Source: Longimicrobiales bacterium (GTDB taxonomy: Bacteria > Gemmatimonadota > Gemmatimonadetes > Longimicrobiales > Gaopeijiaceae). Taken from it: a stretch of 64,000 nucleotides of DNA. The notes beneath the pieces were generated by a model that made no database searches, had not been told where the DNA came from, and saw only the letters and a list, made by a program, of their open reading frames with translations. The first letter of the stretch is position 1, and each line of letters begins with the position of its first letter. Below, in pieces: positions 1 through 64,000 of this stretch. The stretch lies in contig OX639991.1 in the NCBI GenBank assembly GCA_951828585.1, positions 898,576 to 962,575 of the forward strand. The letters run 5' to 3'. The translations under genes were made by a program, and so were the position numbers.

Positions 1-255
1 GCTGACAGGGTACTTTTCCCGAAGGGCCTGAAAGAGTTCCGCCGCGCGGTCGAACTCCTCGCGGTTGAGGGCGCGCCGGGCCTCCATGAACATTCGTTCT
101 TCGTCCTGCTGGTTGCGAACCTCCGTCTCCTGAGCCGCCAGGCTCTTTCCCTCCGAACCCGCCAGACCCCCCGCCGTCATCGCGACGGCATCCCACGCCA
201 CCAGCGCTCCCAGAACGAGCCCCGCGCACCCGAGATTGCGTGCATGAATTTTCAT
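1..255 (-). CDS. Partial CDS (N-terminal 85 codons), secreted protein with a TPR-like helix; continues beyond the window start
   Basis: ATG at 255 (cat at 253-255 on + strand). Reads MKIHARNLGCAGLVLGALVAWDAVAM... (signal-peptide-like), then ...EARRALNREEFDRAAELFQALREKYP. GGAGA about 10 nt upstream. Open to the window edge, so absent from the ORF track. Same strand as, and directly downstream of, the sigma/anti-sigma pair. Confidence 0.45.
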   Translation of the reverse strand, partial: MKIHARNLGCAGLVLGALVAWDAVAMTAGGLAGSEGKSLAAQETEVRNQQDEERMFMEARRALNREEFDRAAELFQALREKYPVS

Positions 256-308
256 TTTTTTGATATCTCCAAGTATATGAGTGACTTTGTTTCATATATT
301 ATTTCTTG

Positions 309-1385
309 TCACAATCCGTCCGTGGCGGTCGCCGCGCGCACCCGGGGGAGGGCGCTCTTGAGTTCCATGCTCTCCCGCGCCAGCTGCCATTCCAGGTCGG
401 GTACGCCGGAACCCAGGCGGGAGATCTGAAGCAGCAACAGTTCCAGATCCTTGAGCAGTTCCTTCTCCTCGGGAGTCCGTGATACCGGCAGATCAAGCCG
501 CATGCGCGTCTCGATGAGAAGCTCCCGGCCCCATGAGGCGAGGTCCCGCTCGGTGAGCGGCGTCCGCTGGTCGGTCCGGAATGCGGTGAGCAGCGTTTCG
601 GCACGGCCCAGGTAGCGAACGGTCTCGTGGTCCCTGCGGGCTCTCGACGGGCTGGAGAAGGCCGCCGCGCGGTTCAGGGGCGTGCCTTCGGCGAACCGCA
701 CGACCGTCCGTGCAGCCTCTTCCGCGACGACGACGCCCTCCGACTCGACATTCGCGCCCGTCAGCGGCAGAACGCCGGCCGCAACCATCTCCGGCTCCAG
801 TTCGACCGTTGCGTCTGCCCCGGGCGGCTGGTCATCGGACGCGGGCGGCATGGTCACCTCGCCGGGAACCGTTGCGACTGCGGCTCCGGTCGTACCCCCT
901 TCCGTCGTCGCAACCTCCGGCTGGACCGAAGGCACGGGACTCGGCTCACCCGGCTGTGAAGGATTCGTCCCCCTGCCCAGCCCGATGCCCAGCATCAGCG
1001 ACGCCGCCGCCGCGAGCGCCGCAACCCACCCCACCGCCCCCCGCTGCCCCAGCCAAGCCGGACGCAGGCGCGACACCGGCGCCGCCCGCCGCAACGCCCA
1101 CGCCGACTCGATCCGCGCCCACATCTCCTCGCGTGGCGCCGGGGGCGGCCGATTGTAGTCGAACGGAGCGACCGAAGGCCACCCGTCCCCTGGAAGCCCG
1201 GCACCGAGAATGCCGGCTGCGGTAGCGGGCCTGTCACCTTCGGCCGCCTGGCCACCTGCCGCCCCCAACCGCACCTCCACCCCCGCCCACATGGCGTCTC
1301 CCGGCGTCTCCGGCGGCTCATTGTAGCCTGCGGCCTCGCGCTGCAGAAACTCGGGAAAACGGTCGAAATCCCTCACGACGCCCAC
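309..1385 (-). CDS. Putative membrane-anchored anti-sigma factor / sigma-associated protein
   Basis: Overlaps the 3' end of the ECF sigma gene. GTG at 1385, or GTG at 1376 forming a GTGA overlap with the sigma stop. Single TM segment AVGWVAALAAAASLMLGIGLG, Pro/Ala-rich linker, helical C-terminal domain. No HxxxCxxC zinc motif seen. Confidence 0.55.
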   Translation of the reverse strand: MGVVRDFDRFPEFLQREAAGYNEPPETPGDAMWAGVEVRLGAAGGQAAEGDRPATAAGILGAGLPGDGWPSVAPFDYNRPPPAPREEMWARIESAWALRRAAPVSRLRPAWLGQRGAVGWVAALAAAASLMLGIGLGRGTNPSQPGEPSPVPSVQPEVATTEGGTTGAAVATVPGEVTMPPASDDQPPGADATVELEPEMVAAGVLPLTGANVESEGVVVAEEAARTVVRFAEGTPLNRAAAFSSPSRARRDHETVRYLGRAETLLTAFRTDQRTPLTERDLASWGRELLIETRMRLDLPVSRTPEEKELLKDLELLLLQISRLGSGVPDLEWQLARESMELKSALPRVRAATATDGL

Positions 1386-2065
1386 TCCTCGGCGTGAACC
1401 GCCAGCATCTCGCGCAACCGGTTGCGCGCGCGGAACAACTGTGATTTCGACGTCCCCGCCTTGATGCCCAGGATCTGCCCGATTTCCTCGTGCGTGTAGC
1501 CCTCCAGGTCGTGCAGCAGGAAGACCGTGCGGTATCCCTCCGGGAGCGCGTCGATCGCGCGGTGGAGATCGTCGCGCAGGTCGGGTTCGACTCTGGTGGC
1601 GGCGCTGGCGCCCATCAGCTGATCGTCAAGCGGGGCCTCGCGGGTACGGAAGCGCTTGATTCGCCTGAGTTCGTTCAGGGACACGGACGTCGCGATCGCC
1701 GAAATCCAGGTCCCGAACGCCGACTCGCCGCGAAAGGTGTGGATCTTGGAGAATGCGCGCACGAAGGTCTCCTGCGTGAAGTCCTGGGCGAGATCGTACC
1801 CGCCCGCGAACCGGTAGCAGAGCCGGAAGACCCGGTCGACGTGCAGGTTGTACAGCGACCGCGCGGCCCCGTGATCCCCGTCCTTCAAACGTTGTATGAG
1901 TTGCGATTCCGTCACCGAGCCGAGTCTCCGGTCTCGCGCAGAGTGTCCTGTTTCCGTTGGGTGGACACCACCAGATGGGGAATGGTTGCGCGGGGAGGGT
2001 GGCGGCGCCACCGGGGACGGCTTCGGCGTGGCGGCAACCTGGGAGACCGCGGTCGATGCGTTCAT
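1373..2065 (-). CDS. ECF (sigma-70 family, group IV) RNA polymerase sigma factor
   Basis: Region 2 motif 'DLAQDFTQETFVRAF' and region 4 HTH 'YTHEEIGQILGIKAGTSKSQLFRARNRLREML'. ATG at 2065 forms an ATGA overlap with the upstream gene's stop. A Pro-rich extension of about 50 aa precedes the conserved core; an alternative in-frame GTG lies at 1915. Confidence 0.9.
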   Translation of the reverse strand: MNASTAVSQVAATPKPSPVAPPPSPRNHSPSGGVHPTETGHSARDRRLGSVTESQLIQRLKDGDHGAARSLYNLHVDRVFRLCYRFAGGYDLAQDFTQETFVRAFSKIHTFRGESAFGTWISAIATSVSLNELRRIKRFRTREAPLDDQLMGASAATRVEPDLRDDLHRAIDALPEGYRTVFLLHDLEGYTHEEIGQILGIKAGTSKSQLFRARNRLREMLAVHAEEWAS

Positions 2066-3264
2066 CGTCGGATCCTGAGCCGGGTCACGTACGGGGCGCC
2101 GGCGTCGTCCTCGCCCGCGAAGAGGAGGTAGTCCTCGGTCGCGTAGACCGTGCCGGGGTCGATCCGGACCGATTTCGGAACCGCCATCCGGCCCACGAAA
2201 AAGCCGTCGTCCCGGAATGCGTCGATGGCCGTGCCCGCGTCGACCCGCGAGGTTTCCGGAACCACGAACACCTGGCCGGCACCATCCACGAAGATGTTCA
2301 CGATCACCGGCTTCTTCTCGGGCAAGGTTCGCAGGTAGTCCGCCATCAATGCGGGGTTGGGCCGACGTTCGAATGGGGCTCGAACTTCGTCGCGGTCGGC
2401 TTCGTCGATGTCCGCCGGCGTGACTCCGTCGAGCGTGGCGATCAGCGTGGTGTCCCCCTCCAGGGAACGTCCGTACAACCGGTACTCCCCGCTAAGCGCG
2501 AACCAGATGTCGTCGTTGCAACCCAGGACACGACGGAGTTCCGGACCGAAGTAGACCGGCCGGCGCACGCCGACAGACGGCATGTCGGCCATCTGCTGCG
2601 TGAACTCCAGGTACGGCAGCGTGTCCTGCTTCGCTCCATCGGGCAACACGCGGATGGGATGGAAGTGGAGAAGGTCGATGTCGGACATGTCGCCGCTCTT
2701 CTCCTCCTTCGGGTAGCGCGTCCACCACTCCATGTAACTGCCGTCCCGCGCAATCGTGCAACGTTCCGTGCGCGCGCCTCCGCTGCTGGCCCCCCGGCGG
2801 ACCCGCGTCCCGATGAACGTACCGTCCGGGCCGAAGATCGAATAGCGCGGTGCCCGCTGGTCCGCGACCCACAGCGTGTCACCCGCCGCGATGGCGGGCC
2901 CCAGTGCGTCGCGGAACTCCCCGGGACCGTCTCCCTGTCCACCGAGCGTCCGCAGGAACTCGCCCTCTGGGTCGAAGACATGGATCTCCTGGGTCACGTA
3001 ATCGAGGATGTAGATGTTGTCCCGCGAATCGGCGGCGACGGCGACGACCATGCCGAGGTAGCCGCCGGGCGGGCCGGAAATGCGGAGGTCTTCTTCGAAA
3101 GTCCATTCGGCGGTGGTCTTCCAGGCCGACTCGAGCGCGTTCTCGACAAGGACCTGGGCGGCGGCCTCACGCAGCATGACGCCTGTGGCCAGGAGTGTCG
3201 CCAGGGCCGTCGCCAGCGGCGGGCATCGTGTGAGTCGCGCGTGCGCCGATGTGGGGTGAGGCAT
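2062..3264 (-). CDS. Secreted 6-bladed beta-propeller (NHL/TolB-like repeat) protein
   Basis: Internal ATG at 3264 confirmed in sequence, followed by signal-like 'LATALATLLATGVML'. Repeated 'DxxGNIYILD / GxGPGEF'-type blade motifs. The longer track ORF (to 3672) has an implausible Arg/Ser-rich leader. Confidence 0.65.
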   Translation of the reverse strand: MPHPTSAHARLTRCPPLATALATLLATGVMLREAAAQVLVENALESAWKTTAEWTFEEDLRISGPPGGYLGMVVAVAADSRDNIYILDYVTQEIHVFDPEGEFLRTLGGQGDGPGEFRDALGPAIAAGDTLWVADQRAPRYSIFGPDGTFIGTRVRRGASSGGARTERCTIARDGSYMEWWTRYPKEEKSGDMSDIDLLHFHPIRVLPDGAKQDTLPYLEFTQQMADMPSVGVRRPVYFGPELRRVLGCNDDIWFALSGEYRLYGRSLEGDTTLIATLDGVTPADIDEADRDEVRAPFERRPNPALMADYLRTLPEKKPVIVNIFVDGAGQVFVVPETSRVDAGTAIDAFRDDGFFVGRMAVPKSVRIDPGTVYATEDYLLFAGEDDAGAPYVTRLRIRR

Positions 3265-3583
3265 GGTCTTCCCGGGTTTGCTTGCATCCGTCAGAGGCCG
3301 GTAGCTGCTCTGTTCTCCCCGGAGACACGACCACGGCGGGAATGGTTGCAAGAGAGACAGCGGCGTCCGGCCCTGGGAAGTCCCGACGCGTTTGGCAGAA
3401 CTCATGCCTGCCACCGATCCGGAATTGCTTGTCAACCAGGCGCTGTACGAGCATTTTTTCCTGGAGGAGAGGCGTGGTGGAACCTCTGGACTACCCGCTG
3501 AGAACCTGGTAACAGCTCTGGTCGGAGTCGTCAGGGCTCGGACGCGGGATGACCTGGTGATGCGGCTGATCCGGTTGCACGAC

Positions 3584-3655
3584 CTATTGGGCAACGACCC
3601 CCGCCTCGATGAACGCCATGAACCCAAAGAGCCCGCCCCACGAATGGAATGGCCG
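3584..3655 (-). pseudogene. Orphan duplicate of the C-terminal end of the GH gene at 5103..6923
   Basis: Minus-strand translation 'PFHSWGGLFGFMAFIEAGVVAQ*' matches '..DPFHSWGGLFGFMAFIEGGYVGAPEEGLGG*' at the 3' end of the GH gene. No upstream GH coding sequence is attached. Confidence 0.7.
3599..3652. repeat. Direct repeat copy A (54 bp, 51/54 identical to 5139..5192)
   Basis: cc ccgcctcgatgaacgccatgaacccaaagagcccgccccacgaatggaatgg versus cc ccccctcgatgaacgccatgaacccgaagagcccgccccacgaatggaacgg. Three mismatches, at 3603, 3626 and 3650. Confidence 0.9.
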
Positions 3656-3728
3656 ACAAGGCACTTCACCACTTCGGTGAAGCAGATTATCGTACCCGTA
3701 CCATGGCCAACCTCCCCGTACCCTTCTG

Positions 3729-4454
3729 ATGGCCGAACTCCACCTTCCCGACGGTCCCGCGGAACTCCTTAAAGCCATCCGCAAGCCGCTTGCCCACCAC
3801 CTTGGCGGCGAACACCACATCCGTCTCGGTGGCGGCACCGCACTCGCCGCCCGGTGGGGGCACCGACATAGCACCGACGTCGATCTCTTCGTGGATTCCG
3901 AGCCCTACGCCGAGCTATATCGGAACTCCCAGCAATTCTGCACCAATATCGAACGACACACCGGTGCCGTCGAGCAACTGGGCGTTGGCCCCGGCTATAC
4001 TCTGATCGCGCTGCGGGACGGCGAGATCACCGTTCTCACCACACCTTCCCTTACTCGCCAACCCATCTCCAGCGACACCGTCCGAGGCACACGCATCGCC
4101 GTCGAATCCACCGCCGAAATACTCGCCAAGAAGCTGGCCCACCGCATGTCGGTCTATCACATCTTCGTCCCCCGCGATCTCTACGACATCGCCGTGGCCA
4201 GGCACTTCGATCCCGAAGCTCTCGACACCGCGATCGCAACGATTCCTCCACCGAACCTCGATGACATCCGCCAGCAGCTTGGCCTCCTCAGCCCAAGCTG
4301 GGCCGACGCACACCCTCAACCCCTCCTGCAACCTACGCATCCCGACGATGCCGCCGATTCCGTTGCCATCGTCCATCGGGTGATTGGACGCCACCTCGAC
4401 GGCAGAACCCCCCGCACGCCCAACCCCGACATCCCCCCTTCCCGCGACCGCTGA
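3729..4454 (+). CDS. Pol-beta-fold nucleotidyltransferase, AbiEii/DUF1814-like (putative type IV TA toxin family)
   Basis: ATG at 3729. Motif 'RLGGGTALAARWGHRHSTDVDLFV' fits G[GS]-x9-13-DxD of Pol-beta NTases and the 'GGTAL...R.S.DiDl' signature of AbiEii. 241 aa, lower GC than the flanks. Confidence 0.6.
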   Translation: MAELHLPDGPAELLKAIRKPLAHHLGGEHHIRLGGGTALAARWGHRHSTDVDLFVDSEPYAELYRNSQQFCTNIERHTGAVEQLGVGPGYTLIALRDGEITVLTTPSLTRQPISSDTVRGTRIAVESTAEILAKKLAHRMSVYHIFVPRDLYDIAVARHFDPEALDTAIATIPPPNLDDIRQQLGLLSPSWADAHPQPLLQPTHPDDAADSVAIVHRVIGRHLDGRTPRTPNPDIPPSRDR

Positions 4455-4458
4455 TACC

Positions 4459-5076
4459 ATGCTCGACTTCGCCAAGGTCCGCGCATTCTTTTTCGATCCC
4501 CCCGCGGACGACCCCGCGGGCATTTGCTCCCGCGAAGAAATCTACGCCCGCTACGAGCGCGAGCGCTTGGAACGTTGCCTTCTTCGGGGCGGCGACCCCG
4601 AGGCCGAAGGACTCGGTCCACATGGCTCCCTCATCGGTGGAGCCGACAAGCCGCTGACTCTTTTCCACGGCTTCCCCGAGCTTCGCGCCAAACTCCGTCC
4701 CCTGCCCCTCTCATGGTTCGACAACCCACGGGGCCACACCCGAATCATCCCACCGGCCGGCCTCGAGGAGGCGCACGCATTCTTCGCCTCGCTCTCCGGC
4801 GCCTACCTCGCCGGAATGCCCAACCGGCCTTCCGGCCGCCTTCTCCGCCGCTACTTTCGGTCTGCCGAACTCACCGGCCAGCCATGGTCCCAGGTCTGGC
4901 ACGTCTTTGCCTGCATCCATTCCTTCGACCTGCACCGCCTGCTTCCGCGCAGCGCGGTTTCACTCTACGAGATTGCCCGCGTCCTCCACATCACCGACAC
5001 TCGCCGCGCCGATGTCGTCAGCTGGATCAACCAATTCGGCCATCGGCCCATTCGGTCGGAGGAGGCCGGGGAGTGA
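4459..5076 (+). CDS. Hypothetical protein with a C-terminal HTH-like segment; partner of the NTase
   Basis: ATG at 4459, 4 nt after the NTase stop (TGA 4452-4454). C-terminal 'SLYEIARVLHITDTRRADVVSWINQFG' looks like helix-turn-helix. No family recognised. Confidence 0.5.
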   Translation: MLDFAKVRAFFFDPPADDPAGICSREEIYARYERERLERCLLRGGDPEAEGLGPHGSLIGGADKPLTLFHGFPELRAKLRPLPLSWFDNPRGHTRIIPPAGLEEAHAFFASLSGAYLAGMPNRPSGRLLRRYFRSAELTGQPWSQVWHVFACIHSFDLHRLLPRSAVSLYEIARVLHITDTRRADVVSWINQFGHRPIRSEEAGE

Positions 5077-5102
5077 CGCCACCCCGGTCGCTGGTCGAAA
5101 CG

Positions 5103-6923
5103 CTATCCCCCCAACCCTTCCTCCGGCGCCCCCACATACCCCCCCTCGATGAACGCCATGAACCCGAAGAGCCCGCCCCACGAATGGAACGGGTCGCTCG
5201 ACAGGCGCTCATCGTCTCCCGCCCCGGTGATCGAGGAGTAGTTCTCGCTCACGTACCCCTTCCGGCGCCACTCGGAGAGGAACATGTCGAGGGAACGCGC
5301 TGACAACTCGGTGGCCACGTCATACGCCCCCGCCCGCCGCAGTCCCAGATACGTGAGAAAGTTGAGCGGCGGCCAGATCGCGCTTTTCCAGTAGCGTTGC
5401 TGCGGGAACGACGGATCGTCCCGCGTGGTCGAAGGCAGCACGTAGTCTCCCCAGAACTCGGCCGGGTTGAGGAGGTGGTCGCGGATCATGCGCTCGGCGC
5501 GGTCCGCATCGGGGACATCGGCCAGGAGCGGGTAGAATAGGGTCGGCGAGCGTCGGCCCGAGGGCTGGTCCAGGTCCGTCCGGTAGTTCAGATAGTAGCC
5601 GCGCTCCTCCACCCACAGGCCGTCCAGCGCTTCCGTGAACTGGCGCGCCCGCTCCATCAGCTCCCCGGCCTCGGCGCCCCGTCCCAGTACCCCGGCCAGC
5701 TCCGCCAGAGCCAGACAATCCGCGATGTACAGGCTCGTCAGCCCCACATCCTGCAGCTCGAGCGTGTTCTTTTCGGGATTGAACGGCACATCCTCGTACA
5801 TCGGCGAGTCGTCCATCCCCGACTCGTAGCCCGCGGTTCGCCTGGTGCGCACGGCCGGTTCGTTGAAGGGATTCCGCGCCTCGTGCGACCCGTAGCTGAG
5901 CAGTCCCCCGTTCATCCGCTTCCGCGGCCACCACCGATTCCACTCCAGCAGCGGATCGAAGGCGGCCTCCAGAAACCACCGCTCCGGGTATCGCCGGTAC
6001 ACCTCGCGTACCATGATCCCCCCGACCGGCGGCTGCGAACGATCCCACGACTTGCTGCCGTTGCCGCGATTGTCGTTCGGGAGGAACCCTTCGGCGGTCG
6101 CGCCCCGCAGGTGCTCGATTACGTTGGCGATCGCCAACTCGCGATTGTCGAGCGAGGTCATGTAGGCCAGGAAAAAGTTGTCCCAGCCGAAGAGCGCCAC
6201 GCCGCCGTACTCCTGGTTCCAAAGTCGCCCTACGGTGGACACCACGCGGTCGTGGCGCGGTTCGTAGATCGTGTTCCAGGCGATGCCGGAGGTGACCGCC
6301 AGGTAGGCTTCGGCGAGGTCGCCGTATCCGTCCGCACGTTCCCGCAGCGACCCCTCGGCGGCATCGAGGGCGGCGCGGATCTCGTTCAGGTCACGCGGCA
6401 TCCCCGTCGACAAGCCCACCGGCCCGTCCAGACGCACGACCCGGTGCGCGAGCAGGGTCTCCGTGTAGGGATCCTGCTCTGCGGTGCCCACCACGTGAAT
6501 GGGATGCGTCGCCAAAGCGTGCCGCGCGACGAAACCGTCGTCGGACGACCTCACCGACCCCTCCCGGTTCCAGGCGAAACCAGCGCTCACAACCAGTTCG
6601 TAGTGGGCCGGTTTGTCCGCCACTTCAGGGTCATAGTGGCCGACAACGTCCGCGGGGGCCGGTTTGTCGGCCACTAAGGGGCCATTGTGGCCGACAACGG
6701 TCGGTTCGGCGGGTTTGTCCGCCACTTCCGGGCCATTGTGGCCGACAACAGCCGCGGGAGTCGAGTCGTGGGGCGTAACCAGAACCACCAACTCATCCCC
6801 CGCATGACCCGCCTCAACCGTCGCCGAGAGCCCCTGCCACTCGACGTCGAGCCGCATGTACGAACCGTCCAGGGCGTGGACACCGGGGCGGATCGCCGGC
6901 GGGATGGAAGCTGTCGCCAGCAT
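5103..6923 (-). CDS. (alpha/alpha)6-barrel glycoside hydrolase, GH63 / MGH1-like (glucosidase or mannosylglycerate-hydrolase-like)
   Basis: ATG at 6923. Motifs 'FGWDNFFLAYM', 'GFLPNDNRGNG..WDRSQPPVG', 'GYESGMDDSPMYED', 'YWKSAIWPPLNF' are typical of clan GH-G enzymes. The exact family is not certain. Confidence 0.7.
   Translation of the reverse strand: MLATASIPPAIRPGVHALDGSYMRLDVEWQGLSATVEAGHAGDELVVLVTPHDSTPAAVVGHNGPEVADKPAEPTVVGHNGPLVADKPAPADVVGHYDPEVADKPAHYELVVSAGFAWNREGSVRSSDDGFVARHALATHPIHVVGTAEQDPYTETLLAHRVVRLDGPVGLSTGMPRDLNEIRAALDAAEGSLRERADGYGDLAEAYLAVTSGIAWNTIYEPRHDRVVSTVGRLWNQEYGGVALFGWDNFFLAYMTSLDNRELAIANVIEHLRGATAEGFLPNDNRGNGSKSWDRSQPPVGGIMVREVYRRYPERWFLEAAFDPLLEWNRWWPRKRMNGGLLSYGSHEARNPFNEPAVRTRRTAGYESGMDDSPMYEDVPFNPEKNTLELQDVGLTSLYIADCLALAELAGVLGRGAEAGELMERARQFTEALDGLWVEERGYYLNYRTDLDQPSGRRSPTLFYPLLADVPDADRAERMIRDHLLNPAEFWGDYVLPSTTRDDPSFPQQRYWKSAIWPPLNFLTYLGLRRAGAYDVATELSARSLDMFLSEWRRKGYVSENYSSITGAGDDERLSSDPFHSWGGLFGFMAFIEGGYVGAPEEGLGG
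5139..5192. repeat. Direct repeat copy B (inside the 3' end of the GH gene)
   Basis: See copy A. The two copies are 1540 bp apart. Confidence 0.9.
6597..6749 (-). repeat. In-frame 3 x 51-bp tandem repeat within the GH gene N-terminal region
   Basis: Units 6699-6749, 6648-6698 and 6597-6647 encode VVGHNGPEVADKPAEPT / VVGHNGPLVADKPAPAD / VVGHYDPEVADKPAHYE. Confidence 0.9.
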
Positions 6924-7021
6924 TCAAGATTGGCGGGGCCAGAGAGCCGTTGGCAACACTCCGTGGCGCGGCCTATCCTTCAAGTCCTCCCGCGGCTCCC
7001 TCCCTCAACCGGGTTCCCCGA

Positions 7022-8551
7022 ATGTCCTTCCAACCCCTCGATATCGCGGCGTTCGTCGGCTTCCTCGCCCTGGTCGTCGGCATCTCGCTGTACGCGTCGC
7101 GCGGCAAGCACGACGCCGCCGACTACTTCCTGGCCGGCCGCAACCTGCCCTGGTGGCTGATCGGCTTCTCGCTGATCGCGTCCAACATCTCGACCGAGCA
7201 CTTCGTGGGGATGGCGGGCCGGGGATACGACCTGGGCCTCGCGATCGCAAGCTACGAATGGATGGCAGCGGTCACCCTCGTTCTGGTGGGACTCTTCTTC
7301 CTCCCGAGGTTCCTGCAGGCCGGCATCTACACGATCCCCGAGTACCTCGAGTTCCGCTACGACGTGCGGACCCGCACACTCATGGCCGCGTTCATCATGG
7401 CGGCGTATGTCTTCGTGGCGCTCGCAACCGTGCTCTACTCCGGGGCGCTCGCGCTGGAATCGATCTTCGGAATCGACCTGAACCTGGGCATCTGGCTGAT
7501 CGGAATTCTGGCCGGGGGGTACACGATCTACGGGGGGCTGAAGGCGGTGGTGTGGTCCGACCTGATCCAGGGTGTGGCCCTGCTGCTGGGCGGGGTGGTG
7601 GTGACGGTGCTGGGCTTCAAGGCGATCGGCGGTATCGAGCCTTTCCTCGAGGTCGCCGACGGCAAGCTGCACACCGTGCTTCCCTGGAATCATCCGGAGA
7701 TGCCGTGGCTGGCGGTGTTCGTGGGCGGTCTGTGGATCCCGAACCTCTTCTACTGGGGACTGAACCAGTTCATCACGCAGAGGACGCTCGCGGCGCGGAG
7801 CCTGGCCGACGGGCAGCGGGGGATCTTCCTCGCGGGTTTCATCAAGCTGGCGATTCCGTTCATCATCGTCTTCCCGGGGATCATGGCGGCCGAACTCTTC
7901 GCCGATCAGGTGACCAATCCCGATCAGGCCTATCCGGTCATGATGCGGGAACTGCTCCCCGCGGGGCTGACCGGCGCGATGTTCGCGGCGCTCTTCGGCG
8001 CGGTGATGAGCTCGCTCGACTCGATGCTCAACTCGGCCGCGACGATCTTCAGCGTGGACCTGTACAAGCGGCATATGCGGCCGGAGGCGTCGTCGCCCAG
8101 GCTCATGGTGGTGGGGCGCTGGACGACCGCGGTGCTCGTGCTGGTCGGATGTCTGTGGGCACCGCTGGTGGCGAAGGCGGGCAGCGTATTCGACTACATC
8201 CAGATATTCTGGGGGTTCATCTCGCCGGGAATCGTGGCGGCGTTCTTGTTCGGGCTGTTCGTGCCGCGGACGCCGCCGGTCGCCGCCTTCGGGGGGATGA
8301 TTCTGGGGATTCCGGTGTACGGGCTGCTGTTGTGGCTGCTGCCCGAGGTCGCGTTCCTGCATCACATGGCGATCACGTTCCTGGTGATCTCGGCGTACAT
8401 GGCCACCCTAACGTTACGTCAGGGTTTGGATGAGCCGAGGAGGCTGCCGCGGTCGGCGGCGCATGTGGATCTGACGCCGGCGCCGGGGGCGAAGTGGTGG
8501 GCGAGTGGGGTGATCGGGGGGGCGGCGGTGTTGTATGTGATCTTCTGGTAG
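7022..8551 (+). CDS. Sodium:solute symporter family (SSF/SGLT-like) sugar transporter
   Basis: ATG at 7022. 'ADYFLAGRNLPWWLIGFSLIASNISTEHFVGMAG' is the canonical SSF N-terminal signature. Multi-TM throughout. Divergent from the GH gene. Confidence 0.9.
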   Translation: MSFQPLDIAAFVGFLALVVGISLYASRGKHDAADYFLAGRNLPWWLIGFSLIASNISTEHFVGMAGRGYDLGLAIASYEWMAAVTLVLVGLFFLPRFLQAGIYTIPEYLEFRYDVRTRTLMAAFIMAAYVFVALATVLYSGALALESIFGIDLNLGIWLIGILAGGYTIYGGLKAVVWSDLIQGVALLLGGVVVTVLGFKAIGGIEPFLEVADGKLHTVLPWNHPEMPWLAVFVGGLWIPNLFYWGLNQFITQRTLAARSLADGQRGIFLAGFIKLAIPFIIVFPGIMAAELFADQVTNPDQAYPVMMRELLPAGLTGAMFAALFGAVMSSLDSMLNSAATIFSVDLYKRHMRPEASSPRLMVVGRWTTAVLVLVGCLWAPLVAKAGSVFDYIQIFWGFISPGIVAAFLFGLFVPRTPPVAAFGGMILGIPVYGLLLWLLPEVAFLHHMAITFLVISAYMATLTLRQGLDEPRRLPRSAAHVDLTPAPGAKWWASGVIGGAAVLYVIFW

Positions 8552-8666
8552 GGGGGGCGTGGGGACGGAAGACGGGTGCAACCTCCCGGGGCCGTGTGTC
8601 GTCTGATTGCCTACCGCTGGCGCACCCAGCGATCGAGAATCCCACTTGCGGCAAGAGAAGACACCC

Positions 8667-9899
8667 ATGAGCACCCAACCCATGTCCTTTGGCGCCCCCC
8701 GCCTTGGCCTGCTGGCCGTCGTCGTACTCCTTCATTCCGCCTGCCTCATGGTCCCGGAGGAGGAAGTGTTCGAGATCGAATTCGTTTCCGGGGACGGGCA
8801 GATTCAGGGCAGGGAGCGTCAACTCAACGAACCGGTAGTGGTACAGGCCTTGGACGAGGATGGCCACCCTGCGTCCGGGGTCGAGCTTTCCTTTTCGACG
8901 GACCCCCCCAGCGGAAGTGTCGACTTCAACAGCGTCACCACGGATTCAATCGGCAGAGCATCCGTCTGGTGGACACTGGGCGATCTCGTCGGACGGCAAA
9001 TCCTGACCGTCAGGAGTCGGACTCTCGGCGCCGCGATCTCGGCCACGGCCCGCGAAAGCGACTTCGATGTCCATCTTGTGACGGACCCGGGCTTTACGCC
9101 GGAACAGGTGGAGGCCATGCGGGCCGGAACGGAGCGGTGGACCGATGTCATCACGGGCGATATTCCGGATTTCCGGTTGCCGCCGGACTACCGACCCCCC
9201 AGTCGATGCCTGGACGCGAAGAAGCCGACATCAGGGGCGATCGACGACATGCGAATCGAAGTCAGGATTCGGGCGGACCTGTCTGCCCCGATGGTCCTGG
9301 CCTTCTGTGAAGCCACGGAATCCCCAGTGTCCCTCCGTCCCTTCTGGCTGTATATCCAGGTCACGCCGAGCTTCGTCCAGAGGCTCCACTCCGAATCCCG
9401 CCTGCGGGAGTGGATGGCGCACACCACCGGTCACGGGCTGGGATACGGACTCTTCTGGGGATCGCTGCTCCACAATCCGGTCGATGAGGCGGGGGTCGGC
9501 GCGGATACCCATTTCCCCGATCCGGCCACGGTTGCCGCGTTCGACGCCGCCGGTGGGGCCGCATGGACCGAGGGCACAAAGGTGCCGGTGGAGAACGCGG
9601 AGGAGAACCGGGACATCCACTGGAGGGGCGACGTGCTGGGCCACGAGATCATGAGCAGCTGGTACACCATGGGGATGCCGGGCGACAATCCGCCTCTGAG
9701 CGCGATCACGGTGCAGGCCATGGCCGCGCTTGGATATGAAGTGGACGTGAGTATGGCGGATCCCTACACCCTGCCTGCAACCGGGACGATGGCCGAGTGG
9801 GACTTGGAGCCCCATGGTCCGGGAGGCTGGCCCGTCCACGGCGAGCCGGCCGAACTGATCTACGACCGGGGCCATATCGTGGGCATTGTGTATCGGTAG
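8667..9899 (+). CDS. Lipoprotein with an N-terminal Ig-like (Big_1-like) domain and a metzincin-like C-terminal domain lacking the catalytic Glu
   Basis: ATG at 8667. Lipobox 'LLHSAC'. 'FVSGDGQIQGRERQLNEPVVVQALDEDGHP..' is Ig-like. 'AHTTGHGLGYG' resembles HExxHxxG with E replaced by T. Confidence 0.55.
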   Translation: MSTQPMSFGAPRLGLLAVVVLLHSACLMVPEEEVFEIEFVSGDGQIQGRERQLNEPVVVQALDEDGHPASGVELSFSTDPPSGSVDFNSVTTDSIGRASVWWTLGDLVGRQILTVRSRTLGAAISATARESDFDVHLVTDPGFTPEQVEAMRAGTERWTDVITGDIPDFRLPPDYRPPSRCLDAKKPTSGAIDDMRIEVRIRADLSAPMVLAFCEATESPVSLRPFWLYIQVTPSFVQRLHSESRLREWMAHTTGHGLGYGLFWGSLLHNPVDEAGVGADTHFPDPATVAAFDAAGGAAWTEGTKVPVENAEENRDIHWRGDVLGHEIMSSWYTMGMPGDNPPLSAITVQAMAALGYEVDVSMADPYTLPATGTMAEWDLEPHGPGGWPVHGEPAELIYDRGHIVGIVYR

Positions 9900-9909
9900 G
9901 TCCCTGCCA

Positions 9910-10551
9910 CTACCCGCGATTCCCCGGCGGGCGGTGGACGCGCGGGGGCGGGACGAAGTTGGCGAGGCACTCCAGGAGCTCGAGAGGCGTGAGCGCCAAC
10001 TCGGTGCGACCGTTGATGCCGGGTTTCGGGAAGCGGTACAGGAGCCGGCATTCGGGTGACTCGAGAGGAGGAGTGGAGTCGAGGGCGTGTAGTCGTTCGA
10101 GGGCGAAGGGCGGGCGAGCGCAGTATCGGACGAGGCGCTCGATGCCCGCTCGGTCCTCGCCCTCGATGCGCACCGACGCGTCGACGCTGAACCCGCCGGA
10201 GCCTTGCCAGGCGAGCATGCCGGCCGCGTCGAAGTCGTCGAGAAGGTCGTGGCGGCGAAAGTATCGAAGGACTCGGGCGCGGAGGGTGGTTTCGAGATGA
10301 CGGATGCGATCGGACGTCAGCTCGGAGGCTTCGTGGAAGTCGGCCTTACCGTCCTTGGCCTCACCGAACACGCCGTCGAGGACGATGAGGTGGTAGTGAG
10401 GGTGGACGTTGAGGGAAGAACCGAAGCGGTGAAGGAAGCTGACGGCTCCGGGCTGGGCGTCAGGGGGTGCTCGGGGGCTGCGGGGTAGCCTTCCGCGACC
10501 GGCGCGGATCCGAAGGGCGGGGGCGAAGGCGCGGCACCCGTGTGCCCGCAA
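9910..10551 (-). pseudogene. IS91-family (Y2/HUH) transposase remnant
   Basis: 'FLHRFGSSLNVHPHYHLIVLDGVF' is the HUH motif region, and 'RLVRYCARPPFALERL' is also IS91-like. Homology stops at '..PPPRVHR', before the catalytic Tyr pair. No N-terminal zinc domain. Confidence 0.7.
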
Positions 10552-10873
10552 CCGGGATCCGCTGGTTTACTATCGGCGGATCGAAGCCCGAAACCCTTGC
10601 AGAACGGCGCTTGGCCCCCATCTTGGGGCCTGTGATCCGGTCTCTCGTCCGGGTGAGCCGGATCGCCCGGAATCAAGTTCCGCGGTGGGGCTTGGTCGAT
10701 AACCCGGGGTCAATAGAGCGGGATAGATGAAGGGGAATATCAGACGAGTTGCGGGCTCCACTCTGCACCGGGTGACGCGCCCCGTCCCCGCCGCGAGTCT
10801 TCCGCTGCCGTCACGACGTCAGGCCGATCGTCCGCAACTCCGCCGCCGCAGCTCGCACGATGCCCTCCGGGTG

Positions 10874-11896
10874 ATGGGGTGCACCATGCTCTTCGCGGCC
10901 TGCACGGCGGCGCCCGACCAGGACCGCCCTAGCGGACCGCCGTGGGAGATCCCGGTGGTGGTGGTGCGCTATCTCCCCACGAGCGACGGTGACGTGGTCG
11001 ATCGATCGGCCACCGGCGACTGGGGTGAGTCCATAGCCGACACGCGCCGGAAGACGGATTCCCTCACCGCGGCGCTCGTCGCGGCGCTCGGGGACGGATC
11101 GCGGTATCGCGCCTATGTCGACTCGGCCGCACCTCCCAGCCTGCGCTACCACGTGGTCCACACGGAGGAACGGCTCGAACCCCTGCCCACCTTTGACAAA
11201 CCCGGGCACGACGTGCCGATGACGGACTATGCCGCGATCGCGGCCGCTCTTGACATCGTCGGCTGGGTTGAGGACGAGGGCGTGAAGGAAGTGTGGATCT
11301 GGGGCTATCACGGCGGCGTCATCGACCTGTGGGAGTCCAACATGGCCGGTCCCTGGGGAGACGTGAGCAACAGCGATCGCGATACCCTCGACCTGCCCGT
11401 GACCAGCCGTACCTATACGGTGTACCACTACAACTATCAGCGCGGTCTGCCGGAAGCGGTCGAAAACCATATGCACCAGCTGGAGGCAGTGGTGAACGCC
11501 GCGGACGGGCGCGATTCGACGCCCGGCGATGCCTGGAGCGACCTGTTGTTCTGGGGCAAATTCGTGGGCAGTGACATCTCGCACCGTATCGTGAGTCCGC
11601 GGTGTGGGTGGTCGCACTTTCCGCCGAACGCCGAGCGAGATTACGACTGGGCGAATCAGCGGTTCGTCGAGAGCGATTGCGAAGATTGGCGTCCCGACCG
11701 CATGGGCGCCACGCAGCGGACGAATTGCGAGCGGTGGGGGTGCACGAGCCTGGGCTGGTTCCGATACTGGACCCACAACATTCCGGGCGCCGGCCACACA
11801 CTGTCGTACGGCGGCAGGCCGCTGACCAATTGGTGGCGGTTGATTGGGGACTACGACGGGGCCATGCGCGAGGGGTACGGTCTGGTGGTACGATGA
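10874..11896 (+). CDS. Hypothetical lipoprotein, Trp/Cys/His-rich, unknown function
   Basis: ATG at 10874, lipobox 'LFAAC'. Conserved-looking blocks 'EVWIWGYHGG', 'ENHMHQLE', 'PRCGWSHFPPNAERDYDW', 'CEDWRPD', 'CERWGC'. No family recognised. Confidence 0.55.
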   Translation: MGCTMLFAACTAAPDQDRPSGPPWEIPVVVVRYLPTSDGDVVDRSATGDWGESIADTRRKTDSLTAALVAALGDGSRYRAYVDSAAPPSLRYHVVHTEERLEPLPTFDKPGHDVPMTDYAAIAAALDIVGWVEDEGVKEVWIWGYHGGVIDLWESNMAGPWGDVSNSDRDTLDLPVTSRTYTVYHYNYQRGLPEAVENHMHQLEAVVNAADGRDSTPGDAWSDLLFWGKFVGSDISHRIVSPRCGWSHFPPNAERDYDWANQRFVESDCEDWRPDRMGATQRTNCERWGCTSLGWFRYWTHNIPGAGHTLSYGGRPLTNWWRLIGDYDGAMREGYGLVVR

Positions 11897-12061
11897 CCGC
11901 GGGCGCCACGGCGCCCACCACAGGCGATCGACTCGAGGCTCTCGGGCGGAGATCCTCGAAGAGAGGGTCACGGACTTTCTAGCCGTCGCGCCGGGCTGGC
12001 GGCGGCCGGGCCCCAAGAGGACACGCAGTACTCGCGCCCGTCTCCCGACGCATGACGCCCG

Positions 12062-12397
12062 TCATCGCTGATGGCGACGATCGCGCGGGCGGAAAAGGCG
12101 GAGGCCGGAGCGACAATGGCGCCCATGTCCATCCACTGGCTCGTCAAGGCAACCGAACAAGACGAGCGAGAGAAGGGGGGCGAGGATCCGAGCGGCGTTG
12201 CCCGGCTTGAGCTGTGCGAAGAGCGGGCGTCCGGCGCACAGGATGTACAGCGGCAGGAGGCAGTAGTGGCCGTAGTAGCCGTGGTAGAACCGGCCCTCCT
12301 GCCGGCCGTGCACCGGATCGTCGGTCGAGTCGATGTCCAGCACCAGCCGCTCCGGGGGCAGGCCCTGCCAGGAGTCGATGAACAACTCGGCCAGCAC
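12062..12397 (-). pseudogene. IS1380-family DDE transposase fragment
   Basis: 'LVLDIDSTDDPVHGRQEGRFYHGYYGHYCLLPLYI' is the first-Asp region typical of IS1380 transposases. Truncated at both ends. The C-terminal about 45 aa of the ORF look non-homologous. Confidence 0.6.
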
Positions 12398-12478
12398 GTC
12401 CTGGAGCTTTCTCGGGGTCGTGGTCGATCTTGCGGTAGCGATCGGGCCGGTGCCTACTGGTGGGTGTGAGAAATCCAG

Positions 12479-17943
<5,465 letters not shown>

Positions 17944-18016
17944 GACCCAAGTCCCCCGGACGCTGACCGCACCGACGATCACGACAGATCCCTCCCGCTC
18001 AGGAGAAACCCGCCCC

Positions 18017-18565
18017 ATGCGCCGAGTCGTCTCGACCCTCGCCATGCTCAAAGCCGTCACCCTCACAACCTGCACCCCTCCAGCGGAGGAACCCACGCCC
18101 CCACCCACCGAACAATCCGCCCCCACCCCCCGCCACATCCCCTCCGACGCCGACCGCGCCGCCATCCTCTCCGTCGTCCAGTCCCTCTTCGACGCCCTCG
18201 CCGAACGCGACGGCGAAACCCTGCGCGCACTGCTACACCCCGATGTCGTGATGCGCTCGGTCGAGGTCGCGAGCGACGGCCAACGGGCCATCGCGACCTC
18301 CACGGTGGACGACCTCGTCGCACGCGTCGAGGGCAGCGAAGAGGTTCTCACCGAGCGCATGTTCGATCCGGAAGTACGCATCAGCGGGGACCTGGCGATG
18401 GTGTGGACGCCCTACGATTTCTACGTGGGCGACACGCTGAGCCACTGTGGCGCCGACGTCTTCGTGCTGGTCCGCGAAGACGATACATGGCGGGTGACGG
18501 GCCTGTCCTGGACGCGCCAGCAACCGCCCGCCTGCGATCTCCACCCGGACGGGCCACCGGCCTGA
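18017..18565 (+). CDS. NTF2/SnoaL-like (DUF4440-like) lipoprotein
   Basis: ATG at 18017 with AGGAG at 18001. Lipobox-like 'VTLTTC'. Core 'ILSVVQSLFDALAERDGETLRALLHPDVV..GDLAMVWTPYDFYV..' is typical of SnoaL-like folds. Confidence 0.6.
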   Translation: MRRVVSTLAMLKAVTLTTCTPPAEEPTPPPTEQSAPTPRHIPSDADRAAILSVVQSLFDALAERDGETLRALLHPDVVMRSVEVASDGQRAIATSTVDDLVARVEGSEEVLTERMFDPEVRISGDLAMVWTPYDFYVGDTLSHCGADVFVLVREDDTWRVTGLSWTRQQPPACDLHPDGPPA

Positions 18566-18595
18566 CAGACGGACCGGAGTACCGCGGTCCCTCGA

Positions 18596-18623
18596 TTGAC
18601 ATGTAATGTCGGCATTACATAAT
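18596..18623 (+). promoter_or_regulatory. Near-consensus sigma-70-type promoter (TTGACA-N16-CATAAT) between convergent genes
   Basis: TTGACA at 18596-18601 and CATAAT at 18618-18623, in an AT-rich island. No annotated + strand gene lies downstream; transcription would run antisense into the thioesterase gene. Confidence 0.3.
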
Positions 18624-18645
18624 GTACACTGCAATTTACATTATG
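18618..18645. repeat. AT-rich palindrome CATAATGTA-N10-TACATTATG (site a)
   Basis: Perfect 9-bp arms. Adjacent second palindrome ATGTAATG-tcgg-CATTACAT at 18602-18621. Four TTACAT/ATGTAA hexamers within 45 bp. Confidence 0.8.
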
Positions 18646-18680
18646 CTCCGTGAGGGCTTCACTTTGCGTAGCTCGTCGAA

Positions 18681-19136
18681 CTACCCGTCCCGGCCCACGA
18701 CCTCGAGAAACTCCTCTTCGTCCACCACCACGAACGTGCCCGTCGCCGTCGCCACCACCTTCCCATCCGACTCCCGGGTCGCCTTCGCCTCCATCTCCAC
18801 CACCTTCCGCCTGCGCCCGGTCGGCCGCCCCGACAGCAGCAACCTCTCCCCCGGCGCGGCCGGTTCCCGGTAGCGGATCTCGCATCGCGCCGTGTACGCG
18901 CGGGCCCCGCGCAGGTACAGCCAGTTGGCCATGACATCGTCCAGTGCGCTGTAGAGCATCCCGCCGTGAACCACTCCCGGGTAGCCGACGTGGTTCGGGC
19001 CGGGAGTAAACTCGGAGACGCAGGCGCCGTCCTCCAGCCGGAAGACCAGATGCAGCCCTATCGGGTTGTCCGGGCCGCAGACGAAGCACTCGTTCGCGGG
19101 GCGTGGACCACGAGGTCTCGAGTCGCTCGTCATCAT
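18681..19136 (-). CDS. PaaI/4HBT-family hotdog-fold thioesterase
   Basis: ATG at 19136 (ATGATG). 'CFVCGPDNPIGLHLVF...GYPGVVHGGMLYSALDDVMA' is the PaaI-type motif. Confidence 0.75.
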   Translation of the reverse strand: MMTSDSRPRGPRPANECFVCGPDNPIGLHLVFRLEDGACVSEFTPGPNHVGYPGVVHGGMLYSALDDVMANWLYLRGARAYTARCEIRYREPAAPGERLLLSGRPTGRRRKVVEMEAKATRESDGKVVATATGTFVVVDEEEFLEVVGRDG

Positions 19137-19687
19137 CGCGTCCACACTTCGTCCACGATCTCGTCCTCCGCAGCGCTGTGGAAGGTGACCGTCGCCCAGT
19201 CCCGGCCTTCGCCCGCCTCCGGGTAGTGCCAGACTCCGGCGGGTACGATATCCCAGCATCGGGCAAGATCGAAATCGTCCGGGCACCCGTCTTCCGGCGC
19301 GCCGCCCGCGACGGGACTGCAGATCTCCCGGGGCCTGAGTCCGAAGGGCCCGCAATCGGGAGCCCCCTGGTGGATCCATCCGCTGCCGCCCCACGAAACC
19401 AGCCGCTGCACGCTGTTGCTATGGCGCTCCGGCGCCGCCATCCGGGCACCACTTCGCAACAGGAAGAGGCGGCAAAGGCGGACGGGATCCTCCATTGGCG
19501 TGATCGAATCCCCCACAAACAACTCCACCGGGATCACGGACGCCGCGTGAGGGAGATCGGATCTCTCCTCCAGCACCGAATCCAGCTCCTCGAAGGCAGC
19601 CACCAGCACGGCTCCCACCTCGGGGCAACCGAAGACCCGCTCATGTAGCCGGCGCAGCAATGGCAGCGAGCCCCCGTCCGGCTTCAT
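19133..19687 (-). CDS. Hypothetical protein, translationally coupled to the thioesterase
   Basis: ATG at 19687 (GTG alternative at 19696). Its stop overlaps the thioesterase start (ATGA at 19133-19136). No family recognised. Confidence 0.5.
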   Translation of the reverse strand: MKPDGGSLPLLRRLHERVFGCPEVGAVLVAAFEELDSVLEERSDLPHAASVIPVELFVGDSITPMEDPVRLCRLFLLRSGARMAAPERHSNSVQRLVSWGGSGWIHQGAPDCGPFGLRPREICSPVAGGAPEDGCPDDFDLARCWDIVPAGVWHYPEAGEGRDWATVTFHSAAEDEIVDEVWTR

Positions 19688-19757
19688 CGGCCGCACCGGT
19701 GCCGTTGAAAGCCCTGAACCCGGGATGCCACGCCCGGCGCCGACCCGCGATCCACCG

Positions 19758-20510
19758 TCACGACCCCGCCTCCCGCACCCGCTCCGCCGCCCGCCCCCAC
19801 ACCGCGTCGAACATCTCCTCCGTCAGCCTCCCGGTAAACGTGTTCTGCTGACTGGGGTGATACGACCCGAGCAGCACCACCTTCCCCAAATCCACCTCCG
19901 CCCCATGACCGAACTTCGGCCGCGGCCTGGGAATCGCGACCCCCCGCTCCGCCAGCGTTCTGAGCACGACCGCATGCGCAAACCCTCCCAGCGCCACAAC
20001 GGTGTGCAGCCGCTCCCACATGATCTCCACCTCGCGGCGCAGAAAGTCGGCGCACCGATCCCGTTCGCCGGTCGTCGGCCGGTTTCCCGGCGGCGCGCAC
20101 CGAACCCCCGCCGTCACATACGCCCCCTTCAGCACGAGTCCGTCCTGCCGGTCCCGGCTCAACGCCTGGTTGGCAAACCCGGCCCTGTGCATGGCCCCGA
20201 ATAGCCAGTCCCCCGCCCGATCTCCCGTAAACATGCGTCCCGTCCGGTTCGCCCCATGCGCCGCCGGTGCCAGCCCGACCACCATCACCGAAGCCTCCGG
20301 GTCTCCGAACCCGGGAACAGGCCTGCCCCAATACCCATCGTCCCGGTACGCGGCGCGCTTCTCCCGCGCCACCTTCTCGCGCCACGCGACCAGACGCGGA
20401 CACCGCCGGCACCCGATCAGCTCTTCGCGCAGACGGCCGAGTTCGGCGGCAAAGGTCGAGCTCCCGACGCAGGCACATCCTTGCTCGATTGCCGGGAGGG
20501 TTTCTTCCAC
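19758..20510 (-). CDS. Uracil-DNA glycosylase, family 5 (UdgB-type, Fe-S)
   Basis: 'CRRCPRL' Fe-S cysteines and 'VVGLAPAAHGANRTGRMFTGDRAGDWLF' (GLAPA motif of family 5 rather than GEAPG of family 4). GTG start at 20510. Confidence 0.85.
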   Translation of the reverse strand: MEETLPAIEQGCACVGSSTFAAELGRLREELIGCRRCPRLVAWREKVAREKRAAYRDDGYWGRPVPGFGDPEASVMVVGLAPAAHGANRTGRMFTGDRAGDWLFGAMHRAGFANQALSRDRQDGLVLKGAYVTAGVRCAPPGNRPTTGERDRCADFLRREVEIMWERLHTVVALGGFAHAVVLRTLAERGVAIPRPRPKFGHGAEVDLGKVVLLGSYHPSQQNTFTGRLTEEMFDAVWGRAAERVREAGS

Positions 20511-20543
20511 GAGCTGTTCGGCGCGTCCCCGCGGACCGCCGCT

Positions 20544-21266
20544 CTACCCGCCCGCCGGATCGACGAGCGTGGCGGAGATGATATGGTCGAGGTCGGGGAA
20601 GTTCTCCTCGAGGTACGCATTCCCCTGGGAGGTGATGTTGTATGCCCGCGGTCCGGTGCCCCCCAATTCTTCAATATTCCCATACCCCGAATGGATCTGG
20701 TCCACCACGTCCATTCCTTCGCTCACCCTGCCGATCGGCGCGAAACCCTGGGCGTCAAGACCGGTATTGTCCGCGAAGTTGATGAAGAGCTGGGTCGTCC
20801 GGGAGTCGGGGCCTCCCTTTGCGTAGGTCACCGTTCCGCGGCTATTGGACGCCACGACCGAATCGTCCACGATGGTCGCACTGGACCACCGGACCTGCAC
20901 CTGCGGCTCTCCGTGCATGCCGAACTGGGCCATGAAGCCGCTCATCACCCGGTAGAAGTACACCCCGTCGTAGTAGCCGTTCTTGACCAGGTTGTAGAAG
21001 CGGTCGGCGCCTCTTGGCGCCCAGGAGCGGGTCACGTCAACGACGAAGTCGCCCTTGGTGGTCTCGAAACGCGCCTGGAAGTTCTCGGGCGCCGTTTCCA
21101 CGAGTCTGTCCGGATAGTAGAGAATGGCGTTGATTCCGGTATCGGAGGACTGTTCCTCGGTGGCTTCTGCGTCCGCGTTGTCGCCGCCCCCTCCACAACC
21201 TGTCACTGCGGTCAGCGTCAAGGGCAGGAGTGCGGTAATCGCGGCGCTCCGCATGGTGGATTGCAT
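20544..21266 (-). CDS. Cyclophilin-type peptidyl-prolyl cis-trans isomerase, lipoprotein
   Basis: ATG at 21266, lipobox 'AVTGC'. 'YYDGVYFYRVMSGFMAQFG', 'GTVTYAKGGPDSRTTQLFINF'. Confidence 0.9.
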   Translation of the reverse strand: MQSTMRSAAITALLPLTLTAVTGCGGGGDNADAEATEEQSSDTGINAILYYPDRLVETAPENFQARFETTKGDFVVDVTRSWAPRGADRFYNLVKNGYYDGVYFYRVMSGFMAQFGMHGEPQVQVRWSSATIVDDSVVASNSRGTVTYAKGGPDSRTTQLFINFADNTGLDAQGFAPIGRVSEGMDVVDQIHSGYGNIEELGGTGPRAYNITSQGNAYLEENFPDLDHIISATLVDPAGG

Positions 21267-21407
21267 GTGGCGTGGTCGTTGGCGGTGTTGCGGGGGAGTT
21301 GCTGTGAAGTTGAGAAGATAGACAGGCTGGCGGGAAACGGACAACGCGCCCGCAAGTCACCCCACCCACGGCTCAACGCGCCTCCGGTCCACCCCCGGCC
21401 CGGTTGT

Positions 21408-21437
21408 CACTCCCGTCACAGGCACTCCCGTCACAGG
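21408..21437. repeat. Perfect 2 x 15-bp tandem repeat (cactcccgtcacagg) in a divergent promoter region
   Basis: Units at 21408-21422 and 21423-21437. GTCAC pentamer occurs three times. About 130 bp upstream of the protease ATG. Confidence 0.85.
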
Positions 21438-21565
21438 AGCCCGCAGAACGACCGGGTGTTGGAGCGGGCTCTCAGTGGGCTCGTGGGACCAATTGCCCGA
21501 AATGCAGGGTAACGATATGGTCCTCAATGCACTCGTCCTGGCTGAACACCATTCAGGAGTCCCGC

Positions 21566-22984
21566 ATGAAGAGCTTCCGCCCGGCTGCACCGGTCGCGCT
21601 CGTTCTGTTCGCGGCCACATGCGGCGACACCCCCCCCTCCCAGCCCACCGGCACCCCCAACGAGCGCCCCACCGCCGCCTTCACCGTCGATGTCACCGAG
21701 GGCAACGCCCCCCTCGAAGTGCGCTTCGACGCCAGTGCCTCCACCGACCCCGATGGCCAGATCGTCAGCTACGACTGGGAGTTCGGGGACGGCAACACGG
21801 CGTCGGGCCGCACGATCACCCACACCTACGAAACGCCCGGCGCCTACACCCCCAGTCTCACCGTCACCGACGAACGGGGCGCCACCCACACCACCACCGG
21901 AGACGCGATCAGCGTTTTCCACCCGCCCGGCACCGGCGAGAACGAGATCTCCGGAGTGGTCTGGCACGACGCCGACGCCGACGGCGCACGGGACGAGGAC
22001 GAAGAGGCGATCCCCGCGTTCATCGTATTCCTGGACGAGGACGACGACGGCATCCGGGACTCCGCCGAGGTCTTCACGGTCACCAACGACGACGGCGAAT
22101 ACGCCTTCGAGGGACTCGACCACCGGCTGTCCTACACGGTCAGCCAGGAGCTTACGCTGGGGTGGACCAACACGGCGCCCGGGCTGTCGGACTCCCCCTC
22201 CGACCCCAAAATCCAGGCCATTATCGGGGGCGAAGAGGCCGAGGCGGGAGAGTTTCCCTTCCAGGTGGCCCTCGTCACCAAAAGCACCCATTCCCAGTTC
22301 TGCGGCGGGGTCTTCATTGCGCGGAACTGGGCCATGACGGCCGCCCACTGCGTCGACGGAGGCCTCGATCCGGCCTCGATCCAGGTGCTGGCCGGGACGC
22401 ACGATCTCACCGAGGGCGGCGAGTACATCGACGTGAAGCGCATCAGGATTCACCCGGACTTCTCGACCGACGCCTTCATCTCGAGCGACATGGCTCTGCT
22501 GGAACTCGACGGCGACTTCATGTATCCGCGCATCGAACTCCTTACCCCCGACCGGATCGAGATGTCCGCCCCGGGAACGACGGCCACGGTGATCGGCTGG
22601 GGCCTCACATCGGTCGGCGGTGAAGTATCGGAGATCCTCCGGAAGCTCGAGGCCGAGATCATCAGCAACGACGAATGCAAGACGCACCTCAGCGAGAACA
22701 TCCTGGAGACCACCATCTGTGCCGGGAAGCAGGGCTCCTCGGAGTCCACCTGCAATGGTGATTCAGGGGGTCCCCTGATGGTCCCGTTCCGCGGGCGCTG
22801 GCTCCAGGTCGGAATCGTGAGCTTCGGCACGAACATCTGCTACCAGCCCACCGCCTTCGCGCGGGTGTCGGCGCTGGTGGACTACCCGATCGAGGGCATA
22901 CCCCCGGAGCTTTCCGGGTCGGTCGTTGTGGACTGGAGCGACGGGGAGAACGAGGCGGTGGTCGATTTCGGGAACTTCCGGTAG
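21566..22984 (+). CDS. Secreted lipoprotein: PKD domain + SdrD-B/Cna-B-like domain + trypsin-like S1 serine protease
   Basis: ATG at 21566 with CAGGAG upstream. Lipobox 'FAATC'. PKD 'FDASASTDPDGQIVSYDWEFGDG'. Trypsin 'IIGGEEAEAGEFPFQV', 'TAAHC', 'DMALLEL', 'GDSGGPL'. Confidence 0.9.
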   Translation: MKSFRPAAPVALVLFAATCGDTPPSQPTGTPNERPTAAFTVDVTEGNAPLEVRFDASASTDPDGQIVSYDWEFGDGNTASGRTITHTYETPGAYTPSLTVTDERGATHTTTGDAISVFHPPGTGENEISGVVWHDADADGARDEDEEAIPAFIVFLDEDDDGIRDSAEVFTVTNDDGEYAFEGLDHRLSYTVSQELTLGWTNTAPGLSDSPSDPKIQAIIGGEEAEAGEFPFQVALVTKSTHSQFCGGVFIARNWAMTAAHCVDGGLDPASIQVLAGTHDLTEGGEYIDVKRIRIHPDFSTDAFISSDMALLELDGDFMYPRIELLTPDRIEMSAPGTTATVIGWGLTSVGGEVSEILRKLEAEIISNDECKTHLSENILETTICAGKQGSSESTCNGDSGGPLMVPFRGRWLQVGIVSFGTNICYQPTAFARVSALVDYPIEGIPPELSGSVVVDWSDGENEAVVDFGNFR

Positions 22985-23051
22985 CGGCCCCCCGGACCAC
23001 ACCCTCGCCTGCGACAGGGGAGAAGTTCGTCGGCAAACCGCCCAGGCCCTG

Positions 23052-24308
23052 TCAGCTCCCTTCGCACTCCCCCCACTTCGACGCCCGGCCAACCCCTGGG
23101 CGCTCAGGGTCGTTCAGCTCTTCGAAGACCTGCTCCATCAATCCCTTGCGATGCAGGTCGACTAGCCGCTGCCCTTCCAGGTGGAGCTCGGCGAAGCGTT
23201 CCCAGAGGATCAGCTCCTCCATCTCTTCCGCGGTGGTCGGCACGTCGTGGGGCGGCAGCCCGACCGCGCCCCGCAACCCGTTCAGGACCGCCGTGGCGCC
23301 GCCGTGGTCACCCCTCACGGCCTTCGCCTCGGCGACGATCAGCTGCGCCATGTCGTAGTGCACGATGGGGATGTCGTCTTCCTCGTGGACGTACTTGAGC
23401 GGGCGGTAGTGAGGCACCTCGGAGTTCGCGAGCGTACCGCCATCGTAGTGCACCGGGATCCGTTGATCCTCCTCCCCACTCCACGGATCGATCATGAACC
23501 CCGGATCTTCGCTCTCCTCAACCAGCGGCCACCACTTGTGCAGGAACCCGACTTCCCTGGCCTGATGGATCCACAGCACCAGGGGATTGGGGTCGCCGGC
23601 GATGTGGTAGGACACGTAGGAGAATCCCGCCGGAACAGCCATCGCATCGGACTCGGCTCCGTCCCAGTCCTCGAGCAGCATGCGTGTCTGGGCCCTCCCG
23701 GCGTGGGATGCATTCAGATAGTGCGGGCTGCCCGCCCGCCGCGCCGTCTCGATGGCCAGGCCGAGAGACTGTTCCGCCAGCCGCAATAGTTGCGTGTCCG
23801 GCAGAAGCTCGTCATCCAGGCGTGTCTCGCAGAAGGTCATGCCCAAATACAACTCGGCCAGCCCCGCGGCCCAACGCGCCTGTGCCATCAAGGGATGGGA
23901 TTCGGCGTCCACGGGGTCCAGTTCCCCGAGCAGGCGGTCCTCCACAACCGATGCGAGCTGTCGCGCCTGGCTCCAGCTATACGACGCAAACTCGAGCCAC
24001 AATCCGAGTGCGGGGTCTGGATCAGCTTGCTGAAGCACATCGGCCTGAAGGGCCTGGATGAGTACCCACCCACCCGTGGCCCTCTGCGCCAGGTCCTCCG
24101 CCCCGTTTGCCTTGGGGGTGAGTTCATGCTCAAGCTCAGAGAGGATGCGTCGTTTCTCGCCCTCCCCGTCAAAGAAATCGCACCCGGAAAAAGCCAGGGC
24201 CGCCAGCACGGCAACCTGAACCCCGCGAATCGGACCGAGCCACCCACCTCCGGCCCTTCCCGTCCCCTCCACCCCCCGAAACCACGACTTCCTCGGCTGC
24301 ACGCTCAT
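23052..24308 (-). CDS. SusD/RagB-like lipoprotein (short, 418 aa) with no adjacent SusC
   Basis: ATG at 24308, lipobox 'AFSGC'. C-terminal 'ELILWERFAELHLEGQRLVDLHRKG' matches the SusD/RagB C-terminal signature. Begins 21 nt after the DUF4340 gene stop. Confidence 0.6.
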   Translation of the reverse strand: MSVQPRKSWFRGVEGTGRAGGGWLGPIRGVQVAVLAALAFSGCDFFDGEGEKRRILSELEHELTPKANGAEDLAQRATGGWVLIQALQADVLQQADPDPALGLWLEFASYSWSQARQLASVVEDRLLGELDPVDAESHPLMAQARWAAGLAELYLGMTFCETRLDDELLPDTQLLRLAEQSLGLAIETARRAGSPHYLNASHAGRAQTRMLLEDWDGAESDAMAVPAGFSYVSYHIAGDPNPLVLWIHQAREVGFLHKWWPLVEESEDPGFMIDPWSGEEDQRIPVHYDGGTLANSEVPHYRPLKYVHEEDDIPIVHYDMAQLIVAEAKAVRGDHGGATAVLNGLRGAVGLPPHDVPTTAEEMEELILWERFAELHLEGQRLVDLHRKGLMEQVFEELNDPERPGVGRASKWGECEGS

Positions 24309-24329
24309 GTCCAGCCTCCTCTCACGGCT

Positions 24330-25250
24330 CTAGAAAACGTCCCCCACCGCCTGTTCCACGCGCTCGCCCAGTATGCTGGGAACACGGCCCAGCGTGCGCG
24401 TGGTTTCGCTCCTTAGAAAATAAGTCTTTCGGTCCGCGTCGCCATCATGCCAGAGCTGGACGAATCCCAGGGGCTGCCCGTCCACGCTGACATAGTCCAC
24501 CCGGAGGAACGGCGTCAGGGTCTGCAGGGCAGGCAGGTTGTCGTAACCCTCGATGGCCACCATTCCCACGCGCTCCATGAAGTTGCCGAAGCCGGCGTCG
24601 GCGTTCCCACCGTCCATTTCGGTCCAATCGCCCGACTCGGTGCGGGCCATGCGGCGTTCTCCGTCCGGCCCGCTGATGCGTACCGCGCCGACTTCGCTGT
24701 CGATAAAGTGGTGCACGGAACGCTCCCGGACCGCTCCATCGCCGCTGTCCAGCCTGTCGACAAGGAGCCGTGACAGCACATATCCCATTCCGGTGGAGGG
24801 CTCCATTGCGTATCGATCGTTGGAGCCGAAAACCGAATCGCCGACCGCCAGCACGCGCTGTCCATCGGTAAACCGGACCGTGAGCTGCCTTTGGGGATCG
24901 TCGAGTCCATATCGCGTCTTCCGTTCCGGCGACAGTTCCCCGAGGTCGCGCAGCGCCCGCAGGACGGCGAGTTCTTCGAACAGAAAGTGCCCCTCCATGC
25001 CGACGGGAAACTCCATGGGCGCCTCGTCCCCCCGAGTCTGGACACCCCACAGGAACGCTCCGTCGTCGTCGCGGCGGCGCGACACCTGCAGGTCGAGCGT
25101 CGCGTTTCGGTAGTGCAGACCGACGACCTCCGTGCTGTCCCGTTCCCACACCACGGCGAGATCCCTGTCCTCCACGTCAACGGTATCGCGAGTCCAGGTC
25201 AGCAGCGTCGCGACCACCGCCACGGCGAAGAGGGCGATATGGGCCTTCAC
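24330..25250 (-). CDS. DUF4340-like protein (fourth gene of the GldG-type ABC operon)
   Basis: GTG at 25250 forms a GTGA overlap with the GldG-like stop. N-terminal TM 'IALFAVAVVATLL'. The operon context is typical for DUF4340. Confidence 0.6.
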   Translation of the reverse strand: MKAHIALFAVAVVATLLTWTRDTVDVEDRDLAVVWERDSTEVVGLHYRNATLDLQVSRRRDDDGAFLWGVQTRGDEAPMEFPVGMEGHFLFEELAVLRALRDLGELSPERKTRYGLDDPQRQLTVRFTDGQRVLAVGDSVFGSNDRYAMEPSTGMGYVLSRLLVDRLDSGDGAVRERSVHHFIDSEVGAVRISGPDGERRMARTESGDWTEMDGGNADAGFGNFMERVGMVAIEGYDNLPALQTLTPFLRVDYVSVDGQPLGFVQLWHDGDADRKTYFLRSETTRTLGRVPSILGERVEQAVGDVF

Positions 25251-27184
25251 GAGCCGTCCCCCTCGCGGACGCTGCGGCGGCGGTAGAGTACCAGGAGACC
25301 CGCGCCCAGCACCAGCAGCGGGGCTCCCCATATGATCGCGTAGAACCAGATCACGTTCTCCGAGCGCGTGTGCACGATTGGCACATCCGCTTCGGAAAAC
25401 ACCTCGCCCGAGAACTCTTCTTCCCGCCCCAGCCACTTGATCCCGTCCGCGGCGACCGCCGTGTTGATCATCTGGCTCCTCAAGATCTGGTCCGAGAAGA
25501 TGTCCGCGTCGGCATAGACCAGCGCTCGCATCCCGTCCCCCCTTGCGTCCTCCCCGTTCTGGCCGCCCGCGACACGCTCGACGGCCGCCGCGATGCCGTG
25601 GGACCCCCGCTCCTCGGTCTCCTCGTCGAACTGGAAGTTGCTGTTCCGGTCCTGGTAGTTGCTCGGTAGGGCGTTGATGATCGTGGTGATGCGCAACCCC
25701 TCGACATCCTCCGCCTCGCTGACTCTGCCCGGCCCGTCCATCATGAGCCCTGTGCGTCCTCCGATCCCCCGGCCCGCCGCGTTCACCGCCGGGTGTGTCG
25801 AGAACCGGTTCGTCAGGACCAGCCGGCGGTTGGCAATGGAGCCTCTTCCCCCGTAGTGGTTGTCGTCGTCGAGCGTCATCGCGGGGTCGTAGTCGATCCC
25901 CAGGCGGTCGCGCAACTCCTCGAAGCGGAACTCGCGGTCCGGCTCGAGGGCCACCAGCAGCGAGCCGCCCCGGTCCACATGGTCGAAGATCGCGTCCATC
26001 TCCGTTTCGTGGAAAGGCCGTTTCGGCGCGAGGATCATGACCATCGCGGCGTTGTCGGGAATGCGGTCGCCCAGTCCCTGCCTGAGCCCGATGTCGCGGA
26101 CCGTGTAGTTGAGCTGCTCCAGAAGGGTGCGAAGCATCTGCAGCGGCAGTTCCTCCTCAGGCGAGAACTCCCCCCCTTCGCGCACCGCCTGGAGCTTGCG
26201 ATCAAGGGCGTCAGGTTCCTCCACGACTGCCTGCGGATCGTTGAGTTCCCCGTGCCCGGTGGTCAGGTAGGCGAAGCGACGCTGCCGGGCCAGCTGGAGC
26301 AGTGCCTGCTGCACATGGCCATCCAGAACCCGCAGGCTGCCGCGGGCGAATTCCAGTTCCAACGCGAAATCGAGTTGCTCCGTACGCCCCGCGACCCGCA
26401 GAAAGACGGACCCGTCGCGGCGGACTTCGTAATCCGCGGCCGCATCTGGGTTGGAGAAGCGGTCGTACTCCTCGATGACGACCCGTTCCGTGGCGCGGGC
26501 CAACTCCCGAAAATAGCCGAGAAGCTCTTCCTTCACCGGGTGCACCGAAGGGAAGAAGAACGCCACCTGCAGCGGTGCTTCCAGGCTCAGCACGATCTCG
26601 CGCACGGCGTCGCCGGGCTGCGAGGTCTTGAAGTAGCTCAAGTCGATCGTGCGGTCGAGCGCGGTGGTCACGTAGCCGAACAGCAGGAGCGCGGCGCCCG
26701 CCAACCCGAGGCTCAGCGCATTGGCGGAGCTTCCCCTTGCCCGCAGGGCGTCGATATGAAGTGCGCCTGCGCTGCCCCCCCTCCCCAGCGCCCACTGGGC
26801 CGCCAGAACCGGTAGCAGCGAGCACCCCAGGAGAATCGGCGAGGCCACCGAAAAGAACCTCTTCAGGCGCACGTGTTCGCTGATTTCCTGGAAGCTGAAG
26901 CCAAGGAATTCCAGACCCGTGTCCGTGCCCGGGATGAAGCCGGCGAGCCCGACAACGCAACCGAGGGTGCCAAAGGCGAAGATGGTCGCGATCGAACGTT
27001 GATCCCCCTCGGAGTGCTTCAGGGCGCGGAAGCGCCACGCCGTGACGAGGAGCAGTAGCGCGATGCCTACCACCGTCAACGGGTAGCTGAGATAGGGCAG
27101 GCCGTCGAAAACACGCCAGCCCGAAAAGACCGCGGCCAGCCCGGCCAGCAACAACCACGTCGGAAGGGGGCGCGTCACTCCCAT
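25247..27184 (-). CDS. GldG-like ABC-transporter auxiliary component (ABC_transp_aux-type) with N- and C-terminal TM segments
   Basis: ATG at 27184. Multi-TM N-terminus, large soluble domain, C-terminal TM 'IIWGAPLLVLGAGLLVLY'. Follows an ABC-2 permease and an ATPase. Confidence 0.7.
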   Translation of the reverse strand: MGVTRPLPTWLLLAGLAAVFSGWRVFDGLPYLSYPLTVVGIALLLLVTAWRFRALKHSEGDQRSIATIFAFGTLGCVVGLAGFIPGTDTGLEFLGFSFQEISEHVRLKRFFSVASPILLGCSLLPVLAAQWALGRGGSAGALHIDALRARGSSANALSLGLAGAALLLFGYVTTALDRTIDLSYFKTSQPGDAVREIVLSLEAPLQVAFFFPSVHPVKEELLGYFRELARATERVVIEEYDRFSNPDAAADYEVRRDGSVFLRVAGRTEQLDFALELEFARGSLRVLDGHVQQALLQLARQRRFAYLTTGHGELNDPQAVVEEPDALDRKLQAVREGGEFSPEEELPLQMLRTLLEQLNYTVRDIGLRQGLGDRIPDNAAMVMILAPKRPFHETEMDAIFDHVDRGGSLLVALEPDREFRFEELRDRLGIDYDPAMTLDDDNHYGGRGSIANRRLVLTNRFSTHPAVNAAGRGIGGRTGLMMDGPGRVSEAEDVEGLRITTIINALPSNYQDRNSNFQFDEETEERGSHGIAAAVERVAGGQNGEDARGDGMRALVYADADIFSDQILRSQMINTAVAADGIKWLGREEEFSGEVFSEADVPIVHTRSENVIWFYAIIWGAPLLVLGAGLLVLYRRRSVREGDGS

Positions 27185-27912
27185 CGCTTCGCCTCCATGA
27201 CCTTGATGGCCGCGAAGAGGAAGAAGTAGCTCATGGCTAGGTAGTAGACGACGTCACGGAGGTGCAGGATGCCCGACTGGAACCCCGCCCAGTGACGCCC
27301 GTGAATCGTAAGGGCGGCAAAGAACCGCCCGAACGGGGGCCCGACGATTTCGGCAAGGGGCATGAAGAGAAAGAGCGCGCCCGTGATGACCGCCGCCACG
27401 GCCGCCGCCACCAGCTGGTGCCGGGTCAGCGCGCTGGCGAACAGCCCGATGGCGAGCACGGCAGCTCCGAGCAGGGTCAGGCCCAGGTACCCGATCAGGA
27501 TGTGCCCGACGGCGATCTTGCCGTTCACCAGGATCAGCAGGGGCATGTACAGCGTCGCCACGGTGATCAGGCTCAGGAACGCCAGCGCGGACAGAAACTT
27601 GCCGAGCAGGATCTCCCAGTCGCGCACCGGCGAGGTGTCCAGGAGGAGCAGGGTGCCGGTCTGGCGCTCCTCGGCGACCAGTCGAATCGACAACGCCACC
27701 GCCGCGATCGCCGTCATGCCGCTGGCGAAGTAGAGGAAGCCTTCGAGCACCTGCCCCGAAAGCAGTTCGCCCTCGCGAGAATTGAGCGCGTATGCATAGA
27801 ACAGGATGCCGTCGATGAGGAGAACCACCGCCGCCACGATGTAGCCCATCGGGGAGCGCACGTAGGCGTTGAATTCCCGCCGGAAGATGATGCCCGTCGC
27901 GTCTAGTGCCAC
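27175..27912 (-). CDS. ABC-2 type permease (GldF-like)
   Basis: GTG at 27912 overlaps the ATPase 3' end by 10 nt. 'IIFRREFNAYVRSPMGYIV' plus six predicted TM segments. The first in-frame ATG would delete conserved N-terminal residues. Confidence 0.75.
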   Translation of the reverse strand: MALDATGIIFRREFNAYVRSPMGYIVAAVVLLIDGILFYAYALNSREGELLSGQVLEGFLYFASGMTAIAAVALSIRLVAEERQTGTLLLLDTSPVRDWEILLGKFLSALAFLSLITVATLYMPLLILVNGKIAVGHILIGYLGLTLLGAAVLAIGLFASALTRHQLVAAAVAAVITGALFLFMPLAEIVGPPFGRFFAALTIHGRHWAGFQSGILHLRDVVYYLAMSYFFLFAAIKVMEAKRWE

Positions 27913-28871
27913 GTTTCCCCCCCACCCACCAATCCCACGAAGACACGCTCCAGCCCGCGCTCCGCCCGGTTCAGGGCGACCACGTCGTGACCGGTCTCCA
28001 CCAGGGCCCGGCAAACCTCGGCGCGCAGATCCGATTCGCCTTCCACCTGGAAGATGACCACACCCGCCTCGCCGGCCTGTCTGCCGGTGGAATCCGGTGT
28101 CTGCACGGAGGTCACGCCCGCGACCTGGGCAATAGCCGCCTGCGCGGCCTCGACCGGCCCATCACCATCGAGGCGCACCGTGACCGACAGCCTCCGCGAC
28201 GCAAACAGCTTCTCGCCCAACTCCTCCTCGGTCCCCGAAGCCACGATCTCGCCGTCGTTGAGGATCAGCAGGCGGTCGCAGGTCCGGCTGATCTCGGGAA
28301 GGATGTGGCTCGAAATCAGGATCGTGTGCGAATCCGTGAGGGACCGGATCATCGCCCTCATCTCCATGATCTGCACGGGATCCAGGTCGTGGGTCGGCTC
28401 GTCGAGGATGAGGAGTTCGGGTTCGTGGATGATCGCCTGCGCCACGCCGACCCGCTGGCGGTAACCCTGCGAGAGGTGTCCGGTGGGCATGTCGCGCACC
28501 TCCACGATGCGCGTGCGCTCCTGGACTTCGGGCATGCGTCGGGCCACCGCCTCGGGCGTCATCCCCTTGATGCGCCCGGCGAAGGCCAGGTAGTCGGTCA
28601 CCGTCATGTCGCGGTAGACGGGCGGCAGTTCGGGCAGGTAGCCCACCCGCTTGCGCACCTCGTGAGGGTCGCGGAGCACGTCCAGGCCGTCGACCAGGAC
28701 CGTCCCCGAAGACGGTCGCAGACCGCAGGCGAGGATGCGCAGCAGCGTGGTCTTGCCGACGCCGTTGAGCCCCAGGAACCCGACCGTGTTGCCCTTCTCG
28801 ATCTCGAAGGAGACGGGGCCCAGCGCCCGCTTGTTTCCGTAGTATTTCGTGACGTCGGTCAGGTGGACCAT
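27903..28871 (-). CDS. ABC transporter ATP-binding protein (GldA-like)
   Basis: Walker A 'GLNGVGKTT', signature 'LSQGYRQR', Walker B 'LLILDEP'. Confidence 0.92.
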   Translation of the reverse strand: MVHLTDVTKYYGNKRALGPVSFEIEKGNTVGFLGLNGVGKTTLLRILACGLRPSSGTVLVDGLDVLRDPHEVRKRVGYLPELPPVYRDMTVTDYLAFAGRIKGMTPEAVARRMPEVQERTRIVEVRDMPTGHLSQGYRQRVGVAQAIIHEPELLILDEPTHDLDPVQIMEMRAMIRSLTDSHTILISSHILPEISRTCDRLLILNDGEIVASGTEEELGEKLFASRRLSVTVRLDGDGPVEAAQAAIAQVAGVTSVQTPDSTGRQAGEAGVVIFQVEGESDLRAEVCRALVETGHDVVALNRAERGLERVFVGLVGGGETWH

Positions 28872-28968
28872 GTGGACGGGTTCGGTGAGCCGGGATGAAG
28901 GTGGGACAAAAAAGCTAGAAGGGGGACCGGGAAGGTCAAGCCCGGGGCGCCGTCCGGGCCATCGTTTC

Positions 28969-30213
28969 TCAAAGCGATTCGAGGAAACGGATCACGGCGC
29001 GTCTCGCCCCCTCCGGAAGCAGCTGGAAGGCGTCACGGGCCACCGCCGCCTCGCCGCCGTGGGCCGCGACCGCACCGGCGATATCCGTCGCCCGGCCGTC
29101 GTGAAGGAGCCTGTCCCGGTACCGCAGACCCCACAGCGGCGCGGTTCGCAGTTCGCCCGGCGCCGCGTCGAAGCCGCACACATCCGCCAACTCCTCGCCC
29201 AGGTCGTGCAGGAGAAGGTCCGAGTACGGTCGCAGCGTACGCTCGGCCAGGGCCGTCGCGGCCGACTCGCCGGTGCGCAATTCCTGACGGTGGCACGATG
29301 TGCAGCCGATCTGGCCGAAGAGCGCTTCACCCTGTTCGACGGTGTCCTGCGCGGCGCCGGACAGCTCCCGTTCGGGCGCGGGAGGAGCCAGAAAGCGCAC
29401 GAAATCCGTGATGTGCCCCATGGTGGGGGCATCGATTTCGGGGTCGGGCATGGGGTCCGCCTCGGGGGGGACGGGCGTACCGTTTCTGGGCTCTTCGTCC
29501 GGGTGGCGGTGGGTGGTGAAGCCGAGTTCGAAGCGCAGGGCCGTGTCCACGAAGTCCTCGACGGTGGCGGCGTCGCCCTTGCGCCCGAACCTGGCCGCGC
29601 GACCATCCGCCAGTCGTGGCAACCGCCCCGATATGCCGTTCCCGTCGCGGTCGTCCGGGTCGGCCCATTCCTCCAGCACCGCTTCGGGGACGGCTTCGAG
29701 CAGACCCAGGCCCAGAAGCGAAGGCCCGGTCATGAGAGCGGTGGCGTTGGCGGCTTCGGGCACCTCTTCGGGGCCCATTCCGTGCGCCTTGAGGAGGTCG
29801 GTGGCGCGTCGCTGGATGTTGTCTCCGCCGACGGCGTGCAGGAGGTCGCAGCGGCCGTCCTCGAAACGGGTGGCCTTGAGGACGCGCACCCGCTGGCCCC
29901 CGCTCCCTCCGGTGACGGGCTGGTCGTGGCAATCGCTGCACCGCTCGCCGTTGTAGAGGGGACCGAGCCCTTCGTCGGCGGTGGCGAGGCGTTCGAAGAG
30001 GGCACGGCCGAGCAGAAAGCGGCCGCGTTCGCCGGTGGAAAGCCCCGAAAGGGGTTCACCCGGGGCGGGCAGCGGCTCGGGCTCGGCGTCGGCGCAGGCA
30101 ACGGCCATAGCCGCGCAGAGCAGGGTGATCAGGCGGGCAGTCGCCGGTCGGCTGCCCGGGGCTTCCTCCGCGCCGGTGCCACAGTCAGCGCCGGGGCACC
30201 AGGTGGGGCTCAC
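28969..30213 (-). CDS. Di-haem oxidoreductase (DUF1111 / 'thiol oxidoreductase' family) lipoprotein
   Basis: Two CxxCH motifs ('CSDCH', 'CTSCH') in the DUF1111-like arrangement. Proposed GTG start at 30213 forms a GTGA overlap with the upstream gene. Lipobox 'MAVAC'. Start is uncertain. Confidence 0.7.
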   Translation of the reverse strand: MSPTWCPGADCGTGAEEAPGSRPATARLITLLCAAMAVACADAEPEPLPAPGEPLSGLSTGERGRFLLGRALFERLATADEGLGPLYNGERCSDCHDQPVTGGSGGQRVRVLKATRFEDGRCDLLHAVGGDNIQRRATDLLKAHGMGPEEVPEAANATALMTGPSLLGLGLLEAVPEAVLEEWADPDDRDGNGISGRLPRLADGRAARFGRKGDAATVEDFVDTALRFELGFTTHRHPDEEPRNGTPVPPEADPMPDPEIDAPTMGHITDFVRFLAPPAPERELSGAAQDTVEQGEALFGQIGCTSCHRQELRTGESAATALAERTLRPYSDLLLHDLGEELADVCGFDAAPGELRTAPLWGLRYRDRLLHDGRATDIAGAVAAHGGEAAVARDAFQLLPEGARRAVIRFLESL

Positions 30214-31544
30214 GGTCCCGGGCCCCCGGTTCCACCCGCTTCCGCGAGCATCCTCCGCGCAAGAACGATCGACGCGAGCACCCCCCGCGGCCGAACCGTG
30301 TGGTCGATGCGTCCCCGCAACCATTCCTCGAGTAGCGGCGGCAACGATCTGGCGTCCAGCTGCCGCGAGACCAGGAGTTCCATGTGCCGCGCCAGAGCGG
30401 AACGGGAGGGCGCGTCCGGGGCGTCGAGTTCCAGCTCGCCGCTCCAGTATTCGATCTCGTCGGCGTGGGCCGCGGCGAAGCTCTCTTCCAGGGTTGGGGA
30501 CAGGCCCTCTCCCGCCGCCACCGCATCCATGTAGCGCAGTTCGCGGATCCCCAGGTCGGTGATCAACTGGACGCGTGCATCCCCGGCGGCCGCGGCGAGC
30601 TCGGCCAGCGATTCGGGCGGGAAGAAGTCGAGGTAGCGCGCGACCACCCCCGCGCCGAGAGCGCCCCCTTCCCAGCTGGCCAGCGGCTGCTCCGACTCCA
30701 GCCACTCCGTCGGATCCTGCGCCATCCGGCCCAGGACAGCCGCTCCGCCCGCCGTGGCTTCGAAGCCGCGCGACTCGAGTTCCTGCCGATTCGCCACAGC
30801 GTCCGACTCCGCGAGGAATCGCTGCCGCAGGTGTTCCATGTAGAGAGAACCGACCTCTTCGTAGCGCGGCCGGTAAACGATGTGAAACCCCTGCGCGCTC
30901 TGGACCACGGACGACACCTGTCCCGGCTCCAGCTGGAAGACCGCCCGGTCGAGCGTGGACGGGAGTTCGCCCACGGCAAAGAGCCCCATGAGCCCCCCCG
31001 CGCTCCGCGTCGTCTGGTCCTCGCTCTCCGCCACCACCTGATCCCAGGAACCTCCGTCAACCAGCGTCGAAAGGAGGCGGTCCGCGGTTCGTTGCTGCAG
31101 CACGCGCTCGCTCGAGGACGTTTCGGGTCCGACCCGCCGCAGTGCATGCGCGACAAGGCGGAGCCTGCCATCGGTGAAGATCTCTTCGGCGGACGCCGCG
31201 TCGAGGGTGATTTCGGAACCGAGCCGTGCCTCGCGGTCGGCATCGAGTACCGCCTCCCTGCGCTCCAGCCAGGTGGCCTCGGCCAGTGCCTCGGATCCGA
31301 GCAGCGAATCGCCCGCCGCCGATCGCAGGGAAAGCGCGGCCGTCGACACCCAGTGGTCGGCGAGCTGATGCACGGCCAGCGAGTCCAGGGGGAAGGGCTG
31401 CGCGAGCACGATCAGCTCGGCCAGACGCGCCTCGGTCAGGGTCCAGTCACCCGCCCTGGCTGCGACTCCGCGGTCCGTGAGGTCGCCGCACGCGGCCGCG
31501 CCGGTGAGAAGCAATAGCGGCAGAGCAGCGCGGTTTCGTCCCAC
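30210..31544 (-). CDS. Parvulin-type (PpiC/SurA-like) peptidyl-prolyl isomerase lipoprotein
   Basis: GTG at 31544 gives 'VGRNRAALPLLLLTGAAAC' (good lipoprotein signal). Rotamase core 'GGLMGLFAVGELPSTLDRAVFQLEPGQVSSVVQSAQGFHIV'. Confidence 0.75.
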   Translation of the reverse strand: MGRNRAALPLLLLTGAAACGDLTDRGVAARAGDWTLTEARLAELIVLAQPFPLDSLAVHQLADHWVSTAALSLRSAAGDSLLGSEALAEATWLERREAVLDADREARLGSEITLDAASAEEIFTDGRLRLVAHALRRVGPETSSSERVLQQRTADRLLSTLVDGGSWDQVVAESEDQTTRSAGGLMGLFAVGELPSTLDRAVFQLEPGQVSSVVQSAQGFHIVYRPRYEEVGSLYMEHLRQRFLAESDAVANRQELESRGFEATAGGAAVLGRMAQDPTEWLESEQPLASWEGGALGAGVVARYLDFFPPESLAELAAAAGDARVQLITDLGIRELRYMDAVAAGEGLSPTLEESFAAAHADEIEYWSGELELDAPDAPSRSALARHMELLVSRQLDARSLPPLLEEWLRGRIDHTVRPRGVLASIVLARRMLAEAGGTGGPGP

Positions 31545-31557
31545 GGGTTGCCGGTCG

Positions 31558-32007
31558 TTACCGGACGACGACCGTGATCGTGTCGGCCACGGGGGGATCG
31601 AGCGGGATGTGGACGCCGTCGGCCACCACCGCGATGATGCGGTGCTCGCCCGGGGTGAGGTCTTCCACCGTGAATTCGGTCTGTGCCAGCCCCATGTGAT
31701 AGTGGACACCCGGATCGTTCGGAATCGGCAGCGTCCAATCCACATCCGCGTCCACGATCAGGTGATGATGGCCCGTTCCGGGATCCATGTTCCCCGCAGA
31801 CACGATCTCCACGCCCTCGGTCTCCATGACGAAGATCACCGGACCTGCGTCCAGCTCCGCCCCGTCGGCCGGTTCCACGATGGTCACCGTGCCTGGCGCG
31901 GGGGCGGCGTCGGCCTCTGGAGCCGCCTCCTGGGACTGGTCCCCCCCATCCCCCCCGCATCCCACCAACGCGACTGCCATCATCGCTACTACTGCGAACC
32001 GGGTCAT
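31558..32007 (-). CDS. DUF4399-like lipoprotein
   Basis: ATG at 32007, lipobox 'ALVGC'. 'GTGHHHLIVDADVD' motif. Confidence 0.6.
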   Translation of the reverse strand: MTRFAVVAMMAVALVGCGGDGGDQSQEAAPEADAAPAPGTVTIVEPADGAELDAGPVIFVMETEGVEIVSAGNMDPGTGHHHLIVDADVDWTLPIPNDPGVHYHMGLAQTEFTVEDLTPGEHRIIAVVADGVHIPLDPPVADTITVVVR

Positions 32008-32221
32008 GCCTGCTGCTCCTCGTTTACCGGAATGTGATGCGCCCGCCCTGGGCAGACGGATTTGACAGACCGTCAAGTTGGCCCCACCGGGCGTCACACG
32101 CCACCCCGGGACCCCAACGGATTGCCCCCCTGAGCTGTCATAAGGTGTAACGTCACACGGGACCGCACCGCCGCTACCCGCGGGGACGGTGCCGCCCACC
32201 ATTCAGGAGGAGAACCACTCA

Positions 32222-32725
32222 ATGAACCGCACCAGGAACCTCGCTCGCGTCGCCACGCTGGGACTCGTCGCCGCGGCAGTCACGCTCACCCTTCCCGCAT
32301 CGGCCTTCGCCCAGCGCGGAGCAGGTGGGGGCGGATTCGGCCAGAACCCCGGCATGCAGCTCTGGATGGAGCTGGACGACCGCTTCGACGAAGTCAGCAA
32401 GCAGCTCACCCTCACCGAGACCCAGACAGAGAGTGTGAAGAAGCTGCTCAAGGAGTTCACCGAGAAGAACGCGGGCGTCTCGCGCCTGAAGACCCTGTTC
32501 GCCGACATGCGCTCGCGCGCGGGCCAGAGGGGCGGCGGGGGCGCCGGGGGCGGCGGCGGCGGCCGGGGAGGCGGCGGCATGCAGGGCATGCAGGAGATGC
32601 GCACCCTGATGCAGGACCTGGGCCCCGCATTCGAGGGACTGCACGAGAAAGTTACCGGGCTGCTGGACGAGGAGCAGAAGAAGACCCTGACGGGGTTGCT
32701 CCAGCGGCGGCGCCCGGGCGGCTGA
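32222..32725 (+). CDS. Periplasmic Spy/CpxP-like (LTxxQ) protein with a Gly-rich insert
   Basis: ATG at 32222 after AGGAGG. Signal peptide ending 'ASAFA'. 'LTETQ' and 'LDEEQ' LTxxQ-type motifs. Poly-Gly tract 'GGGGAGGGGGGRGGGG'. Confidence 0.55.
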   Translation: MNRTRNLARVATLGLVAAAVTLTLPASAFAQRGAGGGGFGQNPGMQLWMELDDRFDEVSKQLTLTETQTESVKKLLKEFTEKNAGVSRLKTLFADMRSRAGQRGGGGAGGGGGGRGGGGMQGMQEMRTLMQDLGPAFEGLHEKVTGLLDEEQKKTLTGLLQRRRPGG

Positions 32726-32830
32726 GGGGGGCACGCCCCAACCGGTCCCTGATGCCCCCGCGCCGCTGCGCGCGGCCGGGGGAATCAGGGGCCATTGCTG
32801 TCACAGGGGGTTGCGACCCCTTGGGGTCGG

Positions 32831-35020
32831 CTACCGGTCCATCGTCATCTTCGGCTTGCCGCCGTACTCCTCGAACCACTTCATCAGGTAGAGCTGGGTG
32901 CGCATGAAGTTGGACGGCTTCGAGCCGGTTCCGTGGTACTCGTCGTGGAACCATAGCAGCTTCGTCGGCACGCCCAGCTGCTTGAGCGCCTGGTAGTACT
33001 CCTCGGTCTGGGCCATCGGCGTGCGCAGGTCCAGCCCGCCGGTGATGAGGATGGTGGGCGTGGTGACCTTGCCGACATGCATCAGCGGGGAGTGCTCCAG
33101 GTACTTGTCCGGATTGTCCCAGGGGTACCCTTCATAGCGGTAGTATCCCCAGACGGGAATGTCGGCGGTGCCCGCGAAGCTGATCCAGTTGGTGACGGGA
33201 CAGCGCACGCCCGCAGCCGCGAATCGCGTGGTGTGGCCGATCACCCAGCTTGAGAGGACGCCGCCGCCGCTACACCCGGTCACGTACATCTGGTCCTCGT
33301 TGATGTAGCCGCGGCCGATCAGCGCGTCCACGCCGGCCATGAGGTCGTCGTAGTCGACCGAGGGGTAGCCGTTGTCGATGGCGTTGCCGAAGTCGGTGCC
33401 GTACCCGGTGCTGCCCCGCGGGTTGGTGTACAGGGTGACGTACCCGTTGGCCGCGAAGTTCTGGTAGGGGTAGCTGAAGCCCACGTTGTACATGCCGTGG
33501 GGACCGCCGTGGATGTGCAGGATGAGGGGGTAGCTCTCGGCGGGGTCGAAGCCGGGCGGCTTGACGATCCAGCCCTGCACCTGCGTGCCGCCGGTGGACT
33601 CGTACCAGATCTCCTCGACGTCGCCCAGGCGCTTGCCCGCGAGGATGTCGTCGTTGACGCGGGTGAGCTGGCGGATCTCGCCCGGGCGGTCAAGGTTGAA
33701 GGTGACGACATCGCCGGGCTGGTGGGGGGAGCTGAGCGTACCCACGGCGTGGCCTGCGAGCGTGGCCGAGGTGAAGGACAGCATATGGTTGCCTTCGGTG
33801 ACCTGGCTGACGTCGCCGTCAACGGTCGCGAAGTGGACGTTCATTGTGCCGCGGTCGCCGGCCGCGAAGAAGACGCCGCCTGAGTCGTCGGACCAGTGCA
33901 TGGCGCCCACATCCCGGTCCAGTTCGCCCGAGACGAGGCGCTGGTTGGCGCCGTCGAGGTCCATGACGTAGAGTTCGGTGGTCTTGTAGGTCTGGGAGGT
34001 CCAGGGAAAGCCGGTGTACGCGATGCGGCGACCGTCGGGCGACACCAGCGGCCGGCTCCAGGGACCCCGCTCCGATGTCAGCTGACGGATGTCGCCGCTG
34101 GCCAGGTCCATCGCGTAGATGTGCGATTCGCGGTACTTGTTGTCGGCGTCCTCCATGAGGCCGTCGAAGATGAGCGTGCCGCCGTCGGGGGTCAGGTCGT
34201 AGCCCACGTTGCCGACGCCGGGGACAAAGGTCGCGCCCGCGTACCACTCCCCCGAGGTGAGTTGTTGCGCGGTGCCGCCGTCGGCGGGGACCCGGAAGAG
34301 GTGCGTGAAGCCCTCCTCGAGGAAGCCGATCCGGTCGTAGCGGAAATGAACCCGGTCGATGACGCGGGGCGCGGGCGTCCACTCCGCGCCCTCCGGAGCC
34401 GCAGGCAGGTCAATGGGCCACGGGTCGGAGTGGGGGACGTGACGCTGGAAGTAGATGTGCTGCCCGTCGGGCGACCACCTGAAGTTGGTGGGAGCCTCGG
34501 TCTCGCGGGTGACCTGGGTGGTGGCGCCCTCGGCGTCCATCCAGCGCACGAAGATCTGCTGACCGGAAGGCTCGCCGGGCGCCAGGTAGGCGATCCGCGT
34601 GCCGTCGGGGGACCAGCGGGGACTGGAGCCCTTCAGCAGGAGGCGCTGGCGCCCGCCGTCGGCGTCCATGATGCGGATCTCCGAGTCGAAACGGTCTTCC
34701 ATCTTGTTCACCCAGGAGCGGGTGAAGAGGATCCGGGTGCCGTCGGGGGAGATCCGGGGGTCGCCGACACGCTCCATGTCCAAGTAGTGGCCGACGGTGA
34801 GGAGGTCAGGGGCGGGGGTCTCCTGGGCGGTGGCGGGGGTGGGAGGGATGAGGGCCGTGAGAGCGAGGGCGGCCAAGGCGAGCTTCGCCAGACCGAATGT
34901 GGCCAGGCCGTGCGTGGCGATCAGCCCGCGGCCTCTGGTGGCCCGTGCTGGGAACACCGTCGGCGAGAGAGCGGGGTCTGTCCGCGAATTGTTCGTGAAT
35001 CCAGTGGTGTCGAGTGTCAT
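32831..35020 (-). CDS. S9-family prolyl oligopeptidase / acylaminoacyl-peptidase with a TolB-like beta-propeller
   Basis: ATG at 35020 (GTG at 35023). Propeller repeats 'SPDGTRI..'. Catalytic 'GCSGGG', then 'DLRTP' and 'HG' triad context. Confidence 0.9.
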   Translation of the reverse strand: MTLDTTGFTNNSRTDPALSPTVFPARATRGRGLIATHGLATFGLAKLALAALALTALIPPTPATAQETPAPDLLTVGHYLDMERVGDPRISPDGTRILFTRSWVNKMEDRFDSEIRIMDADGGRQRLLLKGSSPRWSPDGTRIAYLAPGEPSGQQIFVRWMDAEGATTQVTRETEAPTNFRWSPDGQHIYFQRHVPHSDPWPIDLPAAPEGAEWTPAPRVIDRVHFRYDRIGFLEEGFTHLFRVPADGGTAQQLTSGEWYAGATFVPGVGNVGYDLTPDGGTLIFDGLMEDADNKYRESHIYAMDLASGDIRQLTSERGPWSRPLVSPDGRRIAYTGFPWTSQTYKTTELYVMDLDGANQRLVSGELDRDVGAMHWSDDSGGVFFAAGDRGTMNVHFATVDGDVSQVTEGNHMLSFTSATLAGHAVGTLSSPHQPGDVVTFNLDRPGEIRQLTRVNDDILAGKRLGDVEEIWYESTGGTQVQGWIVKPPGFDPAESYPLILHIHGGPHGMYNVGFSYPYQNFAANGYVTLYTNPRGSTGYGTDFGNAIDNGYPSVDYDDLMAGVDALIGRGYINEDQMYVTGCSGGGVLSSWVIGHTTRFAAAGVRCPVTNWISFAGTADIPVWGYYRYEGYPWDNPDKYLEHSPLMHVGKVTTPTILITGGLDLRTPMAQTEEYYQALKQLGVPTKLLWFHDEYHGTGSKPSNFMRTQLYLMKWFEEYGGKPKMTMDR

Positions 35021-35131
35021 CACCTATCTCCTGTTGCTTGTGACGCGGTGCGGTGGGACTGTCATTCTACCGGCCGCGCCCCCACCCGGCGAGAGTCTCA
35101 CCATCCTTTCACCGTCACACATGCCGCAAAC

Positions 35132-36019
35132 GTGAACGTCCACCTCATCGACGGCACCTACGAACTCTTCCGGCACCACTTCGGCGGCGCCCCGGCCACC
35201 GATCGCGAGGGCCGGCCCGTGGGCGCCATACGCGGCGTACTGGCCTCGCTCCTCGGCATGCTTGAGCTGGGCGCGACGCACATGGCCGTCGCCACCGATC
35301 ACGTCATCGAGTCCTTCCGCAACGACTTGTGGCCCGGCTACAAGACGGGCGCGGGCATCGACCCCGACCTTCTGGCCCAGTTCCATCCGCTCGAGGACGC
35401 GCTAAGGGCGATGGGCGTGCAGGTGTGGGCCATGGAGGAACTGGAGGCCGATGACGGGCTGGCATCGGGGGCGGCGCGGGCGGCCCGCGACCCCCGGGTC
35501 GAGCGCGTGTATATCTGCACGCCGGACAAGGATCTGTCGCAGTGCGTGGTGGGTAGTCGGGTGGTTCAGTGGGACAGGCGGAAGGACGAGATTCGCGACG
35601 CGGATGGGGTGGTGGCGAAGTTCGGGGTGGGGCCCGCGAGCATTCCGGATTATCTGGCCCTGGTGGGCGACAGCGCGGACGGGTTTCCGGGGATTCCGGG
35701 GTGGGGGGCGAAGTCGACCGCGGCGGTGCTGGGTCGGTATCGACATCTGGAGCACATTCCGGGGCGTGTGGACCGCTGGGACGTGCAGGTGCGGGGGGCG
35801 AAGAGGCTGGCGGCGACGCTGGCGGCCAATCGGGCGGCGGCGCTGCTGTTTCGCGACCTGGCGACCTTGCGCGACAGTGCGGCGGTCTTCGAGGAGGTGG
35901 ACGAGTTGGAGTGGAGGGGGGTGGGGGACGGCTTCAGGGAGCTGGTTGAGGGGTTTGGGGTGGTGGGGTTGTGGAGGCGGGCGGTGCGGTTGGGGGAGTC
36001 GCGGCTTGGGGGTCGGTGA
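35132..36019 (+). CDS. 5'-3' exonuclease / flap endonuclease (Pol I N-terminal domain-like, stand-alone)
   Basis: GTG at 35132. 'VHLIDGTYELFR', 'CTPDKDLSQCV', 'LVGDSADGFPGIPGWGAKSTA' (H3TH). The upstream part of the long track ORF is antisense to the S9 peptidase. Confidence 0.8.
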   Translation: MNVHLIDGTYELFRHHFGGAPATDREGRPVGAIRGVLASLLGMLELGATHMAVATDHVIESFRNDLWPGYKTGAGIDPDLLAQFHPLEDALRAMGVQVWAMEELEADDGLASGAARAARDPRVERVYICTPDKDLSQCVVGSRVVQWDRRKDEIRDADGVVAKFGVGPASIPDYLALVGDSADGFPGIPGWGAKSTAAVLGRYRHLEHIPGRVDRWDVQVRGAKRLAATLAANRAAALLFRDLATLRDSAAVFEEVDELEWRGVGDGFRELVEGFGVVGLWRRAVRLGESRLGGR

Positions 36020-36096
36020 TCCACCTCGGCGGGGCACCGCTTGTCACTGACAGGACGATGATCTAGAGTCTACATACTGTCTGGACCCATGCTCCC

Positions 36097-36861
36097 ATGT
36101 TCCGGCAGCAACCACGAGTTCGAATGGCCCGTAAACGCCACCTCACCCAGGCACCCATCCGCGAAGCGGTCCTCGATGTGCGTATCGAGACCGAGGAACC
36201 AGTCGATCCAGGTCGTTTGCGACAAGTCCTGGAGTCGTTGGACGGATTCCCGGAAGTTCATGAGCTTGCTCCGGACTCGCTGCCCCCTCACTTCCCCAGT
36301 GAACTCCAACAAGGCAGCCCCACCGAGGCTGAGACCGTCATCGGAGTGCGTGGAATCAGCAGGGATCGTGATTGGGTGATCGATTTTCGGCAACATGGTG
36401 TCACCTTCATCCGTAGGGCTCCGTATCCTGACTGGGAGGAATACTCTGCGCAGTCGCGCCCATTGGTCGAAGGGTTTCTTGATGTTGCCAACCCTCACGA
36501 GGTCGTTCGACTGGCTCTCCGGTACATCAACCATTTCAGGCTGCCGGACCGCGATCCCAGGGACTATTTCGTGGCCCTCCCTTCGTTCCCGAGTTCGCTG
36601 GAGCTACCGGTGGACCACATACTGTCCGCCATTAGCGCAAGCGATCCGGAATCCGGGCTCTCCGCGCATGTCACACATGTTCTGCTGGACGATCTGGCAC
36701 CCGAGAGGATCGGGTTCCTTTTGGATATCGATGTCTTCTCGGACAACCGGTTCGCTCCCCGAACGGATCAGTTTTGGGGAACCTTTGAGAAACTCAGGCA
36801 CTTCAAGAATAGACTCTTCTTCGAATTGATCACCGAGCGAAACGCGAGAATCCACGAATGA
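36097..36861 (+). CDS. TIGR04255-like uncharacterised protein (tentative)
   Basis: ATG at 36097 (alternative ATG at 36124). 'LTQAPIREAVLDVRIE' N-terminal signature and a size of about 250 aa resemble the TIGR04255 family, recalled from memory. Lower GC than neighbours. Confidence 0.5.
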   Translation: MFRQQPRVRMARKRHLTQAPIREAVLDVRIETEEPVDPGRLRQVLESLDGFPEVHELAPDSLPPHFPSELQQGSPTEAETVIGVRGISRDRDWVIDFRQHGVTFIRRAPYPDWEEYSAQSRPLVEGFLDVANPHEVVRLALRYINHFRLPDRDPRDYFVALPSFPSSLELPVDHILSAISASDPESGLSAHVTHVLLDDLAPERIGFLLDIDVFSDNRFAPRTDQFWGTFEKLRHFKNRLFFELITERNARIHE

Positions 36862-37322
36862 TCCTGACACGACGGATCACCGTCCCCACTCGGCAGTACC
36901 GATCGCGTGCATTGTATGAGAAGGCGCTGGAGGCAGATCGGGAGATTGGTCAGCTCACACGCAGGAGCAAGAGTCCGGGCTATTGGATGGCCAGGATGGA
37001 TCTCATCGACCTGCTCGAGGCGTCCGGGGCGATGGAAGAAGACACCTTGCTGCCCGCGACATTCGCCAGAGCCAGACGCTTGCTGGAAACGATTCCATCA
37101 GGGTTCCCGGTTCCCGAGATCGCCCTCGACCCCGATGGTGAGGTAGCGTTCGATTGGATACGTAGTGATCGTACCATGGTCTCTGTCAGCATCGGCCCCG
37201 GGGGAGACCCCAGTTACGCCGCCGGGCTCCCCGACGGTACGGCCTACGGATTTGTGCGATGGACGGATACCTTTCCGACCGCGCTGAAGGACCTGCTCAG
37301 ACGTCTCTACCATCCCCGCTGA
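36858..37322 (+). CDS. Hypothetical protein (154 aa), cassette gene 2
   Basis: ATGA start/stop overlap with gene 1 (36858-36861). No signal peptide, TM segment or recognised motif. Confidence 0.5.
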   Translation: MILTRRITVPTRQYRSRALYEKALEADREIGQLTRRSKSPGYWMARMDLIDLLEASGAMEEDTLLPATFARARRLLETIPSGFPVPEIALDPDGEVAFDWIRSDRTMVSVSIGPGGDPSYAAGLPDGTAYGFVRWTDTFPTALKDLLRRLYHPR

Positions 37323-37328
37323 CCACCG

Positions 37329-37712
37329 ATGGGTGAAATCGCCCGATTCCTTTTTCACCGCCGCCAATACGCACCGAGCAAACAGATCGTTAAGCCCGGG
37401 GCGTTTCTTCCAAACAATGGACAGACTTCGGTGTTCGAGATTTCCGGGTTGCCGGAACCGGATATCCGCACCATCGGCATCCAGGTCGGCTCGGCCCGTA
37501 GCACCGAACCACGTGGGCGGGGTGAACTCACACACCAGGATGTGGAGGACGCCGGCCTCCTGTTCGAGCGCGACGACAAACCCCCAAGGCACGGAAACCT
37601 GGTCGGGTGGCCCTCGGCGGACGGCAGGAGAAAAGACCGAAACAAGGATGTCGCCCGGCGCCTTGCTCAGAAAGCGGTACTGGTGCTGCACCGCCGACCG
37701 GAGAACCGGTAG
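37329..37712 (+). CDS. Hypothetical protein (127 aa), cassette gene 3
   Basis: ATG 6 nt after the gene 2 stop. 'GELTHQDVEDAGLLFERDDKPPRHGNLVGWP'. No recognised family. Confidence 0.5.
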   Translation: MGEIARFLFHRRQYAPSKQIVKPGAFLPNNGQTSVFEISGLPEPDIRTIGIQVGSARSTEPRGRGELTHQDVEDAGLLFERDDKPPRHGNLVGWPSADGRRKDRNKDVARRLAQKAVLVLHRRPENR

Positions 37713-37721
37713 GAAGATCCC

Positions 37722-39182
37722 CTACCCCACCGTCTTCAGGATCCAGTCCGCAATCACTTCCATCACCTCGACCGACCAGGTCTCCTCGATGGCCTGGTAC
37801 TCGCTGGGCGCCCCGGTCTCCGAGTGCTGGAAGAGGTGGTTGAGGTCGGGGAAGGAGTGGATCTCGTAGCGGGTGTTGCCGCCACGCTGCAGGGCCGCCT
37901 CGATCTCGCGGAGGTTCTCTTCGTGGGGGACCTGGAGGTCCTTTTCGCCGTTGATGGCCAGGACGGGGACGGTGACCCGCTCGATCGTCTCCGCGGGGTC
38001 GTAGGTCAGGAAGTAGCGAAGCCAGGCATCGCTGGCCAGTGAGGTCAGCAGCTGTTCAACCATGGAAGGGGCGTTGATGCCGTCCTGGCCCTCCAACCGC
38101 TCACGCACTTCCGTCCCCGACGCCTGAAAGACCGCCGCGATCGCTTCGACCGCGCGTTCGGGATCGGACTCGGACTTCAGGATTTCGAAGACGGCTCGAT
38201 TAGTCTCCTGGATCTCCGCGATCTCCTCTTCGGAGGCACCGCCCGCGCGGGCGATCAACTCGGTTTGCGCGTAGGCCAGGGTCTCGCCAAGTACGCCAGG
38301 CGCCGCCATAAGGACGATGTAGCTGACATCGGGAGACTCCACCGCCACCATGGGGGCGATCACACCGCCCTCGGAGTGCCCGACGAGCCCGATCCTGCCG
38401 GGGTCGACATCGTCGCGGCCCTTGAGGTACGCCACCCCGGCCAGCGCGTCCGAAGCGAACTCCTCCGAGGTCGCTGCTCCGAAGTCCCCGGTCGATCCAC
38501 CCACGCCACGGTCGTCGTAGCGCAGCACCGCGATCCCGCGCCGGGTAAGGTGGTCGGCCAGCACCAGGAAGGGGCTGTGCCCCAGGGCGGCTCCGTCGCG
38601 GTTCTGGGGACCCGAACCCGAGATCAGGATCACGGCCGGGAAGGGGCCGCCGGACGGGGGCAGGGTGAAGGTGCCCGCCAGCGTGTGACCTCCGATCGGG
38701 TTGGGATAGGTCACGTCCTCGGCCAGGTACGGGAAGGGCTCCTCGGGGTCCTGGGGCCTCCTCGCCGGAGCCTCGGCTGCGTCCACGCGATCCAGGATGA
38801 GCGGGAAGGTCCGGCCTTCCTGTGTGAAGGCCCCCGTGATCTTTCCATCCACTCGAGACAGCGTGCCGGTGTAGGATGCTTCGGCCATCGACATTTTCAT
38901 CGAGATTGTGTCGCCGTTGACGGTGGCCTCGAAGGGGTCACCCCGATCGTAGGTGTATTTGACCTGCGCGTTCCCCCGCTCCATCGAGAACTCCGTGAAT
39001 TGCAGCACGCCTTCCACCTCGGCCAGGACGAAGCGTATCTGCTGCTCCACACCGTCGGCCTCCACACTGCCCCCCCAGGTTCCCACAAAGCCGGTGGATT
39101 CCACACCGTCCCCTTCCTGCCTGGCCACGCCGGGAACCGGTGCGGCGAGGAGGGCGGTCACACAGACCAGCAGAGCCTTCAT
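37722..39182 (-). CDS. Secreted alpha/beta hydrolase with an N-terminal lipocalin-like domain (paralog 1)
   Basis: ATG at 39182. Signal 'MKALLVCVTALLAAPVPGVA'. Nucleophile elbow 'GHSEGG'. About two-thirds identical by eye to the adjacent gene. Confidence 0.8.
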   Translation of the reverse strand: MKALLVCVTALLAAPVPGVARQEGDGVESTGFVGTWGGSVEADGVEQQIRFVLAEVEGVLQFTEFSMERGNAQVKYTYDRGDPFEATVNGDTISMKMSMAEASYTGTLSRVDGKITGAFTQEGRTFPLILDRVDAAEAPARRPQDPEEPFPYLAEDVTYPNPIGGHTLAGTFTLPPSGGPFPAVILISGSGPQNRDGAALGHSPFLVLADHLTRRGIAVLRYDDRGVGGSTGDFGAATSEEFASDALAGVAYLKGRDDVDPGRIGLVGHSEGGVIAPMVAVESPDVSYIVLMAAPGVLGETLAYAQTELIARAGGASEEEIAEIQETNRAVFEILKSESDPERAVEAIAAVFQASGTEVRERLEGQDGINAPSMVEQLLTSLASDAWLRYFLTYDPAETIERVTVPVLAINGEKDLQVPHEENLREIEAALQRGGNTRYEIHSFPDLNHLFQHSETGAPSEYQAIEETWSVEVMEVIADWILKTVG

Positions 39183-39190
39183 TGTCGCCC

Positions 39191-40642
39191 CTACCCCCCC
39201 ACCGTCTTCAGAATCCAGTCCGCAATCACTTCCATCACCTCGACCGCCCATGTCTCTTCAATCGCCTGGTATTCACTGGGCGCCCCCGTCTCCGAATGCT
39301 GGAAGAGGTGGTTGAGGTCGGGGAAGGAGTGGATCTCGTAACGGGTGTTCCCGCCGCGCTGCAGCGCCGCCTCGATCTCGCGCAGATTCTCCTCGTAGGG
39401 GACCTGCAGGTCCTTCTCGCCGTTGATCGCCAGGACGGGGACGGTGACTTGCTCGATCATCTCCGCGGGCTCGTAGGTCAGGAAGTAACGGAACCAGGGG
39501 GTGTTGAGCTGCTGCACCTGCGCCGCGATCACGGTCTCCGCCAACGCCGAGTCGGTGATGCCGACCTGGGCCAGCTCCGCGTCGCTCGCCGTCTCCAGAC
39601 TGGCACGAATGATCGCTTCGATCGCCTGGCCCGCCCGTTCCAGATCCGGCTCCGACTTGAGCACCTCGAAGATGCGCTCCTGCCGGGCCCGGTTGCTGGC
39701 AATCTCGTCCTCGGTCGCCCCACCGGCTCGCAGCATCAGCGCCGCCTGGGCATACAAAATGCGTTCGCCGTTCACCCCGGTGCCGGCCATGAGGACGATG
39801 TAGCTCACGTCGTCGGACTCGGCCGCCGCGATGGGCGCGACGACGCCGCCTTCGGAGTGGCCGGCAAGGCCGATCGCGGAGGGATTCACGTCGTCCCGCG
39901 TCTTGAGGTAGGCCACCGCGGCCAGCGCGTCGGAGGCGAAGTCGGGTGTGGTCGCCGTGGCGAAGGCACCCGTCGACTGGCCCACGCCGCGGTCGTCGTA
40001 GCGCAGGACGGCGATTCCGCGCCGGGTGAGGTGGTCGGCCAGGACCAGGAATGGGCGGTGTCCCATGAGCGCCTCGTTGCGGTCCTGGGGGCCTGAACCC
40101 GAGATGAGGATCACGGCCGGGAAGGGGCCTCCGTCGGCTGGCCGGGTGAAGGTGCCGGCCATGGTGTGGCCGCCGTCGGGGTTCGGGTAGGTGACGTCTT
40201 CGGCCAGGTACGGGTAGGGTTCGACGGGGTCCTGGGGGCGGCTGACGTCGGTTTCTTCCTCGGACACCCGTTCCAGGACGAGGGGAAAGTCGGCGCCGGC
40301 CTGGGTGAAGGTTCCGGTGATCTTCCCGTCTTCCGCGGAAAAGGTGCCTTCGTAGGAGGCTCCGGCGGCCGGCATCGATACGGTGATGGTGGCGCCGCTC
40401 GCGGCGATGCTCACGTTCGGTATCTCGGCGTTGCCCTGGTCCAGGGAGAAGACGGCGACGCTCAGGGCCCCTTCGTCTCCGGTCACTACGAAGCGGAGCC
40501 GCAATTGGGCGGCGCCCACATCAAGGGTGCCCATCCAGTTACCGGCAAAGTCGGCGGGGGCGGGGTTCTCCGGTTCCTGGGCTGTGATTTCGGTGGCCAG
40601 CGGTGCGATGATGGCGGCGATACATGCCAGTAGAACTCTCAT
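39191..40642 (-). CDS. Secreted alpha/beta hydrolase with an N-terminal lipocalin-like domain (paralog 2)
   Basis: ATG at 40642. 'GHSEGG'. The C-terminal 'NGEKDLQVPYEENLREIEAALQRGGNTRYEIHSFPDLNHLFQHSETGAPSEYQAIEETW' differs from paralog 1 at only one residue (Y/H). Confidence 0.8.
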   Translation of the reverse strand: MRVLLACIAAIIAPLATEITAQEPENPAPADFAGNWMGTLDVGAAQLRLRFVVTGDEGALSVAVFSLDQGNAEIPNVSIAASGATITVSMPAAGASYEGTFSAEDGKITGTFTQAGADFPLVLERVSEEETDVSRPQDPVEPYPYLAEDVTYPNPDGGHTMAGTFTRPADGGPFPAVILISGSGPQDRNEALMGHRPFLVLADHLTRRGIAVLRYDDRGVGQSTGAFATATTPDFASDALAAVAYLKTRDDVNPSAIGLAGHSEGGVVAPIAAAESDDVSYIVLMAGTGVNGERILYAQAALMLRAGGATEDEIASNRARQERIFEVLKSEPDLERAGQAIEAIIRASLETASDAELAQVGITDSALAETVIAAQVQQLNTPWFRYFLTYEPAEMIEQVTVPVLAINGEKDLQVPYEENLREIEAALQRGGNTRYEIHSFPDLNHLFQHSETGAPSEYQAIEETWAVEVMEVIADWILKTVGG

Positions 40643-40705
40643 GTTATGAGTACCTTATGAGTATGATTGTCTTGAACGAATCGAAGGAATGTCATCTGTG
40701 ATTTC

Positions 40706-40732
40706 CATAATGTAAACTGCCGTTGACATATG
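40706..40732. repeat. AT-rich motif site b: CATAATGTA-N10-gACATaTG (degenerate right arm)
   Basis: The left arm is identical to site a. Located in the AT-rich island upstream of the hydrolase gene start at 40642. Confidence 0.5.
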
Positions 40733-40783
40733 AGCCGGAGGCCCGTGCGACACCGCAAGATACGCCTCCCGGTCCCCCACCCA

Positions 40784-43700
40784 TCACACCTTCACCAACC
40801 CCACCCTCCCCTTCCCGAACACCGCCTCAAGCTCCCGGATCGTCTCGCGGTCCGTCGCCACCTTCAAGCTGCGCGACCTCAAGCGCGACCCCTCCGCCCC
40901 ATTCCCCCCACCAATCACCACCTCCACCGGCGCCCCCCCGGCGTGCGCCGCCATCACCGCGCGAGCCCGGCCGAAAGCATCCTCCGGCAGTTCGCCCTCC
41001 CACTCCAGCGCGATCCTCACGGCAAGGCGGCCGCTCTCGGACACCCCTTTGAGCGGCTCGGCCGCGTCGAGGAAGATCGGCGGGTCCTCCTCGTCCCGTT
41101 CGCGGTCGCTGACCTTGCCGCGCACCAGCACGACCGCGTCCGTCTCCAGCGTCTCCTTGCCGGACTGCCACACGTCCTTGAAGGCGAGTACGGTGGCCGT
41201 GCCGTGGAAGCTCTCGACGGTGATCTTGGCCCACTCGGAGCCATCGCGCCGTGAGACCTGGCGCGCCACCGCCGTGACCACGCACGCCATCTCGACCGAG
41301 TCGCCCATGCGGTCCTTGAGGGTGTCCCCGCCGACCTGGTCGAAGGCGCGCGCCACCTCGCGGTAGCGGTCGAGCGGATGTCCCGAGATGAAGAACCCAA
41401 GCGCCTCCTTCTCGCGGGCCAGGCGCTCCCGGTCGCCCCACTCGGGCACCGTCGGCAACGTAGGTGCCGGGCGCTCCACCCCGGGGCCGCCGAAGAGCGA
41501 CTGCTGGCCCATTTCGGCCTCCTGCTGCCGTGCCAGGACCTCGCCGTAGGCGGTGTCGAGACCGGCCAGCAACTGGGCCCGGTGGCCGAAGGAATCGAGC
41601 GCGCCCGCCGCGATCAGCGCCTCGCAGGCCCGCTTGTTGAGGGCACGGGGATCGATCCGCTTGAGGAAGCCGAAGAAGGTATCGAACGGGCCGCCCTCCT
41701 CGCGCGCGGCCAGGACCGACTGCACGGCGGCGGCACCGACCCCACGCACCGCCCCCAGCCCGAAGCGGATGGTCGAGCCCCCCACCACGGTGAACTTCCA
41801 GCCGCTCTCGTTCACGTCGGGCGGCAGCACCTCGAGTCCGTCGTCAAGCTCGGGGTGGTAGCGGCCCAGTTCGCGGCATTCTCCCATGTACTTGACCACG
41901 TCGTCGGTCTTGTCGAGCACCGACGAGAGGAGCGCGGCCATGAACTCGGCCGGGTAGTAGCGCTTCAGCCACGCCGTCTTGTACGAGAGCAGCGAATAGG
42001 CGGCCGAGTGCGACTTGTTGAACCCGTAGCGGCCGAACGTCTCGATCTGCTTGGCCAGACTGCCCGCCGTGCTGCGCGGATGTCCCCGCTCGATGACCCG
42101 TTCCTGGAAGCGCTCCAGCTCCGCGCGAATCAGCTTGGCGTCCTTTTTCCCCATTGCCTTGCGCAAAACGTCCGCGTCGCCCAGGGAATAGCCGGCAAGG
42201 TCGCTCGCGATCAGCATCACCTGCTCCTGGTAGACGATGATGCCGTAGGTGGGCTCGAGGATGTGCTCCAGGCCGGGCGCGGGGTAGGAGACCGGCTTGT
42301 TCCCGAGCTTGCGGTGGATGTACTCGTCGGTCATGCCCGAATCGAGGGGGCCGGGACGGATGAGCGCGTTGGTGGCGACCAGGTCGTCGAAGCGGTCGCA
42401 GCGCATGGCCCGCAGCTTGTCGAGCGCCAGGTTCGACTCGAACTGGAAGACGCCCGAGGTCCCCCCGCTGGCGAGCATCCGGTAGACCTCGGCGTCGTCG
42501 AGGGGCACGTCGTCCATGGCGTCGGAATCGTATGCGGCGTCGGTGCCCGGATGGCGAAACTCGCCGAGCCGCTCCTTGACCGCCCGGACCGCGTCATGGA
42601 TGACGGTCAGCGTCTTGAGGCCCAGGAAGTCCATCTTGAGCATCCCGGCGTCCTCGAGGCAGTTCATGTCGTATTGGGTGACGATGTCGGGGCCGTCCTC
42701 GCCGTCACCGGCCCCGTTGCGGCCACCCTTGCTCTGCGTACAGATCGGCACGTAGTCGTGGAGCGGCCCAGGCGCGATCACCACCCCGGCCGCGTGGACC
42801 GAGGCGTGGCGCGACAGCCCTTCCAGCGTCATCGAGTAGTCGAAGAGCTGCTTGTGGCGCTCGTCCAACTCGTAGAGCGCCTTCACGTCCCGAATCCTCT
42901 CTACAGCCTGGGCAACCGTGTAGGCCTGCCCGGGCTGATTCGGGATCATCTTCGCGATCCGGTCGGTCTCGGAGACCTCGAACTTGAGCACGCGGCCCAC
43001 GTCGCGGATCACCGCGCGGCTCTTCATGGTCCCGAAGGTGACGATCTGGCCCACCGCGTCGCGCCCGTACTTGGCCCGCACGTACTCGATCACCTCGCCC
43101 CGCCGCTCGTAGCAGAAGTCGATGTCGATGTCGGGCATCGAGATGCGCTCGGGGTTCAGGAAGCGCTCGAAGAGCAGCCCGTAGGCGATTGGGTCCAGGT
43201 CGGTGATCTTGAGGGCGTAGGAGACGAGGGAGCCGGCGGCCGAACCCCTGCCGGGGCCCACGGGGATGCCGTTTTCGCGCGCCCAGCGGATGAAGTCCCA
43301 GGTGATGAGGAAGTAGCCGGCGTAGCCCGTCTTGAGGATGACGTCGAGCTCGTAGTCGAGGCGTTGGCGGACCTCGTCGGGGAGGGAGTCGGTCTGGTCG
43401 GAGCTGGAGCCGTCCCCGCCGGATGCCGCGGCGGCTGATCCGGGCGCATACCGCTCCCGCGCCCCCGCCTCCGCCAGGTGGACCAGGTAGTCGTTGTCGT
43501 CGGTGAAGGGGTCGGGGAGGGGGAAGCCGGGAAGGTGGTATTTCCTTTCGAGCGTGAGGGTGACTTCGTCGGCGATCCTGAGCGTGTTCTCGATCACATC
43601 GGGATGGCCGGGGAAGGCAGCCGCCATCTCGTCGGCGTTCTTGAGGTAGAGTCCGTCGTTGTACTTCAGACGGTCCTCGTCGTCGTGGTTTTTCGCCGTC

Positions 43701-44374
43701 CCGATGCACACCAGGATGTCGTGCGCGGGGTGGTGCTCCTGCTGCAGGAAGTGGGCGTCGTTGCTGGCCACGACGGGGAGGCCGAGTTCGCCGGCGAGCG
43801 CGAAGACCTTCTCGTTCAGTTCGGCCTGGCCGGGGGTGCCGTGGGCCTGGACTTCGAGGTAGTAGCGGTCGGGGAAGGTGTTCGCGTACCAGTCCGCCAC
43901 CTCGCGCGCCGTGTCGTCGTTGCCGGCATTCAGGTGGCGGGCCAACTCACCCGCCATGCACGCCGAGGTCACGATCAGCCCGTCGGAGTGCCGCGCCAGC
44001 GTCTCCCGGTCCACCCGTGGACGGTAGTAGAAGCCCTCGGTGTACCCGATGGAGGACAGCCGGATGAGGTTGCGATAGCCCTCGGCGTCGCGCGCCAGCA
44101 GCACCAGGTGATAGTGCGCCTTCCCCCCCTGACCCGATCGCGCCCGTTCGCGCCGGTCTCCCGGGGCCACGTACGCCTCCATCCCGATGATCGGCTTGAG
44201 TCCGTCCTTGCGGGCCAGCTTCTGGAAGTTCCAGGCGCCGTAGAGGCAGCCGTGGTCGGTCAGCGCGAGCGCGGGCATCTCGAACCGCTTGGCCCGGCGG
44301 ATCAGGTCCGAGAGGCGGTTCGCGCCGTCGAGGAGGGAGTACTCGGAGTGGGTATGGAGATGGACGAAGGACAA
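40784..44374 (-). CDS. dnaE: DNA polymerase III alpha subunit
   Basis: 'SFVHLHTHSEYSLLDG' PHP N-terminus, fingers/palm motifs, OB-fold C-terminus, 1196 aa. The start codon at 44374 is TTG, exactly at the canonical N-terminus. Confidence 0.97.
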   Translation of the reverse strand: MSFVHLHTHSEYSLLDGANRLSDLIRRAKRFEMPALALTDHGCLYGAWNFQKLARKDGLKPIIGMEAYVAPGDRRERARSGQGGKAHYHLVLLARDAEGYRNLIRLSSIGYTEGFYYRPRVDRETLARHSDGLIVTSACMAGELARHLNAGNDDTAREVADWYANTFPDRYYLEVQAHGTPGQAELNEKVFALAGELGLPVVASNDAHFLQQEHHPAHDILVCIGTAKNHDDEDRLKYNDGLYLKNADEMAAAFPGHPDVIENTLRIADEVTLTLERKYHLPGFPLPDPFTDDNDYLVHLAEAGARERYAPGSAAAASGGDGSSSDQTDSLPDEVRQRLDYELDVILKTGYAGYFLITWDFIRWARENGIPVGPGRGSAAGSLVSYALKITDLDPIAYGLLFERFLNPERISMPDIDIDFCYERRGEVIEYVRAKYGRDAVGQIVTFGTMKSRAVIRDVGRVLKFEVSETDRIAKMIPNQPGQAYTVAQAVERIRDVKALYELDERHKQLFDYSMTLEGLSRHASVHAAGVVIAPGPLHDYVPICTQSKGGRNGAGDGEDGPDIVTQYDMNCLEDAGMLKMDFLGLKTLTVIHDAVRAVKERLGEFRHPGTDAAYDSDAMDDVPLDDAEVYRMLASGGTSGVFQFESNLALDKLRAMRCDRFDDLVATNALIRPGPLDSGMTDEYIHRKLGNKPVSYPAPGLEHILEPTYGIIVYQEQVMLIASDLAGYSLGDADVLRKAMGKKDAKLIRAELERFQERVIERGHPRSTAGSLAKQIETFGRYGFNKSHSAAYSLLSYKTAWLKRYYPAEFMAALLSSVLDKTDDVVKYMGECRELGRYHPELDDGLEVLPPDVNESGWKFTVVGGSTIRFGLGAVRGVGAAAVQSVLAAREEGGPFDTFFGFLKRIDPRALNKRACEALIAAGALDSFGHRAQLLAGLDTAYGEVLARQQEAEMGQQSLFGGPGVERPAPTLPTVPEWGDRERLAREKEALGFFISGHPLDRYREVARAFDQVGGDTLKDRMGDSVEMACVVTAVARQVSRRDGSEWAKITVESFHGTATVLAFKDVWQSGKETLETDAVVLVRGKVSDRERDEEDPPIFLDAAEPLKGVSESGRLAVRIALEWEGELPEDAFGRARAVMAAHAGGAPVEVVIGGGNGAEGSRLRSRSLKVATDRETIRELEAVFGKGRVGLVKV

Positions 44375-44398
44375 GGGGGGATGGGGTGGGGGTGAGGG
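44375..44398 (+). other. G-quadruplex-type motif (G6-N2-G4-N1-G5-N3-G3) on the dnaE template strand, abutting its start codon
   Basis: ggggggatggggtgggggtgaggg on the + strand. The dnaE 5' leader is correspondingly C-rich with no Shine-Dalgarno sequence. Confidence 0.5.
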
Positions 44399-44604
44399 TG
44401 GCGATTGGCGGGTGTGGGAGCCCGGCGGCGGGTCGGAGCGGTTGGACTTCCACGCGGCTTCGAATGTAGCAGTCCGAAGGTGAATCCGCGCGTGGATGCT
44501 TCGCGGCGCGCTGGCCTGATGCTCTATGGTCGTGTTATTGCGCGCGAACGGTTGAAGTCAGAATAACAAAGTGCGACGACAGTTCAAGCGTATACTGTAC
44601 ATGA

Positions 44605-44632
44605 CATAATATAAAGTTGAGATTACATTACG
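44605..44632. repeat. AT-rich palindrome site c: CATAATATA-N10-TACATTACG
   Basis: Same 9-N10-9 architecture as site a, with one mismatch per arm. About 230 bp upstream of dnaE. Confidence 0.7.
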
Positions 44633-44701
44633 AATGTCCGAGGGAAGCGATCCAGCACCAGTTGTGGTCGCCGTTCGAATACCGGGAGATGCCGTCCCCC
44701 C

Positions 44702-46171
44702 CTATCGCCGGGTCATCACCGTGTACCCCGCCCCCTGGTCCCACCTGAGCACCATGGCCGAGTCCCCGTCACCCTCGAAGGTCAGTAGCGGGGTCCCGTT
44801 GCTGAAGGTCATGTCGCCGCGATAGTCGAGAGTGTCGGCCTCCTGCCGGCCTTCCGGTACGTCCCGGCCACCGACCGTCACCGGCGTCATCGTCAAGAGG
44901 TCGCCGTCGGCCCGGATCCGGAGCGCTACCTCGCCCGCCCGCGCAGGCCCCGCGTAGGTCCCCTCAAAGTACGCGAGATCCCCGTCGAAGGTCATCGGCT
45001 CCGGCGTGGCGTTGCCGACCAGCAGCTCCACGATCTCGCGAGCCAGCGCCGACGGGCCCGGCGGGCTCGTGGAATTGACCAGAACCACCACCGCGAGCTC
45101 CTCCTCCGGCAGGTACAGGGACTCCGACATGAAGCCGGGGATGCCGCCGCCGTGGTGGATCGCCCGGTGCCCGAGGGATGTCGCTGGTGGCCAGCCCCAA
45201 CGCATAGCGGAGCTTCGTGCCATCGTTCAGGTCGCCCGGCTCGATCATCTGCGCGTAGGCGTCATCGGTGAGCACCTCGCCGCCGTGCAACGCAACCAGC
45301 CAGGTCGCCAGATCGCCCGCACTGGCACACAGCGACCCCGCCGCGAACGGAATGTTGTGGACGATGAAGCCCTTGTTGCGCAGCCCATCCGGCCCCGCGT
45401 CGTAGCCGGTGACCTTGCCCTCGTGGATTTCGGTCTCGCTGCAGTAGTGCGAGCGGTCCATCCCGAGTTCGGCGAAGATCTTCTCCTCGACGTATTCCTC
45501 GTAGGTCATGCCGGAGACCTGCTCCAGGATCGTCCCCGCGAGGTAGTAGGCCGAGTTGTTGTAGATCGCGCGCTCGCCGGTGGGGAAGTCGAAGGGGTGG
45601 TTGGCGATCAAGGCCAGGAGGCTGTCGCGGGGGACTCGCCGCACGAAGTAGGGACGCGCCGCCGCCATCTCCGTGTAGCCCCGGATGCCCGAGGTGTGAT
45701 CGAGCAGCTCCCGCACGGTGATGCGGTTTCCCTGCGTGGGGAAGTCGGGGAGGTAGGTGCCGATGTCCGCGTCGAGGTCGACCCGTCCCTCTTCCTGCAG
45801 CTGGAGGAGCGCGGCGGTGGTGAACTGCTTGGTGATCGAGCCGGTCTCGTAGATGGCGTACTCGGGGGTGGGGGCCTGGAGCTCGAGGTTGGCCCAGCCG
45901 TATCCGCGGACCGCAATGCGCTCGCCGTGGTGCACGACCGCGACCGAGGCGCCGGCGATGTCGTGCTCCCGTATCGGCGCCATCATGATTTCGTCGATGG
46001 CCTCGACGTGCGAAGCGTGGTCGGGGTGGGCGACACCGACCCCTTCCGCGCCGAATTCGCCGGGGGGTGGGGTGGGGGGTGACATGCAGCCCGTGGCCCC
46101 AAGGACCAGCACGCTTGCGGCAGGGAGGAAGCGGTCCCGCGCACGACCGCAGCGGCATAAGATCCCGCCAT
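44702..46171 (-). pseudogene. Beta-lactamase-family serine hydrolase (class C/PBP4*-like) with a C-terminal lipocalin-like domain; apparent frameshifts
   Basis: 'SITK' active site. Frame break between '..YALGLATSDI' and 'LGHRAIHHGGGIPGF' at the C-run (ggg on + strand, 45175-45177). The only ATG (46171) is in another frame from the lipobox-bearing N-terminus ('FLPAASVLVLGATGC'). Confidence 0.75.
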
Positions 46172-46179
46172 GTCCGCCG

Positions 46180-47217
46180 CTACGATCCCGTGCAGCGGAA
46201 CGACTGCGCGATTTCGTCGAGCTGGACCATATACTCGTATTTGTCACGTCCGGGGGCGTAGAGCCAGGCATCGACAAGGTACCGGCGGCCCTGCCGGGGA
46301 CACTCGATCGCGCGCACGATGAATGGACCCGCGGCCGGATAGGCGCCGGGCGGATTCTCCCACACCGCCTGGTAGGCGTAGGTCTGGAGGCCATTCAGCG
46401 TTGCCGACCCCTCGACCACCAATTCGGTATCGACCACCTGAGGGTAGTTGTAGTAGCGGTCCACCACCGAGGCGCGCCAGGCCAGCAGGTCCTCTGTCGC
46501 AAAATCCGCCTGAGCGGGGCTCTGCCAGGTAACCGCGAACTGGCGGATGAGTTCAGACGGGTCGGGGTTGTCGTTTCGGAATATGTGTACGGAATCGGTC
46601 ACCTCGTACCTGTAGACCGAAGGCACAACCAGGCTGAAACCGTGGTTCTCGCCAAGTTCGCGCGCGAGCACGGTATCGGGATCCGTGATGAACATCCGCG
46701 CAACGGACCTGCTGCGGAACCAGTCGACGTAGGTGTCGGCCAATTGCGGCGTGAGCTCCCGCAGGCCTTCCACCTCGCTGCCCTCCTCCAGCACGACCAC
46801 CGTCACCACCTGACCCCGCGCCCACACGTCCTCCACATGCGCGATGTGCGGGGGCGCGACGGGCTCGCCGACCTTGGCAAGCGGCGCGGCCATCCACGAA
46901 TCCGCCTCGGTCCCAATGACCAGCTGCTGTTTCAAACGGCGTAGCTTGAACCAGGTCTCGGATCCCGGCTCACCCGGTGTGACCGTGAAGATCTTCTCGT
47001 CGCGCACCGTGAAGACGGTCCTCTCCAGCGCCGGAACGAGATCACCCTGGACCTCGTCCCACAGTGCGGGAGAAGCGGTCGCGATGATGCTGTTGAAGTC
47101 CCCCAGTGTCAGAGGGAGATTCTCGCACGCGGTAACGGGAAGCATCGTGACGAGGGCTGCTAGAAACCCTACTCGGTACTTTCGGTCCCGGACGGCCACA
47201 TGAACTCGGCTGCACAT
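46180..47217 (-). CDS. Hypothetical lipoprotein (possibly DUF4837-like)
   Basis: ATG at 47217. Lipobox-like 'LPVTAC'. The family call is tentative. Confidence 0.55.
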   Translation of the reverse strand: MCSRVHVAVRDRKYRVGFLAALVTMLPVTACENLPLTLGDFNSIIATASPALWDEVQGDLVPALERTVFTVRDEKIFTVTPGEPGSETWFKLRRLKQQLVIGTEADSWMAAPLAKVGEPVAPPHIAHVEDVWARGQVVTVVVLEEGSEVEGLRELTPQLADTYVDWFRSRSVARMFITDPDTVLARELGENHGFSLVVPSVYRYEVTDSVHIFRNDNPDPSELIRQFAVTWQSPAQADFATEDLLAWRASVVDRYYNYPQVVDTELVVEGSATLNGLQTYAYQAVWENPPGAYPAAGPFIVRAIECPRQGRRYLVDAWLYAPGRDKYEYMVQLDEIAQSFRCTGS

Positions 47218-47311
47218 TCCGTCGATTCTCCTATATTCGTTGTCGGAAACGGGTTCGCGTATGCGCGAAACTGCAGATGTATACACTACACCGGAGGAGA
47301 GAGTCTGGTCC

Positions 47312-47890
47312 ATGCGACGGGTCCACGCCAAAGGAGCGACCGGAAAGGGGGCCCAGGGGATCGACGGGCCGGTGGCTCGACGCTCCCCGCGCTCGGCCGG
47401 GTTCGTCCACGGACTGCTCGGCTTCGCGCTCACCGTCTGCGCCGACGGCTGCGCATCCGGCGGAACACCTGAAGTATCCCACGAAGAGCCCGGGGCCACC
47501 AGTCCCGTGTCGGAACCCCCGGCGCCCGCTCTCGAGGCCACCGACTCCACACCCACCACCCCACCACCCCACCCGGCCATCTTCACCGAGAGCCAGGCGG
47601 ACCGGGGACGCACCGCCTTCGACGAGGTCTGCTCGGACTGCCACACCACGAGCGAGTTCCGGGGAAGAACCTTCCAGTCCAACTGGGGCCGCCGCACGGT
47701 CTACTCCTTCTTCCGGACCATTCGCTCCACCATGCCCGACGACAACCCCGGGGGGCTGGAAGAGCAGACCTACCTGGATGTCGTATCCTACATCCTGCGC
47801 ATCAACGGCCACGCGGCCGGGACATCCGAGATGACGGCGGAGTCGCCGATGCGCGAGGTCCGGATGGCGCCGCCGACCCCAAATCCGTGA
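47312..47890 (+). CDS. Mono-haem c-type cytochrome lipoprotein
   Basis: ATG at 47312 with GGAGGAG 12 nt upstream (alternative starts at 47240 and 47261). Lipobox 'LTVC'. 'CSDCH' haem site. Confidence 0.65.
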   Translation: MRRVHAKGATGKGAQGIDGPVARRSPRSAGFVHGLLGFALTVCADGCASGGTPEVSHEEPGATSPVSEPPAPALEATDSTPTTPPPHPAIFTESQADRGRTAFDEVCSDCHTTSEFRGRTFQSNWGRRTVYSFFRTIRSTMPDDNPGGLEEQTYLDVVSYILRINGHAAGTSEMTAESPMREVRMAPPTPNP

Positions 47891-47915
47891 ACCGGGCTTA
47901 AGAGAGGACAAACAC

Positions 47916-49250
47916 ATGACCGAGACTCGAAGCGGGATCGATCGCCGCAGCTTCGTGAAGGCGACTACTCTGGGCGCGGGTGCCGTTCTTGCCGGGACAC
48001 GTGCCGTGTCTGCCGACGAGGGATCACGCAGCCCGCTCACGGGAGAAACGGGCCCACCTGCAGTGCATACCCGCCAGACACCGGACATCGCCGTCGTCGG
48101 TGCGGGCGCCTTCGGGGCGTGGACCGCGCTGAACCTCCAGCAGTCCGGGGCACAGGTCACCCTCATCGACCAGTACGGACCGGGTAATTCGCGGGCCACT
48201 TCGGGAGGAGAGACCCGGGGAGTCCGCACCGGCTACGGCGACCGCGGCCACGGACTCCTGTGGACCGCGTGGGCCAAGCGCGCGATCGAGAAGTGGAACG
48301 AATGGGACCAGCAGTGGCAGGACATGCTGCTGCCCCGCGTCTTCTTCACCACCTCGGACCTGATCATGCGGGACGAGTGGACCGAATTCATGGAGGACAC
48401 CAGGAAGAACTGGGATGAGTTGGGGATCCGCTACGAGGTCCTCGACGCGGACGAGATCAGGCGGCGCTGGCCGGTGATCGAACTCGGGGACGTCACGGTG
48501 GCCCTGTGGGAACGGGACGCGGGGGTTGTCCGCGCCCGCAGAGCCATCGAATCCGTCGCCCATGTGTTTCAGAACGCAGGCGGCGAGGTCAGCATCGCCC
48601 GCGCGGAGATGGACGCACGCACGGGCCGGAACCTCGACGCCCTTCGGCTGGAGCCCGATGCCGCGCTCTCGGCCGGCACCTACGTCTTCGCGCTGGGCCC
48701 CTGGTTCCCGAAGGCTTTCCCCGAACTGATGGGCCGGCGGTTGCGGATTCCCATGGGGCACGTCGTCTACTTTCGCACGCCCCCGGGCGACAACGGCTAC
48801 AGCTACCCCAACCTGCCCAGCTACAACTTCCGCGGCGTGACGGGCTGGCCCGCGCTATCCCCGGACAACCGCGGCTTTCGCGTGCGCACCGGCGGCCAGC
48901 CCCCGGGCGACCCCGACACCAGCCGCAGGTGGCTGCTCGAGGAGGAATACGAGCGGCCGCGGGCGTTTGTACGGGAGCGGTTTCCGGGACTGTCGGAAGC
49001 GCCGGTCAGCGAGACGCGGGCGTGTCATTACGAGGTTTCCGTGACGCGCAACTTCTTCTTCGACCATCACCCCGACTTCGACAACGTGTGGTTTGCGGGA
49101 GGGGGGTCGGCCGAGGGCTTCAAGTTCGGCCCCGTGATCGGCGAGTATTTTGCCGGGCGGGTGTTGGGGACTGAGGACACCCCCGAACTGATCGAAGCCT
49201 TCCGTCTGTCGGAAGAAGAATTCGAGTCAGGCGCCGACGGAGCGCCCTGA
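47916..49250 (+). CDS. Tat-exported FAD-dependent oxidoreductase (DAO/sarcosine-oxidase-beta-like)
   Basis: Twin-arginine 'DRRSFVKATTLGAG'. Dinucleotide fold 'DIAVVGAGAFGAWTAL'. Confidence 0.85.
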   Translation: MTETRSGIDRRSFVKATTLGAGAVLAGTRAVSADEGSRSPLTGETGPPAVHTRQTPDIAVVGAGAFGAWTALNLQQSGAQVTLIDQYGPGNSRATSGGETRGVRTGYGDRGHGLLWTAWAKRAIEKWNEWDQQWQDMLLPRVFFTTSDLIMRDEWTEFMEDTRKNWDELGIRYEVLDADEIRRRWPVIELGDVTVALWERDAGVVRARRAIESVAHVFQNAGGEVSIARAEMDARTGRNLDALRLEPDAALSAGTYVFALGPWFPKAFPELMGRRLRIPMGHVVYFRTPPGDNGYSYPNLPSYNFRGVTGWPALSPDNRGFRVRTGGQPPGDPDTSRRWLLEEEYERPRAFVRERFPGLSEAPVSETRACHYEVSVTRNFFFDHHPDFDNVWFAGGGSAEGFKFGPVIGEYFAGRVLGTEDTPELIEAFRLSEEEFESGADGAP

Positions 49251-49609
49251 CCCACGCCGCGCCCGGCAACAAGTCGGCGGGGCAACGCAGATCAAACAGG
49301 TCCGGGCGGTCACGGGGATGTCGCGTCCACGCTCCGAATGCGAACTCATCGACCGGCGGCGTTTTCCGACGGTGGCCAAGGCGCGGCGTGAAGTCCGCTT
49401 GCAGGGGTCGCGATGCTGGCTGCCTATCTTTCGGTGCGTCGTGCGATCCGGTTGTACCCGATGCACGCTCTGAAGGACCAGTGACTAGCCCCTAAAAGGG
49501 GGCACAGGACGTGCGTCGCGCGCACCGAAGCCCGCACGCGGTCGCAAGATCGGGTTCAATGGCGTAACATCCACGTTCCGAAAACCCAACCCCGTTTCCG
49601 GAGGTCACG

Positions 49610-52213
49610 ATGATCCGCCGTTCCCGTCGCGCAACCCCCATCCCCTTTGCCCTTGCGCTAGCCGCAGCCTTCTCCCTCCCCGCGCTCGCCTTCCCGTCCG
49701 GCACGGCCGTCGCCCAGGAAGAGAGCGCCGTCATGGTCCAGGGCCCCGGCTCCGCCAACTTCGAACTGGCAGCCCGCTTCGCGCCCTACAAGGTCCGCGA
49801 CCTCCTGCATTCCACCCGGGTGCAGCCGCGCTGGGTGGGGGATACGCAGAGGTTCTGGTACCAGTGGGAAAATTCCGCCGGCACGCACTACTACCTGGTG
49901 GATCCCGAGCGGGCCACGCGGACCGAGATCTTCGACAACGACCGAATCGCCGCGGAACTGACCCGCATCACGCGCGATCCCTGGGACGCGCAGCACCTGC
50001 CGATCCGCGCCATCCGCTTCATCGACGAGGGCACGATCCAGTTCGAGGTACAGTCGTCGCAGGACGAGGAGGTGGAGGAGGAGGAAGACGAAGAGGATGT
50101 CGAGGAGGACCAGGAGGAAGAGCGCGGCCCCAGCCGGCCGCAGACCCGCCGCAAAGTCCACCACTTCGAGTACGATGTGGCCACGCGAACGCTGCGAGAG
50201 CTCGAGGACTACGAGGAGCCGCGAACCCATCCGTTCTGGGCCAGTGTCTCGCCGGATACGGCCTGGGTGGTCTTCAGCCGCGAGTTCAACCTGTGGATGA
50301 TGAGCTACGAGGAGTACGAGAAGATCCTGGAAGCGCGGCACGGCAAGACGGGGGATGAGGTGGAAAAGGCGGAGGAGGGCGTCGAGGTCGAAGAGATCCA
50401 GCTGACGACCGATGGTGAGCTGGACTTCAGCTGGGGATCGCAGGGCAGGGGCGCCAACGACGAGGAGACCGAGAAGGAGTACAAGAAGCGCCAGTCACCG
50501 GGGATCACCTGGTCTCACGACAGCCGCTACTTCGCGCTCACGCGCCGGGATCGCCGGGAGGTCGGCCACCTGTGGGTGGTGCACGCGGTGGGCAACACGC
50601 GCCCGAAGCTCGAGAGCTACCGGTACGAGATGCCCGGCGAGGAGAACGTCTCCCAGACCGCGCTGCACGTCTTCGACATGGAGTCGCGCGAGATGAGCCA
50701 CATCGACGACGAGCCGTGGAAGGACCAGCGCATGGGGATCTTCAGCGACTTCAACTTCCCGCGCGGCTTCGATCCCAACGCGATCCGACAGTCGAGGTGG
50801 CTCTCGGACCAGAGCAACGAACTCTACTTCTGGCGCCGCAGCCGTGATCAGCACCGGGTGGACGTCATGCGGGCCGACCCCGCGACCGGCGAAGTGACGG
50901 CGGTAATCGAGGAGCGCCTCAACACCTACGTGGAGCACCAGACCCCCGAACGGCTCGCGAACGGCGACCTGATCTGGTGGTCCGAGCGCGACGGGTGGGC
51001 GCACCTGTACCGTTACGGGCCCGACGGCACCGTCCGAAATCGTCTGACGGAGGGGCCCTGGCACGTCGATGCCCTCATGGAGGTCAACGAGGACGGCGGG
51101 TACGTCCTGGTTCGGGGTAACGCCCGGGAGGAGGGCGAGGACCCCTACTACATGCACACCTACCGGGTCGCGCTCGACGGAAGCCGCACCACCCTGCTGA
51201 ACCCCGGCAACTACGACCACCAGGCCAGCGCCTCCGACGGCGGGCTCTACTTCGTGGACAACTATTCCCGGGTAAACACCACACCCGCCAGCGCGCTCTT
51301 CGACGCGTCCGGACGCAAGATCATGGACCTCGAGGAGGCCGACCTGTCGGCGCTCGAAGCCGCCGGCTACGAGTTCCCGGAGGTCTACACGGTAAAGGCC
51401 GGGGACGGGGTCACGGATATCCACGGCGTCATGTACAAGCCATACGATTTCGACCCCGCGAAGAAGTACCCGATCGTCGCGTATGTATATCCCGGGCCGC
51501 AGACCGAATCCGTCTCCAAGTCCTTCTCGCTCAACCCGACCGAGCAGGCACTCGCCCAGTTCGGCTTCATCGTCATCACGATCGGGAACCGCGGCGGCCA
51601 CCCCGACCGCTCCAAGTGGTACCACAACTACGGCTACGGGAACCTTCGCGACTACGGGCTCGAGGACAAGAAGGTCGGAATCGAACAACTCGCCGACCGC
51701 CACGCGTTCATCGATGTCGATCGCGTGGGGATCTACGGCCACTCCGGCGGCGGCTTCATGTCGACCGCGGCCATGCTGGTGTATCCCGACTTCTTCAAGG
51801 TGGCCGTCTCGTCGGCAGGGAATCACAACAACGATGTCTACAACTCCAACTGGTCGGAGAAGCACGACGGGGTCAAGGAGGTTAAGGACTCCACCGGCGC
51901 GGTGACGGGCTTCGAGTACGACATCGACAAGAACTCGGACCTGGCCGCGAATCTGAAGGGACACCTGCTTCTGACCACGGGCGACGTGGACAACAACGTC
52001 CACCACGCCGGGACCTTCCGCATGGCCGAGGCGCTCATCCGCGCCAACAAGCGCTTCGACTTCTTCATCTTCCCCGGCCAGCGCCACGGCTTCGGGAACA
52101 TGAGCGACTACTGGTTCTGGCTGCGTGCGGAGTACTTCGTGAAGCACCTGCTGGGGGACGACGAGTGGAACGTGGACATCCTGCAGCTTCAGGGGGAGCG
52201 GCCCAGGGGGTAG
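49610..52213 (+). CDS. Dipeptidyl-peptidase IV-like S9B peptidase (paralog 1)
   Basis: ATG at 49610 after GGAGG. Signal peptide. DPPIV_N-like propeller. 'GIYGHSGGGFMS' nucleophile. Poly-acidic insert 'QDEEVEEEEDEEDVEEDQEEE'. Confidence 0.9.
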   Translation: MIRRSRRATPIPFALALAAAFSLPALAFPSGTAVAQEESAVMVQGPGSANFELAARFAPYKVRDLLHSTRVQPRWVGDTQRFWYQWENSAGTHYYLVDPERATRTEIFDNDRIAAELTRITRDPWDAQHLPIRAIRFIDEGTIQFEVQSSQDEEVEEEEDEEDVEEDQEEERGPSRPQTRRKVHHFEYDVATRTLRELEDYEEPRTHPFWASVSPDTAWVVFSREFNLWMMSYEEYEKILEARHGKTGDEVEKAEEGVEVEEIQLTTDGELDFSWGSQGRGANDEETEKEYKKRQSPGITWSHDSRYFALTRRDRREVGHLWVVHAVGNTRPKLESYRYEMPGEENVSQTALHVFDMESREMSHIDDEPWKDQRMGIFSDFNFPRGFDPNAIRQSRWLSDQSNELYFWRRSRDQHRVDVMRADPATGEVTAVIEERLNTYVEHQTPERLANGDLIWWSERDGWAHLYRYGPDGTVRNRLTEGPWHVDALMEVNEDGGYVLVRGNAREEGEDPYYMHTYRVALDGSRTTLLNPGNYDHQASASDGGLYFVDNYSRVNTTPASALFDASGRKIMDLEEADLSALEAAGYEFPEVYTVKAGDGVTDIHGVMYKPYDFDPAKKYPIVAYVYPGPQTESVSKSFSLNPTEQALAQFGFIVITIGNRGGHPDRSKWYHNYGYGNLRDYGLEDKKVGIEQLADRHAFIDVDRVGIYGHSGGGFMSTAAMLVYPDFFKVAVSSAGNHNNDVYNSNWSEKHDGVKEVKDSTGAVTGFEYDIDKNSDLAANLKGHLLLTTGDVDNNVHHAGTFRMAEALIRANKRFDFFIFPGQRHGFGNMSDYWFWLRAEYFVKHLLGDDEWNVDILQLQGERPRG

Positions 52214-52385
52214 GTCTTGGCAGCCCGCGGACAAAATCCCCCGGCATTCGTGCGGCTTTATCCACGGACTGCTGGAGCTCGTGGTGATCGTCCACAGCGG
52301 CCACGACGCGCTCATGGTCGCGAAAACCATGCCTGATGACGTAACATGCATGGCCCGCAACCCTTCCCAGTTTTCGGAGGCCACG

Positions 52386-54998
52386 ATGATCCGCCGTTCC
52401 CCTCGCTTCGCCCACATCCCCTTCACCCTGGCGCTCGCCGCCGCCTTCGCCCTCCCCGCGATCGCCGTCCCCACAGGCACGGCGCTCGCCCAGGAAGAGG
52501 GCACGGTCATGGTCCAGGGCCCCGGCTCCGCCAACTTCGAGCTGGCCGCCCGTTTCGCCCCCTACAAGGTCAGCGACCTCGTCCACTCCACCCGGGTGCA
52601 GCCACGCTGGATCGAGGACAGTGACCGCTTCTGGTACCAGTGGGAGAGTTCGGCGGGGACGAACTACTACCTCGTCGACGCAGCCCGGGGCACCCGCACC
52701 GAGATCTTCGACAACGACCGCATCGCGGCCGAGCTGACCCGAATCACGCGGGATCCCTGGGACGCGCAGCACCTCCCCATCCGCAACATTCGTTTCCTGA
52801 GCGCGGGCACGCTGCAGTTCGAAGTGCAATCCTCCCAGGACGAGGAGATCGAGGAGGAAGAAGACGAGGGGGACGAGGAGGAGGTCGAAGAGGAGCAGGA
52901 GGAGGAACAGGAGGCCCCCAGCCGACCCCGCACCCGCAAGAAGGTGCACTACTTCGAGTACGACGTGGCCACGCAGACGCTGCGCGAGCTGGAAGACTAC
53001 GAGAAGCCGCTCACCCACCCCTTCTGGGCCAGCGTGTCGCCCGACACGGCCTGGGTGGTCTTCGCGCGCGAGTTCAATCTGTGGATGATGAGCTACGAGG
53101 AGTACGAGAAGATTCTCGAGGCGCGGCGCGGCAAGACGGGTGACGAGGCCGAGAAGGCGGAGGAGGACGTCGAAGTCGAGGAGACCCAGCTGACGACCGA
53201 CGGCGAGCGGCACTACTCCTGGGGCTTCGAAGGCCGCGGCGCAAACGACGAGGAGACCGAGAAGGAGTTCAAGAAGCGCCAGTCGTCGGGCGCCGTGTGG
53301 TCCCACGACTCGAAGTACTTCGCGCTCACCCGGTCGGACAGCCGCGAAGTCGGCGAGCTCTGGGTGGTCCACGCGGTGGGCAACAAGCGGCCCAAGCTCG
53401 AGACCTACAAGTACTCGATGCCCGGCGAGGAGCACGTCGCCCAGACCACGGTGCACGTCTTCGACATGGAATCCCGCGAGATGAGGCATATCGACGACGG
53501 CCCCTGGAAGGACCAGCGCATGGGGCTCTACCGGGACACCAGCACGCCCTTTAATCCCGACCCGTCGGCCATCAGGTTCTCGAAGTGGCTCTCCGATCAG
53601 AACGAGCTCTACTACTTTCGCCACAGCCGGGATTTGCACCGGGCCGACGTGCTGAAGGCCGACCCCGCCACCGGCGAAGTGACCGTGGTGATCGAGGAGC
53701 GCCTGAACACCTACGTCGAAACCCAGTCTCCCTACCGCCTCGACAACGGGGACCTGCTCTGGTGGTCCGAGCGCGACGGCTGGGCGCACCTGTACCGCTA
53801 TGCGGCCGACGGCACCGTCCGCAACCGTCTGACCGAAGGCCCCTGGCACGTGAGCGGCATCAGCGGGGTCAACGAAGAGGGCGGATACGTCCTCCTCCGC
53901 GCCAACAACCGGGAGGAAGGGGAGGACCCCTACTACTCGCACCTCTATCGGGTCGGCCTCGACGGACGCGGCCTCACCCTGCTGAACCCCGGCAACTATG
54001 ACCACCAGGCCTCGACCAACGACGACGCGACCTACTTCGTCGACAACTACTCGCGGGTCAACAGCGTCCCGGCTTCAGCCCTCCACGATGCCTCGGGCCG
54101 CAAGATCATGGACCTCGAAGAGGCCGACTTCTCCGCGCTCATGGACGCCGGCTACGAGCACCCCGAGCCGTACACGGTCAAAGCGGGGGACGGCGTGACC
54201 GACCTGTACGGCGTCATGTACAAGCCGTACGACTTCGATCCCGCGAAGAAGTATCCGATCGTGGCCTACGTCTATCCCGGACCGCAGACCGAGTCGGTCA
54301 GCAAGGCGTTTTCGCTGAATCCCACCGAACAGGCGCTCGCCCAGTTCGGCATCATCGTGATCACGATCGGTAATCGGGGCGGCCATCCGAACCGCTCCAA
54401 GTGGTACCACAACTACGGTTACGGAAACCTCCGCGACTACGGACTCGAGGACAAGAAGGTCGCGATCGAGCAGCTCGCCGACCGCCACGGCTTCATCGAC
54501 GCCGACCGCGTGGGGATCTACGGCCACTCGGGAGGCGGCTTCATGTCCACCGCCGCCATGCTGGTCTACCCCGACTTCTTCAAGGTCGCCGTGTCGTCCG
54601 CCGGGAACCACAACAACGACGTCTACAACAACTGGTGGTCCGAGAAGCACCACGGCGTCAAGGAGGTGAAGGACTCCACCGGCGTCGTGACCGGTTTCGA
54701 GTACTCCATCGACCGCAACTCGGACATCGCCGCCAACCTGAAGGGGCACCTGCTGCTGACCACCGGCGACATCGACAACAACGTCCACCACGCGGGCACC
54801 TTCCGCATGGCCGAGGCGCTCATCCGTGCCAACAAGCGCTTCGACTTCTTCATCTTCCCCGGCCAGCGCCACGGCTTCGGGAACATGAGCGACTACTGGT
54901 TCTGGCTGCGGGCGGAGTACTTTGTGAAGCACCTCCTGGGGGACGATCAGTGGAACGTGGATATTCTGGAGCTGCAGGGGGAGCGGCCGAAGGGGTAG
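52386..54998 (+). CDS. Dipeptidyl-peptidase IV-like S9B peptidase (paralog 2)
   Basis: ATG at 52386 after GGAGG. Collinear with paralog 1 and highly similar by eye, including about 50 bp of the leader. Confidence 0.9.
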   Translation: MIRRSPRFAHIPFTLALAAAFALPAIAVPTGTALAQEEGTVMVQGPGSANFELAARFAPYKVSDLVHSTRVQPRWIEDSDRFWYQWESSAGTNYYLVDAARGTRTEIFDNDRIAAELTRITRDPWDAQHLPIRNIRFLSAGTLQFEVQSSQDEEIEEEEDEGDEEEVEEEQEEEQEAPSRPRTRKKVHYFEYDVATQTLRELEDYEKPLTHPFWASVSPDTAWVVFAREFNLWMMSYEEYEKILEARRGKTGDEAEKAEEDVEVEETQLTTDGERHYSWGFEGRGANDEETEKEFKKRQSSGAVWSHDSKYFALTRSDSREVGELWVVHAVGNKRPKLETYKYSMPGEEHVAQTTVHVFDMESREMRHIDDGPWKDQRMGLYRDTSTPFNPDPSAIRFSKWLSDQNELYYFRHSRDLHRADVLKADPATGEVTVVIEERLNTYVETQSPYRLDNGDLLWWSERDGWAHLYRYAADGTVRNRLTEGPWHVSGISGVNEEGGYVLLRANNREEGEDPYYSHLYRVGLDGRGLTLLNPGNYDHQASTNDDATYFVDNYSRVNSVPASALHDASGRKIMDLEEADFSALMDAGYEHPEPYTVKAGDGVTDLYGVMYKPYDFDPAKKYPIVAYVYPGPQTESVSKAFSLNPTEQALAQFGIIVITIGNRGGHPNRSKWYHNYGYGNLRDYGLEDKKVAIEQLADRHGFIDADRVGIYGHSGGGFMSTAAMLVYPDFFKVAVSSAGNHNNDVYNNWWSEKHHGVKEVKDSTGVVTGFEYSIDRNSDIAANLKGHLLLTTGDIDNNVHHAGTFRMAEALIRANKRFDFFIFPGQRHGFGNMSDYWFWLRAEYFVKHLLGDDQWNVDILELQGERPKG

Positions 54999-55107
54999 GA
55001 TGTGGAGAGATAGACAATCACCGTTTACTTTTATGTCAAGTGAGAATGACAATTCAACTCTGGAGGGGTGGCTTCAGGGGAAACTCAGAATCGAGGATCA
55101 AGAAACG

Positions 55108-55569
55108 ATGACCGGCCGCGGGAGCAGCCGCGACCGGAGGTTCGTGGCCGAGCATCGCGGTGGATCCCTTCTGCGTCATGACCACCACTCGCTGGCCCTG
55201 TGGGCCGCGACGTGCGCCGAACGGGTGCTCACGATGGTCTGGACCGATGACGAAGACGGCCGACCGCTGGGTGCGGTGCGACAGGCCAGGGCCTGGGCGA
55301 GGGGTGAGGTTTCAGCAGCGCCCGTCATGCGCGCGGCGGTAGCCGCTCACGCCGCGGCCAGAGAAGCAACAGGGGCAAAGATCGCCACAGCGCGCGCGGC
55401 AGGCCACGCCGCCGGAACCGTCCATATGGGCGACCACTGCCTCGTGGCGGCAGATTACGCGTTGAAGGCAGCCGCACAAGCGGGCATGGACGTGGAGCGG
55501 GAGCGTCGCTGGCAGGAGCGTGCTCTCCCTGGCGGTGTGCGGATCCTGGTCATGGACGCACGAGGGTAG
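55108..55569 (+). CDS. Imm-5-like all-alpha protein (putative immunity-type protein, often mis-annotated as SbcC)
   Basis: 'LALWAATCAERVL...RQARAWARGE...AAHAAAREA...ARAAGHAAGTVHM..AADYALKAA' pattern, recalled from memory. Preceded by about 100 bp of AT-rich DNA. Confidence 0.45.
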   Translation: MTGRGSSRDRRFVAEHRGGSLLRHDHHSLALWAATCAERVLTMVWTDDEDGRPLGAVRQARAWARGEVSAAPVMRAAVAAHAAAREATGAKIATARAAGHAAGTVHMGDHCLVAADYALKAAAQAGMDVERERRWQERALPGGVRILVMDARG

Positions 55570-55579
55570 AAGAGGGGCG

Positions 55580-57115
55580 TCAACACCCCAACTCCACCCA
55601 CCCCCGCCCACACCCCAGCGCAACCAGCGCCCCCGGATCCCTCTCCGTCACGGGACCCTTGCTGCCGCGCAGGACAATCGGCAATTCCTCCATCGGCGGT
55701 CCGGCGCGCTCGTACCCGGTCCAGTCGGCCAACCCGGCATCGCCCTCCGCCAGCCCCTCCAGATTCGCGCAAGCCGGCCCGAACCCCCGCCGGCATCCTC
55801 GCTCGAATTCCCCCGTCGCGCCCACGAAGTCCCGGTCCATCCGCACCAGCAGCACCCCGAACTCGTTGCACGCCCACCCGGACCCCAGGTCGCAGAAGTT
55901 CTGCAGGATGACCCCGCTGTAGTTGCACGCCCGCTCGTTGCCTGCTTCGCAAGCGTCCCGCCAGAACGGGTAGTACTGACCCGCATGGTTGTCGCCCACG
56001 CCGCCCGTAAAGCTCATCGTCGCGAAAATCGTGCCCCACAACCCCACCGTCACCACCCTCCGCCGCGCCCCGCCCCCACGCTGGAAAACACCCAGTAACT
56101 CCGGCCCCCTCCCGGCAAGCCACCCCGCCGCGCGATCCAATCGCGGCGCCAGCAAATTCAGGATCGGCACCGGCAACAGCTTGTCATAGAAGTTCGGCGC
56201 ACCCACCGCGTCCAACAGAAACACGCTCAGAATCACCCCGCTCCCGTACAGCAGCCCGAAAATCACCCGTCCCCCGTCCGAGCGGGGCGACGTGGCCGGG
56301 TCCGTAAAGAGCAGGTGCAGTCCCAAAAAGACCGAGATCGGGATGTAGGCGTCGTAGAAGAAGTACATCCCGGTCGAGGCGTGGTAGATGAGCCCGAAAG
56401 TCAGGATCGTCAGCACCGCCGGCATCGTCATCATGGCGACGCCGAAGAGGAGTTGCGCCGGAACCGCCGCCAGGAAGATCACCAGGAACATGTGTGGCGG
56501 GACGAACTGGCTCTGCGCGATCTCAATGCCCAGGGTGATCTCGGTCTGGCCGGTCACGATCAGCGCGACCGCGGCCACGAAGAGCGCCAGCGCCGACGGG
56601 TTGAAGATGTGCCGCGAGTGCCCGCCCAGCTGCCAGCGGATGAACTCCTTGCCCGCGTAGACCAGCACGATCATCGCGAACTGGAAGAAGAACCACGGGC
56701 CCGTGAACCACAGGAAGAGGTTCACGCTGAAGATCACCGGAATCGGCCCCAGCCCGGCAGTGTAGCGCCCGCGCCGGGTCCACGCGAACAGTCCCTCGAG
56801 CGCCACCGCCAGCAGCAATTGCGCCACGATCATCGGCGCCCATGTCGGCACCATGTCCACAAACATCCCCCACCACACCAGCAGCGCTCCCTGCGCCAGC
56901 GTCTGCATCCAGTGCGGGGTTCGCAGCACGAACTCAAGGACCAGCGGCTCGCCACTCCGCCTGCGCGACGCGAAGAGCCAGCCCGTCCACGCCAGAATCC
57001 CCACCACCGCCACCACAAACGTCCACAGCGCGGCCGGGGTGTTCCGCACCCCCGGATGCAGCAGAAACGCCGCCAGCGCGGCGGCGATCCCACAGGGCAG
57101 GAGCAGCGGTCGCAT
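55580..57115 (-). CDS. Polytopic membrane protein with a C-terminal Cys-rich Sel1-like repeat region
   Basis: ATG at 57115. About 10 hydrophobic segments. C-terminal 'ACEAGNERACNYSGV..CDLGSGWACNEFGVL..GCRRGFGPACANL'. Confidence 0.6.
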   Translation of the reverse strand: MRPLLLPCGIAAALAAFLLHPGVRNTPAALWTFVVAVVGILAWTGWLFASRRRSGEPLVLEFVLRTPHWMQTLAQGALLVWWGMFVDMVPTWAPMIVAQLLLAVALEGLFAWTRRGRYTAGLGPIPVIFSVNLFLWFTGPWFFFQFAMIVLVYAGKEFIRWQLGGHSRHIFNPSALALFVAAVALIVTGQTEITLGIEIAQSQFVPPHMFLVIFLAAVPAQLLFGVAMMTMPAVLTILTFGLIYHASTGMYFFYDAYIPISVFLGLHLLFTDPATSPRSDGGRVIFGLLYGSGVILSVFLLDAVGAPNFYDKLLPVPILNLLAPRLDRAAGWLAGRGPELLGVFQRGGGARRRVVTVGLWGTIFATMSFTGGVGDNHAGQYYPFWRDACEAGNERACNYSGVILQNFCDLGSGWACNEFGVLLVRMDRDFVGATGEFERGCRRGFGPACANLEGLAEGDAGLADWTGYERAGPPMEELPIVLRGSKGPVTERDPGALVALGCGRGWVELGC

Positions 57116-57134
57116 GTCCGGCGCCGTCCGCCCG

Positions 57135-58043
57135 TCAGGCCGGGCCGGCTTCACCCCGCTCCCGCGTCTCACCCGGCGGACCCTTGCCGCGCGGTCTGCC
57201 GGGGTGCTTGCTCTTGATCTCGACCGCGCCCATGCGGCCGCTTTCTCCGTAGCGGAAGAAGGCCTGCGCCGGCGACAGAATGCGGATACTCTCGATCTCG
57301 TTCGGATCCTGGTCGAGCAGCATTCTGGCCACATGTCCCGGCAGCGACGCCTGCGTGATCGTGGCCATCTCCGCGACCGAAGGGGGAGCATAGACCACCA
57401 CTCCGTCCAGCACGAGGAGGGCCGGACGGCACCCGTCACCCAGTTCGCGCAGATCCTGGACCGATGGCCTGCGCCGCGTCGACTGGATGCAGAAGGTGAC
57501 GCCTCCGTGCCCTCCGGACTGGCGGATCTGCAACCGGGGGGGCGCCTTGGAGCGCATCACCTCCAGCAGCTTGTTGGTGCGCTTCGCCGCTTCCGCCACC
57601 TCCTCGGGGCCGATGTACTCCGACTCCCATCCCTGCTGGCGCGCCTCCGTCTCCTCGCGTCGCGTGCCCTCTACCTGAATCCCTTCCAGCTGGATCGGCC
57701 TGGGCGTGAGTCGAAGAACCCAAACCTCTCCCGCAACCAGCGGGACCTCGTTCTCAAGCTCCTCGTAGGCGATGTGGAAGGTGGACACCACCTGTCTCGT
57801 GCCCGGCACCGCGTCGATCCTGAAATAGCCCAGACTGTCCGTAATCGTTCCGAGGCGAAGCTCCGGGAAGTGCACCACCACATCCTCGATCGGCAGCCCG
57901 GTGACTGCGTCCAGCACTTCGCCCTCCACCGTGGTCTGGCCCAGGGCCGGCGACCCGGCCCCCAGACAAAACGACAACAGCACCAACAAGCGCAGCCGCC
58001 CCCCGAAGCGACTACTCCGGGGGGCGGCTCCTTTCGCGCGCAT
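57135..58043 (-). CDS. Stand-alone CarboxypepD_reg + Plug-like protein (TonB-dependent-receptor N-terminal architecture with no barrel)
   Basis: ATG at 58043. 'VEGEVLDAVTGLPIEDVVVHFPELRLGTITDSLGYFRI' and a plug-like 'LLVLDGVVV...PNEIESIRILSPAQAFFRYGESGRMGAVEIKSK'. Confidence 0.55.
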   Translation of the reverse strand: MRAKGAAPRSSRFGGRLRLLVLLSFCLGAGSPALGQTTVEGEVLDAVTGLPIEDVVVHFPELRLGTITDSLGYFRIDAVPGTRQVVSTFHIAYEELENEVPLVAGEVWVLRLTPRPIQLEGIQVEGTRREETEARQQGWESEYIGPEEVAEAAKRTNKLLEVMRSKAPPRLQIRQSGGHGGVTFCIQSTRRRPSVQDLRELGDGCRPALLVLDGVVVYAPPSVAEMATITQASLPGHVARMLLDQDPNEIESIRILSPAQAFFRYGESGRMGAVEIKSKHPGRPRGKGPPGETRERGEAGPA

Positions 58044-58125
58044 CCTGCGCCTCCTTCTCTCTAACGGTCCGTGGGCCAACCCCACGTCCCGTCAGGAGCA
58101 GTACGGCGCCGGGCACACAGGCGCG

Positions 58126-59517
58126 CTATTTGCTGAAACATCTGGATTGAGTATCGATATTCTCGTTGACCTGGCACTCGTCGAGGGCAATCGGCATGCC
58201 GATATTGCGAGGACCTCCCAGAACGTCGCAGGTGACGCGCCGGTCGACCGTGGCCTCGTACACCACGCCGCCGCCGTCCAGGTGCGGGTGATCCCAACGC
58301 TGCATGTCCCAAAGGCGCCGGCCCTCCAGCCAGAGGGTCAGGTGGCGCTCCCGGTCGAGGATGTCCCACCCCGACATCGAGGTCGGGTGTGCGCCCCCGT
58401 CTTCGCCGCCGGTGATCGATCCGATCGTGCCGTCGGATTCGATGGCGTCCAGCCCGTAGTGGGCCCGAGCCTCGTTGATCCTGGTCATCGCGGTCGTCAG
58501 GTCTCCGTTGTTCAACGCGGCCTCGGCCTCGATGAGACGCATTTCGGTTCCCTTGACAAGCGGAATGTCGTCGTCGCGCGTCGGGTATTTCTCCTGCCGG
58601 TAATGAACCGTCTGGCCATCCGCCCCGTTGCCGCTGGGGCAGTTGCTGCCCGGGTCGGAGCAGTCCGTCCACGGAGTGCGCGGGTCACCGGCTCCATACG
58701 TTCCCGCCAGAGTCATCCAGGCCGAGATTTCATGCCGTCCGTGCGTCTCGTTCCAGATAATGCTCTCCTCCCGGCCCGAGTTGGACGAATACGCGGCCGC
58801 GAAGACGAAGTCGGTGGGCACCATGGAAGCATTGGCCAGCGCGTTGGCGGCGTCGCCCAATCCCACGTATACCTGTGCCAGACCCCCCCTGGCGGCGTTC
58901 ACGATTTCGGGTGCGCCCGCGGCACCGCCGTGCTGGATCGCCGCTTCCAAAAGCGGAACGGCCCGCTGGAAGGCGGCTTCCCGGTCCATCTCCGCCCCGG
59001 TGTCGATTTCACCGCCGGGCCCGGGAGTTTCATCGGTATACGGCGCGCTGAAGACCGTCTTGCAGAAGTTCTCGCCGAACCAGCGGTTGGCGAGCCCCGC
59101 AAAGAGAAATGCCCTGGCCGTCTGGATATTCCCGTCGAACTGGTACCCCTCGATCTCCTTCATCCGAAGGATCCCGGCTTCGGCCACCCAGCGGGCGCGC
59201 TGCACACCGGCCCAGAAGCCGTTGGCGTCTTCGGAATCGAAGAGCCCGCGGCGGTAGCGGCCCGTGGAGAAGTAGCTCCCCGACCCGACGATTTCATCGG
59301 ACAGGATCGCCGTCGTGAAGGCCAGGTTGTCGTAGGATGCGGAGAAGTCGGAGGACATCCCCGTCACCAGCGACGCGACGCCCGCGGCCGTGTTCAGGTC
59401 GTCGTCCAGAATTCGTCCGGGGTTCTTGACGTCGAAGAGGCCCTCGTCGCAGCCGGTGACCGCAAAGGCCGCCACAAGCGCGCCGAGCATGAAGAATCGT
59501 GTCTTGATCGTTTTCAT
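58126..59517 (-). CDS. SusD/RagB-family lipoprotein
   Basis: ATG at 59517, lipobox 'AVTGC'. 'ILDRERHLTLWLEGRRLWDMQRW' C-terminal signature. Directly downstream of the SusC-like fragment. Confidence 0.75.
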   Translation of the reverse strand: MKTIKTRFFMLGALVAAFAVTGCDEGLFDVKNPGRILDDDLNTAAGVASLVTGMSSDFSASYDNLAFTTAILSDEIVGSGSYFSTGRYRRGLFDSEDANGFWAGVQRARWVAEAGILRMKEIEGYQFDGNIQTARAFLFAGLANRWFGENFCKTVFSAPYTDETPGPGGEIDTGAEMDREAAFQRAVPLLEAAIQHGGAAGAPEIVNAARGGLAQVYVGLGDAANALANASMVPTDFVFAAAYSSNSGREESIIWNETHGRHEISAWMTLAGTYGAGDPRTPWTDCSDPGSNCPSGNGADGQTVHYRQEKYPTRDDDIPLVKGTEMRLIEAEAALNNGDLTTAMTRINEARAHYGLDAIESDGTIGSITGGEDGGAHPTSMSGWDILDRERHLTLWLEGRRLWDMQRWDHPHLDGGGVVYEATVDRRVTCDVLGGPRNIGMPIALDECQVNENIDTQSRCFSK

Positions 59518-59536
59518 GATTCTTGTCCTCCCCGGC

Positions 59537-60250
59537 CTAGAAGTCCACCCGCGCCGACAGCACGAAGCTGCGGAACGGAGGGAGGTTGTAGTATTCCTGC
59601 CGGAACAGGACGTCGGCCGAACCGTCCTCGAAGGCCTCGGGGTCGACGCCTTCATAGTCGGTGAAGGTGAGCAGATTCCTGCCCTGCAACCGCACCGTGG
59701 CCGAGCGGAAACGCCCGGGGATCCACTCCTGCGGCAGCCGGTAGCTGAGCGACACGGAGCGGAGCTTGAAGAAGTCCGCCGGCTGCGTCCACATGCCGTA
59801 GCGGGTTACCGACGGGTCGCAGAGCGCCCGCTCGCCGGCCGTCAGCTGGTCGCGCCGACCATCGGAGATGGCCTGGTTAACGTCCCGGCAGGTCGGCCAG
59901 ACGCTCCGCCGCGCGTTCTGATACGCGGTCCCGGAGGAAAGCCAGTGTCCGCCCATCCCTTCGCCCACCATGTCCAGCGTGAGGCGCTGTCCGAGCGTCA
60001 GGGTGGTGTTGACGTTGTAGGTGCGGGTCGGTGTGGTCGAACCCAGGCATTGGGTCGCGTACCGCGGCGCCGCCACTTCGTCCGGGTTCTGCACGCGGTC
60101 GTGACAGAAGGCCGGCAGCGGGAAGTACACCAGCTCCCCGACTTCGCACCCCTGGCCGATGAAGCCGTTGCCGTCGAAGTCGGCCCCGTTCGACAATTCT
60201 TCGGTGCATTCCATAGGCGCCTGCACGTAGTTGCGCCAGCCGACGGGTGT
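59537..60250 (-). pseudogene. C-terminal fragment of a SusC-like TonB-dependent receptor
   Basis: Ends '..LFRQEYYNLPPFRSFVLSARVDF*' (terminal aromatic residue of the beta-barrel); 'FFKLRSVSLSYRLP', 'VRLQGRNLLTFTDYEGVDPE'. No plug or N-terminal barrel upstream. The 5' limit is approximate. Confidence 0.65.
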
Positions 60251-60647
60251 TCGGCGAACCGGAAGAAGTTGCGAAACTGCTACGCACAATTCCGGATGAT
60301 GAGCCTGCTGGTGCCGTGGGCGTGCCACCGCGCGACAGCTCAATCGATGTCGGCGGTTCTGACCGAAGCCACGGCCACATCCCATTCGCCGAGCCACTCG
60401 AAGAAGCAGCCAAACCGAATTGCTGCAAGAGCGGAACGTCTCTTCGAACCACCCGCGATCCTTACGCATCCACGCCGAAGACCGCGGCCTCGCAGCGCCG
60501 CGTCATCCAGCCGCTCCGACAATGGCCAAGTAACGGCCCCCGCCGTGCCTCGCTGTTGGCGACCGCTGAGAGACACGGCGATCTCACGGTGGCCGCGCCG
60601 AAGCTCGTACTTCAGATGCGGCAGCTCTCGAATTCTTCCTCATGGAC

Positions 60648-60655
60648 AACTTTCT
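60648..60655. repeat. ISL3 target-site duplication, left copy (AACTTTCT)
   Basis: Identical 8-mer at 62296-62303, immediately outside the IRs. Confidence 0.85.
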
Positions 60656-62295
60656 GGTTCTTCCCCTGTCGTGGTGGGCGGGCAAGGGGGAGGGTCGAAT
60701 TATGGGGCGGGTTGGCGGGCTTTCGCAACAGCGGCGGTGGGATGAGCGTGGGTGGAGAGAGTGGAACAGCGAGGATGTAGTAGACGACGGGAGGGGCGAT
60801 CCCCTTCGGCGAAGGCTGACGTGCCGCCGACCGGCCGGGGTGACCCTCTCGACCACTCCTCGCACAACGACTTGGTTGGGCGCGGAAGCCACCGGCGCTG
60901 GTGCTGAACGGGGAGGAGAGTAGCGGGTTGCCTTTCGGGATCGCGAGACTCGGAGGAAATTGCGTGGTCAGGCCGCGGAGCGCTCGCTCCCGGCAGGTGT
61001 CCACAACGAGACGGAAGGGAACTCGCAGACATGGCCGGAAGAGACTGGCTGGACGCCGTTCTGGGCCTGGGTCCGGAGTGGAAGGTCACGAGGGTGGAGC
61101 CGGCCCGGGACCCCAAGGAACTTCGGGTGGAGTTGCAACGGACCGGAGGGAGCCCGTTGAGGTGTCCTCACTGCGGCGAGGCGTGCCCGGGCTACGATAC
61201 GCGCCGCCGCGAGTGGCGGAACCTGGATGCCTGGGGCTACAAGACCTTTCTGGTCTGCAATGTCCCGCGGGTCCAGTGCCCGGAGCACGGGGTGGTCACG
61301 ATTCAGGTGCCGTGGGCGGAGGGGAGCACGAGGTACACGATGGAGTTCGAGGCGGAGGTGATCCGGTGGCTCAAGGTGGCGAGCGTACAGGCGGTCGCCA
61401 GCCGGATGCGGCTGAGCTGGAACGCGGTGGACGGAATCATGCAACGTGCAGTGGCGCGGGGACTTGCGCGCCGCAAGACGAAGGCGGTTCGGCGCCTTTC
61501 GGTGGACGAGACCTCGTTCCGCCGCCGGCACCAGTACGTGACCGTGGTGTCGAATCCGGAGACGGGCCACGTCGTGCATGTCGCCCCGGGACGGGGCAAG
61601 GACGTGCTCCTGGCGTTCTACGAGGGCATGGGAGAGAAGTACCGGGAGGCTGTCGAGAGCGTCAGCATGGACATGTGGGGGCCCTACATCTCGGCGACTC
61701 TGGCGATGATCCCGGACGCCGTGATGAAGATCGCGTTCGACCGGTTCCACGTGGCCAAGCACCTCGGCGACGCGGTGGACAAGGTCCGGCGGGCGGAGCA
61801 CCGGGCGCTGGTGAAGGAGGGCAACGGGATCCTCGTGGGCACCAAGTGGCAGTGGCTGAAGGGCCCCAGACGGAAGACGCACGCCGAAAAGCTGGCGTTC
61901 GCGAGGCTCCGTGCGGGCACCCGCCGGACCGCCCAGGCCTGGGAGCTGAAGGAAGCGGCCGCGAACCTCTGGAACTACCGGAGCAGAACCTGGGCGCTGG
62001 CCGGATGGCACCGGTGGCTGGAGTGGGCATCGGACTGCGATCTGGAGCCGGTCCTGAAAACCGCCCGGATGATCCGGGAGCATCTGTGGGGAATCGTCAA
62101 TGCGATCATCCTCCGCGCCACCAACGGACCGGCGGAAGGCATCAACAGCCGGATCAAGACAGTCAAGGTCCGCAGCCGCGGCTTTCGCAACCGGGAACGC
62201 TTCGCGAACGCCATCCTCTTCCACCTCGGCGGCCTCGACCTCTACCCCGATGGCCTGCGCACATGACCTGCTACCCACCAGAAAAGGGGAAGAAC
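60656..62295 (+). mobile_element. ISL3-family insertion sequence (1640 bp)
   Basis: IRL ggttcttcccctgtcgtggtggg (60656-60678). IRR reverse complement ggttcttccccttttctggtggg (62273-62295), 20/23 match. Perfect 8-bp TSD. Single transposase ORF. Confidence 0.88.
61031..62266 (+). CDS. ISL3-family transposase
   Basis: N-terminal zinc-ribbon 'CPHCGEACPGYD...CPEHG', 'LSVDETSFRRRHQYVTVV', 'SMDMWGPYI', 'NGPAEGINSRIKTVK'. Confidence 0.92.
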   Translation: MAGRDWLDAVLGLGPEWKVTRVEPARDPKELRVELQRTGGSPLRCPHCGEACPGYDTRRREWRNLDAWGYKTFLVCNVPRVQCPEHGVVTIQVPWAEGSTRYTMEFEAEVIRWLKVASVQAVASRMRLSWNAVDGIMQRAVARGLARRKTKAVRRLSVDETSFRRRHQYVTVVSNPETGHVVHVAPGRGKDVLLAFYEGMGEKYREAVESVSMDMWGPYISATLAMIPDAVMKIAFDRFHVAKHLGDAVDKVRRAEHRALVKEGNGILVGTKWQWLKGPRRKTHAEKLAFARLRAGTRRTAQAWELKEAAANLWNYRSRTWALAGWHRWLEWASDCDLEPVLKTARMIREHLWGIVNAIILRATNGPAEGINSRIKTVKVRSRGFRNRERFANAILFHLGGLDLYPDGLRT

Positions 62296-62303
62296 CAACT
62301 TTC
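62296..62303. repeat. ISL3 target-site duplication, right copy (AACTTTCT)
   Basis: See the left copy. Confidence 0.85.
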
Positions 62304-62445
62304 TTTGGCATCCTCTTGCCCTCCTCGTCTCACGGAGACCCATGGAGAGGGTGGAAGAGGGTGCCGCTACACCGCGTTCTCAGGCGCTCCTACCCCCTCC
62401 AAAGTGATCGGAATCACTGATCGGAATCCATCGGACTCCGCACAA

Positions 62446-63936
62446 TCATACCCCGCATTCGGCATCATCATCCTCAGAAACCACTGTTATATAGATGGAA
62501 TCGCTCGCGGTCCTGGCCCTAATATCAGTCACCGTCACTCGCAACCAACCGGAATCCATGACAGTGCCACTAGCTTGACTGGAAGTACCACCCAGGACCC
62601 CTGACCAACTATATGACACCCCCATCCCTCGGCCGCTCGCAGTCCACACACACTCCGCTTCCTCTTGCACAACCGTCGGCCCACTACCAATGTACACCGA
62701 AGGGTCGCCAAAGTCCGGCGAAACCCACAGGGCACCGAGCTCTCTTTCTATAGAACCCACAGGCGAAACCCAATTCGTCGTACTCGTCTCCAACCAACTC
62801 GCGATACCCGCAGCAAACTGAACACCCGTCAATACAACATACGATCCCACGGTCTTGTATATGACAGCGCCGCTTTGTCCTACACCGATTCCCTCACTCG
62901 TTATAATCTTATCGGGACAGCTGACGCCGTACCAGTTACCGTCATCACGCTGCGCCACGAACGCGTCAACACACGTACCGTCCACTCTCGCGTCAATGGC
63001 GTGCGTTGGACTGTGTGCCAACAGATACACGGATTCACCAGCGATATTGCTGCCTGCGCCATGAATTACACGTCCCCCCCTTAGCTCGCCCAACGCTATG
63101 TCGTCATAGCTGTCCACCCCAATCAAGGCAGCGTCAGACTCCCGACACAAGACTTCTTTATCCCAGACTAGGGGGCGCCTACGGACACAATTCTCAATAG
63201 TCCTGCCACCGGGGTCACTTATCTCCGCGCCTATTCGACTTCCATTGTAGATCCAAGTCCCCCCATCAAAATCATAGAATCTCTGTGTACAATGAGAAGG
63301 GACAACAAATACTGGAGCGCCGCCGTATAATGTTAGTGCGGTAAAACTGACTGAACACCCCCCTTGCCGACCTTCGCGGCGTGCAAAATCGCCACCGCGC
63401 ATCCGACCATCGGAGCCCGCAGATAACTGCCTTATTGGTAGGTTAGGTTGGCGGATTCGCATTCCACGCCCAACAGATGGTGATTCTCTAGAGAACGAAA
63501 TCATATCCGACGGGATTTGCAATGTGGTCGCCAACTCTTCCACACCTACGATAGCTGACATATCCTGCAAGGCAACGGCAATTTTGTTGTTCGCCTCGTC
63601 AACCGAAAGAGCGCTCACACCCGGGAGGGCGTACAAGTGAGGACGAAGGCGCGCACGGTGACGTGCTAAGTCAAGGAAAGAATACTTCACCACCCGCGCG
63701 ACAAACTCCAGAGGCGGAACATCGCCCATCGGAGCAAAATCAATTTGACCCGCCAGCATAGCCGAAACCGCTTTCGTCGCTTTCGGGAAAGCGTCGATAC
63801 TCTCCGCCGTCATCGCGATGATCAGACGATCATCGCCGGGCTCGTAATAGATTCCCGCAAACCCTGGGACCTCACGGGCAAGAGCTATCATGTGCCGACT
63901 CTCGCCAAGCTGATCGTCCGAGATGTAGTCTCCCAT
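62446..63936 (-). CDS. Alpha-lytic/streptogrisin-like (S1E-like) serine protease with a pro-domain and a C-terminal PKD-like domain; atypical active-site context
   Basis: Pro-region-like 'LSVDEANNKIAVALQD'. 'GGCSVSF...VVPSHC' (His), 'ESDAALIGV' (Asp), 'GVGQSGAVIY' (Ser; GQSGA rather than GDSGG). Markedly lower GC. The reading frame stays open upstream to the window end, so the true start may lie outside the window. Confidence 0.55.
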   Translation of the reverse strand: MGDYISDDQLGESRHMIALAREVPGFAGIYYEPGDDRLIIAMTAESIDAFPKATKAVSAMLAGQIDFAPMGDVPPLEFVARVVKYSFLDLARHRARLRPHLYALPGVSALSVDEANNKIAVALQDMSAIVGVEELATTLQIPSDMISFSRESPSVGRGMRIRQPNLPIRQLSAGSDGRMRGGDFARREGRQGGCSVSFTALTLYGGAPVFVVPSHCTQRFYDFDGGTWIYNGSRIGAEISDPGGRTIENCVRRRPLVWDKEVLCRESDAALIGVDSYDDIALGELRGGRVIHGAGSNIAGESVYLLAHSPTHAIDARVDGTCVDAFVAQRDDGNWYGVSCPDKIITSEGIGVGQSGAVIYKTVGSYVVLTGVQFAAGIASWLETSTTNWVSPVGSIERELGALWVSPDFGDPSVYIGSGPTVVQEEAECVWTASGRGMGVSYSWSGVLGGTSSQASGTVMDSGWLRVTVTDIRARTASDSIYITVVSEDDDAECGV

Positions 63937-64000
63937 CTCAGGACCAGGGACACTGTGCGGACCGGCTGGTGGTTCGTCACGACACCCATGACTGAGGACC

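Follow-up and report, generated by a model that had tools for sequence, protein, structure and literature searches.

A 64,000-nucleotide stretch of contig OX639991.1 from a Longimicrobiales bacterium, here termed the window, carries two tightly spaced genes bracketed by 54-bp direct repeats, one of which lies within a glycoside hydrolase (GH) gene. A preliminary description of this DNA interpreted the repeats as attL and attR of a cassette that had inserted site-specifically into the 3′ end of the GH gene. The locus raises the question of whether the repeats are attachment sites or were left by another form of recombination, and what the enclosed gene pair encodes. We consider it probable that the pair is an accessory module resembling a toxin-antitoxin (TA) system which has been swapped by homologous or illegitimate recombination, and that the repeats represent a scar rather than att sites. 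The features of the locus are listed in Table 1.

Table 1. Features of the repeat-bracketed locus in the window
Feature	Position	Strand	Basis or remarks
Rpn-family (Transposase_31, YhgA-like) gene remnant	3357..3598	+	blastn/tblastn to L081 and L087
Repeat copy A	3599..3652	-	Orphan fragment of the GH 3′ region; 51/54 identical to copy B
Junction (3653-3661) and ~65 nt leader upstream of ORF1	3653..3728	+	Six-locus syntenic alignment
ORF1, AbiEii/DUF1814-family nucleotidyltransferase, putative toxin (241 aa)	3729..4454	+	PF08843 and conserved motifs
ORF2, unannotated all-helical protein with C-terminal helix-turn-helix (HTH), putative antitoxin and autoregulator (205 aa)	4459..5076	+	Homologues; predicted model
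Spacer, ORF2 stop to GH stop (26 nt)	5077..5102		Locus-typical; resembles the L010 spacer
MGH1-like / GH63-type glycoside hydrolase	5103..6923	-	PF22422, E = 7e-46; native 3′ end
Repeat copy B	5139..5192	-	Within the GH gene; GH stop codon 36 nt downstream

Anatomy of the repeats and their flanks

The bracketing of the two-ORF cassette by direct repeats was confirmed, with the two copies offset by 1,540 bp and local alignment of the upstream against the downstream flank giving a score of 94 (z = 33 against shuffles). Read on the minus strand, copy A gives ...PFHSWGGLFGFMAFIEAGVVAQ*, and the GH ORF that includes copy B gives ...DPFHSWGGLFGFMAFIEGGYVGAPEEGLGG*. Copy A matches the GH end of the related locus L009 at 50/51 positions, and aligns collinearly with the GH fragments (stubs) found in L081 and L087 as well as with the L088 GH gene at its true end. 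As judged from these alignments, copy A is the remainder of a longer duplicate, which measures 73 nt in L087 and about 90-117 nt in L081.

The GH sequence of the window stub does not extend into its last five codons ('GVVAQ*'), which read antisense through an Rpn/Transposase_31 gene remnant ending at position 3598, and 'FIEAGVVAQ*', which had been taken as the ancestral GH end, is thus no such terminus. The remnant corresponds to residues 119-198 of a 333-amino acid L081 protein, both the 5′ and the 3′ parts of the gene having been deleted (blastn identity: 90.5% over 242 nt with L081, 90.9% with L087; tblastn against the L081 protein: 88.8% over 80 aa; E = 1e-39). The intact orthologs of L081 and L087 match the Rpn family models PF04754 and TIGR01784. 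With this Transposase_31 remnant directly adjoining copy A, the earlier statement that neither integrase nor transposase is present does not hold for the locus.

The preliminary description further held that the insert had supplied a replacement C-terminus to the GH protein. The tail following copy B (GGYVGAPEEGLGG*, ...GAPEEGLGG) is, however, the native GH C-terminus, being conserved in more than 100 homologs and found in cassette-free relatives too. At its 5′ end the GH gene is truncated, with the first 120 codons missing by comparison with a 90%-identical ortholog, and GH residue 11 has residue 121 of P0074 as its aligned counterpart. The lower GC content attributed to the cassette ORFs stands as regards its direction (0.639 and 0.657 versus 0.668 for GH) and is clearer at third codon positions (0.73-0.78 versus 0.84), although the overall drop is marginal.

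A variable slot in related genomes

The cassette occupies a variable slot between the GH stop codon and an ECF-sigma/DUF5128 block. In L084, L085 and L086 this slot is empty, with the equivalent of window position 3350 joined straight to that of 5100. A cassette is present in L009, L010, L011 and L083, relatives at about 80% identity, with neither a stub (the left repeat) nor an Rpn gene. In the close relatives L081/L082 and L087 the order is intact Rpn, GH stub, cassette and GH; the stub spans about 76-90 nt in L081/L082 and 73 nt in L087, and that of L081 starts 10 nt past the Rpn stop codon. In L088 the Rpn gene adjoins GH, and the stretch from Rpn into GH aligns collinearly with that from Rpn through the stub in L081, the GACGTCAGATCCCCCC joint being common to both. 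The stub is confined to genomes with Rpn at the same locus and always follows directly after the Rpn gene.

By these sequence comparisons, the repeats do bracket a presence/absence polymorphism, because L088, also a close relative, has Rpn adjoining GH, lacks the cassette and contains the GH end only once; the earlier description is supported in so far as this is a cassette-free configuration with one repeat copy. The idea of a mobile cassette is likewise supported in that the pair is accessory, being absent from four relatives (L084, L085, L086 and L088), multi-copy elsewhere and found in many contexts. Alignment of the window with L081 furthermore reveals a divergent block at ~3653-5102 (52-78% identity) between flanks that are 92-98% identical, with ORF1 and ORF2 sharing 52% and 59% identity, respectively. 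These alignments show that two divergent cassette alleles occupy the slot. The stubs of the window and L081 have no derived changes in common relative to the GH consensus, and the duplication is therefore young, more recent than the slot's earliest acquisition of a cassette. The point in GH at which the stub ends differs between type I loci (~117) and type II loci (~90-105). This counts against the reading proposed below, as it calls for two separate illegitimate events almost at one position or for subsequent deletions.

The anatomy and the comparative states of the locus show a clean natural series, comprising the empty slot, the cassette alone, Rpn alone, and Rpn with cassette and flank duplication, as well as two cassette alleles in near-identical backgrounds. 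Together they illustrate how small accessory modules are exchanged among genomes of uncultivated symbionts when no recombinase is resident. We suggest that the repeats enclose 1.5 kb of chromosomal DNA forming an accessory module of two genes, that the slot between the GH stop codon and the ECF-sigma/DUF5128 block also took in an Rpn-family nuclease gene, and that the 54-bp repeats would be the trimmed remains of a ~90-117 bp duplication from the terminal portion of GH. This duplication probably arose through recombination between DNA bearing a cassette and a locus that lacked one and had Rpn adjoining GH. As to the exact route, we infer either single-crossover integration of a circle bearing the cassette and a GH end, or recombination with a homology anchor on one side only and an illegitimate joint on the other. 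The scar repeats could also mediate loss of the cassette.

Such a history would resemble Campbell-type (single-crossover) or homology-facilitated illegitimate insertions, in that the insert lies between direct duplications of recipient sequence of variable length and a relative has the single-copy state. Homology is confined to one flank, and the opposite joint has at most microhomology, of which there is a possible instance at the stub/leader joint. The locus differs from such insertions in that all clear cases have the duplication on the same side.

The remnant adjoining copy A belongs to the same family as the Rpn nucleases, whose gene is intact at the same position in L081, L082 and L087. 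In the window it is a dead fragment that lies outside the two-gene cassette, as a neighbor and perhaps the cause of the scar. An unlikely alternative is that the repeat played no part in the gain or loss of the cassette and is filler DNA, a short copy templated by nearby sequence and placed at the 3′ junction when Rpn inserted beside a resident cassette, with an unrelated deletion having produced the L088 state. The position of the stub right after Rpn, its absence from cassette-bearing genomes without Rpn and the finding that Rpn proteins are nucleases promoting RecA-independent recombination (PMC5350276) would all accord with this. The collinearity of the L088 Rpn-to-GH run with L081 across the GACGTCAGATCCCCCC joint, however, is predicted by a crossover between the repeats or by a pre-insertion state, and an unrelated deletion would need to have hit both repeat copies in register.

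The ORF1-ORF2 gene pair

ORF1 matches the AbiEii family model PF08843 across residues 26-168 with 45.7 bits (E = 1e-11), above the curated threshold of 22.5, while PADLOC AbiEii models match weakly (E-values of at least 2.6e-4). Residues G34, R46, S48, D50, K135, D150 and D153 are invariant in 39 homologs and G35, G36, D52 and R139 nearly so. The protein carries catalytic motifs I-IV (hGG..., R..DxD, K-L-x-A..R and D), their equivalence being drawn from motif pattern rather than structural alignment, and these motifs fit the residues that are essential in AbiEii of S. agalactiae (PMC3985639). The HMM match and the conserved motifs show that ORF1 belongs to the AbiEii/DUF1814 family, as had been proposed. 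The invariant S48 lies two residues ahead of the catalytic Asp50, with R46 two further upstream, and in R46-x-S48-x-D50-x-D52 ORF1 follows the pattern of the MenT3 phospho-site R76/S78 (PMC11375011). Comparison of the ORF1 family profile with the PDB retrieved neither a MenT nor an AbiEii chain at E <= 1.

Separated from ORF1 by 4 nt, ORF2 has no match in Pfam, PADLOC or NCBIfam, and none of its 73 homologs carries a domain. Its predicted model (pLDDT 91.8; pTM 0.81) ends in a C-terminal HTH, in agreement with the earlier view of an unannotated partner with an HTH-like C-terminus, and has no fold match in PDB or BFVD, whether to HEPN or to any other protein. The family is small, with only 208 matching clusters among 1.84 billion representatives, and a Gly-rich N-terminal motif, GPHGSLIGG, is strongly conserved. 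Upstream of the pair, all cassettes in the slot have a leader in common, that of the window being 84-85% identical to those of L009, L010 and L011. It contains a 7-bp inverted repeat read from the sequence (CTTCACC-N5-GGTGAAG; 3664-3682), and the short upstream ORF overlaps the ORF1 start through a TGATG stop/start.

The pair resembles AbiE in several respects, namely the presence of ORF1 in PF08843 with the motif I-IV residues, a tightly coupled bicistronic operon, a partner with an HTH and a leader with an inverted repeat. Unlike AbiEi, which is encoded upstream and has an N-terminal wHTH, ORF2 does not belong to COG5340/AbiEi, lies downstream of the nucleotidyltransferase (NTase) gene and has its HTH at the C-terminus; the reversal of the canonical AbiEi-AbiEii order noted previously is borne out. 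A conventional AbiEi plus AbiEii system was rejected on the position of the partner and on the absence of any AbiEi match in Pfam, PADLOC or NCBIfam for ORF2 or the upstream ORF. The MenAT systems of Mycobacterium tuberculosis likewise combine DUF1814-type NTase toxins with diverse unrelated antitoxins. In sequence, R46/S48 of ORF1 resemble R76/S78 of MenT3, the site of antitoxin-induced auto-phosphorylation, making S48 a candidate site. The pair differs from MenAT in its antitoxin family and gene order, and none of the solved MenT chains could be detected from ORF1 by sequence.

By analogy with AbiEii/MenT-type enzymes, we infer that ORF1 may arrest growth by nucleotidylating tRNA acceptor ends and that ORF2 most likely neutralizes it, either through binding or through putative induced auto-phosphorylation of Ser48. 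ORF2 probably also represses the operon, via the inverted repeat in the leader. If the pair does constitute a TA or abortive infection system, ORF2 would represent a new antitoxin family for AbiE/MenAT NTase toxins, distinguished by an unmatched predicted fold, the C-terminal HTH and the reverse gene order, and the pair would provide a further test of the generality of antitoxin-induced auto-phosphorylation at a conserved serine.

It is quite unlikely that the roles are distributed differently, with ORF1 acting as a modifying antitoxin on ORF2, as in type VII MNT-HEPN systems, or with the pair forming a non-toxic regulator/enzyme or a phage-defense sensor/effector unit. The NTase-first order is that of MntA-HepT and not of AbiE. 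The GPHGSLIGG motif suggests that ORF2 is more than a passive binder, and both orphan ORF2 copies and ORF1-ORF2-ORF2 arrays occur. ORF1, however, matches AbiEii rather than the minimal-NTase families and keeps every motif needed for AbiEii toxicity, while ORF2 has neither a HEPN match nor a fold match to any PDB chain. The type VII HEPN-MNT system itself was rejected, as the Pfam search of ORF1 and ORF2 returned no NTP_transf_2 or HEPN match and no HEPN fold was matched.

Distribution and linkage to tyrosine recombinases

Of the ~77 loci identified in several phyla, nearly all have ORF2 directly after ORF1, and the pair occurs in multiple copies and at times in arrays. Translational coupling to an upstream tyrosine recombinase or its relic is seen for about a quarter of complete ORF1 copies, so that the absence of an integrase claimed earlier does not extend to the wider family. 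In eight loci the stop codon of the recombinase gene and the ORF1 start overlap as TGATG, and six of these (L008, L047, L051, L055, L056 and L061) have the complete ORF1-ORF2 pair after it; in L062 and L066 the ORF1 copy coupled to the recombinase is an additional, degraded one. Relics of the recombinase 3′ end occur upstream of ORF1 in about six more loci. In the window, no tyrosine recombinase was found between the repeats or elsewhere, and no relic was detectable in the leader. The eight loci resemble genomic islets that combine a tyrosine recombinase with a TA pair, although the genes of the Int-ORF1-ORF2 units appear to be co-translated, which is uncommon among island integrases, and no flanking (att) repeats were found around the units.

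Other loci carry flank duplications of unrelated sequence, 41 to about 290 nt long, while about 40 loci have no repeats. The duplicated flank is that downstream of ORF2 in all four clear cases (the window clade, L001, L022 and L054), which hints at some directionality and is not predicted by random illegitimate recombination. Comparison of the cassette ends (57 ORF1 starts and 81 ORF2 stops) yielded no conserved non-coding sequence.

These data bear on the reading of the repeats as attL/attR, in which a recombinase that acted in trans or has been lost targeted the 3′ end of GH. The bracketing of the cassette, the single-copy, cassette-free state of L088, the recombinase or relic coupled to ORF1 at other loci and, in every clear case, the duplication on the ORF2 side count in favor of such a minimal site-specific element. 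The repeats vary in length among the relatives (54, 73 and about 90-117 nt), however, and the left repeat is missing from the syntenic L009, L010, L011 and L083. The unrelated repeats at other loci, the ~40 loci without any, the Int-ORF1-ORF2 units without flanking repeats and the cassette ends without non-coding conservation also argue against it, as do a window with neither recombinase nor leader relic and a GH tail that is native rather than element-borne. A site-specific element at this locus is thus very unlikely, although, with ORF1 linked to a recombinase in relatives, the family may have undergone a site-specific step at some time in its history.

A transposon or IS was rejected, given that the cassette ends have no conserved non-coding sequence and that duplications of 41 to about 290 nt are not short and of fixed length; an integron gene cassette is disfavored by the lack of anything conserved after the ORF2 stop and by a linked recombinase that is co-directional and coupled, not divergent.

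A broader interpretation, which we advance tentatively and regard as rather unlikely, is that Int-ORF1-ORF2 is an undescribed family of small tyrosine-recombinase-linked modules that spreads across phyla. Its range may include Gemmatimonadota, Acidobacteriota, Gammaproteobacteria and Chloroflexota, seemingly in sponge- and coral-associated communities, and the NTase and the new-fold HTH protein may serve as addiction or defense cargo or as accessory factors of the recombinase. Recombinase-free copies, that of the window included, may then still move between related genomes as circles or fragments carrying a captured downstream flank, which would explain the variable length and one-sidedness of the flank duplications.

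Repeats and slot occupants in related genomes

The direct repeats at 3599-3652 (copy A) and 5139-5192 (copy B) are identical at 51 of 54 positions and spaced 1,540 bp apart, at exactly the coordinates and identity given in the preliminary description, and the region upstream of ORF1 aligns locally with that downstream of ORF2 (score: 94; z = 33 relative to shuffled sequences). Translation of copy A on the minus strand gives PFHSWGGLFGFMAFIEAG, continuing to VVAQ and a stop codon, and copy B lies inside a 606-codon minus-strand ORF (5103-6923) coding for a MGH1-like/trehalase/GH63-type glycoside hydrolase (GH; PF22422; E = 7e-46). The two cassette genes, encoding an AbiEii-type nucleotidyltransferase (NTase; ORF1) and its partner (ORF2), are located between the repeats. 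Their GC content, earlier described as visibly lower, is only slightly so overall (0.639 and 0.657 vs 0.668 for the neighbouring genes), with a clearer contrast at third codon positions (0.73-0.78 vs 0.84). No tRNA was found in a search of the window, and a promoter/terminator scan of 3250-5250 returned nothing exceeding shuffle expectation.

How the repeats are to be interpreted is decided by the comparison, among relatives, of the slot between the GH stop codon and the DUF5128/ECF-sigma block. The slot is empty in loci L084, L085 and L086 (GH 77-84% identical), where the GH stop directly adjoins the DUF5128/ECF-sigma block, the L084 junction joining the equivalents of window positions 3350 and 5100. 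The cassette was therefore inserted downstream of the complete GH gene and not in its coding end. Cassettes lacking the left repeat are present in L009, L010, L011 and L083 (~80-90% nucleotide identity), preceded by the same ~65-nt leader. In L011 (identical to L002) and L083, the GH gene is absent and a SSF transporter gene directly follows the cassette.

Flanks 92-95% identical to those of the window are found in L081/L082, L087 and L088, all of which carry a gene for a nuclease of the Rpn family (Transposase_31; YhgA-like) in the slot. The L081 order is DUF5128, intact Rpn, GH stub, cassette and GH, and this order recurs in L087, whose cassette is 95% identical to that of the window and whose 73-nt stub has a right end identical to that of the window stub. 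In L088 a 5'-truncated Rpn gene directly adjoins the GH stop, the GH end is single-copy and the cassette is absent; the Rpn-to-stub run of L081 is collinear with the Rpn-to-GH-end run of this locus, the joint GACGTCAGATCCCCCC included. The search of relatives for an empty site proposed in the preliminary description has thus yielded a cassette-free locus with one copy of the GH end, and the repeats bracket a presence/absence polymorphism between L088 and the cassette-bearing window, L081 and L087.

Two allele types occupy the slot. One comprises L081, L009, L010 and L011 (mutual identity: ORF1 83-86%; ORF2 80-91%) and the other the window, L083 and L087 (window vs L083: ORF1 86%, ORF2 90%; L087: 95% at the nucleotide level), with 52% (ORF1) and 59-67% (ORF2) identity between the types. 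Between the window and L081 both flanks are 92-98% identical, and the divergent block (~3653-5102) starts at the right-hand boundary of copy A and reaches the GH stop. The window-type cassette is closer to those of L004, L001, L005 and L070, located in quite different contexts (ORF1 69-73%). Such divergent cassettes in near-identical flanks, with closer kin elsewhere, indicate that the slot occupant was exchanged by recombination. The cassette is a real, horizontally exchanged accessory module.

Origin of the duplicated GH end

Window positions 3357-3598 match an internal stretch of Rpn (residues 119-198) with 90.5% identity (tblastn E = 1e-39); the 5' and 3' parts of the gene have been lost from the window, the 3' deletion having joined residue 198 to the stub. 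The terminal GVVAQ is therefore antisense Rpn sequence and not a GH terminus, and the C-termini of 120 homologs rule out FIEAGVVAQ as the ancestral GH end. The segment 3392-3600, considered to be the remains of another ORF1 since both start with MAEL, is likewise a Rpn/Transposase_31 fragment. The view of 3351-3661 (311 nt) as a window-specific insertion was revised, as L081 and L087 share this arrangement and have an intact Rpn. The tail after copy B (GGYVGAPEEGLGG before the stop codon) matches the C-terminus of essentially every GH homolog (for example ...FIEAGHLGAPEGGLGG, ...AGYVGAPEDGVGG and ...LAPPEDPLP) and is native to the GH. The insert, once thought to supply a replacement C-terminus, does not rebuild the gene.

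Comparison of L088 with L081 and L087 places the start of the original duplicated segment at the GH stop. Its length was ~117 nt in L081 (type I); in L087 and the window (type II) it was ~90-105 nt. Later deletions trimmed the segment, removing 28 nt in L081, 58 nt in L087 and, in the window, more than 400 nt; the two types reflect either one event or two. Relative to the GH consensus, no derived changes are common to the stubs of the window and L081, which places the duplication shortly before the lineages split and well after the first entry of a cassette into the slot.

The repeats look like a recombination scar tied to the decayed Rpn gene. The product consists of the Rpn flank, a complete GH-end copy, the leader, ORF1, ORF2, a spacer, the GH end and the GH body, and could have arisen by two routes. 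A circle bearing the cassette and a GH-end piece would have entered a cassette-free, L088-like chromosome by a single crossover, or a linear fragment would have used the GH as its homology anchor and formed an illegitimate joint at its opposite end; the stub/leader joint, where the latter would have occurred, shows possible microhomology. Both routes yield exactly the observed product. A reverse crossover between the repeat copies would regenerate L088, which represents the state either before insertion or after excision.

The alternative reading of the repeats as attL and attR of a self-contained element is contradicted by other members of the cassette family, in which flank repeats are variable in length, unrelated or absent. 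The same one-sided signature as in the window, in unrelated sequence, is found in L001 (~50 nt, including the start codon of a downstream thioesterase gene), L022 (~290 nt, which take in 23 codons from the start of the downstream gene) and L054 (41 nt, with an ATG at its end), and gapped alignments revealed no flank duplication in ~40 loci. Such variability and frequent absence argue against both a fixed att core and transposase-type target duplication, and a fixed target-site duplication of 27 or 54 nt is ruled out by lengths of 41-298 nt and the ~40 loci without any. The initial observation of the repeats is confirmed, and its interpretation partly supported.

Further rearrangements are observed nearby. 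The first 120 codons of the GH and the divergent promoter region are missing from the window, where 29 nt (6895-6923; GH 5' end and GH-SSF intergenic region) stand in place of ~416 nt found in L081, L087 and L088; residue 11 of the window protein falls on residue 121 of P0074, an ortholog with 90% identity. The truncated gene may be a pseudogene or use a new start. In its N-terminal region (6605-6758) a 51-nt unit (17 aa; VVGHNGPEVADKPAxPx) occurs three times in tandem, against once in P0074, so the number of units varies between strains. A minus-strand ORF ~5 kb from the cassette (9910-10551) contains a Y2_Tnp domain (PF04986; E = 2e-25) and is a fragment of an IS91-family-type transposase.

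The cassette proteins and their predicted roles

The AbiEii family (PF08843) matches ORF1 at E = 1e-11, well over the gathering score, and this HMM search bears out the AbiEii-type NTase assignment made in the preliminary description. PADLOC AbiEii models match weakly and a NCBIfam search of ORF1 gave no match, placing the protein in a divergent branch of the family. Across 39 aligned homologs from related loci, G34, G35, G36, R46, S48, D50, D52, K135, R139, D150, Y152 and D153 are invariant or nearly so. They show the same pattern as motifs I-IV of the Streptococcus agalactiae AbiEii, mutation of which abolishes toxicity (PMC3985639), and R46-x-S48-x-D50 mirrors the R76/S78 site of MenT3, where antitoxin-induced auto-phosphorylation turns the toxin off (PMC11375011). 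A PDB profile search with the ORF1 family returned no MenT or AbiEii chain and nothing meaningful, so these residue equivalences rest on the motif pattern. Searching the contig index for exact copies of ORF1 gave no match.

The partner protein of this cassette family is undescribed. Searches of Pfam, PADLOC and NCBIfam with ORF2 gave no match, none of its 73 homologs (~200 aa) has a domain, and a search of 1.84 billion representative proteins gave only 208 matching clusters (E ≤ 1e-3). Some of these clusters are shorter proteins aligning to the C-terminal half alone, for which a Pfam search returned no family. A confident AlphaFold2 model built from 40 sequences (pLDDT: 91.8; pTM: 0.81) is all-helical with a terminal helix-turn-helix (HTH) predicted at residues 169-191, in agreement with the HTH-like C-terminus noted earlier. 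Foldseek comparison of the model with PDB and BFVD gave nothing at E < 2, a PDB profile search with the family nothing meaningful, and ORF2 was not found in plasmid, phage and IMG/VR collections. Conserved features include a Gly-rich N-terminal motif, GPHGSLIGG, and PLPLSWF.

By analogy, ORF1 would be a toxin of the AbiEii/MenT kind that blocks translation by modifying tRNA 3' ends, and ORF2 would be antidote and autoregulator, binding ORF1 or inducing auto-phosphorylation of S48, with its HTH binding the leader. We infer this scheme throughout from family membership and anatomy. The leader contains a candidate operator, a 7-bp inverted repeat (CTTCACC-ACTTC-GGTGAAG; 3664-3682), which is kept in the window-type alleles (L083, L087) and not in the other type (L009, L081). 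The gene order is the reverse of that in AbiE, where the regulator gene comes first (PMC3985639). Some NTases of the DUF1814 superfamily have, however, been remarked upstream of regulators (PMC11375011), and the order is therefore unusual but not unprecedented.

The cassette family and linked tyrosine recombinases

A scan with one genome per species returned 77 distinct cassette loci, in Longimicrobiales/Gemmatimonadota, Acidobacteriota (Bryobacterales, Vicinamibacteria), Gammaproteobacteria (Pseudomonadales, Azotimanducaceae) and Caldilineaceae. Many host genomes are MAGs, and those named RHO, SB06xx, COS, Palauibacter and Plut we take to be sponge or coral microbiome bins. The usual order is ORF1 then ORF2, with three to five cassette copies in several genomes. 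Tandem arrays of divergent copies take the form ORF1-ORF2-ORF1-ORF2 (L020, L043) or ORF1-ORF2-ORF2 with an orphan second ORF2 (L025, L031, L032, L047, L057), which together with stubs of neighbouring cassettes suggests repeated recombination among cassettes. In L030 the pair is followed by the 5' fragment of a further ORF1. Homology between cassettes of different contexts starts 3-6 nt 5' of ORF1 and stops near the ORF2 stop, and comparison across loci revealed no conserved non-coding sequence at either end.

Many ORF1 genes start in a CTGATGGC context, their start codon being overlapped by the stop of a preceding ORF. In several loci this ORF is a 320-400-aa tyrosine recombinase (Phage_integrase and N-terminal SAM-like domains; C-terminal end ...TTQLYDRRSRSVSRNIVERISV) followed by a complete ORF1-ORF2 pair, and the TGATG overlap of the recombinase TGA with the ATG of the AbiEii-like gene creates an apparent Int-ORF1-ORF2 operon. 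Relics of the recombinase 3' end precede ORF1 in L007, L015, L020, L042, L050 and L080; in L068 a recombinase gene with a frameshift lies 5' of ORF2 fragments. An nhmmer search of the window leader with an integrase 3'-end profile detected no relic. The earlier statement that no integrase is present is therefore correct for the window and incorrect for the family. Repeats flanking the Int-ORF1-ORF2 units were looked for and none were found. A site-specific step may have occurred somewhere in the history of the family, and Int-ORF1-ORF2 may be an undescribed small recombinase-linked module.

Coordinates of the cassette genes and of associated features in related loci
Feature	Locus	Position	Remark
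ORF1	Window	3729-4454	Between the repeats
ORF2	Window	4459-5076	Between the repeats, 4 nt after ORF1
Tyrosine recombinase	L008	3251-4270	5' of complete ORF1-ORF2
Tyrosine recombinase	L047	2680-3645	5' of complete ORF1-ORF2
Tyrosine recombinase	L051	3302-4267	5' of complete ORF1-ORF2
Tyrosine recombinase	L055	3059-4270	5' of complete ORF1-ORF2
Tyrosine recombinase	L056	3252-4268	5' of complete ORF1-ORF2
Tyrosine recombinase	L061	3254-4270	5' of complete ORF1-ORF2
Tyrosine recombinase	L062	6131-7321	3' of pair, overlaps degraded further ORF1 copy
Tyrosine recombinase	L066	6890-7834	3' of pair, overlaps degraded further ORF1 copy
Small paralogous ORFs	L056	2788-3306	Directly 5' of recombinase
Small paralogous ORFs	L055	2471-3111	Directly 5' of recombinase
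Small paralogous ORFs	L047	2426-2683	Directly 5' of recombinase
DUF6036/AbiEii-like ORF	L022	3018-3848	Among successive NTase-type genes
442-aa ORF	L022	5833-7161	AbiEii domain; among successive NTase-type genes

Other repeats were observed in single loci. In L022 the ~290-nt segment recurs between successive NTase-type genes (~1900-7900), namely the DUF6036/AbiEii-like ORF, the cassette and the 442-aa ORF, the copy 5' of the cassette holding the 23 initial codons of the downstream gene. A 152-nt repeat in L034 (93% identical; 3734-3886 and 5665-5815) surrounds a cassette with an interrupted ORF1 and contains a hairpin (GGAATACCGGGTGTATTCC); instead of a flank duplication it may represent a dispersed intergenic element. 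In L001 a 21-nt unit (GGAAAACGTCGT...; 4961-5020) is present about three times in tandem in intergenic sequence, just 5' of the start of a M28 peptidase gene and ~200 nt 5' of the left repeat of the cassette.

The one or two small paralogous ORFs (~77-134 aa) preceding the recombinase share the core MAYTLDTAAATERI...LFAALRLTG, have stops and starts that overlap or nearly abut the next gene, and probably carry a C-terminal membrane anchor.

Follow-up and report, generated by a model that had tools for sequence, protein, structure and literature searches.

A conserved, coupled TIGR04255 gene trio of Longimicrobiales as a candidate tripartite toxin-antitoxin-like module

Within a 64,000-nucleotide stretch of the genome of a Longimicrobiales bacterium (Gemmatimonadota; GenBank assembly GCA_951828585.1, contig OX639991.1, positions 898,576 to 962,575 of the forward strand), hereafter the window, three small genes (ORF1 to ORF3, i.e., genes 1 to 3) lie between a 5'-3' exonuclease gene and a hydrolase gene (Table 1). 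The first-pass annotation of this DNA had described three co-directional ORFs, the first two overlapping at ATGA and the last two 6 nt apart, that end 9 nt from the stop codon of the convergent hydrolase. All of these coordinates were confirmed, and its description of a compact, translationally coupled three-gene operon is supported. ORF1 is probably 245 rather than 254 aa long: the majority of homologues begin at M10 (MARKRHL...), as does the public annotation of this genome, which places the likely start at 36124. Upstream, TTGTCA-17 nt-TAGAGT was the sole promoter-like match between 35800 and 37900 (chance expectation 0.5), and may tentatively be predicted to serve as the promoter of the trio.

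Table 1. Coordinates of the genes and sequence features at the locus (positions within the window)
Feature	Position	Strand	Remarks
Candidate sigma-70-like promoter, TTGTCA-17 nt-TAGAGT	36041..36069	+	Within the 104 nt that separate ORF1 from the exonuclease gene
ORF1 (gene 1), longest ORF	36097-36861	+	254 aa; probable start 36124 (M10), giving 245 aa
ATGA start/stop overlap, gene 1/gene 2	36858-36861	+	Read directly in the sequence; translational coupling
ORF2 (gene 2)	36858-37322	+	154 aa
6-nt gap, ORF2/ORF3	37323-37328		Read directly in the sequence
ORF3 (gene 3)	37329-37712	+	127 aa; about 122 in most homologues
Inverted repeat, GGTAGG-N7-CCTACC	37708-37713 / 37721-37726		6-nt arms; spans both convergent stop codons
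Convergent hydrolase ORF	37722-39251	minus	Stop codon 9 nt from that of ORF3

The composition of the trio is atypical for its host. Its G+C content is 0.595, compared with 0.663 +/- 0.021 across all stretches of equal size, only 1.6% of which are this low, and its GC3 is 0.65-0.70, compared with 0.83-0.92 in the flanking genes. These calculations bear out what had earlier been read by eye, i.e., a lower G+C than the flanks and a composition unlike that of the host. The module was AT-richer than its surroundings in 28 of 31 other loci as well (median difference -0.066). The inverted repeat at the 3' end, to which attention had also been drawn, exists and its arms do hold both stop codons, but no significance could be demonstrated for it. 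Four 6-nt inverted repeats or palindromes, this one included, occur within 131 nt, and no T-run follows, so that the repeat is at chance level and is no intrinsic terminator. A bidirectional or intrinsic terminator formed by such 6-nt arms was rejected, and the repeat is probably a chance feature rather than a functional part.

ORF1 had been likened to the TIGR04255 family, and an HMM search places it there (NCBIfam TIGR04255.1, E 1.8e-32, 113.2 bits against a cutoff of 30), with residues 16-247 aligning to positions 2-245 of the 252-position profile. Public sources likewise label its homologues 'TIGR04255 family protein'. The AlphaFold model of ORF1 (pLDDT 86.4) has a two-lobed, TBP-like alpha/beta fold, and in a Foldseek search its best match was TBP (probability 0.99, E 4e-3, TM 0.34/0.45). 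AdoMetDC and guanidino-kinase catalytic domains, which share large antiparallel sheets, were also returned with probabilities of 0.8-0.9. The match to the chaperone SecB (1fx3_D) was marginal (probability 0.47, TM 0.15/0.27), and identity as a SecB-like chaperone was rejected on fold. An alignment of homologues revealed about 15 invariant residues, including E23, R138, R142, N145, D210, D212 and K237; as many of these are charged, TIGR04255 could be an enzyme rather than an accessory protein. No paper on TIGR04255, or on the DUF7689 family that accompanies it elsewhere (see below), was found in the literature, nor was any experimental report of phage protection by TIGR04255, DUF7689 or the PADLOC candidate PDC-M32.

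ORF2 and ORF3 had no match in Pfam, NCBIfam, PADLOC, PHROGs or PDB sequence searches, the PADLOC scan returning nothing even at E <= 1, and neither showed homology to a known toxin-antitoxin (TA) family. For all three families, single-sequence and profile searches of the PDB were uninformative, and the matches that they gave (a cadherin, a designed helical bundle and one ribosomal chain) were judged spurious. The initial view of the module as made up entirely of unknowns thus holds insofar as no component has a known function. The view of ORF2 and ORF3 as orphans had to be abandoned: both belong to sizeable conserved families, that of gene 2 comprising 43 clusters and that of ORF3 2,406 clusters at 50% identity, the best 150 of which are all small standalone proteins.

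Gene 2 products vary at the N-terminus and are conserved in a C-terminal domain (...P.PEI.lDPDGEV.fdW...), G94 and W100 being the only residues invariant across phyla. Type II antitoxins commonly carry a DNA-binding domain, but none is recognisable in these proteins, and no chaperone-addiction tail was identified in ORF2. Gene 3 products carry the invariant residues R6, S34 and H88 and the motifs TSVF and PPRHxNIvGWP. Gene 3 thus appears enzyme-like on account of its three invariant polar residues, and gene 2 binder-like on account of an invariant glycine and tryptophan only. The ORF3 model (pLDDT 84.5) is a compact alpha/beta domain with no significant fold neighbour in the PDB or BFVD by Foldseek. 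Its best TM-score, 0.40, was to KptA/Tpt1 (9ldc_A; probability 0.28, E 1.1, not significant). The order of the triad, i.e., R in strand 1, S in strand 2 and H in strand 5, resembles the motif order of ADP-ribosyltransferases (ARTs); an ART fold was considered and not adopted. No match reached significance. The window ORF3 also contains no P-loop and matched no kinase family.

We define a type A TIGR04255 cassette as a TIGR04255 gene followed, in tight coupling, by genes for a 'DPDGEv.f.W' protein and an R-S-H protein. The window holds such a cassette, with three intact genes, the ATGA overlap and the 6-nt gap. The question of whether the three genes travel together, raised at the outset, was answered by searches seeded from either end of the cassette. 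Starting from ORF3, with a narrower family alignment as query, an ORF2 homologue and a TIGR04255 gene were found upstream in 47 of the 48 metagenomic loci whose sequence extended far enough in that direction. Starting from ORF1, the same ordered trio was recovered in Burkholderiales, Opitutaceae, Thermoanaerobaculia and Gemmatimonadaceae. Type A trios are present in Burkholderiales, Verrucomicrobiota and Acidobacteriota. Across 78 distinct modules from many taxa, 70 have a 4-nt overlap at the gene 1/gene 2 junction, and the median gap between genes 2 and 3 across the family is +4 nt. ORF2 and ORF3, being small, on the same strand and 6 nt apart, have the layout of a type II TA pair. All three are real genes under purifying selection, with median dN/dS values in the range 0.14-0.18 (0.175, 0.167 and 0.140 for genes 1, 2 and 3, respectively). 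The trio is a widespread, almost always linked and hitherto uncharacterised module. One locus, L064, contains genes 2 and 3 without gene 1, adjoining a PIN toxin gene. On plasmids, TIGR04255 was found twice and ORF3 relatives were not found; among viral contigs, one carries an ORF3 relative and three carry TIGR04255.

Across Longimicrobiales, the module occupies a fixed slot, in the order 5'-3' exonuclease, trio, hydrolase and dnaE. It had been proposed that the cassette was horizontally acquired and wedged between core genes. A recent insertion of this kind is refuted by synteny, since the same slot is shared by genomes that have diverged to dS > 1; recent acquisition was accordingly rejected, and the trio is a long-standing, vertically inherited resident of this locus. 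Such stability raises the question of whether the genes form a housekeeping or stress-response operon tied to the adjacent exonuclease, e.g., in nucleic-acid repair or processing, with no part in genetic conflict. In Longimicrobiales, the trio always lies directly 3' of the co-oriented exonuclease gene and near dnaE, it is vertically inherited under purifying selection, and a TBP-like fold can bind nucleic acids, all of which fit this explanation. Outside the clade, however, the neighbours are unrelated and the link to the exonuclease is not kept. Moreover, the module is unlike housekeeping genes in that it occurs sporadically, is richer in A+T than its hosts, appears in phage and restriction-modification (R-M) settings, and has become a pseudogene cluster repeatedly among close relatives. 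We therefore regard a housekeeping role as very improbable.

In several Longimicrobiales genomes the trio has decayed in place, which shows that it is dispensable. In the 10 lineages with decayed copies, ORF3 was disrupted in 10, ORF1 in nine and ORF2 in only three (Fisher p = 0.003 and 0.02), ORF2 being intact in the remaining seven; some of the frameshifts may be long-read assembly errors, which deletions and truncations cannot be. In the sole lineage with a single lesion, the C-terminus of ORF3 was lost. When a TA module decays, the toxin is expected to be lost first and the antitoxin to be kept, and the loss of ORF3 with retention of ORF2 was counted in favour of a TA reading for that reason.

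The surroundings of the module point in part to conflict systems. In L031 and L029, it separates hsdS from hsdM in a type I R-M operon (hsdR-hsdS-[trio]-hsdM), and type I R-M, MADS, SspH, PsyrA, HepT and AAA_21 genes are met with repeatedly beside trios at other loci. A further trio adjoins the portal gene of a P2-like Ralstonia phage, and trios also occur on IMG/VR contigs. Housekeeping genes flank the trio in the window and at many further loci. The module thus sometimes has a defence context, provided by the R-M operon, the P2-like phage and other TA or defence genes; in the window, the flanks form no defence island. The first-pass annotation had called the trio a candidate undescribed defence or TA-like system. 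Given the coupling, membership of TIGR04255, lack of any known function, co-occurrence, occasional defence context and atypical composition, this is a fair reading, shorn of a recent insertion and of the orphan status.

Outside the clade, every TIGR04255 gene examined heads two small co-directional genes, and these are of differing kinds. A DUF7689 pair (type B, with DUF7689 as gene 3) follows it in L022, L024 and L123, a 'QSCDL' pair in L028, L030, L032 and L124, and a HEAT-repeat pair (type D, with the repeats in gene 2) in L027 and L038. In L040, on a Vibrio plasmid, gene 3 of the cassette is annotated as a zeta toxin, a label that comes from the record only and beside which we found no more than weak similarity to P-loop kinases. 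Scans of the partner proteins of these other cassettes against Pfam, NCBIfam, PADLOC and PHROGs revealed nothing beyond DUF7689 and HEAT repeats, and in a rough neighbour-joining tree the partner types were intermixed. The same TIGR04255 protein is thus a constant hub, which in other bacteria is joined by four or more further gene 2/gene 3 pairs that are unrelated.

A constant component with variable partners also invites the opposite assignment of roles, as some defence systems attach variable sensors to a constant effector. TIGR04255 would then be the conserved catalytic effector, and genes 2 and 3 would encode variable specificity, sensor or regulatory subunits. This would suit the fact that TIGR04255 is the only component constant across cassette types, the resemblance of its roughly 15 invariant residues to an active or ligand-binding site, the presence of the enzyme domains AdoMetDC and guanidino-kinase (probability 0.8-0.9) among the fold matches of ORF1, and the loss of ORF1 in decayed lineages nearly as often as ORF3 (9/10). 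Genes 2 and 3, however, form a pair without TIGR04255 in L064, and the distant relative PDC-M32 is likewise a two-gene cassette. Among the gene 3 variants, one bears the annotation of zeta toxin, which is a recognised class, and the type A gene 3 has an invariant R-S-H triad of its own. In addition, the single-lesion lineage lost ORF3 and not ORF1, and TBP, to which the ORF1 fold is closest, is a binding fold rather than an enzyme. We consider a reversal of roles unlikely.

The gene order recalls that of omega-epsilon-zeta TA systems, in which three co-directional genes comprise a constant upstream component followed by an antitoxin-toxin pair. The annotated zeta toxin of the Vibrio plasmid cassette adds to the likeness. 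The systems differ in that the window ORF3 has neither a P-loop nor similarity to zeta kinases, and in that ORF1 is a TBP-like protein of 245 aa whereas omega is a small ribbon-helix-helix repressor; no sequence homology to omega-epsilon-zeta was found for any component of the trio. The parallel nevertheless suggests a selfish or regulatory addiction module with no function in phage defence, in which TIGR04255 would repress its own operon through the TBP-like saddle, gene 2 would be the antitoxin and gene 3 the toxin. The regulator-antitoxin-toxin order, the annotated zeta toxin in one variant, the classic DNA-binding saddle of the TBP fold, the location of many loci (the window included) outside defence islands and the decay pattern are all consistent with this. 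Against it, TA autorepressors are not usually as large or as well conserved as this protein of 245 aa with its many invariant charged residues, and upstream of ORF1 we found only 6-nt palindromes and no operator-like repeat. The conserved 4-nt coupling of genes 1 and 2 suggests a stoichiometric complex over a free-standing repressor, and nesting in type I R-M operons and phage hotspots suggests defence. An addiction module of this kind is in our view quite improbable.

In toxin-antitoxin-chaperone (TAC) systems, which Bordes et al. are said to have described, one conserved protein, a SecB-like chaperone, is reportedly associated with different, unrelated TA pairs. The constant third protein with exchanged TA pairs is shared with the TIGR04255 cassettes and could serve as a model for a constant partner that controls the antitoxin. 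The chaperone gene comes last in TAC systems and TIGR04255 first here, and the ORF1 fold matches TBP better than SecB. Precedent for the fold of gene 1 comes from the anti-phage RnlAB/LsoAB systems, where TBP-like domains are the substrate-binding modules of the TA toxin RnlA (PMC8266594). In RnlA these domains are fused to the HEPN nuclease in one polypeptide. The trio lacks a HEPN domain and encodes its TBP-like protein on its own, and no sequence similarity links the two. Like TIGR04255, the Panacea domain (PanA) is a single conserved component that has been paired over evolution with many unrelated toxin families, and it can be an accessory domain while a separate element neutralises (PMC10440598). 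It differs in lying within a two-gene TA system and in being unrelated in sequence to TIGR04255, which is the separate first gene of three.

The nearest catalogued relative of the trio appears to be PDC-M32, and on profile matches the relationship would be distant at best. PDC-M32 is a PADLOC phage defence candidate (cassette CAS_00128, FAM_01821>>FAM_00608; Payne et al. 2024 preprint, 10.1101/2024.01.29.577857), nominated by 'guilt-by-embedding' in BREX, DISARM or type I R-M loci and of candidate status. It resembles the trio in being a small uncharacterised cassette, and its embedding in type I R-M loci is seen also for the trios L029 and L031. The divergent trio of the Ralstonia phage (L039) matched it weakly but with both genes, gene 2 to the C-terminal domain of PDC-M32A (E 1e-4) and gene 3 to PDC-M32B (E 6e-4). 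The cassettes differ in that PDC-M32 has two genes with an A protein of 375 aa, which no TIGR04255 protein matches, and the window proteins are not members of PDC-M32, having no PADLOC match at E <= 1.

Taken together, our preferred reading, which we hold at slightly better than even chance, is that the trio is a conserved, coupled accessory module and most likely a tripartite TA-like conflict system, plausibly one of abortive infection or anti-phage function. We infer toxicity for gene 3, whose small product would be enzyme-like and serve as effector or toxin; the invariant Arg-Ser-His triad would be compatible with a metal-independent nuclease or a transferase. Gene 2, made just upstream, would supply the cognate neutraliser, i.e., an antitoxin or adaptor that binds the toxin directly. 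Gene 1 would be a constant accessory subunit, co-translated with gene 2. Its part may be that of a sensor, of a protein binding substrates or nucleic acids, or of a chaperone, controlling the release or targeting of the effector. In weighing a TA or defence role, we counted in its favour the obligate linkage, coupling, dN/dS values, hub architecture and decay asymmetry, together with the L064 pair, conflict context, atypical composition, PDC-M32 matches, residue pattern and RnlA precedent. We counted against it that no component matches a known toxin, antitoxin or defence family, that the neighbours in the window and at many loci are housekeeping genes, that plasmids and viral contigs seldom carry the module, that gene 2 has no recognisable DNA-binding domain, that TIGR04255 could itself be the enzyme in view of its invariant charged residues, that some frameshifts among the decayed copies may be assembly errors, and that the zeta toxin label comes from the record only.

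A broader proposal, to which we give somewhat less than an even chance, is that TIGR04255 is the constant hub of an undescribed, large superfamily of three-gene conflict systems, in which interchangeable neutraliser-effector pairs would be mounted on one TBP-like sensor or substrate-binding subunit. In that case, the toxin fold of the ORF3 family would be a new one, with Arg, Ser and His at its catalytic centre. Five or more kinds of pair would fall within such a superfamily, characterized by the R-S-H domain, DUF7689, the 'QSCDL' protein, the HEAT-associated protein and the zeta-like kinase.

If confirmed, these proposals would provide a first function for the TIGR04255 family, which is widely annotated and described as 'sporadically distributed', and would add to the toxin-antitoxin and anti-phage repertoire a new multi-cassette family with at least one new effector fold, that of the R-S-H domain (about 2,400 clusters at 50% identity). 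At about 1.6 kb, the system is small enough to be tested easily. A constant hub with swappable pairs would constitute a natural experiment in the recombination of sensing and killing modules, and the Longimicrobiales locus would illustrate how a conflict module can be retained for long periods at one chromosomal position before decaying in order, with the toxin lost first and the antitoxin last.

The three co-directional ORFs, their ATGA stop/start overlap and the 6-nt spacing between ORF2 and ORF3 were found exactly where the first-pass annotation had placed them, with the stop of a convergent hydrolase ORF lying 9 nt from that of ORF3. Given that most homologues, as well as the public gene call for the same genome, begin at M10 (MARKRHL...), ORF1 likely starts at 36124 and encodes 245 aa. 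The composition of the trio is atypical for its host, and the lower G+C that had been noticed by eye was confirmed by calculation. GC was 0.595 for the trio and 0.663 +/- 0.021 for all same-size windows of the 64-kb sequence, only 1.6% of which were as low, and GC3 was 0.65-0.70 vs 0.83-0.92 in the flanking peptidase, exonuclease, hydrolase and dnaE genes. The inverted repeat GGTAGG-N7-CCTACC does exist at the 3' end of the trio; it was, however, treated as chance rather than as a meaningful element, because the surrounding stretch is rich in comparable 6-nt repeats or palindromes and the repeat is not followed by a T-tract.

Coordinates of features in the window and in other loci examined
Feature	Record	Position	Strand	Remarks
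Strongly positive GC skew	window	35400-36000		+0.33 to +0.42; exonuclease gene 3' end, just upstream of the cassette
Sigma-70-like promoter match	window	36041-36069		gap upstream of ORF1; single match
ORF1	window	36097-36861	+	254 aa as longest ORF
ATGA overlap	window	36858-36861		ORF1 stop/ORF2 start
ORF2	window	36858-37322	+	154 aa
ORF3	window	37329-37712	+	127 aa
Convergent hydrolase ORF	window	37722-39251		509 aa
Second, overlapping ORF	window	39191-40642
Shared hydrolase 3' block	window	37725-38024, 39197-39496		300 nt, 91% identity
Next hydrolase block	window	38218-38517, 39699-39998		70% identity
Transposase-like ORF	window	61031-62266	+	411 aa
Lowest-GC patch	window	about 62.0-63.9 kb		GC about 0.55
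ORF within this patch	window	62446-63936	-	496 aa
IS21-like element	L003	7549-9839		Mu-transposase C-terminal domain + IstB
Additional gene	L004	4667-5152		161 aa; also in L005
Type-A-like trio to portal-like gene, record end	L039	194-6089
Portal-like gene	L039	5094-6089	-
Zeta-type cassette	L040	158-2105
Gene 2 + gene 3 pair	L064	1428-2199		type A
PIN/VapC-like toxin gene	L064	68-481

Five concordant lines of evidence establish the trio as one unit. ORF2 relatives at 50-84% identity always had ORF1 and ORF3 homologues alongside, and a scan seeded with ORF1, in which a single genome stood for each species, found the three genes in order in Burkholderiales, Opitutaceae (Verrucomicrobiota), Thermoanaerobaculia (Acidobacteriota), Gemmatimonadaceae and Longimicrobiales. 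The co-occurrence check was also passed in a metagenome scan seeded with ORF3 only: among the 48 of 80 loci with at least 1,350 bp upstream, 47 possessed a full TIGR04255 gene together with a homologue of gene 2. The sole exception, L064, carries the gene 2 and gene 3 pair beside a PIN toxin gene, without any TIGR04255. Genes 1 and 2 overlapped by 4 nt in 70/78 distinct modules, and the median gap between genes 2 and 3 was +4 nt. Intact copies of all three ORFs are under purifying selection (median dN/dS 0.175, 0.167 and 0.140 for ORF1, ORF2 and ORF3, respectively).

The module had been described as horizontally acquired and wedged between core genes. In the window, a 5'-3' exonuclease gene is followed by the trio, two tandem alpha/beta-hydrolase genes and dnaE. 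Related Longimicrobiales share this order, with divergence of their trio genes reaching dS of about 0.6 to more than 2; the module has therefore long resided at the exonuclease-hydrolase site, where it is vertically inherited, and a recent insertion is ruled out. A housekeeping role tied to the exonuclease is the least likely explanation, as this linkage is confined to one clade. The module is also dispensable in Longimicrobiales, with 10 distinct lineages intact and 10 decayed. ORF3 was truncated, frameshifted or absent in all 10 decayed lineages and ORF1 was disrupted in nine, whereas ORF2 was disrupted in only three (Fisher p = 0.003 vs ORF3, 0.02 vs ORF1); some of the frameshifts in these counts may be long-read assembly errors, but the deletions cannot be. 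In L002, the only single-lesion lineage, it is the C-terminus of ORF3 that was lost.

Several further observations were made around this locus. The tandem hydrolase paralogues share a 3' block far more similar than the block next to it, which suggests gene conversion between the copies. The 5' end of the 509-aa hydrolase ORF has probably been called too far upstream, and its overlap with the following ORF is then likely an ORF-calling artefact. In L003, a strain variant of L001, the hydrolase gene that comes directly after the trio is interrupted by an IS21-like element. One Longimicrobiales lineage (L004, L005) has an additional gene, without a Pfam match, between the exonuclease gene and ORF1; this slot has therefore taken other cargo. 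Elsewhere in the window, the transposase-like ORF adjoining the lowest-GC patch, together with that patch, gives the impression of a distinct island of foreign or mobile DNA.

The resemblance of ORF1 to TIGR04255, which had been noted from its N-terminus and length, held up in an HMM search (113 bits, cutoff 30, full-length match), by which ORF1 is a clear member of the family. There is no Pfam model for TIGR04255, and it made no appearance in the searchable literature. An AlphaFold model built on 29 homologues was confident (pLDDT 86.4, pTM 0.84) and predicted two lobes of beta-alpha-beta4-alpha type. Its best Foldseek matches were TATA-box-binding proteins (TBPs; probability 0.99, E about 4e-3), although with just modest TM-scores (0.34/0.45); other alpha/beta domains with large sheets matched more weakly. 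The family has about 15 invariant residues, including E23, Y110, R138, R142, Y143, N145, D210, D212, K237 and N238. The TBP-like concave sheet and the cluster of invariant charged residues suggest that the gene 1 product may bind nucleic acid or another ligand.

ORF2 matched nothing in Pfam, NCBIfam, PADLOC, PHROGs or PDB sequences, and ORF3 likewise had no family match. The partner genes are nevertheless not the orphans they were taken for: an exhaustive profile search (E <= 1e-3) placed 2,406 clusters at 50% identity in the ORF3 family alone, the best 150 matches all being small standalone proteins (about 120-170 aa). R6, S34 and H88 alone stay invariant throughout this range of sequences; they are located on strands 1, 2 and 5 of a confident predicted structure (pLDDT 84.5) that had no significant neighbour in PDB or BFVD. 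The top TM-score, 0.40, was to the ART-fold enzyme KptA and is not significant, and an ART fold was considered but not adopted. ORF2 has a conserved C-terminal domain and a variable N-terminus, and since only one Gly and one Trp are invariant across phyla, it would fit a binding protein better than an enzyme.

In every locus examined outside the clade, TIGR04255 was trailed by two small co-directional genes, overlapping or abutting, yet these pairs were of mutually unrelated kinds. Type A, the pair found in the window, included more divergent forms (L033, L034, L036, L039 and the trio loci recovered through ORF1, ORF2 or ORF3). Gene 3 is Pfam DUF7689 in type B (L022, L024, viral contig L123) and has a 'QSCDL' motif in type C (L028, L030, L032 and viral contig L124, which adjoins terminase genes); gene 2 is HEAT-repeat-like in type D (L027, Crinalium plasmid L038). 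In the zeta type, on Vibrio parahaemolyticus plasmid CP063527 (L040), the TIGR04255 gene precedes a 179-aa hypothetical and a 192-aa protein annotated in the record as 'zeta toxin family'; our scans confirmed only weak P-loop kinase similarity for the latter, which had no match among PDB sequences. Partner types were intermixed in a rough neighbour-joining tree of TIGR04255 without support values, which suggests that a conserved hub has repeatedly exchanged its partner pairs. We regard it as unlikely that TIGR04255 supplies the enzymatic activity and the variable genes its regulators.

In the window itself the module does not lie in a defence island, its neighbours being housekeeping genes, and elsewhere its surroundings vary. 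Many neighbours there are likewise housekeeping genes, but the flanks repeatedly contain type I R-M subunits, MADS components, SspH, PsyrA, HepT-like and AAA_21 genes, and in L029 and L031 the trio lies inside a type I R-M operon (hsdR-hsdS-[trio]-hsdM). In the P2-like (Peduoviridae) Ralstonia phage YO139_2 (L039), the trio lies a few kb from a portal-like gene, with small ORFs between, including a PAAR-like one, a position that we take to resemble the variable defence hotspot of P2-like phages. A few IMG/VR contigs also carry cassettes, and the module is rare on sequenced plasmids. It was AT-richer than its flanks in 28/31 loci (median difference -0.066). The R-M-embedded and phage-hotspot contexts make an anti-phage role plausible.

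None of the trio's components is a member of a characterised family. Among catalogued systems the closest is PDC-M32 of PADLOC, itself one of 145 'phage defence candidates', nominated via embedding in loci of BREX, DISARM or type I R-M (10.1101/2024.01.29.577857). Genes 2 and 3 of the Ralstonia phage trio weakly but pairwise resemble M32A and M32B; PDC-M32 has two genes rather than three, and the window's proteins matched none of its models. The cassette is similar to omega-epsilon-zeta in gene order, to TAC systems in that the third partner stays constant and the TA pairs vary, and to Panacea networks in that a single conserved component pairs promiscuously (PMC10440598). For none of the three did the trio pass the sequence or fold test that defines the system. 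We consider it rather improbable that the module is a purely selfish addiction system of the omega-epsilon-zeta kind, in which TIGR04255 would act as repressor.

Taken together, these features fit a tripartite toxin-antitoxin-like conflict module. Gene 3 would encode the effector or toxin: no other component is so well conserved, its invariant triad is enzyme-like, decay always strikes it first, and in another cassette the annotated zeta toxin occupies its position. Gene 2 would neutralise its product: it is encoded directly upstream, as in type II TA systems, none but structural residues are invariant in it, it changes together with gene 3 from one cassette type to another, and it is the gene preferentially kept after toxin loss. 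Gene 1 would be the accessory, constant partner, its product probably in complex with that of gene 2, with which it is co-translated. It could plausibly serve as a sensor triggering toxin release, as a substrate-recruiting subunit, for which the TBP-like domains of the anti-phage toxin RnlA offer a precedent (PMC8266594), or as a chaperone or stabiliser of the antitoxin, analogous to SecB of TAC systems, although the fold of ORF1 is different.

The original proposal of a candidate defence or TA-like system thus lost its orphan genes and fresh insertion but kept its co-occurring trio; the setting in the window is no defence island, and an undescribed system of this kind remains credible. It would be a tripartite TA or defence cassette in which members of unstudied families are grouped around a hub protein. 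The module occurs widely, is compact and lends itself to direct testing; if confirmed, it would assign a function both to TIGR04255 and to the many small proteins of the R-S-H family.
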